Part shown: positions 1-28,480 of the stretch, one piece after another
How positions within the stretch are numbered: position 1 is the first letter of the stretch
Layout of the letters: every line of letters begins with the position of its first letter
Origin: a virus
Lineage: Duplodnaviria > Caudoviricetes
DNA length: 28,480 nt
Strand: one strand, 5' to 3'
Virus record (IMG/VR): IMGVR_UViG_3300005573_000240
Span: 1 to 28,480 of that record
The notes under the pieces: generated by a model
Databases searched by the model: none
What the model was told of the DNA's origin: nothing
What the model saw: the letters and a program-made list of their open reading frames with translations, nothing else
Translations under genes and position numbers: made by a program

Positions 1-333
1 CGACGACGGCACTCCTTTCGTAATGAGCCGAAACAGCCGGTAGTAGGCCGTGGGCGGGTCACTGTCGAAGGTTTCACGCGCCCGGAGATAGAGCGTGACC
101 TGATGCCGCCACACATCCATGCCGCCCAAGGTCCCAGGACTTGTGCCCTGCCAGGCGACCAGGATGCCCGGCGCGGGCATCTCGTGGATTGCCGCCGCGA
201 GGCTCGCGCGCTTCGGATACTGATCGTGGTAGGCGAAGATGCGCTGCTCGTCGCCCTCCATCTCGGCGACCAGATCCGGGATGTCGCGCAGCAAGGTGAC
301 CAAATTGTCAACGAGCTCCGCTGCGTTGATCAT
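1..333 (-). CDS. Putative tail completion/terminator protein, partial (runs off the window edge)
   Basis: Hand-translated ORF not in the track: ATG at 333 (ATGA overlap with the stop of 330..785), MINAAELVDNLVTLLRDIPDLVAEMEGDEQRIFAYHDQYP..., open to position 1. Function inferred from its position after the neck genes. Confidence 0.6.
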   Translation of the reverse strand, partial: MINAAELVDNLVTLLRDIPDLVAEMEGDEQRIFAYHDQYPKRASLAAAIHEMPAPGILVAWQGTSPGTLGGMDVWRHQVTLYLRARETFDSDPPTAYYRLFRLITKGVPSS

Positions 334-785
334 GCCTGCCTGCCTCCGAGCGCCTTCTCCACCAGTAACCTGGGCTTCATTGCCTCGAGCATCTTCTGGG
401 CGGCCCCGGTGACCACCGCCTTGTTCTTAGGCGAAAAGACCATCCAGGGCTCGATGTTTTGGTTGACCCCAGCCTTGATGCGGTTCTTCCGGGTCGAAAG
501 GCTTGCTTTGGCTCGGTTCTCGCTTACCGTGCGGACCTGGAAGTTTTGCAGGAGATCTCCTGTGAGCATCAGGTTTCGCCGGTTCCCTTTTCCCTGTTTC
601 GTCTTCCAGATCGCATAGCCCTTGGTGAGCGGCTTGGCGGGTGCATCCGTAGGACCCTGCGCCGCCGCCAGCCGCGCTTTGACCGCCGCCACGCCCACGC
701 TGCCCAGCTCGTACATCTGTCGCTGTTGGAAGTTCAACAAATCGAGCCGCAATTGTTTCTTCTGGTAGACGCGTACGCTCGGCAT
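330..785 (-). CDS. Putative neck/tail completion (virion morphogenesis) protein
   Basis: 151 aa basic protein with a KPLTKGYA...NLMLTGDLL motif resembling phage virion morphogenesis proteins; lies downstream of the head-tail joining gene. Confidence 0.6.
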   Translation of the reverse strand: MPSVRVYQKKQLRLDLLNFQQRQMYELGSVGVAAVKARLAAAQGPTDAPAKPLTKGYAIWKTKQGKGNRRNLMLTGDLLQNFQVRTVSENRAKASLSTRKNRIKAGVNQNIEPWMVFSPKNKAVVTGAAQKMLEAMKPRLLVEKALGGRQA

Positions 786-788
786 GGA

Positions 789-1085
789 CTATTCCGCTTG
801 GCGTAGTCTCAGTACGACGGCCCCTTCTGTATCGGCGTCGACCTCGAACACCTTGTAGGTGGTTCCGTCCACGCTGACCTGATCGCCGCGCGCAGGAGAC
901 GCTCCAAGCAGATCCGGCCGCATGAACAGCACCGCATAGACTCCGGGCGCAGAGCCCTCCGGCTGGGAAGTGCGCTGGAAGACTCCGCGCCCGGCAATAG
1001 AGCCGCCCGCCTGCGGAAGAAACACGATGTCTCTTCCGAAAGCGTTGATGCAGGCCGTGTCCATGCTGGCGAAATCGTGCAGCAT
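789..1085 (-). CDS. Head-tail joining protein (lambda gpFII-like)
   Basis: 98 aa, beta-rich, C-terminal PARGDQVSVDGTTYKV...D..G...LRL pattern; synteny after the capsid and DUF2190 genes. Confidence 0.7.
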   Translation of the reverse strand: MLHDFASMDTACINAFGRDIVFLPQAGGSIAGRGVFQRTSQPEGSAPGVYAVLFMRPDLLGASPARGDQVSVDGTTYKVFEVDADTEGAVVLRLRQAE

Positions 1086-1094
1086 GGTTGTCCG

Positions 1095-1445
1095 TCAGGC
1101 TCGCGCCAAAAGCACATTGATGGCCGCGGTGGCTCCAGAGGAGACAGTTCCCAAGGCGTAGCCGAAGAAGGTTCCCGTGCTCTTCTTCGACAGCACCGGG
1201 GTGTCGGCGTCGACGTAGTAGATCTTGTCGCCGACGGCCACCGCGGAGTTTCCAGCGCCGTCCACTCCCTTCACGGATACGTTAACCACTCCCGTGACCT
1301 GGACCACTGTCGTGCCGTCCGATTGCTTGTCGGCGATGGCTACGCCGCAGAAGGCACCGATGCGGACCGGAGACCCGGATGTGGGTGCGGACGGATGGCT
1401 CACCGCTATGGTGATGATGTCCTCGTCTTGAACGTAGTTTTTCAT
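1095..1445 (-). CDS. DUF2190-family capsid decoration/cement protein
   Basis: MKNYVQ start, SGSPVRIG..GVA, VGDKIYY and GYA motifs typical of DUF2190; directly downstream of the major capsid gene. Confidence 0.8.
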   Translation of the reverse strand: MKNYVQDEDIITIAVSHPSAPTSGSPVRIGAFCGVAIADKQSDGTTVVQVTGVVNVSVKGVDGAGNSAVAVGDKIYYVDADTPVLSKKSTGTFFGYALGTVSSGATAAINVLLARA

Positions 1446-1470
1446 GTTTCCTCCTCAGTTAACTTCCGGC

Positions 1471-3678
1471 TTACGCACCGGTGTTCTTATACAGCCCGCG
1501 CCAATCAATGGCCTTCGCGCCGAAATCCAGCCAGGCCTTGATCTTCAGCCCGAGCGTATCGTCTGGGTTCTCGATCCGCTCCACCTGCGGTCCTTGCGCG
1601 CCTTCCAGATAGGCATATTCCACGGTCGGAATCGCCATCGGGTCAGCGGCGAGATACCACGCCGTGGTCGATACGGTATCGAGATTGGCATCCACGACCA
1701 CCTCGAGTTGGCCAGCAAACGGGTTGAAATCGGTTTGCTTCGTGACGACGATGTTCGGGACGTTTGTGAACTGCACGGCGGTGACTCGCTTCGCCACGGG
1801 GACGATGAGGAAGCGAGGCGCGATGTTCAGCGGAGTGACCCCGTCGAGCCCCTTCTGCGTCATCATCGCCGCCGTCCCGGCGTCTAGCGTGGTGATCGAG
1901 ATAGCGCCGCCAGTACCGGCCAAGTTCCCATGGTTCGCGTGGAAGAGCGCAGTGCCGTCGCTCATGGTGGGGTTGCCGGTGAGCACGGCGTATACTGTGC
2001 TATTTTCCAGAACCGCAGCCTGGACTCCAATGCCGGCGAAGAGCTGTTGAATCGCGCCGAGATCGTCGTTGATGATCATCTCGCGAGTGATTTGCAGGCC
2101 CTTCGCGTAAGTCCCGATAGCGTACTGCTCCCTGGTCTCCGTGGTCGATCCGAACGTGATTGTTCCGCCTTCAGCCAGCTTCGTGAAGGCCGGAAACTCG
2201 CCGATGCGTAAACGGCTGACCGGCTTGAAGTCCGGAGCCGTGCTTTGCTTTGCCCAGCGTTTGTAGGTCGGAGCCGCATACTGGTAGGCATCCAGCAACG
2301 TCTTATTCGCGACGTTCGCAAGCACGTTCGGGAAATCGCTCGTACTGAGAGCGAATTTGACCAGCTCGTTCGGCGTAGTCGGTCGCCCGCGGCCCGCCAG
2401 GCGCACGCACTCTTCGGCCATGCGCGAGAGACGCATTCCGCGCCATTCGTTCTGACCGTCCACCTGGTGGCGCTGCGGGGAGATCTGATGCATGAGCGCC
2501 GCCGTCATCGCGCCGATGCGCTTATCGACCTCGTCGAACTCGACCGTCGCCACCTGTGACCTGGTCGGCGTTTTCTCGTAGCGGGCTGCGAGCTCATCGA
2601 AGATTCGGGCGCGAGCTTCTTCGAGGCTCACTCCAGATGCGCAGAGCTCGTCCGCAAATTTCTCATCCAGACCCGCGCCTTTTACGGCGGCTCGGATCTT
2701 CTGTTGTTCGGCCGCGATCTGCGCGCGCAGTGCGGCAACATCCACCGTTTCGCGGGCAGTGATCCCCGCTTCTTGTTCAGCCATTTCCTCCTCCTTGTGA
2801 CTAGAGCGGGCCAACACCCGCGTTTGATCGCTCAGGACGGTTGCTCTCGGGTCGGCGGGAACGGGGACGATGGAGATCTCCATCGGCTCCCAATCCGTCG
2901 CCAGATACGTCCCGTCCTCTTGCTGCTGGCGCTGATAAATCAGCGCACCAATCGAGACGTTCCGAATGATGCCGTCTCGAATGTCGTTCCAAATCGGCTC
3001 AACGTCCGGGCGCGAACTGAAGCGCAGTTTGGCAACCAGCTTTCCTCCCTCGATTCGCGCACTATCGACTACGCCGATCTGATTTCTAATGCTGCCGTCC
3101 TCGTGGGAGTCGAGCACAGGCGCTCCGACCAGACGGCCCATCCGCACCTGTTTGGGCTCCAGGCCGAGCTGCAATTGGTAGGTCTCGCCCGTCCATAAGT
3201 TGATGCGTGTCACGGGCGCGCCAGAGTAGGCCACGACGCTTACCGTCCGCTGCGCCTCGTCGATAGTCGAGGGTGGCATCGCCCGGAGCTCGATACGCTC
3301 CGGGTCAGCGCGCTCTGCGCTTGCGGACATCAACTCCGGAGGCTCCTTGCCTCCATCCTTCAAGTGCGCCGCCAGGTGGCGGTATACGCCTTCGCGATCT
3401 CCAGCCGGGATATCAGCTCCGCCGCGTCCTCCGTTCAGCGCTCCGATGCCGGCAGAGCATGCAGTCAGGTTTGCCGCTCCTGGATTGCCGTCTCCATCGA
3501 CTTCGTGATGCGGAAACTTGTAGGCAGACTTGGTAGTCGGATCTCCCTCTGGATCGCGCCAGGCATACTCGCGGGCGTAGTACGATTCACTCTCGCCGGA
3601 TCTGAGGCGCTTCTCGTTCGCGCCGGCATCCCAGGCCGAATCCGACGTCTCGGTATGATGTACTGCGATGGCAGGCAT
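1471..3678 (-). CDS. Prohead protease-major capsid protein fusion
   Basis: 735 aa: protease region (APVLDSH, GIIRNVSIG, WEPMEISIVPVPAD), scaffold-like linker, then capsid region (STSDFPNVLANVANK, DFGAKAIDWRGLYKN). Confidence 0.92.
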   Translation of the reverse strand: MPAIAVHHTETSDSAWDAGANEKRLRSGESESYYAREYAWRDPEGDPTTKSAYKFPHHEVDGDGNPGAANLTACSAGIGALNGGRGGADIPAGDREGVYRHLAAHLKDGGKEPPELMSASAERADPERIELRAMPPSTIDEAQRTVSVVAYSGAPVTRINLWTGETYQLQLGLEPKQVRMGRLVGAPVLDSHEDGSIRNQIGVVDSARIEGGKLVAKLRFSSRPDVEPIWNDIRDGIIRNVSIGALIYQRQQQEDGTYLATDWEPMEISIVPVPADPRATVLSDQTRVLARSSHKEEEMAEQEAGITARETVDVAALRAQIAAEQQKIRAAVKGAGLDEKFADELCASGVSLEEARARIFDELAARYEKTPTRSQVATVEFDEVDKRIGAMTAALMHQISPQRHQVDGQNEWRGMRLSRMAEECVRLAGRGRPTTPNELVKFALSTSDFPNVLANVANKTLLDAYQYAAPTYKRWAKQSTAPDFKPVSRLRIGEFPAFTKLAEGGTITFGSTTETREQYAIGTYAKGLQITREMIINDDLGAIQQLFAGIGVQAAVLENSTVYAVLTGNPTMSDGTALFHANHGNLAGTGGAISITTLDAGTAAMMTQKGLDGVTPLNIAPRFLIVPVAKRVTAVQFTNVPNIVVTKQTDFNPFAGQLEVVVDANLDTVSTTAWYLAADPMAIPTVEYAYLEGAQGPQVERIENPDDTLGLKIKAWLDFGAKAIDWRGLYKNTGA

Positions 3679-3679
3679 G

Positions 3680-5104
3680 TTAACCCTCCTTCTGCTGGAT
3701 TCCGCTTGATGTCACCTTCCGCGGGTCGCAATCGAGAACGATTCCCAGGCGGTCCAGCGTCTCGTTAGTCGCGGCGATCTCGGCGAGCTGCTCGTCTGGG
3801 TCGTAGCCCATCTCGGAAATCGCTTCGCGTAGCGTTGTGAGACCGTTGCGAATGTTGGCCTGTACCGCCGCCGCCTCCTTCGCAGGGTCGACCCACTCCC
3901 ATTTCGGGGGCGTCCACGTGACAGCAGCCTCGACTCCAGCCAGGGAAATTACGCGGTCCCAGACCGGCTGGCAGAATTGTGGAATCAGGATCTGCCAGCG
4001 GAATTGATCAATCATGCGGCGGAATTCGAGGAGCCCCGCGCGGATCGACGAATAGTTGGTTTGCGAAAGGTCTCCAGCAAGTACCTCGTAGGGCACTCCG
4101 AGCCCCGCCGCGATCGACCGAAGCTGATGTCGCACGTAGTCCGGATATCCGGCCGACGGCTGCGGCGTCGCAAATCTCACGTCCTCGCTATCGCCCAGGT
4201 AGGCGATCATCCCCGGCTCGAATGTCTCGACGCGCTGGGAGTCTTGCGTCTGGGACGTTCCAAGCGTCCGACCCGGGTCGCCACCCACGACGAAGGCAGC
4301 GAAGCAGGCCTCGATCTTCTTGCGGACGAGCTCGGCCTCCTCGTAATCGTCGAGATCGCGCATGCGCATGACGACCGGAGCGAGCCAAGGCACGCCGCGC
4401 TCTTGACCAGGTCGGTCTTTCCGGTAGATGTGCAGGACTTGGTCTGCCGGAACGAGGCTAGGCAATGGAAGCGTAGCGCCTGCCAGCGTCGAGGCCTCGC
4501 CAGGATGACGGTCGTACAGCCAGTAACCGATGCGACGACCGATCAGGTCGTACTGAATGCCCTGGATCGCGTAGCCGGTGTCGGTCGGGCCTGTCTTCGC
4601 CGAATAGAGGTAATCCGGCTCCAGAACCTGCAATTGAATCGGCGGCTGGATACCGTCCTCGGGCCTGCGCGGGCGAAAGCGCACCAGGCACTCGCCACTT
4701 TCCACCACGGTCCTCGCGACCAGCGCTTGCAGTCCGTACCAATCCAGGACTCCGTCCGCGTCGCAGATCTCGATCCACCGCCGCCACAGCGCCGCAGCAT
4801 CTTGCTGTTGCGTGCGCGCCACAATTCCCGTTCCGACCGCATTTTGGGCAATCGCAGCCACGGCCCGCGCTGCATAGGCGTTGTTGCGCACGAGGTCGCG
4901 CGACCTGGCGCGAAGCCTCGATGCCGCGCCGGCGATCTCTGCGTTCGGGCCAGTATCCTGAGCGAGCCATCCCGCTGTGCGGCGCGTGGAGCGAGCGCCC
5001 TCGTACGCAAAGCGCTCAGCGGCGTGCATAGACATGCGCGCGTGCACACGTCTGCTGGCCCGGGCCGGATCGAACCAGGCAATAAGTCGGTCTAACCAGT
5101 TCAT
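3680..5104 (-). CDS. Phage portal protein, lambda family
   Basis: LRARSRDLVRNN, RPGQERGVPW, GDLSQTNYSSIRAGLLEF and WVDPAKE motifs. Confidence 0.95.
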   Translation of the reverse strand: MNWLDRLIAWFDPARASRRVHARMSMHAAERFAYEGARSTRRTAGWLAQDTGPNAEIAGAASRLRARSRDLVRNNAYAARAVAAIAQNAVGTGIVARTQQQDAAALWRRWIEICDADGVLDWYGLQALVARTVVESGECLVRFRPRRPEDGIQPPIQLQVLEPDYLYSAKTGPTDTGYAIQGIQYDLIGRRIGYWLYDRHPGEASTLAGATLPLPSLVPADQVLHIYRKDRPGQERGVPWLAPVVMRMRDLDDYEEAELVRKKIEACFAAFVVGGDPGRTLGTSQTQDSQRVETFEPGMIAYLGDSEDVRFATPQPSAGYPDYVRHQLRSIAAGLGVPYEVLAGDLSQTNYSSIRAGLLEFRRMIDQFRWQILIPQFCQPVWDRVISLAGVEAAVTWTPPKWEWVDPAKEAAAVQANIRNGLTTLREAISEMGYDPDEQLAEIAATNETLDRLGIVLDCDPRKVTSSGIQQKEG

Positions 5105-5299
5105 TTATCCTTTTGCGAATTGGGCGTAGCTGACGCTACGCTGCGCCTGCTGCTGCGCGCGCGCGATCTCGGCGTCGATCGCAGCCAGGGCTTTGGCCTG
5201 GTCTGCATACTGCACGCTGCGCTCTCCGAATTGGACCTTGTAGATGCCGATGGTCTTGAGAACTTCCTCTCGACGGGCTTGCAGTTCCTCGATCGTCAT
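5105..5299 (-). CDS. Head-tail adaptor, lambda gpW-like
   Basis: Small protein (VQFGERSVQY...LAAIDAEIA) between terminase and portal; ATG at 5299 overlaps the terminase stop (ATGA). Confidence 0.8.
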   Translation of the reverse strand: MTIEELQARREEVLKTIGIYKVQFGERSVQYADQAKALAAIDAEIARAQQQAQRSVSYAQFAKG

Positions 5300-7152
5300 G
5301 AGAGCCACCCTTTATTGCGCGGGAGCCAGGATTCGTGTTGCGTCTGCCTCTCCGGCACTGGCCGCGCGCGCGCCAATAGGTCGAGCCTATCGGCCTCTCG
5401 GTCGATGAGCACTCCTTGCTGAGCCAGGCCGAACGTCGCGGCATAGGCGTAGACCGCGCAATCGAGCGCCTCTGCGCGGCGTCCCTTACGCCGTTCCCAG
5501 GTGCGCACCGGGCGTCCGCGCTTATAGGTCGTCCGTAGGAACTCACTAGTGAGCTGCTCGAAGTACTCCCTATCCACAGTCGCCGGAAAATGCGTCGCGC
5601 CCGGGCCGCTTCCGTTTCGGAGACGCGCCATGATCGTGGACTTCAGGCTGTCAACTCCGACCACGTAGAGCTTGCCGCGCTGACTGCGACTCTGACGCCG
5701 CGGCCAGGCTGGAACCGCTCCGCCCGCCCCCTTAATGGCCCAGATCCTACGGCCGGAGCGCTGCTCGCAGAACCGCGTCACAATCGCCGTAGCGAATCCG
5801 GCATCGACGCAGGTTGCCGCTATCGACATCGGCCCGCCGCGCGGATGCAGCCAGGGCTGGGACAGATAGCGATCCAACTCCGGCCACGGGCCATGATCGG
5901 GTCCGATCGTCGGATCGCCGGGGATGGTCCTGTGCTCCATCAGCCATGACTCCTCGCCGCGTCCCCACGCCCACACGCTGCACTCGATCCGGTCATCCTG
6001 CACGTCCGCTCCTGCGGTCAGGAGAGCGGCGCCGTCCGGCAATTGCGACCCGTACTGTTCCCTCCGCGCCAGTAGGTCATCGTCGCTCACCTGGGACGCG
6101 ACTTGGTCGTCCCAGAGCTCGGCCAGACTAGTGTTAACAAACGCGCGCAGTCGCTCCACGTTGCCTTGGGAGGCAAGCCATTCGGTGGCCAGCTCTGCCC
6201 AGGAGCGCCACGGGCTATATAGTTCGCTCAGGTGGAAACCTGCGATTTGCGCGTCAGCCCCCGGCTCCCAGCGCCCGCGGGCAACCATGCGCGATTTGGC
6301 TCCGTGCGGAATGAGTCGGTCGCAGCTCGCACAGCGGTACTGCGCTTCCTCCGGCTTTCCGTCCGGCCATTCCACGCGACCCCAGACGAGACGCTGGTAT
6401 TGGCCGCAGTGCGGGCACGGCACGTGATACTCGCGCTGGTCCGACTCGAGCCATGCTTGCTCGATGCGTGAGACGCCGCGCGTGGTTGGAGAGCTGACCA
6501 TGACAATCTTGCGATTCCAGAAAGTTCGCGTCCTCGCGATCGCCAGCGCCGCGGGATCGCCCTCCGCTCCCGCCGAGGCCTCCCAGCGATCCAGCTCGTC
6601 CATGAGCAGATACCGCACCGGGCGCGAGGCGAGGCCAGCCGGGGAATTACTCCCAACCACGGTCAGATGGCCGCCGATGAATCGCCGGTGGAAGATAGTG
6701 CTGCCGGCGTCGCGAGCGCGTGGGTCAGCCACCAGCCCATGCAGCACCTCGGTATCGCGGAACATCGGAGAAATGCGGTCTTTGCTGAAGGCCTCGGCCA
6801 TGGACAACGTCGGCTGCACGACTAGGATCGGCCCGGGCTGCATCGCGATAATGTAGGCGATCAAGGTCAGCAGCATTTCAGTCTTTCCGAGCTGGCTTCC
6901 CCACATCAGGACGACGTGAGCGTATCGACTCTGCGGGCTTAGCGCGTCTAGCACCTCGCGCTGGTACGGCAGCGTCATCCACGCGCCTGGCGCTGCGCTT
7001 GCTTCGCTCGAGAGCCGACGGTACCGATCGGCCCAGTCCGCTAGGCTGAGCCGCTCCGGAGGCCTCAGGGCCGCCGCAATTCTCGGAAGCAGCTCTGTCG
7101 CCGACGGCAGCAAGTCGAGAGCTGAGAGCCCGCAAGACGCTATCGCAGACAT
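5296..7152 (-). CDS. Terminase large subunit, lambda GpA family
   Basis: Walker A-like GSQLGKTE, Walker B YLLMDELD, VSSPT, CPHC/CASC zinc motif, nuclease GADVQDDR and EALDCAVYA. True start may be TTG at 7113. Confidence 0.95.
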   Translation of the reverse strand: MSAIASCGLSALDLLPSATELLPRIAAALRPPERLSLADWADRYRRLSSEASAAPGAWMTLPYQREVLDALSPQSRYAHVVLMWGSQLGKTEMLLTLIAYIIAMQPGPILVVQPTLSMAEAFSKDRISPMFRDTEVLHGLVADPRARDAGSTIFHRRFIGGHLTVVGSNSPAGLASRPVRYLLMDELDRWEASAGAEGDPAALAIARTRTFWNRKIVMVSSPTTRGVSRIEQAWLESDQREYHVPCPHCGQYQRLVWGRVEWPDGKPEEAQYRCASCDRLIPHGAKSRMVARGRWEPGADAQIAGFHLSELYSPWRSWAELATEWLASQGNVERLRAFVNTSLAELWDDQVASQVSDDDLLARREQYGSQLPDGAALLTAGADVQDDRIECSVWAWGRGEESWLMEHRTIPGDPTIGPDHGPWPELDRYLSQPWLHPRGGPMSIAATCVDAGFATAIVTRFCEQRSGRRIWAIKGAGGAVPAWPRRQSRSQRGKLYVVGVDSLKSTIMARLRNGSGPGATHFPATVDREYFEQLTSEFLRTTYKRGRPVRTWERRKGRRAEALDCAVYAYAATFGLAQQGVLIDREADRLDLLARARPVPERQTQHESWLPRNKGWLS

Positions 7153-7414
7153 CGCTCAGCACCGCCCTAGCCTCGGAGCCATTCCGCACACCAACGAGCT
7201 GGGGAGCGGCCATGTCAGGAATCCTAAGCACCGCATCTCGAAGCATCGCAGCCGTCTCGGACCAGGTCCGCTCGACTTCGTCTCTCCGAAGCAGCATCCC
7301 GCGCTGCTCGGCGACCTCAAGTTCGCGAAGTTCCGCAAGCGCGACTTCCTTCCGGCGTCGGGCTTCATTAGCGCTGATCTTTGCCTGCTGGTCGGCCTTC
7401 GACAGCCTGGGCAT
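6878..7414 (-). CDS. Terminase small subunit (Nu1-like), overlapping the large subunit
   Basis: EARRRKEVALAELRELEVAEQRGMLL..EV...W......LRDAVLRIP resembles the Nu1 oligomerisation region; immediately upstream of terL. Confidence 0.75.
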   Translation of the reverse strand: MPRLSKADQQAKISANEARRRKEVALAELRELEVAEQRGMLLRRDEVERTWSETAAMLRDAVLRIPDMAAPQLVGVRNGSEARAVLSDVCDSVLRALSSRLAAVGDRAASENCGGPEASGAAQPSGLGRSVPSALERSKRSARRVDDAAVPARGARRAKPAESIRSRRPDVGKPARKD

Positions 7415-7439
7415 GCGCCCCCCACTTTTCGAGCGCTGC

Positions 7440-7500
7440 AGCTAGCCAGAAAATGCAAACCGGTTCACCCGCCCGCGCCGCTAGCCGGGAAGGACCCAAC
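7440..7500 (-). other. Putative cos packaging site (cosQ-like element plus adjacent candidate cosN)
   Basis: Minus strand reads GGGTCCTTCCCGG at 7497..7485, versus lambda cosQ context GGGTCCTTTCCGG; intergenic, just upstream of terS. Confidence 0.6.
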
Positions 7501-7510
7501 GTCCGCAGAA

Positions 7511-7879
7511 TCATGCACTTACCAGGCATTCTCTAACTACTTGAAAAAACAGCGGGCGCACTTCCTCTGGCGCGTAGTTGGTGCCCCAGCGCGCGCCGCC
7601 GAGGCGCTTCAAATCCCAACAAACTCCGTGCTGCAATCTGTCGCGGAAACTGTACTTAGTTCCCATATAGGCAGTACGGGCCACCGGAAATTCCCCTTGG
7701 CGCGCCGTCATAATCGCGCGCTGTATCGCTCCGCTCCTCGATCGCACAATTCTGGCGATCAGCCCGGCTGCTTCCATCTTTTGCAGAGCGGACTCACTGA
7801 GAGCGCCGTATATCCTTCCATCAGCGCGGTAAACAGGTATTTTGCTTGGCACGCGTTGAAATGGGCAGAGCTGCCCCAA
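7511..7879 (-). CDS. Hypothetical phage protein
   Basis: 122 aa ORF co-oriented with the late genes, upstream of cos; no family recognised. Confidence 0.6.
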   Translation of the reverse strand: MGQLCPFQRVPSKIPVYRADGRIYGALSESALQKMEAAGLIARIVRSRSGAIQRAIMTARQGEFPVARTAYMGTKYSFRDRLQHGVCWDLKRLGGARWGTNYAPEEVRPLFFQVVRECLVSA

Positions 7880-8272
7880 TGGCTACTGCTGCGAGGTAGA
7901 TTTCAGACCGCCCCGACGGTCTCTAGCGCCCGTGCACCCTGATGCTTACGCGGTACTTCGCCCAGATCTCCTCCGGCAGGGGGTTGGCCTCACGGATCAA
8001 GCGCCAATGCTTAGCGCGCGAAGCCTCCCAGGCGCGATAACTCGCCTCGGCCTTATCAGCGTCCGATGCCCTGCCGGAAGCGCAATGAGGCAGGCGGACG
8101 GCTTGACCCTCGATCTTTTCGTATCCCGTGCCCCTGTTTCGTCGTATGGAAAACCATAGAATCCATCAGATGGTTTCCCGTCATCCAGTTCTTGACGCAG
8201 CCACCTAGAAATCTGCTCCACTGGTTCGGTTCCCATTATTAAGTGGGGAAAAGTTGGAATTTTAGGAAGGTT

Positions 8273-8803
8273 TCACTTGAAGATTTTTTTCAGCCTGAAT
8301 ATCGCTGAATGCAGGCGCATCCGCACGGCGCGCGGATCTACGCCCAGTTTCTTGGCCGCCTGCTCCTGCGTGAGTCCATAGACATAAACCAACTCCACGG
8401 CCTCCAACTGCTTCTTAGTCAGCAACTTGCGGGACAAATGATAGTCTTGAAACAGCATCCATGCCTCAGGCCTAGCAGCATGAATCGGGGCGAGCGGATA
8501 GTTGTCGGGGCGGTAATGCGCCGATATCGAGCGATTGACTGTCCTGCGCACGATCGATGCCACATAGCGCCGCGACCATGCAATGGATTTGTCGCCATTC
8601 CCCCGAATAGTCTGGAGAAGCTCCACTGCCACGTCCTGAACGACGTCGTCCACCTCGAGCGAGCCCGGCACGGACCTGGACGAGACCATGCTGCGAACGA
8701 GCTTGTTAACCAGGTCAAGATAGCTCTCGACAAGCTCGTTGCGCCCATCGACTCCGATGGGCAACTGGGTTTTTGAGCTGGCGGTTTTTGGCCCAATCTT
8801 CAA
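8273..8803 (-). CDS. Sigma70/ECF-like factor (region 2 + region 4 HTH), probable late transcription regulator
   Basis: RNELVESYLDLV...EVDDVVQD (region 2-like) and LTKKQLEAVELVYVYGLTQEQAAKKLGV...VRMRLHSAIFRLK (region 4). TTG at 8803 overlaps the upstream stop (TTGA); the track ORF extends to 8896. Confidence 0.8.
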   Translation of the reverse strand: MKIGPKTASSKTQLPIGVDGRNELVESYLDLVNKLVRSMVSSRSVPGSLEVDDVVQDVAVELLQTIRGNGDKSIAWSRRYVASIVRRTVNRSISAHYRPDNYPLAPIHAARPEAWMLFQDYHLSRKLLTKKQLEAVELVYVYGLTQEQAAKKLGVDPRAVRMRLHSAIFRLKKIFK

Positions 8804-8985
8804 GAGCGGCCCGTGCCCCCCTTGCCTCGACGCTTCCGTCTCCCATCCGCGCGGAACTCGAACCACGCGATGATTTCCCCCAGGGCCGCGATGCACTCAG
8901 AGACTGACTTGTGCGGCCTGCATCTGAGACCACAACGGGGACAGACGCTTTGATCCGCCCGTATGTAATCCATCGTCCTCCTCAC
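8800..8985 (-). CDS. Small zinc-finger-like hypothetical protein
   Basis: 61 aa, CPRC...H....C; 4-bp start/stop overlaps with both neighbours. Confidence 0.55.
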   Translation of the reverse strand: MRRTMDYIRADQSVCPRCGLRCRPHKSVSECIAALGEIIAWFEFRADGRRKRRGKGGTGRS

Positions 8986-10058
8986 GCAGGCACCTCCTTG
9001 ACGGCGCGCGTCAGCCCGCGCTTTCGCTTACCAGCGCACGAGCATGGCACGACTGCGTGCCGAAAAACGTAGATCGTTCCGCCGCAATCAGCGCAGCACA
9101 CGCTCTCTTGGAGCGCCCAGTAGGGGTCAGGGCGAGCCCTGGCCTGCACCCACTTCGGAAGATCGCCAATGGCGGAAAGGAACAAGCCGTCACTGCGCGG
9201 AGGAGCGCCTCGAGCCCTCTCGGCAATCCATTCGGCCAGGTATCGCGGATGAATGCCGGCGGCAGCAGCCGTCTGAAGCAGCTTTAGGGCCGTGCCGTCC
9301 CGAGGCGGCTTCCCCACAGCTTGCTGGAGAGCGGCTGTGATGTCCGCTACGCAGTCCGTTGTCTCCGGCGGGCTATTACCAGCTTCCGTAAGAGCCGGCC
9401 GGCTTGCCGCTTCCGCTTCTGCTTCCGCTTCTATATCCGCTTCCGCTTCTGCTTCCGCTTTGGGCTCGCCTAAGGCACGCCTAAGGTTTGCCTTTGGCTC
9501 GCCTAAGGCACGCCTAAGGCACGCCTTAAAGTTACGGTTTATATCTTCCATCGAACTTGATGATTCTTCAGAGCTTGCAAACTCACCAGATGTTTCGCAT
9601 GCTGATCCACCGGTGGAACCGCAGTCATTGTCCGAGCAAGGCCCGCCTTGGGCTTGCCTTAGGTTGGCCTTAGGCACGCCAAAGGTTTGCCTTTGGCTCG
9701 CCTTAGGCTCGCCTTGGTCAGCATGCGGAGGCGGAGGCAGTTCGGAAGGGGCCTCTCGTGGGTGCACCTTCTGGTGACGGGCAAAATTGACCACCTGGAT
9801 GCAGCGCACACCGAGCGCCTCATACCGACAAATGAACCCCATGCGATCTAGCTCCCCAAGCCACTGATCGACCACCGCGTCAGTGACATCGGAGCGCCAT
9901 GGGAACACCATGCCCGCGATCATACGCGGAGAATCTAGCAGCCTACCGTCCCGGTCTGCCGCGCACCATAGGCCAGCGAAGAGGAAATGAGCGCCGATTG
10001 GCAGCGCTGACAATAGCTGGTCCTCAAAGTATACAGGTTTGAGTAATCTCGCCCTCAT
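8982..10058 (-). CDS. Phage replication initiator (replisome organiser-like) with internal origin repeats
   Basis: N-terminal MRARLLKP.YFED...LFAGLWCAADRDGRL.D...NFARHQK wHTH typical of phage initiators; central repeats and an (AE)n tract; AGGAG RBS. Confidence 0.8.
   Translation of the reverse strand: MRARLLKPVYFEDQLLSALPIGAHFLFAGLWCAADRDGRLLDSPRMIAGMVFPWRSDVTDAVVDQWLGELDRMGFICRYEALGVRCIQVVNFARHQKVHPREAPSELPPPPHADQGEPKASQRQTFGVPKANLRQAQGGPCSDNDCGSTGGSACETSGEFASSEESSSSMEDINRNFKACLRRALGEPKANLRRALGEPKAEAEAEADIEAEAEAEAASRPALTEAGNSPPETTDCVADITAALQQAVGKPPRDGTALKLLQTAAAAGIHPRYLAEWIAERARGAPPRSDGLFLSAIGDLPKWVQARARPDPYWALQESVCCADCGGTIYVFRHAVVPCSCAGKRKRGLTRAVKEVPA
9457..9721. repeat. Two arrays of about 7 x 11-bp iterons (consensus GCCTWWGGYNN) flanking an AT-richer spacer; putative origin of replication
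   Basis: 9457-9533 (e.g. gcctaaggcac x3, gcctaaggttt, gcctttggctc) and 9645-9721 (gccttaggttg, gccttaggcac, gccaaaggttt, gcctttggctc, gccttaggctc), inside the initiator gene. Confidence 0.8.
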
Positions 10059-10077
10059 CTGATGCTCCTAATTTCGT

Positions 10078-10303
10078 GTCCCGTTTTGTCCCAAATTCGG
10101 TTCACTTTTGCCTTTTGCGTCCCGTTTTGTCCCATTTGCAATCACGGTATGTCCTTTATTTTCAACGCTCCTGTCCGTAAGTGATTGATCTGCGCTACCT
10201 TGACACGGTAGAGGTCTGGCGTTCAAATCGCCACGGGCCCACCATGTTTTCAACAAGTTACCAATCGCACTCATGAAATCGCGTCCCGTTTTGTCCCATT
10301 TGC
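10078..10303. mobile_element. attP site: tRNA-derived core with arm-type repeats and IHF-like sites
   Basis: GTCCCGTTTTGTCCCA at 10078, 10119 and 10283 on both sides of a tRNA 3' fragment; near-consensus WATCAANNNNTTR sites at 10178-10190 (minus) and 10248-10260 (plus); directly downstream of the integrase. Confidence 0.88.
10192..10244 (+). tRNA. 3' fragment of tRNA-Val(GAC) serving as the attP core; not a complete tRNA
   Basis: Anticodon arm CTACC-TTGACAC-GGTAG, variable loop AGGTC, T arm TGGCG-TTCAAAT-CGCCA, acceptor 3' strand CGGGCCC-ACCA. The 5' acceptor strand and D arm are absent. Confidence 0.9.
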
Positions 10304-11512
10304 CAACAAGGTAGAGGTCCTCATTCTGTCTCGTAGGCGGTCAACCACCTGCATCTCACGCCGCAGATCCTCGAGCGTATACTGCGCCGTAATGGCCGGA
10401 CGGCTGTGCCCAGCCTGGCGCATAGCTTCCAACAGCGTGGCGCCGCATTCTTGCCTCCAGGTGATCGAGAGCCGGCGTAGGGTGTGTAGACCAAATCCCG
10501 TGTGGTAGATTCCAGCCCGTCGCGCTGCCGGTCTCCAGACGTTCTGCTGTAGGTCGCGGTCATCGGGAATGCGTCCATCTGCCCGCGCGAAGACAGGATC
10601 ATCTGGCAAGCTGGTCTCAGGCCTTCGGAACAGAATCTCGTCTGCCAGCGGACCAATGTAGCGCTCGCGGCGGCTGCTTGTGGTCTTTGGATCGTCGATG
10701 TTCCCGCGCGCGTAGCGCCGCTCAATCCGGACCGTGCGCTTGGCTGCATCGATGTCGCTCCATCTCAGCCCCAGGGCTTCGCTGACCCGCAGGCCGGCGA
10801 CAAGACACAACTCCGCCAGCTGCCGCGCCTGCCACGCCGGCATGATGGACGTGTCGCGGATCTCATCGAGCCATCTAAGAATTTGTTCTTCCGTCGGCCT
10901 CGCGAACTCGCGCGCCGGTAAACCTCCGCGCCCTACGGGAGCCCCATGGGCAGGGTTCTCCCCAACCCATATGCGCCACTCGGTGGCGCACCGGAAGATG
11001 GCAGCGAGGAGATTGCGCAGATCGAGCCTGGTCGCCCGGCTGAGACTCGACTTCGCGAGCAGCCATTCTGCGATGACAGAGCGATCGATCTCTCCAAGCC
11101 GAAGATGCCCGAGGTCAGGCAGGATGTGATTGCGGAGGTGCGCCTCGTATTTGGCCCTAGTCGTGGATGCGAGGGTAGGCACGTGAGCTGCACGAAACCG
11201 CTCGATCACCGCAGCTAGCGTAAGCTGCGATGCAACGGTTACCTGACCGCCGTTGATCGTGGCCATGATCTCCGCCTTGCGCTTGCGCGCCTCGCGCAGC
11301 GTGATCTCGTCGCAGTAGCCGAGCCTTATTCGGCGGCGCACAATCTCCACCCGCCCGTCATCTCGGACGATACGTACGTATGGTCTGATCTCGTAATACT
11401 GCCGGCGGCGGCCGGCGCGCTCAATGTGTGGGTCCTGATACCGCATGAGCGTATCATCCCACTCAGCGAGCGCCAGCGCGAGACGGGGGTCAGGCATGGG
11501 CCAAGCGGTCAT
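10271..11512 (-). CDS. int: Tyrosine recombinase / phage integrase
   Basis: 413 aa; GLRVSEALGLRWSDID (R), DPKT (K), HTLRR (HxxR), AGHS (H), TAQY (Y); core-binding region YEAHLRNHILPDLG. Confidence 0.95.
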   Translation of the reverse strand: MTAWPMPDPRLALALAEWDDTLMRYQDPHIERAGRRRQYYEIRPYVRIVRDDGRVEIVRRRIRLGYCDEITLREARKRKAEIMATINGGQVTVASQLTLAAVIERFRAAHVPTLASTTRAKYEAHLRNHILPDLGHLRLGEIDRSVIAEWLLAKSSLSRATRLDLRNLLAAIFRCATEWRIWVGENPAHGAPVGRGGLPAREFARPTEEQILRWLDEIRDTSIMPAWQARQLAELCLVAGLRVSEALGLRWSDIDAAKRTVRIERRYARGNIDDPKTTSSRRERYIGPLADEILFRRPETSLPDDPVFARADGRIPDDRDLQQNVWRPAARRAGIYHTGFGLHTLRRLSITWRQECGATLLEAMRQAGHSRPAITAQYTLEDLRREMQVVDRLRDRMRTSTLLANGTKRDAIS

Positions 11513-11952
11513 GCTCCACCCCCGATATCTTTCCAGTCCAGCCCAGGCATCCCGGAGAGGATCAGGTCCTCAATCCTAGCTGCCACGGCTACATTCCATC
11601 CGCGCCTGCGCGCATCGGAGACCCAGATCTCCTGCGATTTGCGAAGCTTCCCGCCCGGGCGCTTGACTTCGATGTACCAGCAATGGCATGGGCCGAATGG
11701 ATCGCACTGCCGAATGGCAATGTAGTCCGGCGTCCCAGCCTCCTCGCGCTTCACATTCGCCTTTGGTCCGCGCAGGTCTGCCTCGAGGCGGTGCACGCGC
11801 CAGCCGTGATAGCGGAGGAAGTCACAGATCTGTTGGGCGACTTGATTCTCGGTCTGCCGCGAACCGGAGAATGACACATAGATCTTCCTCCGGTCCCGGG
11901 CGGCGCGCTGCTTCGCGCAGATTTCCTCTGCCATTTGGTCAGGCACGTCCAT
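11509..11952 (-). CDS. VRR-NUC (PD-(D/E)xK) nuclease
   Basis: TENQVAQQICDFL..GW, GTPDYIA, YIEVKRPGGKLRKSQEIW motifs; ATG at 11952 preceded by GGAGG. Confidence 0.88.
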   Translation of the reverse strand: MDVPDQMAEEICAKQRAARDRRKIYVSFSGSRQTENQVAQQICDFLRYHGWRVHRLEADLRGPKANVKREEAGTPDYIAIRQCDPFGPCHCWYIEVKRPGGKLRKSQEIWVSDARRRGWNVAVAARIEDLILSGMPGLDWKDIGGGA

Positions 11953-12994
11953 GCGCCGTCCCTCCACCTGTTTGATCCGGCACCTCATCCCATGTGCGGG
12001 CGTCTAGTATCCGCCCCGCATTCCGCTTGCCGACGCGGTATACATACACCTCTCCGCAATCACTTGCGCCACCCGTGCGTCCGTTCCATGCTGTGGTTTC
12101 ACCGAAATAATTGCCAGCGCGGTCCAGGATGCCCCAGTGCGCTCCAGTGTTTCCAGCCGTGGGCTTATCGCCATCCGCGCCAAACTGGTCCTCAGGAAGC
12201 CACTCGCCCCATTGCTTGAAGAAAAATGGAACCCGCGCCGCCTTGCACTGGTCGCGGATCTGTCGAACCCAATCCGGATGCGTAGGTCGTGCTCCAGGCC
12301 CGGGCTCGCCACCGACGATTACCCAGTCGAGGTAACTGTCCTTGGGGCTGCGGGACTCACGCTCGATCTCGAGTATAGGCAGCCAAGTGTACAGATCCAC
12401 AGGCCCCAGTAACGGCTCGCACGATACGAACCTCAGGGCTGCCGGCGTCGCGAGCAGCTCCGGCACCCGCACCTCCGCCGCGCGCTGGTCCTCCACGCTC
12501 ACTCCCAACCACACGTTGGGCAGCGGCCATGCCTCCAACATACGAAACCCGCGCAAATGCCCTAAAAACCGAGCCTTGTTCTCAACCCGCTCCCGAGCCG
12601 AGCGTCCCACGTCAGCCAAAAACCGCCGCATTCGCTCCGCGCGCTTGGTCAGCACCATAAACACGTGCTGCGGTTCCAGCGCCATCACTGCAAACACCTG
12701 CTCAATCCATTCGTCCCGCGCCCCCTCGTGAAACAAATCCCCCATCGAGTTCACAAACACCCGCCGCGGCCGCTGCCATCCCACCGGCTCCATCAGCTTC
12801 TGCCCATTCCCCATCTCTACCCGGCCAGTCCACCGCGGCCCACTAGCACTAAACTGTGCCAGTCCGTCTTCCCCTGAACAAAACCGCGCCGCAATCCGCT
12901 CGGCGTAGCAGTTCCGGCAGCCCTCGCTCACGCGCGAGCATCCACGAATCGGATTCCATACGGCGTCGGCCCATTCGATCTTAGTCTTGGACAC
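11939..12994 (-). CDS. Phage Gp37/Gp68 family (DUF5131) protein
   Basis: TKIEWAD..WNPIRGCSRVSEGCRNCYA, FVNSMGDLFH, LTKR, NVWLGVSVEDQ, RFVSCEPLLG, DWVIVGGE and PFFFKQWG motifs. Confidence 0.93.
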   Translation of the reverse strand: MSKTKIEWADAVWNPIRGCSRVSEGCRNCYAERIAARFCSGEDGLAQFSASGPRWTGRVEMGNGQKLMEPVGWQRPRRVFVNSMGDLFHEGARDEWIEQVFAVMALEPQHVFMVLTKRAERMRRFLADVGRSARERVENKARFLGHLRGFRMLEAWPLPNVWLGVSVEDQRAAEVRVPELLATPAALRFVSCEPLLGPVDLYTWLPILEIERESRSPKDSYLDWVIVGGEPGPGARPTHPDWVRQIRDQCKAARVPFFFKQWGEWLPEDQFGADGDKPTAGNTGAHWGILDRAGNYFGETTAWNGRTGGASDCGEVYVYRVGKRNAGRILDARTWDEVPDQTGGGTAHGRA

Positions 12995-13745
12995 CGCTAC
13001 TTCTCCTTGCTCGTAGAGGCTCTAATTCAAACTCGGTCTGGTTTTCCGCCGGCATGGTGCACATAGTCTGGTTGTTTCTCTGCCAGTAGGATGGACGGAA
13101 TCCATATAGCATCCTCGGGCCCTTGTAGCCGAGTTCAGCCGGGACAGCGCGCATAAGCTTTCCCTCCGGACCGGCGACTGACCAGTCCTCAGACCACGGC
13201 TGGACGTCCCACCGCAGCACAGCGCCCCACCCTTGGTCGGTCTTTTTCCCCAGATGAGTCGCAAATCTTAGCAGCTCCGCGAGGCTCGGACGGTGGCCGA
13301 CTACGTACCACCGCGCGAAAATCGCATGCCTGTAAAAGACGGGCATGTGATAGGCCTTGTAGCGGCCACTCGACTCTTGCACTGCGCCCCATTTGCTGTC
13401 AGGGCCAACCAGGTCCGCGTGCTGGAAATCAAAGCGGCAATTCCAGAATTCCGATCCGCGCGCGACTGGTTCTGACCATTGCGCGAATGAAGCTGCATAG
13501 AACCACATTGGCTGGTGGCCGTTGATGCGCTTAAGCGGAAGCTGGACTCCGGGTACCGCATTGGGATGCGGCACGCCGCTGTAGGTCGCAGTGCGGTCGC
13601 CGTACTTCTCACGCATAGCTATCGAATACAGCACACCGTCCAATGGAAGCATAGCGTCGGAGATGACACCGCACTGGAGCCACGCCGTGATACAGAGTGG
13701 TTCGAACGCCGAGTCCGGAAGCCTGCGATAGGTGCCCTTGTTCAT
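12981..13745 (-). CDS. csf3: Type IV CRISPR-Cas Csf3 (Cas5-group RAMP)
   Basis: EPLCITAWL...LPLDGVL, LPL.R, WFYAAS, SGRYKAY, WYVVG, Gly-rich loop HLGKKTDQGWGAV, LMRAVP, RPSYW. ATG at 13745 overlaps the ibrB stop (ATGA). Confidence 0.85.
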   Translation of the reverse strand: MNKGTYRRLPDSAFEPLCITAWLQCGVISDAMLPLDGVLYSIAMREKYGDRTATYSGVPHPNAVPGVQLPLKRINGHQPMWFYAASFAQWSEPVARGSEFWNCRFDFQHADLVGPDSKWGAVQESSGRYKAYHMPVFYRHAIFARWYVVGHRPSLAELLRFATHLGKKTDQGWGAVLRWDVQPWSEDWSVAGPEGKLMRAVPAELGYKGPRMLYGFRPSYWQRNNQTMCTMPAENQTEFELEPLRARRSSGVQD

Positions 13746-14398
13746 TCCCGGATCTCCCATGCCTCCGAGAACTCCTCGTTGGCGAACAGGTCAGCCAAGC
13801 CGCCGATCTGCTTGAATCGCAGCACCTCATCAGGGTCCATGCCCAGCTCTTTGGCGATTTTCGCGTCGCTCCAATTGCGGCGCGACAGCTCAAGGACGAT
13901 CTCCGTCATCGCATCGACTTGGTGTCGTCCCCTGGCGCGGTTGTGCCGGATCGTGGCGGCCATCCGATTGTCAATGTCGCCTCGTTCTCCACGCACTGCT
14001 ACGATCGGCAGATACCCACGAATTCGCTCGCGCACGGCTTTGCACTCACGGCCCACCCGATTGCGGTGAAAACCGTCTACGACCGTATACTCGCCGGCCT
14101 CCTCAGGGTAGGCAACGATCGGCTGTGTGTAGCCATCAAGCGTGATGGAGAGCTCCAGGAGTCTCATCTCTGGCGGAGCCACGCGGTTCGGGTTGTATGT
14201 GTTGGCCCGTACACGCTCGGCTGGCACCCATTGGAGGCAATCCACGGGCTCGGAGGCGAACGGGCTATGCTTGGCCAGCTCGCGGCGCAGAGCGTTTATG
14301 GCTTCGATGCGTTCCGGCTCTTCAAGTCGATCGAGTTCGGCGAATAATTCAGAACATCCTTCAACGATTCTGTCGATTGCAGTTGTGCTTTCTCCCAT
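13742..14398 (-). CDS. ibrB: IbrB/YbdM-like ParB N-terminal-domain protein
   Basis: SPFASEPVDCLQWV, ANTYNPNRVAPPEMRLLELSI..DGYTQPIV, VVDGFHR, RMAATIRHNRARG, IAKELGMDPDEVLR; AAGGAG RBS before ATG at 14398. Confidence 0.9.
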   Translation of the reverse strand: MGESTTAIDRIVEGCSELFAELDRLEEPERIEAINALRRELAKHSPFASEPVDCLQWVPAERVRANTYNPNRVAPPEMRLLELSITLDGYTQPIVAYPEEAGEYTVVDGFHRNRVGRECKAVRERIRGYLPIVAVRGERGDIDNRMAATIRHNRARGRHQVDAMTEIVLELSRRNWSDAKIAKELGMDPDEVLRFKQIGGLADLFANEEFSEAWEIRE

Positions 14399-15597
14399 CG
14401 CTTTCTCCTTGCCTCCACCAGTCGCTTGTAGCGCTCCGGGTCGGCGCTCTTGAGCTGCGAGAATGACAGCCCCTTGCACCAGTAGTCATTCCGCAGCAGC
14501 GCCTTTGCGATGCGCCTCCAGCTCGGCACCTTTCGCGCGGCCTCCAGCTTTGGATCTGCCTCATCTGGGATAGTGGTCACTCCGCGCGAGGCCCACCAAT
14601 TGATGAACGTGTCAATGCGAGCCACGTAGTGCTCTCGCATGTGCTCAGGCATTGTGGCCAGGAGCAGTTTCGAGAACGACTGCCAAGTATGATGATCGGG
14701 CTTAGATACCCTGAGGTTGCCGCACATATTCCCGGCCTTATGCGCATAGAGTGCGCCTGCGTTGGCTCCGTTGACGCGCGCGACCACGCGGCCCCACGTC
14801 TCCGGCTCGATCACGTGAAAGAGATGAAGCCCCTTTCGCTGGTCATCTCCATACGGCTGGCAAATTCTCATCTGATGAATAGTCAGACCAGCCAGGTGCA
14901 TGCGGTCGTAGAGCTGGTTGTAGCGTTTGTGGGGATGCTTGGCGTGATAGATCCAAATGTCCCTGGTGCGCCAATCGTAAATTGGGTAGACATTGACACA
15001 GCCACCGCGCTTCACCGACGTCCATTTCTTTCCCTCGACGCACGCCTTTTCCGCCATCAACGTGCGGAATCGGTTTAGCGACTCGTCGGCGCGGATACCC
15101 ACCATGCAGGCCGCCGACTCGCCGCGCGCATACCAAGCCCCGAAGTCTTCCACGAACTCCTCAAACTCCATGCCCTCGCGGAAGAACGGGAAGGCGTCCA
15201 GATCGGTGATGGACATGGGCTCAGGCTCGCGCACCCACGCTTCCCTCTTGTTTTTGTCCCAGCAGTACCAACGCGGCTCGTATTGGCTGACTGCGTTCCG
15301 CAGGATCAGCGGCAGGGCGACCCAGTATGGCTCGGTGCAGTCTGCGTACTCGCGAAAGCAGGCCCTCACGTGATCTATGGTCAGCTTGTATTGCGCCTCC
15401 AAGTCGATGAACAGCAGCCCGAAACGCCGCCCGCGCCGGCGCGCCTCGTCAGCGGCCATATGCAGCATGACGGTGCTGTCCTTACCACCGGAGAAGGACA
15501 CATAGACGCGCTCGTAGTTGTCGAACGTCCACGCGATACGCTGCTTCGCCGCGGTGAATACGTCAATGCCGATGGGTCGCTTAAGTGCCGAAGGCAT
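14296..15597 (-). CDS. ibrA: IbrA/YbdN-like PAPS-reductase (CysH-like) protein with DUF3440 C-terminus
   Basis: PP-loop VSFSGGKDS, IDLEAQY, GIRADESLNRF, YPIYDW..DIW, MRICQPYGDDQRKGL, PSWRRI...LLRNDYWC. Confidence 0.9.
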   Translation of the reverse strand: MPSALKRPIGIDVFTAAKQRIAWTFDNYERVYVSFSGGKDSTVMLHMAADEARRRGRRFGLLFIDLEAQYKLTIDHVRACFREYADCTEPYWVALPLILRNAVSQYEPRWYCWDKNKREAWVREPEPMSITDLDAFPFFREGMEFEEFVEDFGAWYARGESAACMVGIRADESLNRFRTLMAEKACVEGKKWTSVKRGGCVNVYPIYDWRTRDIWIYHAKHPHKRYNQLYDRMHLAGLTIHQMRICQPYGDDQRKGLHLFHVIEPETWGRVVARVNGANAGALYAHKAGNMCGNLRVSKPDHHTWQSFSKLLLATMPEHMREHYVARIDTFINWWASRGVTTIPDEADPKLEAARKVPSWRRIAKALLRNDYWCKGLSFSQLKSADPERYKRLVEARRKRWEKAQLQSTESLKDVLNYSPNSIDLKSRNASKP

Positions 15598-15605
15598 GCA
15601 GTTCC

Positions 15606-16487
15606 TCACATCTGTGATAACAGACTGCGAATTTCATCGGCATGTTCACGGATGTGTTCCTCGTATAGCGCTCCGGATGGAAGCGCAAGTTCGAGCACCT
15701 GGTCGCTCCCGAAACCGGCACCGAGCCACCGATCGAGCGACGCGGACAAATGGCCCATGCCAATGTTGCCTTTGCCGCCGACGACCGGGCGCTTCAGCCA
15801 CTCTCGCAAGGCAGTAGCGAATGCGCTGAACTCCATGTCTGACGGGTCGCGCAAAACAATCTGCCAGTAAAATGTCGTTCCGGCCGCGAATGTCTCGACG
15901 TAGTACATCATCTGAGCCGTCTCGTCTGCTGCCACTGAAGGCTGCGCGAGCGACGCATTCTTGTGCTGGTCTCCAGAGTCCTCCTTGCGCGTGTACATCT
16001 CATCCTGGAGGTACTCGTGCACTGATATGGAGGCGCACTGCATCGAGGCGAAATGCTCGGGCAGCAGGTGCTTGGTTTCCGCGCAAACGGGGATAAGTTT
16101 GCCGATGTCCAGCTTGCCCGGCAGGATCGTGTTTCCGACGGCCCCGCCGAACACACTAGCAAGCGGAATCAATCGCCGGAGCCGCAGTGCCTCATTTATT
16201 CCGATGGACCTGGTTGGATCGCTGGTCAGCGATCCGCCGCTGAATAGGAAGTGGAATGCGGGCAGCGGGAGCGAGGTCCCAAGGGTCCGGCACATGTGAA
16301 GCATTCCGACATCGCGGATAATGCCACGAATTGCATTGCCGCTTATGACTGGCACCTCTTCAACGCCTCCGTCCGGCTGAACAAACTTCTCGCGGCGGAG
16401 CTTATTGTCGATGCCAAACGATTGACCGCCGTTGTGCGAAATGCTTGATATCGCGGTGGCCGCGGTGCGGCAAATATAGTTCGTCAT
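15606..16487 (-). CDS. csf2: Type IV CRISPR-Cas Csf2 (Cas7-group backbone RAMP)
   Basis: SSISH, VPVISGNAIRGIIRD, FLFSGGSL, SVFGG...LPGKL.IG..IPVC.ET, YTRKED, QMMYYVETFAAGT, Gly-rich loop VGGKGNIGMG. Confidence 0.92.
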   Translation of the reverse strand: MTNYICRTAATAISSISHNGGQSFGIDNKLRREKFVQPDGGVEEVPVISGNAIRGIIRDVGMLHMCRTLGTSLPLPAFHFLFSGGSLTSDPTRSIGINEALRLRRLIPLASVFGGAVGNTILPGKLDIGKLIPVCAETKHLLPEHFASMQCASISVHEYLQDEMYTRKEDSGDQHKNASLAQPSVAADETAQMMYYVETFAAGTTFYWQIVLRDPSDMEFSAFATALREWLKRPVVGGKGNIGMGHLSASLDRWLGAGFGSDQVLELALPSGALYEEHIREHADEIRSLLSQM

Positions 16488-16825
16488 AGCTGTTTCTCCT
16501 CGATTTCCTGTCGTCGCTTCTCATTGGCGATTCGCGCCAGCAAAACCAGCGTGGTCGCGTCCTCCCGCAGCATTTTGAGCAGATGTTTGTCTTCTCCACT
16601 CGTTACTACGGAGGCGACCGTCGCCCTGTCCTCGCTCCGTATCTCGATGGCGAGCCGCTGGGAGACCTTATCCAAGAACTTGCTAAGCGTCGAGTATCTT
16701 GCGGCGCTTCTGATGTTGTCTTCCAACTGCTGCCAAATGGTCCTGTGATATTTGACCTTGTAGGCGTCCGGAACCCCACGGAATAAGGGATAAACCAATT
16801 GCTGAGACAACTGCTCAAGCGTCAT
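16484..16825 (-). CDS. cas11: Type IV-B small subunit (Cas11/Csf4-like)
   Basis: 113 aa, predicted all-helical (IWQQLEDNIRSAA...LSKFLDKVSQRL), located between csf1 and csf2 as in IV-B loci. Confidence 0.72.
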   Translation of the reverse strand: MTLEQLSQQLVYPLFRGVPDAYKVKYHRTIWQQLEDNIRSAARYSTLSKFLDKVSQRLAIEIRSEDRATVASVVTSGEDKHLLKMLREDATTLVLLARIANEKRRQEIEEKQL

Positions 16826-17474
16826 TGCGCTGCTCCTTGGTTGCCAGAAATAAAGCCAGATAGAACTCCAGCGACCCTCGAAGGGGCTTTATCTCGCGCT
16901 CACATTCCAACCGCTCATCAAGGCAAAATCTCTTAATGCGCGATTGGGAGTAAGAGCCACTGGCAATTTCGCACTTCGAGAATCCTGCGGCATAGAGACG
17001 CTCAATCGGCCGCATAGCCGCGACAAGAGCACCCGGGAACGGGAGCGCGGATTGATCCTCGATTTGCCACCAGCCAGGCCGCGCGCGCGTGATAAGGTGC
17101 TTCTGACCGCTGATGGCGATGATCGCGACCTGCGGTTCTCTAAGCAAGCATGATAGGATCTTGCGCCTGTCACCCAGCGAGCATGGAAGCCATTCGCCAT
17201 CGACCACGAAGTGCGCATAGTTTCTCATGCGCTGCGGCTTGTCTTTGCCGACAAGTCGCGCTAGGAGCCCGTTGGCGTCCGTAAAGCAGAACTGGCAGGC
17301 GTGGCAGATGATATCGCCTGGGAGGAGCTTGTCGAAGTCGGTGAAGGTGGGGCGTACCCACCGGGAAAACGAGATTCCGCGGCTAGAAAGCCCGCACGCG
17401 CGGCAGAGCCCTGTCTCGCGCCCGAGCATTTCAGGCGAGCCGGCAGCCTGCCAGATAATCTGCGGAACCGTCAT
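16815..17474 (-). CDS. csf1: Type IV CRISPR-Cas Csf1 (Cas8-like large subunit)
   Basis: Two CxxC motifs (CRACG, ICHAC) with FTDFD between them, and SGQKHL; ATG at 17474 overlaps the upstream stop (TGATG). The track ORF starts at 17489. Confidence 0.82.
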   Translation of the reverse strand: MTVPQIIWQAAGSPEMLGRETGLCRACGLSSRGISFSRWVRPTFTDFDKLLPGDIICHACQFCFTDANGLLARLVGKDKPQRMRNYAHFVVDGEWLPCSLGDRRKILSCLLREPQVAIIAISGQKHLITRARPGWWQIEDQSALPFPGALVAAMRPIERLYAAGFSKCEIASGSYSQSRIKRFCLDERLECEREIKPLRGSLEFYLALFLATKEQRNDA

Positions 17475-17731
17475 CACTCCTCCTGCCACGGGCGCAGTGT
17501 AAACGTATCTAGCGATCTAGGGTCCACGCCCACGGCTTCTGCGGCTGAAAGAAAGCCGTTCAGGAACCCAGTCCATGGGCACGTGTCCCAATGAGGTGCA
17601 TTGGTCGTTCCGCCGCGGTATGGCATACATGTGCATCGCAGATACTCGGACCACTGATCCAAACGCCGGTTGAGCGCCTGCCTCAGGGCCTCGCGCTGCT
17701 CCTGTGCCATGTCGACTCTGATAGGCGCCAT
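17474..17731 (-). CDS. Hypothetical protein
   Basis: 85 aa (MAPIRVDMAQEQREAL...), TAATG coupling upstream and TGATG coupling to csf1. Confidence 0.6.
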   Translation of the reverse strand: MAPIRVDMAQEQREALRQALNRRLDQWSEYLRCTCMPYRGGTTNAPHWDTCPWTGFLNGFLSAAEAVGVDPRSLDTFTLRPWQEE

Positions 17732-17994
17732 TACCAACCTCCGCGCCGCGCAGCCGCCGACAGGATCAGCCAGGCTGCGCCGCAAGATACCGCAGACCAG
17801 AACGCGAACTTCCACCGTTCGGCCTGCGACTTGTAGCGCGCTTCGGAGCGCAGCGCGGCCTCGATTACCTCCTCGTAGCGCACGCAGCGCTCCTGGAGTG
17901 CGGCGATCCGTGCTTGGGTGCGGGACAGGGAACGGTCTCCGTCCGCGCTTATGCGGAGTTGGCTGAGGAACTCCAGGTCTTCGCTCGTGAACAT
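17731..17994 (-). CDS. Hypothetical coiled-coil protein with hydrophobic C-terminus
   Basis: 87 aa, in-operon; FAFWSAVSCGAAWLILSAAA is a possible TM helix. Confidence 0.55.
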   Translation of the reverse strand: MFTSEDLEFLSQLRISADGDRSLSRTQARIAALQERCVRYEEVIEAALRSEARYKSQAERWKFAFWSAVSCGAAWLILSAAARRGGW

Positions 17995-17996
17995 CG

Positions 17997-18179
17997 CTAT
18001 TCCCCCAATTCCATCTGCCGCTCCTCACCGCGGAGCTGGCGGCGATACCGCTTCAGGCACTCGAGATAGTCCGCCCTCGTCTCGCGGTACGTTTTCATAA
18101 ACTCCTGCCTGCTGCGATCAAGCTCGTCAAGCGCATCGAGGGTATCCAGCACGGCACGTTCCAGGTCTTCGCGATTCAT
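17997..18179 (-). CDS. Hypothetical protein
   Basis: 60 aa, helical, GAGGTG RBS, ATGA coupling. Confidence 0.6.
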   Translation of the reverse strand: MNREDLERAVLDTLDALDELDRSRQEFMKTYRETRADYLECLKRYRRQLRGEERQMELGE

Positions 18180-18403
18180 TGCCGCACCTCCGCATACATA
18201 GGCGTATGCTGGTTCCTGATCTCACGCCGCGCTGTGCGATACCGGCACAGAGCGCTGTCGGCAGCCTGGGCCGCGGCGTATGTGACGGCATGGGCGCGGT
18301 AGAGTGCGTCCACCAGCCGCTCGGCAAGCGATCGCTTGGTGTGCGCCACATGGATGATGGCAGCGCCCACGAGCGCTAGAGTAGCGACAGACAGAGCGAT
18401 CAT
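18176..18403 (-). CDS. Hypothetical protein with N-terminal hydrophobic segment
   Basis: 75 aa, GGAGG RBS, ATGA coupling on both sides. Confidence 0.6.
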   Translation of the reverse strand: MIALSVATLALVGAAIIHVAHTKRSLAERLVDALYRAHAVTYAAAQAADSALCRYRTARREIRNQHTPMYAEVRQ

Positions 18404-18714
18404 GCCCCCTCCTTTGGGTCCTCCCCGTCGAGCGGAACGGCGTCGAGCATCTCAGCCGCGGGCTGTGGCCCGGGAGTTGGTTCTTGCTCCCGTTCAGCCC
18501 TGGCGCGGATGCATTGTTCCGCCCTAGCTATCACGACGGTCATGGATTGCGCCAACTCGACGATTGCGCCGGAGAAATTCTGAGCGATGCGCAGAACCGC
18601 ATCGGCATCGTAGCCACCATCCCATCGCTGGTCGATGATGTTATCGAGCAGGCGGGAGATCTGCATCACGTGGTTGGTATGGCGACGAAGGAACAACAGG
18701 TCTTGCCGGTTCAT
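18400..18714 (-). CDS. Hypothetical protein
   Basis: 104 aa, ATGA-coupled to recT. Confidence 0.6.
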   Translation of the reverse strand: MNRQDLLFLRRHTNHVMQISRLLDNIIDQRWDGGYDADAVLRIAQNFSGAIVELAQSMTVVIARAEQCIRARAEREQEPTPGPQPAAEMLDAVPLDGEDPKEGA

Positions 18715-19568
18715 CGTCCCTCCTCTCCGCCGGCGTCCGCGCCCGGCTGGGGCTCGATCTGCTCCAGGTCCGACGGCGCCGCAATCGCCTCCACGTCGAT
18801 GGGCTCGTCCGCGCTCAGCGGATTGTCTTGCGGCAGACCGAGATCGGCCCGCTCGTCCTGCTCGATCGCCCGGGCGAGCTCAATGGAGACCGGCAGGAAT
18901 TTGAACAGCCGTCGGACCACGGTCTTGCGGGCCATCTGCTCATAGTGAGTTTGCCACGGTCCGTTCGCCGCGGCCTTGCTCTGCGCGCGCGCCGCTTCGA
19001 TCTCGCGGCGGCTCATGACCTCGAATTGCACGCCGCCGTCCTTGAGCTTAGCGACGGCGTAGACGAACCGTAGCTTGTCCGGGAGCGTCCGATTCGGGTT
19101 GTCAAAATCGGGCGCGTGTGTGAGATCGCTATCCAGACCGAATTTCACGCTGAACTGGTCTCCCTCGTACACCGCCCGCGCCTCGATGCTCTGGATCTGC
19201 CCGGAGCGCCGCGCAAGGTCGATCATGCCGCGGTATCCGAGAATGAACTGCACCTCGGTGCGGCCCGCTTTCCGGTTCTCAAACGGAACCAGCCAGGCGT
19301 GACCTAGCGGCCCTCCTGGCTCAAGCCCGAGCTGGGCGCAAGTCATGATCGCGCCCAGAAAGCTATGCTGATCGCAGCGGGACAGCACAGGGTTACGCCG
19401 AACCTCCGTCAGCGCCACGCGGGCTAGCCTGTCTGCCGTGACGTGCTTCGGTAGGGCGAGAGCCATCTGTTGTTTGACCTTCGGGTCGTTCAACAGCGAC
19501 GCGAGATCGTTCCCACGTCGCTGCAATTGAGAGCCGCCAGTTACGGCGGCCTTTAGCGATGCACTCAT
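18711..19568 (-). CDS. recT: RecT-family single-strand annealing protein
   Basis: ALPKHVTADRLARVALTEVR, AQLGLEPG..LGHAWLVPF, QFILGYRGMIDLARRSGQI, GPWQTHYEQMARKTVVRRLFKFLPVSIE. Confidence 0.96.
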   Translation of the reverse strand: MSASLKAAVTGGSQLQRRGNDLASLLNDPKVKQQMALALPKHVTADRLARVALTEVRRNPVLSRCDQHSFLGAIMTCAQLGLEPGGPLGHAWLVPFENRKAGRTEVQFILGYRGMIDLARRSGQIQSIEARAVYEGDQFSVKFGLDSDLTHAPDFDNPNRTLPDKLRFVYAVAKLKDGGVQFEVMSRREIEAARAQSKAAANGPWQTHYEQMARKTVVRRLFKFLPVSIELARAIEQDERADLGLPQDNPLSADEPIDVEAIAAPSDLEQIEPQPGADAGGEEGR

Positions 19569-20527
19569 TTTGTCTCCTTGATGATGAACCGGCGAACGCC
19601 GGGCTGAAGGATTGTATGTTTGGCAATGATCTCCGCCGGCACGGCGGCTTCTGAGATCACCGCTTGATAGTCGATCTTTTCACGTGGAGCCGTGGCCTTC
19701 CACGTCACGATTGGTCTACCGTCCAGCGTTAGTGCTGACCGCTCGCCGAGCGCGAGCTTGATGCGCTCCACGGCGGCGTCGTACTCGCGCTCCGCCTCGG
19801 CGATGCGGACCTTCGCCGCGCGGGCCTGGTTGTAAGCTTCGAGGAGGGACTCGTCCGCTTCGAGGGTTTCGCCGTTGTCGGTGGGCCATGCTTTGGCCGC
19901 TTCATCGGCGGTCTGCGGTGGGGGCGGGATGCGGGCGAGGACGTGGTCGAACCAGAAACGCTCGGCGCGCTCAAACATCGCGGCGATCGTCTCCTCGTCA
20001 CGCTCGATGCGCTTGATGACGAGATGCTGACCGCCGATCAACGCCGCCACGTCACACCACGGCAGGCCCGTGACGCCCAGGTACCACATGCACTGAGCGG
20101 CATAGTGTACGGGTACCGCGTCGGGGTCGTCGTCGCGACCCCAAGCGTCAGCGCTGAAGGCGTTAACGGCCTTCACCTCGAGGATGCCGTCTGCCCCTTT
20201 AAGCTGGCCGCGGTGGACCCGGGCGTGCTTGCCAGGAGAGAGGATCGCCCGGTCGAGAGAGGCAATAGCCCAATCCCGACCGGGTGATCGCAGCAGGGAA
20301 TTGACGCGCTGGATGGTCACCTGCGCGCGATAGGCGTACTCGCGCGCAATGAGGTCCTCCAGGAGCAGCCCCCAGCGCATCGCTTCGGTGAGGGGCTGCT
20401 CCTGTCCGTCCACCTTGTCACGGTAGACGTCGAGTGGGCTGCGCCACGGGCTGAGCCCGAGCACGGCGGCGATATCGGAGCCGCCGATGCCCGTGCGGCG
20501 CTCGGCGAGCCATTCCTCGCGGATCAT
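19565..20527 (-). CDS. YqaJ-like viral recombinase exonuclease
   Basis: EWLAERRTGIGGSDIAAVLGLSPWRSP, ASLDR, ILEVK, YAAQCMWYLGVTG; upstream of recT. Confidence 0.93.
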   Translation of the reverse strand: MIREEWLAERRTGIGGSDIAAVLGLSPWRSPLDVYRDKVDGQEQPLTEAMRWGLLLEDLIAREYAYRAQVTIQRVNSLLRSPGRDWAIASLDRAILSPGKHARVHRGQLKGADGILEVKAVNAFSADAWGRDDDPDAVPVHYAAQCMWYLGVTGLPWCDVAALIGGQHLVIKRIERDEETIAAMFERAERFWFDHVLARIPPPPQTADEAAKAWPTDNGETLEADESLLEAYNQARAAKVRIAEAEREYDAAVERIKLALGERSALTLDGRPIVTWKATAPREKIDYQAVISEAAVPAEIIAKHTILQPGVRRFIIKETK

Positions 20528-20733
20528 CGACCGCTCCGGGAGGTCGGCTGCGCGGCAAGCTCAGCGGCCCGCTCCGCAGCGGCCTCTAGGACGCGCCGGG
20601 AGACGGCTCGGCCACGGAGCACCTGAGAAACCGTAGTGGGCGTTATGCCCAGTGCAGCCGCCAGCCGGCGCAGCTCGCCTCGATTTCTGAGCAATGTGCG
20701 CCGTATTTTTGTTAGTCTCATAGTGTGATGCAT
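20524..20733 (-). CDS. Cro-like helix-turn-helix regulator
   Basis: LRRLAAALGITPTTVSQVLRG HTH; first gene of the early operon. Confidence 0.8.
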   Translation of the reverse strand: MHHTMRLTKIRRTLLRNRGELRRLAAALGITPTTVSQVLRGRAVSRRVLEAAAERAAELAAQPTSRSGR

Positions 20734-20739
20734 AAGTTA

Positions 20740-20780
20740 TCTATAGCGCAATTCCGCAGCGTTGTCAAGCGGAATTACGC
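20740..20780 (-). promoter_or_regulatory. Leftward sigma70 promoter overlapped by an inverted-repeat operator
   Basis: Minus strand TTGACA (20768-20763), 17 bp, TATAGA (20745-20740); inverted repeat GCGCAATTCCGC (20746-57) / GCGGAATTACGC (20769-80) brackets the -35. Confidence 0.7.
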
Positions 20781-20794
20781 AAAGGGGGATGCAA

Positions 20795-20986
20795 ATGGAT
20801 GGAAACGAAAGCCATATTATGACGACAAAGCAGTCAGTATGGATCGACACCGATCTGCTGGAGAAGGCCCGAAGGCGTATGAGGATCTTAGGCTTCAGTA
20901 GCTTCGGAGCATACTGCAATGAACTGATAAGGCGTGACTTAGCTGCTCAGGACAAGCGGATGGATGGCAATCTTGGCAAACATTAA
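20795..20986 (+). CDS. Ribbon-helix-helix-like small regulator, divergent from cro (candidate repressor)
   Basis: KQSVWID (beta) TDLLEKARRRMRILG (helix A) SSFGAYCNELIRRDL (helix B). Start is 20795 or 20819. Confidence 0.65.
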   Translation: MDGNESHIMTTKQSVWIDTDLLEKARRRMRILGFSSFGAYCNELIRRDLAAQDKRMDGNLGKH

Positions 20987-21011
20987 AATTTCTCAATAAT
21001 TGAAAAAACGC

Positions 21012-21039
21012 TTGACACGCGCACACAGTATGATAATAT
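21012..21039 (+). promoter_or_regulatory. Rightward sigma70 promoter (extended -10), probably leaderless
   Basis: TTGACA (21012-17), 16 bp, TAATAT (21034-39) preceded by TGn; AT-rich upstream tract; ATG 6 nt downstream with no RBS. Confidence 0.7.
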
Positions 21040-21045
21040 GAAAAT

Positions 21046-21342
21046 ATGAAGAGCACAGAGAAGCGGATCAGACGAGAAGAGGGCTGCCCTGCTTGCGGCA
21101 GCCATCTGGAGACGATCATCGACAGGTACCCGATGGTCTATAGGTGTGCCAAATGCGAGGCCATCTACGGATCGTGCTCTCTTGGTGAGAGCTACGGTCT
21201 TGTACTGCCTTACATGGCGAACGAGGAAGTACCAGATGAGCGAATCCGGTACTTCGACCTGCTGTGCTTGGCATCCGGCGGGCTCAGACGCCGGCACGGA
21301 TGGTACGACACAGAGACCAAGAGGATCGTCCAGATTGGATGA
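21046..21342 (+). CDS. Zinc-ribbon hypothetical protein
   Basis: 98 aa, CPACG...CAKC; first gene after the rightward promoter. Confidence 0.7.
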   Translation: MKSTEKRIRREEGCPACGSHLETIIDRYPMVYRCAKCEAIYGSCSLGESYGLVLPYMANEEVPDERIRYFDLLCLASGGLRRRHGWYDTETKRIVQIG

Positions 21343-21348
21343 TCCTAG

Positions 21349-21414
21349 CCGCCTGATGAGTCCCGGGAGCGGACCCGGGACGAAACACCCCACCGGGGTG
21401 TCGCGGAAAACCGC
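21349..21414 (+). ncRNA. Type I hammerhead ribozyme
   Basis: CCGC-CTGATGA-GTCCCGGG(agcgga)CCCGGGAC-GAAA-CACCCC(acc)GGGGTG-TC/GCGG: complete catalytic core, three stems, GUC cleavage triplet (cut after 21402); intergenic. Confidence 0.93.
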
Positions 21415-21427
21415 AGGAGGAGGAGAT

Positions 21428-21661
21428 ATGAAGCCGTTGAGAGTTAAGAATCAGGACGAGGCCACGTGGCTCAACCGCAATGTGTTGCATTGCGGTTGGG
21501 TGGTCCCAGGGCAGCTATGGGACACCGCCGAAGCGTGGCCAGATCCAAAGGACCGCGCGCTGGCGCATGAGATACTCAAGCGCTACCGCAAGGGTGGCGC
21601 TAACGCTGTGGTCACTGAAGCGGAACGACGGCAGCTTGCGGTCTGCTGCCGAGAGGATTAG
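21428..21661 (+). CDS. Hypothetical protein
   Basis: 77 aa MKPLRVKNQDEATWLNRN..., strong AGGAGGAGGAG RBS just after the ribozyme. Confidence 0.7.
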   Translation: MKPLRVKNQDEATWLNRNVLHCGWVVPGQLWDTAEAWPDPKDRALAHEILKRYRKGGANAVVTEAERRQLAVCCRED

Positions 21662-21676
21662 CCGTTAGGAGGGAAT

Positions 21677-22255
21677 ATGCAGATATCATTTAGGCATCAC
21701 AAACATGACGGCGAGGAATACCCCCGTCATGGTGTAGTGGAAGTCGCACTGAACCGGCCCTATGAGGGCATGGTCACGGTCCGCCCGCTCCGGGGATGCG
21801 CCCCGGAGGCGTGGCTGCTCCCCCGTCTGCTTGAGGCGGCGGGAGTGGCGTCGGTGCGCTTCGAGGGCGGAGCGTACCGAGTGACCGTAGCGTCCGAGTG
21901 GCGCTATGGAACCCGCGAGATCCGTCCGCTCGGCTACACCGGGCGGGAAGGGTCTACGTCCGCCTACTGGGCCCACTACTGGGCCCTGAACCCAGACGGC
22001 TCCCGTCACCATGCGGTGGCCGGCGTCCACGTGTCCATGTGTGGACGATTGAACGAGCAGATCTGGGGATATCCAGATCTGCTGCTTTACGGGACACGCA
22101 TGGCGTTCCCCTCCCCATTGTCCACCGAAGTGGACGTGCGGGTCCTGCAGGACCCGCTACGGATCGACCACCCGGCTCCCGATGGGGAATTTGTGTTCCC
22201 CGTCGAAGGGTTCGAATATCCCGAACCTCTGGCGGTACCGAAGGTGAGTCTATGA
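21677..22255 (+). CDS. Hypothetical protein
   Basis: 192 aa, AGGAGG RBS, ATGA-coupled to the next gene. Confidence 0.7.
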   Translation: MQISFRHHKHDGEEYPRHGVVEVALNRPYEGMVTVRPLRGCAPEAWLLPRLLEAAGVASVRFEGGAYRVTVASEWRYGTREIRPLGYTGREGSTSAYWAHYWALNPDGSRHHAVAGVHVSMCGRLNEQIWGYPDLLLYGTRMAFPSPLSTEVDVRVLQDPLRIDHPAPDGEFVFPVEGFEYPEPLAVPKVSL

Positions 22256-22422
22256 AAAAGGAACTGCCTAAAACCCGCATCACGATCACCGTCACCAAGG
22301 GGCTCCAGCGCAGGCTGGAAGACGAGCGGTGGCGGCGCAGGGCGCGATCGCTCAGCGCCATGATCGAGGAACTGCTCTGGCGCGCGCTTGACGGCGCTGG
22401 AGAGAAAAAGGAGAAACAATGA
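22252..22422 (+). CDS. Ribbon-helix-helix protein (CopG/Arc-like; possible Aca-type regulator)
   Basis: MKKELPKTRITITVTKGLQRRLEDERWRRRARSLSAMIEELLWRAL shows an RHH beta-alpha-alpha pattern; coupled to the DUF1874 gene. Confidence 0.75.
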   Translation: MKKELPKTRITITVTKGLQRRLEDERWRRRARSLSAMIEELLWRALDGAGEKKEKQ

Positions 22423-22754
22423 GGTACATTCTGAACAGCGCAGTGATCACTGCACCCGGCACCTACGAGTACCGGGTGATCGACCCTACCCTGGCCCGTG
22501 CCTGGGCCGAAAAGGGGTCATTCATGTCCACAATCGGGTACACGGAGACGGCGGCGTTTGCCACCGAGCTGCTGGGCGTGCCGGTGCCGGTGAATCGGGT
22601 CATGGTCTCCATGGCCCCGGGAGACGAGGCGCTTGTGGTGCGCCTCGTGCTGCCTCCGGGCAGTCCGAGGATTGATCCGTCCGACAAGGGCCGGCTGGGG
22701 CGGCTCGTGCTCGAGGGAAATTTCGAACTCGGGCTGCTCCGGCGGCTCCAGTAG
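22419..22754 (+). CDS. acrIII-1: DUF1874 / STIV B116 / YddF-family protein, AcrIII-1 ring nuclease homologue
   Basis: YILNSAVITAPGTY, STIG[Y]..TA.F..ELLG, VPVNR, GDEALVVRL, C-terminal GLLRRL resemble B. subtilis YddF / AcrIII-1; the conserved GH appears as GY. Confidence 0.82.
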   Translation: MRYILNSAVITAPGTYEYRVIDPTLARAWAEKGSFMSTIGYTETAAFATELLGVPVPVNRVMVSMAPGDEALVVRLVLPPGSPRIDPSDKGRLGRLVLEGNFELGLLRRLQ

Positions 22755-22766
22755 CCGCGTCCGCCA

Positions 22767-22798
22767 GGGCGGGACGTCAGCTCCCGCCCGTTCCTTCC
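22767..22798. terminator. Possible terminator hairpin between convergent operons
   Basis: GGGCGGGA-cgtcagc-TCCCGCCC with only a weak pyrimidine tail; sits at the convergence point. Confidence 0.4.
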
Positions 22799-23019
22799 GC
22801 GCCCGTTTCATCGGGCGTACCTTCGCCCACCAAGGCGGCGCCGTCGTCGCTGAGGCGGTAACCGCTTGGCGATGGCGGCAGCTTCTTCAGCCAGACCAGC
22901 GTCTGAAGGGCCCCGATATACTGCTGCTGGATAGCGTTCATCAATTCCTGGAGCCGACGCTGGTAACCCGCCAAAAACTCCCGCTCTTCAGCCGTAAGCT
23001 CGTACCGGATCTCGCTCAT
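22777..23019 (-). CDS. Hypothetical protein at the end of the tail operon
   Basis: 80 aa, ATGA-coupled to the upstream gene. Confidence 0.6.
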   Translation of the reverse strand: MSEIRYELTAEEREFLAGYQRRLQELMNAIQQQYIGALQTLVWLKKLPPSPSGYRLSDDGAALVGEGTPDETGAEGTGGS

Positions 23020-23372
23020 TTCGCCCCCTTAGCGTGCGCGATCTGTGCGGCAACGGCCTTTTTCGCCTCCATGACCGCCTGCGCCGAGGCCTCCGCTTGC
23101 TGCTTCAATCGCGCGATCGTCGGCGGCGGGAACTGCTCCAGGGCGGGCTCGATCAGGCTGTCGATGACCCGCTGGACGATCATCTCGGCCACGCTGCCGT
23201 ATTTTGTCCTCTGGACCGCCGTCCATTGCTGTGTGCCGCCCGCATCGACCGGAACAATCGCTGCCTCGACCTGGGCCTGCATGTAGCTGGTCAGCGAATC
23301 GACCGCCTCGGCGGGAATCGTCCAGTCGTACTGCTGCCCAGCGTGCTTCAGGGTAATCTCGATGGTATCCAT
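23016..23372 (-). CDS. Hypothetical tail-associated protein (possible fibre chaperone)
   Basis: 118 aa, GAGGAG RBS, follows a fibre-like gene. Confidence 0.6.
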   Translation of the reverse strand: MDTIEITLKHAGQQYDWTIPAEAVDSLTSYMQAQVEAAIVPVDAGGTQQWTAVQRTKYGSVAEMIVQRVIDSLIEPALEQFPPPTIARLKQQAEASAQAVMEAKKAVAAQIAHAKGAK

Positions 23373-23381
23373 AATGTCTCC

Positions 23382-24071
23382 TCAGTAAGCCAATTTCAGC
23401 CGGTAGCCGTCCGCCGGGTCCGCCCACACCTTCTTCGTGCCCGCGCCGGGGTTGGACGTCGGGATGTTGTTCAGAATGACGTCTCCGCCTGATCGCAGCG
23501 TCATCGCTCCGATCTGATGATCACACCAGACCGAGTTGGCCCCCAGATACAGATTTCCGATTCCCGCTCCCGCCCAGTACTCAATAGAGCAGGTTGCGGA
23601 GGACGACTCCGGCTTGATCGCAAGGTAGTTGCTAGATGTGGACGCAGCCTGTACGCGAATCCCAGTTTGGCCGTCGCCGTCCGGCACGACCGTCAGTTTG
23701 GCCGTCGGCGTGTCCGTGCCGATGCCGACCCTGTAGGGACAGAGCACCGTGCCTTGCAGGTACATGTTCCCAAACTGCGAGCCGGTCCAGTAGCCTACGG
23801 TGCACGAGTTCGCGGCAGACTCCACCCACACAGAGAACATCTTGGCGTTATTGGACGGGCTCCGAAGCTGGATCGCCGCATAGCCGTCCTGCGCGGGCGT
23901 GATGGTGGCCAACGTGGCAAGTAGCGTCTGGCACGACACCGAGTTTGCATTGGTCAGGCTGTTGTTGTTCGCATTGACGAGCCCCTGCCATGAGGCCGGA
24001 GCTTGCGCAACTGAATTCAGCCAGGATGTGGTGACCGGTTGACCGTCTGAAAGAGTTACTGGCCAGGGCAT
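23382..24071 (-). CDS. Putative tail fibre / receptor-binding protein
   Basis: 229 aa rich in Ser/Thr/Asn/Gly, with a VGIGTDTPTAKLTV fibre motif and an internal duplicated SCTVGYW / TCSIEYW unit. Confidence 0.7.
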   Translation of the reverse strand: MPWPVTLSDGQPVTTSWLNSVAQAPASWQGLVNANNNSLTNANSVSCQTLLATLATITPAQDGYAAIQLRSPSNNAKMFSVWVESAANSCTVGYWTGSQFGNMYLQGTVLCPYRVGIGTDTPTAKLTVVPDGDGQTGIRVQAASTSSNYLAIKPESSSATCSIEYWAGAGIGNLYLGANSVWCDHQIGAMTLRSGGDVILNNIPTSNPGAGTKKVWADPADGYRLKLAY

Positions 24072-24559
24072 CTATCCTCCTCAAATTTATAGACCACCAC
24101 GAACGTCGGCTCGCAATGGATCTCTCGCTCCGTATCGTTGAGCCAGACCGCGACGCGCACAACGAGTTGATGATCAGCCTCCAGTAGGCCGCCCGCCGAT
24201 ACATCGTGATCGAATGCCGCCCGGGATGGCTGTCCACCAGTAGCGACCTGGACGTAGAGCATCGTGTTGTCGGCGGCTGGCCAGACGCGCGATGAGCCTT
24301 CGCGCGCTGTGGTCATCAGACCAAAGAGCGCACCGGCGAACTTGCCCGGCTCGACCTTCCCCTTCGGCCAAACCAGAAAATCGCCGTATACCCTGAGAAT
24401 CCGCACGCGATAGCCCGCCGGCGGATTGAAGCGCATTTTCCACTCTGCTACGCCTGCACGGCCCCAGGTATCGGGTCGTGTGTCTGGTTCTCCGAGGATG
24501 TCAGCGCTGAAATTGGTCGCAGCCGAAAGCACCGAGGCAGCTAGCAGTATGCCGATCAC
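24056..24559 (-). CDS. Hypothetical beta-rich protein with a signal-peptide-like N-terminus
   Basis: 167 aa, MIGILLAASVLSAA start, GTGA-coupled to the tail-tip gene. Confidence 0.65.
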   Translation of the reverse strand: MIGILLAASVLSAATNFSADILGEPDTRPDTWGRAGVAEWKMRFNPPAGYRVRILRVYGDFLVWPKGKVEPGKFAGALFGLMTTAREGSSRVWPAADNTMLYVQVATGGQPSRAAFDHDVSAGGLLEADHQLVVRVAVWLNDTEREIHCEPTFVVVYKFEEDRCPGQ

Positions 24560-27500
24560 GTCACCCCCGTCAGCACGCCACGCCGGAAGGTCATCGTGCC
24601 AGAGCCGCCGCCGGGCTTAGCATAATCCACCGTAGTCGTGAGCCCGGCGTAGCCATCGACGACTAGGCCGGTATTGACCAAGCGCAACTCCGACGTGCTG
24701 TAGCGGTCGATATAGATCTGCACGTATCGAGCTAGGTCACTGATGCCGACATAGCCCTCCGCATAGCTTGACGACTCGTCCACTGACAGACGCGCGGCCT
24801 TGAAAGCGCCTCCCGAGATCAACACGTACGCCGAAGATGAGGATCGCGCCATCGAGACGCTAGGAGGCAAAAGGCCATAGTATCCACCGAGATAGACGCC
24901 CGTCGTGGTAATTCGGACCTCATTGGCGGGACTCGATGGCTCGAATACGCGGAATGGATAGCTGTCGTTCGGGTCCAGCTGCACCTGGATGCTCGAGTTC
25001 GCCACCTTCAGCGTGACGTTGCCCGCGGAATTGGTATACAGCGGCGCGTCGGAAGGCCCCGACCCGCCGACCCACAGGCTCTTGAGCCATCCTCCGCTGT
25101 ACCCACCTTCCGTACCAATCCAGCCTATTTGCTGCGACGACCCGTTACGGACGATGATCTCCCCGACCATGCCCGGGCCGCCGACGTTCAGCGACCCGGT
25201 GTTGACCTTGCTCGCACTCAGGTTGGCGATCTTGGCGTCATCGACAGCCAAGTTCGCGATCTTGGCGTTTGTGACGGCAAGATCGGCGATCTTAGCCGTG
25301 TCCACCGCCAGACTTGCGATCTTGGCATTGGTCACGGCAAGATCCTGTATATGCGCCGTGCCTACTGCCAGGGCCGCAATAGCGGCGCTCCCTACAGCGG
25401 CGTTAGCTATCTTGGTGGCTGTGACCGACGAGTCCGCCAACTTCGCGGCCTCGACCGCTAAATCAGCCAACTTCTGGGCTGTCACCGCACCCGCAGCGAT
25501 TTTCAGCTCGGAGATTGCGCCGTTGATGATCTTGTTCTCAGTGATGGCCCCATCTTCGATCTGTGCCGTCTTGATTCGACCAGTGATGCGGTCCGCTTTC
25601 AGGCCTCCGGTGGTGGGCGACGAGGTTAGCCACTCAGATGGGTTGGTCGGATACCGCGGCGCTTGATCAATCGGCGTCTCGTGGTTGTTCGCGTCGTAGG
25701 AGCAGTAGCGCAGTTCCCAGTCGTGATACTCGGTGAGCGGCCATCCCTCGGTTTTCCATTCAGTCACGCCGCCGCGCGCGATGATCGCAAGAGCAGCGCT
25801 CGTGAACCATGAGCCATCTGGGCGCTGATACCGAGCATAGATCGTGCAGCCCGCATAAGACGGGTCATCTTGTGGCTCGGTAAAATCGCCTCCGAAGCCG
25901 TAGACACTTATGCCGTCCTCGTTTTGCCCCTGCCATAGGTAACCGGAGACGTCGGTCACTGGTGCTACGGCGTCCGGCGCGGAGACCGTCCAGCGTACGT
26001 AGGGCGTGACGTACGGGACTCCACTGACGTACTTTTCCGGGACTGAGTTGCTTTGCCCGTCGACGTCGACGCCTACGAGCCAGGCCGTCCAGGTCATCGT
26101 CTGGTCTGGGACGAGCATCCAGTCAGACGTCCATCGCTGCACGCCTGCAGCGACGCGCCAGCGCGCATGATTGCCGGTGACGTCAGCAAACGGAAACTCC
26201 AGCACCATGTCGACGCCTGCAAAGCGATCAAAACGGGCCTTGTTCTGCTCGTAAATTGGATCGGTCCACGTGATCGTCACGCGCCAATACCACTGCGCAT
26301 TGCGCCATTCGCGCTCGACCTGAGCTACAGTCGGGTTCGTCGGATTGGGCGCATACTCCTCGTACTTCGCGAACGCCGTGGTAGGCGAAACGTCGATGAC
26401 GACGTTCGGCGTCGGGGATGCCTGCCCGTACGGTACGAGCTCAGGCTCGATCAGATTCGAATAGCTAACCAGGTAGACGCGCCACTGCTGCGCCTCCTGT
26501 GGAGCCTCGATGTAATCGAGCCGCAGCCGCACCGTCGTTCCGCCCTGATAGGCAAACCGCCCGCGATCAATCAGCGGCACGTCCGGGTGCGCGCGAATCT
26601 GGCCCGCGATCATCTGCCCGGCTACAGCTTCTTGGCCAGTGCGCGCCGGGACCTCGACGAAGACATGGACGCCGGCGAAGTCATTGAGCGGTGAAGGCGG
26701 CTGATAGGTTACCTCGATGGCGACGCCGAGAGGCGTATAGACCGGAACCGCAGACGTGATCGTCACGGGATTCGGAGGCCCTGGTATCGCCGCTCCTCCA
26801 ACCTGTGGGATGTGCAGCGTGACGTGCGGGCTGTTCACCTTGTCGAGCGGCACGTCATAGGCTCGCGACGCAGGGCAGACGTACACCACCCAATCCTCAT
26901 CTGCGCCGAGAGGACCCGGGGCCGTCACCGTGCATTGGCCGTACCTGGCGGGTCTTGGGTCTGATGGATTGCCGAGGTAGCCGAAGCGCCCTAGGTAGCG
27001 CTCTTTGCCATCGGCCGGCACGATGTAGACGTTGACCGCGGCGAACACGCCGATCGGGTCTGGAGGATCGTAGGTGATTTGGATCGTCGTGTCGAGGTCT
27101 GTCTGGGAGACCTGCGTCAGGAATGGCTGGCCGTTGATCGGCACGACGTCGCTAGGAACGAGAGTCTGAGGCTCTTCCTCCGCTGGCGGCGGGGCAGGCA
27201 CGTCCGCAGGCTTGGGGCCGAGGAGCACGTCGTACATCGAGTCAGTGGTCGTGCGAGCCTGGATATCGATCGAATAGTCATTGTTAAGCCGCCACCCGGT
27301 GACGCGGAACTCACCTGTGCCGCCGGGCATGTCGGGATGCGTCATCGAGCAGACCATGCCAGGCTCAGTGTTGAGCGCGAGGACGGTCGTCTTGAAGGCG
27401 ATCTGCCGCGCAGCTTTCCACTCCTCTGCTGTGGTGCCGCCGAGCTCCTCGCGCAGGCGCGTTGTGATGATGCGCGCCGCCTGGGACTTCGAGGCCGTGC

Positions 27501-28480
27501 CGGAAAGGTTGACGGTGGACTTCAGGTATAGCGGTCCAGCACCGCCGCCCAGCAGCTCGGCATGGTCCGCGTCGTAGAGGGAGATCGAGTTGTTCACGAA
27601 CTCGAAATCCTCGTCTGCGAAGTTGGCGGTGAGGTGGTTGAACGAGGGCTTCAGTGGCGCGAGCTGGAGGCTGCCGAACAGGATGTTGCCCTCGGTGAAA
27701 GCCTCCACCGCCGAGGAGTTCACGCGCACGCCGAGTTTCAGCTTGCCATTGGCGAAGGTGTAGTAGCCCAGGCAGTTCATGAGCACTTCCTGGAGCCAGT
27801 CGCGCAGCGGTTTCTCCTCCTGTAGGATGCCGCGGAACTTGAACTGGGCCTCGTAGCCAGAGCCGACGAGCTTCGGAACTTGCTCGTCGCAGATCGCAGC
27901 GGCGGCTACGGCTGCATCGATGTCGAAGAGTGTCTCGGCATAGCCGAGTTGCTCGGGCGTCGCATTTGCGCCCATCCGGATGCCACGCGCCCGCAGGAGC
28001 ATGTTCACGGCGATCCAGATGGGATTGGTGAGCGCGGGTTGCCAGTAGCGGCTGCCGGGGGCGCTCCACACCCATCCGCCGAGACCGTGGGCGACGATGA
28101 CTTGCATCTCGTGCTCAGACAGCTTCGAGAGTTGCAGGCCCTTGGCGTCCGAGCGGCGGAGCATGACGAAGGCCGTGCCAGCGGCCCGTTCGGTAATCAC
28201 GGGCGCGTCGGTGTCGAAGCCGAAGGGCGTGGGGTTGGGGTCGGGGCCGAGGTTTTCGAGTAGGCCGAGCGAGCCGGGATAGCCATGATGATATTGCCCA
28301 TCAAGTTTATGCCCTGTGCCGTAGGCACCGAGCGGTCCCTCGCCGACGATACCGACCGCGGCATAGAAGTCGCTCTCATCCCGGCCCATGGCGATCTTGG
28401 CGTTCACGGGCATGGCCGAGTCCGTGTAGATCTCAGGCACTACTTGGTCGTAGATCGAGTCCGCCACGAGCGAGACGGAG
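24556..28480 (-). CDS. Tail tip / host-specificity protein (gpJ-like central fibre), 5' partial
   Basis: More than 1303 aa and open to the window edge; TNPIWIAVNML and FKFRGIL...LRDWLQEVL tail-tip motifs, Pro-rich FN3-like modules, 10-aa AVTxAKIAxL repeats. Confidence 0.85.
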   Translation of the reverse strand, partial: SVSLVADSIYDQVVPEIYTDSAMPVNAKIAMGRDESDFYAAVGIVGEGPLGAYGTGHKLDGQYHHGYPGSLGLLENLGPDPNPTPFGFDTDAPVITERAAGTAFVMLRRSDAKGLQLSKLSEHEMQVIVAHGLGGWVWSAPGSRYWQPALTNPIWIAVNMLLRARGIRMGANATPEQLGYAETLFDIDAAVAAAAICDEQVPKLVGSGYEAQFKFRGILQEEKPLRDWLQEVLMNCLGYYTFANGKLKLGVRVNSSAVEAFTEGNILFGSLQLAPLKPSFNHLTANFADEDFEFVNNSISLYDADHAELLGGGAGPLYLKSTVNLSGTASKSQAARIITTRLREELGGTTAEEWKAARQIAFKTTVLALNTEPGMVCSMTHPDMPGGTGEFRVTGWRLNNDYSIDIQARTTTDSMYDVLLGPKPADVPAPPPAEEEPQTLVPSDVVPINGQPFLTQVSQTDLDTTIQITYDPPDPIGVFAAVNVYIVPADGKERYLGRFGYLGNPSDPRPARYGQCTVTAPGPLGADEDWVVYVCPASRAYDVPLDKVNSPHVTLHIPQVGGAAIPGPPNPVTITSAVPVYTPLGVAIEVTYQPPSPLNDFAGVHVFVEVPARTGQEAVAGQMIAGQIRAHPDVPLIDRGRFAYQGGTTVRLRLDYIEAPQEAQQWRVYLVSYSNLIEPELVPYGQASPTPNVVIDVSPTTAFAKYEEYAPNPTNPTVAQVEREWRNAQWYWRVTITWTDPIYEQNKARFDRFAGVDMVLEFPFADVTGNHARWRVAAGVQRWTSDWMLVPDQTMTWTAWLVGVDVDGQSNSVPEKYVSGVPYVTPYVRWTVSAPDAVAPVTDVSGYLWQGQNEDGISVYGFGGDFTEPQDDPSYAGCTIYARYQRPDGSWFTSAALAIIARGGVTEWKTEGWPLTEYHDWELRYCSYDANNHETPIDQAPRYPTNPSEWLTSSPTTGGLKADRITGRIKTAQIEDGAITENKIINGAISELKIAAGAVTAQKLADLAVEAAKLADSSVTATKIANAAVGSAAIAALAVGTAHIQDLAVTNAKIASLAVDTAKIADLAVTNAKIANLAVDDAKIANLSASKVNTGSLNVGGPGMVGEIIVRNGSSQQIGWIGTEGGYSGGWLKSLWVGGSGPSDAPLYTNSAGNVTLKVANSSIQVQLDPNDSYPFRVFEPSSPANEVRITTTGVYLGGYYGLLPPSVSMARSSSSAYVLISGGAFKAARLSVDESSSYAEGYVGISDLARYVQIYIDRYSTSELRLVNTGLVVDGYAGLTTTVDYAKPGGGSGTMTFRRGVLTGVT
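25200..25570 (-). repeat. 30-bp (10-aa) coding tandem repeats in the tail protein
   Basis: LAVTNAKIAS / LAVDTAKIAD / LAVTNAKIAN / LAVDDAKIAN and similar, roughly a dozen degenerate units. Confidence 0.85.

Follow-up and report, generated by a model that had tools for sequence, protein, structure and literature searches.

According to the available portions of published reviews, the CysH-like partner is the key to the function of type IV-B systems. The stretch of DNA analysed here, 28,480 nt from a hot-spring phage (the window), raises the question of what a Csf complex does when this partner has been exchanged for another: its minus strand carries six genes in the order csf1-cas11-csf2-ibrA-ibrB-csf3 (Table 1), with an IbrA-IbrB pair in the position that the short CasCysH protein takes in most related operons.

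Gene content and subtype of the operon

All six open reading frames were confirmed, and the identities proposed for them in an earlier note on this DNA were borne out by PADLOC, Pfam and PHROG together. The Csf2 family profile matched the IV-B Csf2 structure 7JHY at 9.3e-32, the alignment of Csf1 retained the conserved columns, and all four csf genes of the window were intact with their conserved motifs present, although the NCBIfam matches of Csf2 and Csf3 fell under the curated cut-offs (63.7 against 130 and 42 against 140, respectively). For IbrB, the Pfam ParB_N match (2e-4) was likewise under its cut-off, and the PHROG ParB-like family matched at 2.5e-70. The csf1 start was placed at the ATG at 17474, which has a GGAGG ribosome site, and csf3 has a further in-frame ATG upstream, at 13760. 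Longer, fused forms of Csf3 were absent from 8,000 candidates, which is weak evidence, and a promoter and terminator scan of the window gave no signal above chance. A 7,756-nt contig in run X1 covered the operon with 0 differences, and X1 may be the window's own source.

Table 1. Features of the operon and of its surroundings in the window.
Feature	Position	Strand	Description
csf1	16815..17474	-	219 aa, Cas8-like large subunit; PADLOC Csf1_0_IV, E 2.3e-16
cas11	16484..16825	-	113 aa, small subunit; PADLOC Cas11_1_IV, 5.6e-26
csf2	15606..16487	-	293 aa, Cas7-like backbone; PADLOC Csf2_0_IV, 3.2e-67
ibrA	14296..15597	-	433 aa, PP-loop SGGKDS; Pfam PAPS_reduct 1.2e-14 and DUF3440 1.9e-36
ibrB	13742..14398	-	218 aa, ParB/Srx-fold domain with DGFHR motif, and HTH; PHROG 2159
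csf3	12981..13745	-	254 aa, Cas5-like RAMP; PADLOC Csf3_0_IV, 7.8e-46, and alignment
Accessory block	11513..18710	-	between recT and integrase; operon, DUF5131, VRR-NUC and small ORFs
Likely attP core	10192..10244	+	adjoins integrase (10271-11512); by eye, 3' half of a tRNA-Val(GAC) gene

The six genes had been described as joined throughout by overlapping starts and stops. Four of these junctions are real, namely ATGA at cas11/csf2 and at ibrB/csf3, 11 nt at csf1/cas11 and 103 nt at ibrA/ibrB, whereas csf2 and ibrA overlap only if ibrA starts at the GTG at 15609, and the alternative ATG at 15597 is preceded by a better ribosome site. We do not take gene overlap as a sign of a functional unit, because neighbouring phage genes overlap equally tightly.

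Csf1, Csf2, Csf3 and Cas11 in one operon, as recognised by PADLOC, the 7JHY match and the Csf2 tree, together with an adjoining PP-loop gene of the PAPS-reductase family (cysH-like in the broad sense, here ibrA), place the system in subtype IV-B. With the IV-B system of Mycobacterium sp. JS623 (PDB 7JHY) it shares the four effector subunits and the PP-loop gene beside csf3, and with the subtype in general the location on a mobile element and the lack of adaptation genes, Cas6 and helicase. The short CasCysH family of about 240 aa is absent, and its place is taken by a ParB-fold IbrB and a 433-aa IbrA that has DUF3440 and Cys246; judged by gene content, the system is therefore a variant of IV-B, array-less within the window, in which ibrAB replaces CasCysH. 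Phage-borne IV-B systems with a PP-loop partner are already published, and phage cases include Skermania SPI1, Fuxivirus and a Methanoperedens virus. A link between IbrAB and IV-B did not appear in the literature searched, and the supplementary locus tables of a bioRxiv survey of type IV may already list ibrAB neighbours.

The claim that the locus lacks an array, cas1/cas2, cas6, dinG and a nuclease effector held within the window by PADLOC (8+45 window ORFs), Pfam (30 ORFs) and repeat scans. Neither a dinG/recD helicase nor cas6/csf5, cas10 or adaptation genes were found in this incomplete contig, and the hallmarks of subtypes IV-A, IV-C, IV-D and IV-E (DinG/RecD helicase or a Cas10-like subunit, in most cases accompanied by Cas6 and an array) were likewise absent from the window, as were Rfam families, tRNA genes by ARAGORN and a guide RNA. 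No CRISPR-like repeat was found in the contig, one incomplete part of the phage genome in which neither a tail tube nor a tape-measure gene could be recognised. This incompleteness leaves room for conventional crRNA-guided silencing, in which host arrays, or one on phage sequence outside the contig, would load the complex; the cas6 genes of three related operons (L004, L005 and L109) and a mini-array at a Fuxivirus IV-B locus both point that way. We nevertheless find such a mode of action very doubtful: the window has neither cas6 nor array, no array was seen close to the three cas6-bearing operons, and repeat-spacer-repeat candidates showed no excess at csf clusters (5/100) over control loci (6/74), the only real array among the csf clusters lying beside a Cas12f/TnpB-like gene (L051).

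The whole block is missing from a related phage (L292), in which the integrase is 83% and RecT and YqaJ are 73% identical to those of the window, and in which two other small ORFs stand between recT and integrase. A near-identical copy of the likely attP core follows the integrase there, and on sequence the stretch in the window is likely to be the attP core. DUF5131, which adjoins csf3, was rejected as a part of the system, since it was found near 1/117 csf loci and 0/80 ibrA loci. The only other PADLOC match in the window was an AcrIII-1/DUF1874-like gene at 22419-22754 (Csx16/AcrIII-1-like), whose product has Tyr at the position of a His conserved in its relatives.

The position beside csf3 in related operons

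CasCysH was present in 74 of the 84 usable clusters of related operons. When its profile was searched against the six frames of the window, IbrA was the sole match, at 82 bits, and IbrAs from outside csf operons score up to 108 bits. HHalign related the two families (probability 99.8, E 1.1e-27, 220 columns, IbrA residues 12-279), and the alignment extends beyond profile position about 192-196 of 243, at which the best matches to CysH/CysD structures in the PDB end. IbrA is not an enlarged CasCysH: the latter is a separate family, which has been lost from the window. The CysH-like partner is a full IbrA with its IbrB, as had been claimed, but it is not the ordinary partner in another form.

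The recurrence of ibrAB inside csf operons, which the earlier note had set as a test, was observed in 13/84 usable clusters from several independent lineages, 6 of them retaining CasCysH alongside. In each of the 10/84 operons without CasCysH, the slot or the place next to it held a different enzyme or enzyme-like gene, namely ibrAB (7), a radical SAM gene (2) or a methyltransferase-like gene (1). The two radical-SAM genes (L212 and L027) were homologous to each other at 2e-14; the methyltransferase-like motif of the third kind (L024) was read by eye in a protein with no Pfam match, and a homologue occupies the same slot of L297. Operons lacking CasCysH had ibrAB in 7/10 cases and those carrying CasCysH in 6/74 (Fisher P = 4e-5; 4/7 when complete independent events are counted, P = 0.004). 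This association is ascertainment-biased; of the four complete replacements, ibrA searches first uncovered three, and the fourth is the window itself. Among samples not chosen via ibrA, the pair was scarce, with 2/66 main-clade clusters, both carrying CasCysH, and 0/51 csf3-selected loci. Interior positions of csf operons also carried Cas6 (3 loci) and SpoU-like methylase, phosphatase, Vsr-like and HTH genes. We infer that the slot next to csf3 is an exchangeable enzyme slot, occupied by CasCysH, IbrAB, or a radical-SAM or methyltransferase-like protein. These natural swaps argue that the conserved need is for an attached modifying enzyme rather than for one special protein.

In the Csf2 tree, the window nested among CasCysH-only operons, and six more ibrAB-only operons (two truncated) all fell in a distant clade with cas11-csf2 fusions. 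Since AU tests rejected a single clade both for the ibrAB-only operons in the fusion group (P = 0.003) and for the IbrAs of ibrAB-only operons (P = 6e-67), the ibrAB-only arrangement arose more than once. The csf-linked IbrAs were polyphyletic and had csf-free near relatives (e.g., L161, 81% identical to L198), so there is no csf-specialised IbrA lineage. Two CasCysH-less pairs of operons kept the six-gene order with csf dN of 0.13-0.28 at pS of 0.66-0.81; by these substitution values, their csf genes are under purifying selection, with synonymous sites near saturation. A close relative retaining the window's own arrangement was not seen, a DNA search of viral contigs with a degenerate pattern for the IbrA subclade of the window gave 0 matches, and three MAGs checked for the host contained no IbrA match. 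The window's Csf2 differs from those of other IV-B systems in two deletions, one removing about 10 aa from a loop and the other about 20 aa from the thumb insert, and evolved faster than its sisters in 7/8 relative-rate tests (P < 0.02), a pattern that fits relaxed selection as much as adaptation.

The IbrA and IbrB proteins and their free modules

The AlphaFold model of IbrA (pLDDT 78.5) matched the folds of FAD synthase, APS/PAPS reductase and CysD over about residues 6-260, residues 261-433 being barely covered by the fold searches. Cys246 was present in 122/125 IbrA proteins, and CasCysH lacks a cysteine at the corresponding position. The model of IbrB (pLDDT 83.7) resembled the ParB/Srx fold, an N-terminal NTP-binding fold followed by an HTH, with matches to Noc (Foldseek 1e-7), KorB (VIA Z 9.4), ParB and sulfiredoxin (Z 9.7); sequence identity to these proteins was 13-22%, and no match to solved structures was found by sequence. 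PAPS-reductase-family PP-loop enzymes also occur in Dnd, Ssp, BREX type 4 and Tdp, where they act on DNA (for TdpC, as described in a citing paper), and Dnd and Dpd systems likewise have ParB-superfamily partners. The PADLOC matches of IbrA to BrxP (4e-6) and DndC (8e-5) were weak and covered only short stretches of those models. Dnd, Ssp and BREX-4 are defined, in the available part of PMC12914056, by a PAPS-reductase protein with a P-loop NTPase partner (DndD, SspC or BrxC), and neither such an ATPase nor any other Dnd, Ssp or BREX gene was found in the window, which sets it apart from phosphorothioation systems.

The pair is of the type known in E. coli as YbdN/YbdM and frequent on phages, in which a PAPS_reduct and DUF3440 protein is followed by a ParB-like protein, and the window's IbrA is 55-67% identical to many viral IbrAs. 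In E. coli, IbrA and IbrB are annotated as co-activators of prophage gene expression, and the literature searched yielded no biochemistry for the family. IbrA was accompanied by IbrB in 117/125 cases, a csf operon lay within 6 kb in only 7/109 ibrA-selected clusters (102/109 were csf-free), and 223 INPHARED phage records matched IbrA as against 1 for Csf2.

Such figures favour an account in which a mobile, self-sufficient ibrAB module landed in a csf operon and took its expression signals, CasCysH being deleted, so that the two modules are independent and the window's csf genes perhaps drifting. The polyphyly of csf-linked IbrAs, the other genes in csf-operon interiors, the tight overlaps of the flanking genes, the accelerated and shortened Csf2 and the missing block in the related phage agree with it. 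On the other side stand the enzyme or enzyme-like gene in all ten CasCysH-less operons, a CasCysH homologue in seven of them, the purifying selection on csf genes in the CasCysH-less pairs, the intact csf genes of the window and the lack of a third gene discussed below, and on balance we regard independent modules as possible but somewhat unlikely. The same mostly csf-free distribution, polyphyly and varied slot cargo, with the rarity of the pair in unbiased samples, count against a dedicated complex; the earlier argument from position and overlap to one functional unit is accordingly weak.

Free ibrAB modules have a third gene, which may be X, Y or SNF2-like; X or Y was found in 82/87 loci with full flanks, and 16/16 free modules with the IbrAs closest to that of the window carried X. 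Unlike these modules, the window's pair sits inside a csf operon without a third gene, X and Y giving no match in the window (best E 0.74) and SNF2 none in Pfam. X and Y had no Pfam family, no usable Atlas match and no profile match to Cas11, and X corresponds to one unknown PHROG. The six ibrAB-only operons of the fusion clade retain X, and therefore Csf is no substitute for X there. The apparent loss of X/Y at csf-linked loci (7/11 versus 5/87, Fisher P = 1.5e-5) was rejected as evidence, since several loci with both CasCysH and ibrAB belong to IbrA lineages without X/Y anyway.

Proposed roles of the scaffold and its enzyme

The IV-B Csf complex, described for Mycobacterium only, assembles on heterogeneous RNA of 55-60 nt with no crRNA enrichment, according to the available part of PMC7937560. 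Published proposals for IV-B (10.1101/780106, PMC7937560 and 10.1101/2023.08.02.551345, as far as the available parts go) have the Csf complex alone act as a sponge for the host's crRNAs or for small guides of another kind, in which case ibrAB would be a co-expressed, separate counter-defence; the AcrIII-1-like gene suggests that this phage plausibly meets CRISPR defence. We hold this sponge function to be quite unlikely, however, as it leaves a PP-loop or other enzyme gene in essentially every operon unexplained, the Mycobacterium complex was not enriched for crRNA, and the AcrIII-1-like protein departs from its relatives at the conserved His.

We give about an even chance to a model in which a Csf scaffold bound to RNA works with a modifying enzyme that can be exchanged, in this phage IbrA with ParB-fold IbrB in place of the lost CasCysH. 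The swap recurs in unrelated phages, and IV-B complexes thus likely work with an exchangeable, predicted nucleic-acid-modifying enzyme; CasCysH has been proposed to be an adenylating enzyme (PMC8175902, section 7), and the Csf complex likely receives the same predicted activity, ATP-dependent adenylation, from IbrA. In such an assembly, the scaffold would bind RNA and hold or mark a nucleic acid as substrate; the location of the operon between recT and integrase makes DNA or RNA of the phage in early infection the most likely one. The PP-loop of IbrA would adenylate this substrate, Cys246 may contribute a further step, for instance sulfur transfer, and IbrB would bind NTP and DNA in the manner of ParB and KorB and so position IbrA. 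The Csf complex may also stand in for the small third protein of free ibrAB modules, and the outcome would be a protective mark against host defence.

A bolder version, which we consider unlikely, would make IV-B systems RNA-programmed carriers of interchangeable nucleic-acid "writer" enzymes, with CasCysH as a cut-down IbrA using Csf for IbrB and the third subunit; this phage would have re-plugged the complete IbrA-IbrB pair, so that a complex derived from CRISPR, equipped with a DNA clamp of the ParB type and guided by RNA, would modify bases or backbone. If the RNA guidance is true, such a complex would count as a naturally occurring system for RNA-guided modification. The swap itself makes direct exchange and complementation tests possible and brings IV-B and IbrAB, both unsolved, within reach of a single assay.

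Gene content of the window operon and its phage

All six minus-strand genes of the csf1-cas11-csf2-ibrA-ibrB-csf3 operon described in the earlier note were confirmed in position (table), and the operon is correctly annotated as csf plus ibrAB, the IbrA-IbrB pair. The csf identities were borne out by the PADLOC type IV models (E from 2e-16 to 3e-67), NCBIfam equivalogs matched Csf2 and Csf3 with scores under the cut-off, and the full IbrA with its IbrB partner also held up. PADLOC detected no cas1, cas2, cas6, dinG or effector nuclease among 53 window ORFs scanned, and the 28,480-nt window contained no CRISPR array, Rfam family or tRNA gene, in agreement with the reported absence of adaptation, processing and effector genes and of an array. 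One 7,756-nt contig spanned the operon with 0 differences from the window. The overlapping starts and stops are real but do not argue for a single unit, since flanking genes (the ORF before csf1; DUF5131, VRR-NUC and integrase after csf3) show overlaps of this kind too.

Features of the window operon and of related csf and ibrAB loci
Feature	Locus	Position	Strand	Annotation
csf1	window	16815-17474	-	type IV Cas8 model (PADLOC)
cas11	window	16484-16825	-	type IV Cas11 model (PADLOC)
csf2	window	15606-16487	-	type IV Cas7 model (PADLOC)
ibrA	window	14296-15597	-	PAPS_reduct, DUF3440, SGGKDS
ibrB	window	13742-14398	-	weak ParB_N match
csf3	window	12981-13745	-	type IV Cas5 model (PADLOC)
X	L251	5618-6019		phage ibrAB third gene
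Y	L170	607-1017		phage ibrAB third gene
radical-SAM gene	L212	4182-5528		in slot; Radical_SAM_N2 type, CasCysH-less operon
radical-SAM gene	L027	9712-11253		right after csf3; Radical_SAM_N2 type, CasCysH-less operon
methyltransferase-like gene, 154 aa	L024	3826-4290		slot; motif read by eye
homologue of L024 slot gene	L297	4167-4649		same slot, CasCysH-less operon; 37% identical
cas6 in IV-B operon	L004	8945-9592		interior
cas6 in IV-B operon	L005	9678-10355		interior
cas6 in IV-B operon	L109	7919-8638		interior
viral IV-B fusion clade	L198-L215, L127, L147, L151, L166, L258			Cas11 on Csf2 N-terminus, csf1 after it

The window sequence is present in two hot-spring metagenome runs, possibly its source; all 4 differences of the 5.3-kb contig from run X2 change residues and fall inside 15 nt of csf3 (13277-13291). 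Overlapping csf3 is a DUF5131 gene (11939-12994, minus strand) that contains a CxxxCxxC-like motif and gave a radical-SAM mobile-pair match; DUF5131 was found near 1/117 csf loci and 0/80 ibrA loci. The phage encodes a gpA-type terminase, lambda-type portal, protease-capsid fusion, tyrosine integrase, RecT and YqaJ. In a related phage (L292; integrase 83% identical, RecT and YqaJ 73%) the recT-integrase interval holds two small genes only, so the window's 7.2-kb operon-bearing block is accessory. A tRNA-like core 3' of the integrase is almost identical in both phages; read by eye, it is likely the 3' half of tRNA-Val and an attP, which makes the phage probably temperate. Tandem 11-bp repeats with inverted arms (9407-9725), within a replication-initiator-like gene (8982-10058), are likely origin iterons. 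An AcrIII-1/DUF1874-like gene (22419-22754, plus strand) matches Pfam STIV_B116-like (1.9e-12), PADLOC Csx16 (4.7e-17) and AFV3-109 (1.3e-8). The His conserved in the S-x-I-G-H motif, which we take to be His47 of SIRV1 gp29, is replaced by Tyr. As His47 is catalytic in gp29, the window protein may bind cA4 while leaving it uncut. Directly before this gene lies a 56-aa ORF (22252-22422) that by eye resembles a small DNA-binding regulator.

Exchange of CasCysH for ibrAB in subtype IV-B operons

Plasmids and viruses are known to carry array-less IV-B loci that include cysH, and phages to carry IbrAB (PMC8175902, 10.1101/780106, PMC7937560, 10.1101/2023.08.24.554615, 10.1101/2023.08.02.551345, PMC12914056, PMC12839542, PMC11437467, PMC8813620, PMC4541368, PMC9068703, 10.1101/778746); no IbrAB biochemistry was found in these papers. 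Searches of literature mostly outside the subscription journals brought up no paper in which IV-B is tied to IbrAB or to any ParB protein. The Makarova classifications, Faure 2019 and the large CRISPR surveys may mention such loci.

Csf2 searches returned 117 loci, 92 of them distinct, and the csf1-cas11-csf2 order was conserved across related operons. CasCysH, the ~240-aa PP-loop partner of IV-B operons, occupies a slot beside csf3, immediately before it in 38 clusters and immediately after it in 33. Pooled with later finds, 148 csf2 loci formed 100 clusters at 90% identity, 16 of which were excluded as truncated or too short; the remaining 84 comprised 68 with CasCysH only, 7 with ibrAB only, 6 with both (L214 moved into this class by hand) and 3 with neither, which places ibrAB inside other csf operons as well. 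The CysH-like partner had earlier been described as a full IbrA, but CasCysH is a separate family, and its profile retrieved IbrA alone in the window, so the ordinary partner was lost, not enlarged. Window Csf2 is surrounded in the tree by Csf2 from operons with CasCysH only, L046 and L030 being its closest neighbours (FastTree, support 85), which points to cysH loss and ibrAB gain on the window's own branch. The window operon is thus a new form of subtype IV-B, set apart by CasCysH loss and IbrAB gain, and this swap sharpens an open question and renders it testable.

Among the best 80 viral ibrA loci, six held csf genes and encoded a distant Csf2; in four of these cas11 is fused to csf2 (fused N-terminus against Cas11, HHalign probability 95) in the order cas11:csf2-csf1-X-ibrA-ibrB-csf3, with CasCysH absent. 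A search seeded with the four operons gave 18 loci, and the 15 usable fusion-clade clusters included 6 with CasCysH, 6 with ibrAB only (among them L198, with 128 nt of downstream flank, and L215, cut within ibrA), 2 with both and 1 with neither; no description of this clade was found in the papers cited above. A single clade was rejected for the ibrAB-only fusion operons (AU p 0.003) and for the seven ibrAB-only IbrAs (AU p 6e-67, against 18 IbrAs without csf nearby, chosen from 102 after the larger tree was inspected). In two CasCysH-less pairs csf dN was 0.13-0.28 at pS 0.66-0.81, indicating that purifying selection persists without CasCysH. In one fusion-clade operon (L205/L213) csf3 is duplicated, with a copy on either side of cysH and csf1.

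Each of the three operons with neither gene (L212, L027, L024) bears a radical-SAM or methyltransferase-like gene. The two radical-SAM genes are mutually homologous and their operons far apart; a similar-looking gene, judged by eye, adjoins CasCysH in L311 (860-2017). The L024 slot protein received no Pfam name, and L024 has the shortest Csf2 thumb insert. Other interior genes encode Cas6, SpoU-like, phosphatase, Vsr-like and HTH proteins, with no arrays in the fetched flanks of the three cas6-bearing operons. Two phage loci, L341 (1257-2402) and L342 (5071-6219), show an apparent Csf1-Csf3 fusion ORF beside a TnpB-like gene; neither csf2 nor cas11 was detected in the vicinity.

Strength of the csf-ibrAB association

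ibrAB was present in 7/10 CasCysH-less versus 6/74 CasCysH-bearing clusters (Fisher p 4e-5) and, by complete independent losses, in 4/7 (p 0.004), counts that are biased in that one of the four events is the window and the other three were first found with an ibrA query. In ibrA-independent samples, it occurred in 2/66 main-clade clusters, both with CasCysH kept, and in 4/11 new fusion-clade clusters; among csf3-selected loci it was found in 0/51. Given these counts, the other interior cargo and the 102/109 ibrA-selected clusters without csf inside 6 kb, the association is recurrent and loose, not obligatory. The proposal of one functional unit finds partial support in the recurrence of the pairing, but is weakened by its looseness and by the ordinary overlaps. 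That ibrAB is independent cargo within the csf operon is, in our judgement, less likely than not, though the foremost rival to the mechanism proposed below.

Partner proteins and proposed mechanism

CasCysH and IbrA aligned over 220 columns, up to IbrA residue 279 (HHalign probability 99.8, E 1e-27), past the end of the best solved CysH/CysD matches. The predicted IbrA model (pLDDT 78.5) matched FAD synthase, APS/PAPS reductases and CysD (VIA Z 13-15, rmsd 3.5-6.1, 168-185 residues, the C-terminal part scarcely covered), and the IbrB model (pLDDT 83.7) matched Noc, KorB, ParB and sulfiredoxin as well as an HTH. Across 125 IbrAs, the PP-loop residues were invariant or almost so, Cys246 was present in 122, and IbrB stood alongside 117. 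CasCysH has no cysteine at the aligned place, consistent with the adenylation proposed for it in PMC8175902. A small third gene accompanies 82/87 ibrAB loci with full flanks and no csf nearby, either X (44/87) or Y (38/87), mutually exclusive and unrelated families for which no family or fold match was found; three of the other five loci have an SNF2-like gene upstream, and X is fused to IbrA in P0153. X is retained in the fusion-clade ibrAB-only operons and is present at 16/16 of the nearest csf-free relatives of window IbrA with known context. X, Y and CasCysH are all absent from the window, so both modules are there without their usual partner.

Gene content, homology and recurrence are what the data show directly. 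Our favoured reading, an even call, is that Csf would assemble as an RNA-bound scaffold working with a modifying enzyme drawn from the exchangeable slot beside csf3. In the window system, the predicted role of IbrA would be adenylation of a nucleic-acid substrate, possibly followed by a second, cysteine-dependent step; IbrB would bind NTP and DNA and so position IbrA, and the outcome would most likely be phage protection. The window operon has no intergenic space within or adjoining it, and repeat-spacer-repeat candidates were no commoner in csf clusters (5/100) than in control loci (6/74). The sole real array, of ~7 repeats, follows a Cas12f/TnpB-like gene (L051, 7875-9700) ~3 kb downstream of a csf operon. 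RNA guidance is thereby neither supported nor contradicted. We judge a crRNA-sponge role for Csf improbable and a conventional guided system more improbable still.

Returning to the proposed scaffold, window Csf2 is fast-evolving (7/8 relative-rate tests p<0.02, the tests being non-independent), with inconsistent results for the other csf subunits. One of its loops is 2 residues long where the median is 12 (n 22), and its thumb insert, a part that is flexible in Mycobacterium Csf2, measures 21 compared with 42 (n 36). This fast, shortened Csf2 may have been adapting to a new partner, or selection on it may have relaxed. The second-best PDB match of the Csf2 profile, behind 7JHY only, was a chain named 'Cas7c' (7e-25; 11FS/11HC/11HD).

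Follow-up and report, generated by a model that had tools for sequence, protein, structure and literature searches.

An intergenic type I hammerhead ribozyme in a phage accessory operon, with a conserved tail word complementary to its stem I

Hundreds of bacterial hammerhead ribozymes lie near prophage genes, some in clusters that flank single genes (Perreault et al. 2011, PMC3088659), and phage hammerheads flanking genes were found to cleave in vitro and in E. coli, with 14 of 18 consensus candidates active (PMC3088659). Their position between phage genes as processing sites has been known since that work of 2011 (PMC3088659), and the purpose of bacterial and phage hammerheads was still described as undefined in a 2019 review (PMC6765202). 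Where the host has RNase J, a cut that leaves a 5′-OH should lead to loss of the downstream message, as for the glmS ribozyme, whose 5′-OH product is degraded by RNase J1 (PMC3997798). How, then, could a phage benefit from a ribozyme that would cut its message directly ahead of a ribosome-binding site? We address this question at a locus of the Caudoviricetes record IMGVR_UViG_3300005573_000240, of which positions 1 to 28,480 (28,480 nucleotides, the entire record; hereafter the window) were analysed.

A complete hammerhead between two small genes

Read base by base on the plus strand, positions 21349-21406 hold a type I hammerhead ribozyme. Stem I (4 bp, CCGC 21349-52 with GCGG 21403-06) is followed by the core strand CUGAUGA (21353-59), an 8-bp stem II (21360-67 with 21374-81) closed by loop II AGCGGA (21368-73), the core strand GAAA (21382-85), and a 6-bp stem III (21386-91 with 21395-21400) extended by the core pair A21385-U21401; the cleavage site GUC ends in C21402, after which the cut is predicted. 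Judged by the consensus of PMC3088659, the core (C3 U4 G5 A6 N7 G8 A9, G12 A13 A14 A15, U16, H17) is complete at 21349-21406, the core-adjacent pairs G21403-C21352 (1.1-2.1), G21360-C21381 (10.1-11.1) and A21385-U21401 (15.1-16.1) are all present, and the order is that of type I, with stem I open and stems II and III loop-closed. The complete type I hammerhead claimed in a preliminary description of this DNA is therefore there, element by element and in place, with no defect in core or stems.

Several searches single out the same site. A type I descriptor run on both strands of the window matched it alone, and the same descriptor had no match in 300 dinucleotide-shuffled windows, even at 3/3/3 bp. 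An 88-nt piece containing the hammerhead folds 4.5 SD better than its own shuffles. The Rfam search that the preliminary description had proposed as a check did find Hammerhead_1 (RF00163) at 21347-21408, with 23.7 bits and an E-value of 0.12, which is below the gathering score of 34; by score the ribozyme is thus not a member of RF00163, though it has the features that define the class. A covariance model built from 49 relatives with the window left out returned it as the sole match in the window, with 62.3 bits and E = 1.3e-16; in these relatives, which had been chosen for having the stems, the three stems are paired in 99.6% of cells and display 166 two-sided changes. No glmS-type ribozyme was matched by Rfam in the window at E up to 1. 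As far as can be judged from its sequence, 21349-21406 is a genuine hammerhead, very probably active, whose class and setting are both known. With the type I hammerheads of PMC3088659 (RF00163, clan CL00010) it shares the consensus core, the type I order, a pseudoknot contact, the site between genes and the proposed processing of a polycistronic message.

The ribozyme lies between gene 1 (21046..21342, plus strand), which encodes a 98-aa CxxC/CxxC zinc-ribbon-like protein with homologues in other records, and a set of downstream ORFs of 77, 192, 56 and 111 aa on the same strand (genes 2-5, 21428..22754). Upstream of gene 1, at the beginning of this short plus-strand island, a sigma-70-like promoter (21012..21039, plus strand; TTGACA, a 16-nt spacer and a TG-extended TAATAT, 10 of 12 positions matching) is one of two promoter-like sites in the window, where shuffles give 0.7. 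Transcription from it is predicted to begin roughly at the gene 1 ATG (21046), ahead of which there is no Shine-Dalgarno (SD) sequence, and this position of the promoter suggests that the gene 1 message is leaderless. A comparable layout stands ahead of the hammerhead in the viral record L453 (G114; 5503-5545, minus strand); as a family trait, a leaderless gene 1 had no case among 93 loci in a strict scan. At its other end, gene 1 runs into a predicted 11-bp hairpin (21322..21346, plus strand; −16.6 kcal/mol with RNA parameters) that ties up a UCCU otherwise able to pair with the SD, and a second in-frame stop, TAG (21346..21348, plus strand), abuts stem I, where relatives often place the stop of the upstream gene. 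The predicted cut falls 25 nt ahead of the ATG of gene 2 at 21428, which is preceded by the SD AGGAGGAGGAG (21415-25; SD and start together 21415..21430, plus strand). No terminators were found around the operon.

The fourth ORF downstream (22419-22754, plus strand, 111 aa) belongs to the STIV B116 / AcrIII-1 family. The AcrIII-1 ring nucleases have an absolutely conserved catalytic His, His47 of SIRV1 gp29 (10.1101/778746). At the position where the solved relatives AFV3-109 and STIV B116 have a His, this ORF has Tyr41, and it thus lacks the residue that defines the ring nucleases; it might still bind cyclic oligoadenylate but leave it uncut, or have no activity. Among viral contigs, searches with single proteins returned no relative of the 98-aa or the 192-aa ORF. 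The DNA runs that best match the window are hot-spring metagenomes, which may be its source, and no RNA run stood among the matches listed. Two of these runs share a 9,676-nt contig in which a homologue of the 192-aa ORF is preceded, about 1 kb upstream, by a related hammerhead.

A common subfamily in the slot between stop and start

We next evaluated how widespread this form of the ribozyme is and where its relatives sit. Two overlapping hammerhead patterns were used in viral DNA, with an estimated ~850 and ~390 stretches, of which at least 124 and at least 127 were listed; all counts below use representatives less than 80% similar to one another, and loci too short for the tested window were dropped. 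The merged set comprises 82 representatives with the CCGC/GCGG stem I, and among the 142 listed matches to the loop-II pattern, 120 are of type I. In bacterial and archaeal genomes, the CCGC/GCGG form was matched in 88 stretches, mostly from Bacillota, with cyanobacteria, Alphaproteobacteria, Chloroflexota and others, one Burkholderiales title, and no title among the 88 naming Bacteroidota. The ribozyme of the window is an ordinary member of this common phage and prophage subfamily. Its element, used as a BLAST query against cultured phages, gave only three partial matches (E 0.06-9).

The relatives occupy a consistent position. Within 60 nt of the cut, 75 of 144 representatives have an SD plus a start codon, compared to 12% of 2,067 random positions; the genome set gives 23 of 55. 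On the other side, a stop triplet ends 4-7 nt ahead of the core in 85 of 150 representatives, and 55 of these 85 abutting stops close an open frame of at least 50 codons, compared to 59 of 574 triplets further upstream. Promoter-like sites within 650 nt upstream were detected in 16 of 93 loci, and in 5, 5 and 2 in three control strands. This conserved arrangement of stop, ribozyme and ribosome-binding site supports the earlier proposal that the message is processed at the junction of genes 1 and 2.

Among 85 gene 1 homologues with enough downstream DNA (6 more were too short), none is followed after its stop by a type I hammerhead, and in two records (L357 and L359, with the same sequence) a type II hammerhead follows, which argues that the ribozyme is not tied to its neighbour gene. 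Type II hammerheads (RF02276) can thus occupy the same stop-to-RBS slot in another permutation, and their 3′ product, which carries most of stem I and the CUGAUGA strand, would have a structured 5′ end by default.

Other arrangements were seen around these loci. L357 has three type II hammerheads (143-209, 504-572 and 1015-1086, likewise in L359), two of which bracket the gene 1 homologue. Downstream of the gene 1 homologues of L322 and L326 there are core words that have no Rfam match, and in L279, L280, L297, L298, L335, L339 and L340 GC-rich hairpins, recognized by eye, occupy the stop-to-SD slot after the homologue. Tandem arrays of three or four type I hammerheads spaced 300-700 nt apart occur in L164, L173, L124, L242 and L429-L431. 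A search of 13 arbitrary viral records for type II hammerheads, run without a positive control, returned none.

A tail word with two predicted partners

Directly behind stem I, the window continues with AAAA (21407-10) and a tail word CCGC (21411-14, plus strand). Before the cut, this tail is the predicted pseudoknot strand, able to form 4 bp with GCGG (21369-72) of loop II, as the preliminary description had proposed. A first scan constrained nothing beyond the core and the 3′ strand of stem I, and yet GG in loop II and CCGC in the tail recurred in most of its 15 loci. Across the subfamily, at least four Watson-Crick pairs between loop II and tail are available in 56 of 82 representatives, compared to 25.5 ± 3.7 after swapping of tails, a null that, like the shuffles used below, ignores shared ancestry. 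The paired words differ widely in sequence (e.g., TAGC/GCTA, TGAC/GTCA, GATCC/GGATC), and with loop and tail anchored independently, the position beside GG/CC (loop+2/tail-1) pairs in 38 of 52 cases vs 17.5 expected. The proposed contact is thus borne out by covariation. Stem I/II pseudoknots have been reported in all three hammerhead types, in ~40% of representatives (PMC3088659); in our general type I set there is no excess of the loop II/tail pairing (11 of 80 vs 13.7), so that this pseudoknot is a feature of the subfamily.

After the cut, the same tail could instead become the 3′ arm of a hairpin at the very end of the downstream product. This predicted hairpin (21403-14, GCGG-AAAA-CCGC) has 4 bp, an energy of −4.6 kcal/mol and no unpaired 5′ base. 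Of the 82 representatives, 51 retain a CCGC that could re-pair with this new 5′ end and 31 lack one; in 29 of the 82 the word stands 3-6 nt after stem I, as in the window. Among the remaining 53, it is found 7-20 nt from stem I and apart from the pseudoknot strand in 22 (e.g., L418, L449 and L388), compared to 5.2 ± 2.1 in shuffles, none of 5000 of which reaches 22; as controls, words of the same composition gave 2-6, and later windows 2 and 7. The distant CCGC often stands directly behind a pseudoknot strand of altered sequence, and it is kept at variable distance, behind unrelated spacers and in several phyla. Hammerheads with other stem I sequences also carry the complement of stem I in the tail, in 32 of 122 cases vs 13.8 after swapping and 20.0 after shuffling. 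The alternative product hairpin of the preliminary description is therefore matched by a complementary tail word that relatives conserve beyond chance. Where a relative has its pseudoknot strand apart from the putative capping word, either can be altered alone.

Repetition of CCGC around the ribozyme could also come from a target-site duplication. This source is not favoured, as the repeat has no significant extension beyond stem I: 8 of 22 vs 4.7 expected in the distant class (p 0.07) and 7 of 29 vs 7.1 in the near class.

Taken together, these patterns lead us to favour, with a probability of roughly 0.55, a co-transcriptional cut helped by the pseudoknot, followed by a protective 5′ hairpin. 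The operon message would be cut after C21402 while being transcribed, and the contact between loop II and tail would assist the cut; the freed tail would then fold back onto the new 5′ end as a 4-bp hairpin, releasing the product and shielding it from 5′-end nucleases such as RNase J. Two RNAs would result, that of gene 1 with a terminal cyclic phosphate and that of genes 2-5 with its SD exposed and a stability of its own. We infer that transcription, cleavage, the order of folding, release, protection and the purpose of the hairpin likely take this form. If true, a conserved capping tail would explain how cutting can serve expression.

RNase J requires unpaired 5′ bases and is blocked by a 5′ hairpin, and extended hammerheads re-ligate well. 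A full-length RNase J match was obtained for 68 of 71 host genomes of the subfamily, a count with no background sample, from a taxonomically uneven set in which Paenibacillus relatives are abundant. The presence of RNase J in these hosts would fit a need to protect the new end; beta- and gamma-proteobacteria mostly lack the enzyme (PMC3997798). Stabilisation of the mRNA by the cut, which the preliminary description had raised, is plausible on this model.

The main alternative for the tail word is an ordinary constitutive processing site, at which the ribozyme cuts and the product hairpin serves no purpose, having arisen from shared descent and from a pseudoknot rich in GC (GG/CC). The hairpin is missing in the 31 subfamily members without the word. 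Most other type I hammerheads lack it as well: of 149 unselected representatives, just 30 have a short-looped hairpin of 4 bp. Extending the hairpin by a fifth pair gives no covariation where the CCGC is distant (8 of 22 vs 7.7) and a weak one where it is near (11 of 29 vs 6.6); at positions that distinguish loop II from stem I, the tail base agrees with loop II 12 times and with stem I 6 times; the group with a non-GCGG pseudoknot has, by itself, a marginal excess (11 of 43 vs ~7); and none of the nulls accounts for descent. What this explanation accommodates poorly is the retention of CCGC at variable distance and in several phyla where the pseudoknot sequence has changed, together with the excess of complements to other stem I sequences. 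Overall, we regard it as unlikely, though it deserves consideration.

Predicted folding brings in two further alternatives. During transcription, stem I is predicted to form with a probability of 0.98 until 21412, falling to 0.49 at 21414 and to ~0 at full length, which points to two competing partners for the tail, loop II and the 3′ strand of stem I. These values include no pseudoknot term, and neither does the preference of the full-length precursor for an inactive fold (−42.8 vs −33.4 kcal/mol). The tail hairpin might thus act as a kinetic or translation-coupled switch that competes with stem I before the cut, so that only messages that fold in time, or on which no ribosome is stopping at gene 1, are cut, freeing the SD and tuning genes 2-5. 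In addition to the loss of stem I as the tail is transcribed, 55 of 150 relatives have the stop of the upstream gene directly against stem I, and the predicted accessibility of the window's SD at 37 °C is 0.99 after the cut, compared to 0.24-0.80 before it, depending on the assumed start of the precursor. However, the pseudoknot, which stabilises the active fold, is beyond what the folding program can score; in a 21300-21470 context the SD is open either way (0.89 vs 0.86); and of 77 relatives, 16 gain more than 0.3 in accessibility while 4 show a fall, the mean rising only slightly, from 0.48 to 0.57. Any truncation raises accessibility. We consider such a switch doubtful. The 'activation' of the downstream mRNA suggested in the preliminary description is context-dependent: the SD is predicted to be freed for some precursor starts and to be open before and after the cut in the 21300-21470 context.

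The second alternative is that the tail has overtaken stem I altogether and that the motif is an inactive or misfolded relic serving as a structured spacer. The minimum-energy fold of 21343-21430 indeed lacks stem I, and 4 of 18 consensus candidates were inactive in PMC3088659, but the core and stems of the window are free of defects and the same tail arrangement is found in 29 diverged relatives with intact cores, which makes a relic very improbable.

Under the favoured reading of a cut followed by a capping hairpin, the locus can be set beside known systems. The glmS ribozyme likewise leaves a 5′-OH on a downstream coding RNA (PMC3997798), but it is triggered by a metabolite and its product is degraded by RNase J1, whereas the window has no evident ligand site and its product is predicted to be hairpin-capped. 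Synthetic insulators of the RiboJ type combine a hammerhead with a hairpin before the RBS. They share with the window a cut that fixes the 5′ end just ahead of the RBS, and differ in being engineered, while the hairpin of the window is built from the ribozyme's own stem I strand. The dual-use tail conserved in a subfamily appears to be the new element here, the class and its context being already known. Neither the stem-I-complementary tail word nor a stop abutting stem I appears in the running text of PMC3088659 that was compared, and the motif does not occur as an ungapped text string in its searchable supplements. The parts of PMC7967978 and PMC12192606 that were available hold nothing on a product hairpin, and full-text literature searches, whose coverage leaves out most subscription papers, found no report of a conserved product-capping tail.

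The type IV locus on the other strand

The record combines lambda-like head genes, an integrase and RecE/RecT with a minus-strand type IV-B-like locus (12981..17489) of csf3, parB, a cysH-like gene and csf2, in which parB and the cysH-like gene stand between csf2 and csf3. Csf2 and Csf3 match NCBIfam models under the cut-offs, and the CysH-like gene adjoins them; candidates for csf1 and cas11 in the window are based on position, with no HMM match. No CRISPR-like repeat spacing was seen in the window, and no 12-mer repeats with a period of 50-90 nt. Of the earlier picture of a phage with a guide-less type IV system and an Acr homologue, the locus and the lack of an array stand, with the qualification that the Csf matches are sub-cut-off and that a Tyr replaces the catalytic His of the Acr homologue.

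Type IV-B systems lack both Cas6 and an array, and their RNA is not known (PMC7937560); complexes in one structural study bound heterogeneous RNAs of 55-60 nt (PMC7937560). The ribozyme could therefore be imagined to replace Cas6 by making 5′-OH and cyclic-phosphate ends for loading onto the type IV-B complex. Csf2-like genes, which sit in real type IV loci, were detected in 4 of 99 viral records of the subfamily (3 of 50 and 1 of 49) and in none of 50 controls (13 arbitrary records, 10 that hold gene 1 homologues and 27 that hold other type I hammerheads), many of the records being fragments; a Csf2 match was found in just 1 of 50,697 cultured phage records; and among four records with a close Csf2 there is a twister in one and a type II hammerhead in another. 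Yet the difference between 4 of 99 and 0 of 50 has a Fisher p of 0.19, the nearest ribozymes in the four subfamily records lie at ~3, 3.5, 9 and 30 kb from csf2, one type IV system among these records encodes its own Cas6, and none of the four close-Csf2 records carries the window's subfamily. The contexts read are the ordinary stop-to-RBS slot in a separate small-gene operon with its own promoter-like site, and a single cut site in the record would yield gene-length products and not RNAs of 55-60 nt.

We thus consider a substitute for Cas6 highly unlikely. The idea of Cas6-independent RNA ends, offered speculatively in the preliminary description, has little in its favour, given a single site with gene-length products, 5 kb from csf2 and on the other strand, and a co-occurrence that is not significant (p 0.19). 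Its general form, in which phages with array-less type IV systems would use hammerhead or twister ribozymes of accessory operons to make Cas6-like ends and the Csf complex would load the cut RNAs, strikes us as equally far-fetched. Shared phage groups explain the co-occurrence of ribozymes and type IV loci more simply than shared function.

The four type IV loci in viral records are at L453 7857-10905, L454 6850-10929, L455 2495-9656 and L469 3293-7487; two include CysH, one has Cas6 and a DinG/Csf4-like helicase, and one is followed by a B12 radical SAM gene. The sole match to Csf2 among the 50,697 cultured phage records is orf42 of Skermania phage SPI1 (L470; 36% identity), annotated as hypothetical, and no ribozyme was matched in this phage. 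Twister ribozymes (RF02684), although of another class, can take the same slot as the hammerhead: in L267, a type P5 twister (15342-15397, minus strand) comes right after a stop, 4 kb from csf2 and on the other strand, in a layout like that of the window.

Two further features of the window lie outside both operons. At 9407-9725, within the replication initiation gene, two inverted 11-nt repeat blocks and a run of 6-nt repeats are probably the iterons of an origin, and the word GTCCCGTTTTGTCCCA, present three times at 10065-10313 at the end of the integrase gene, possibly marks integrase arm sites.
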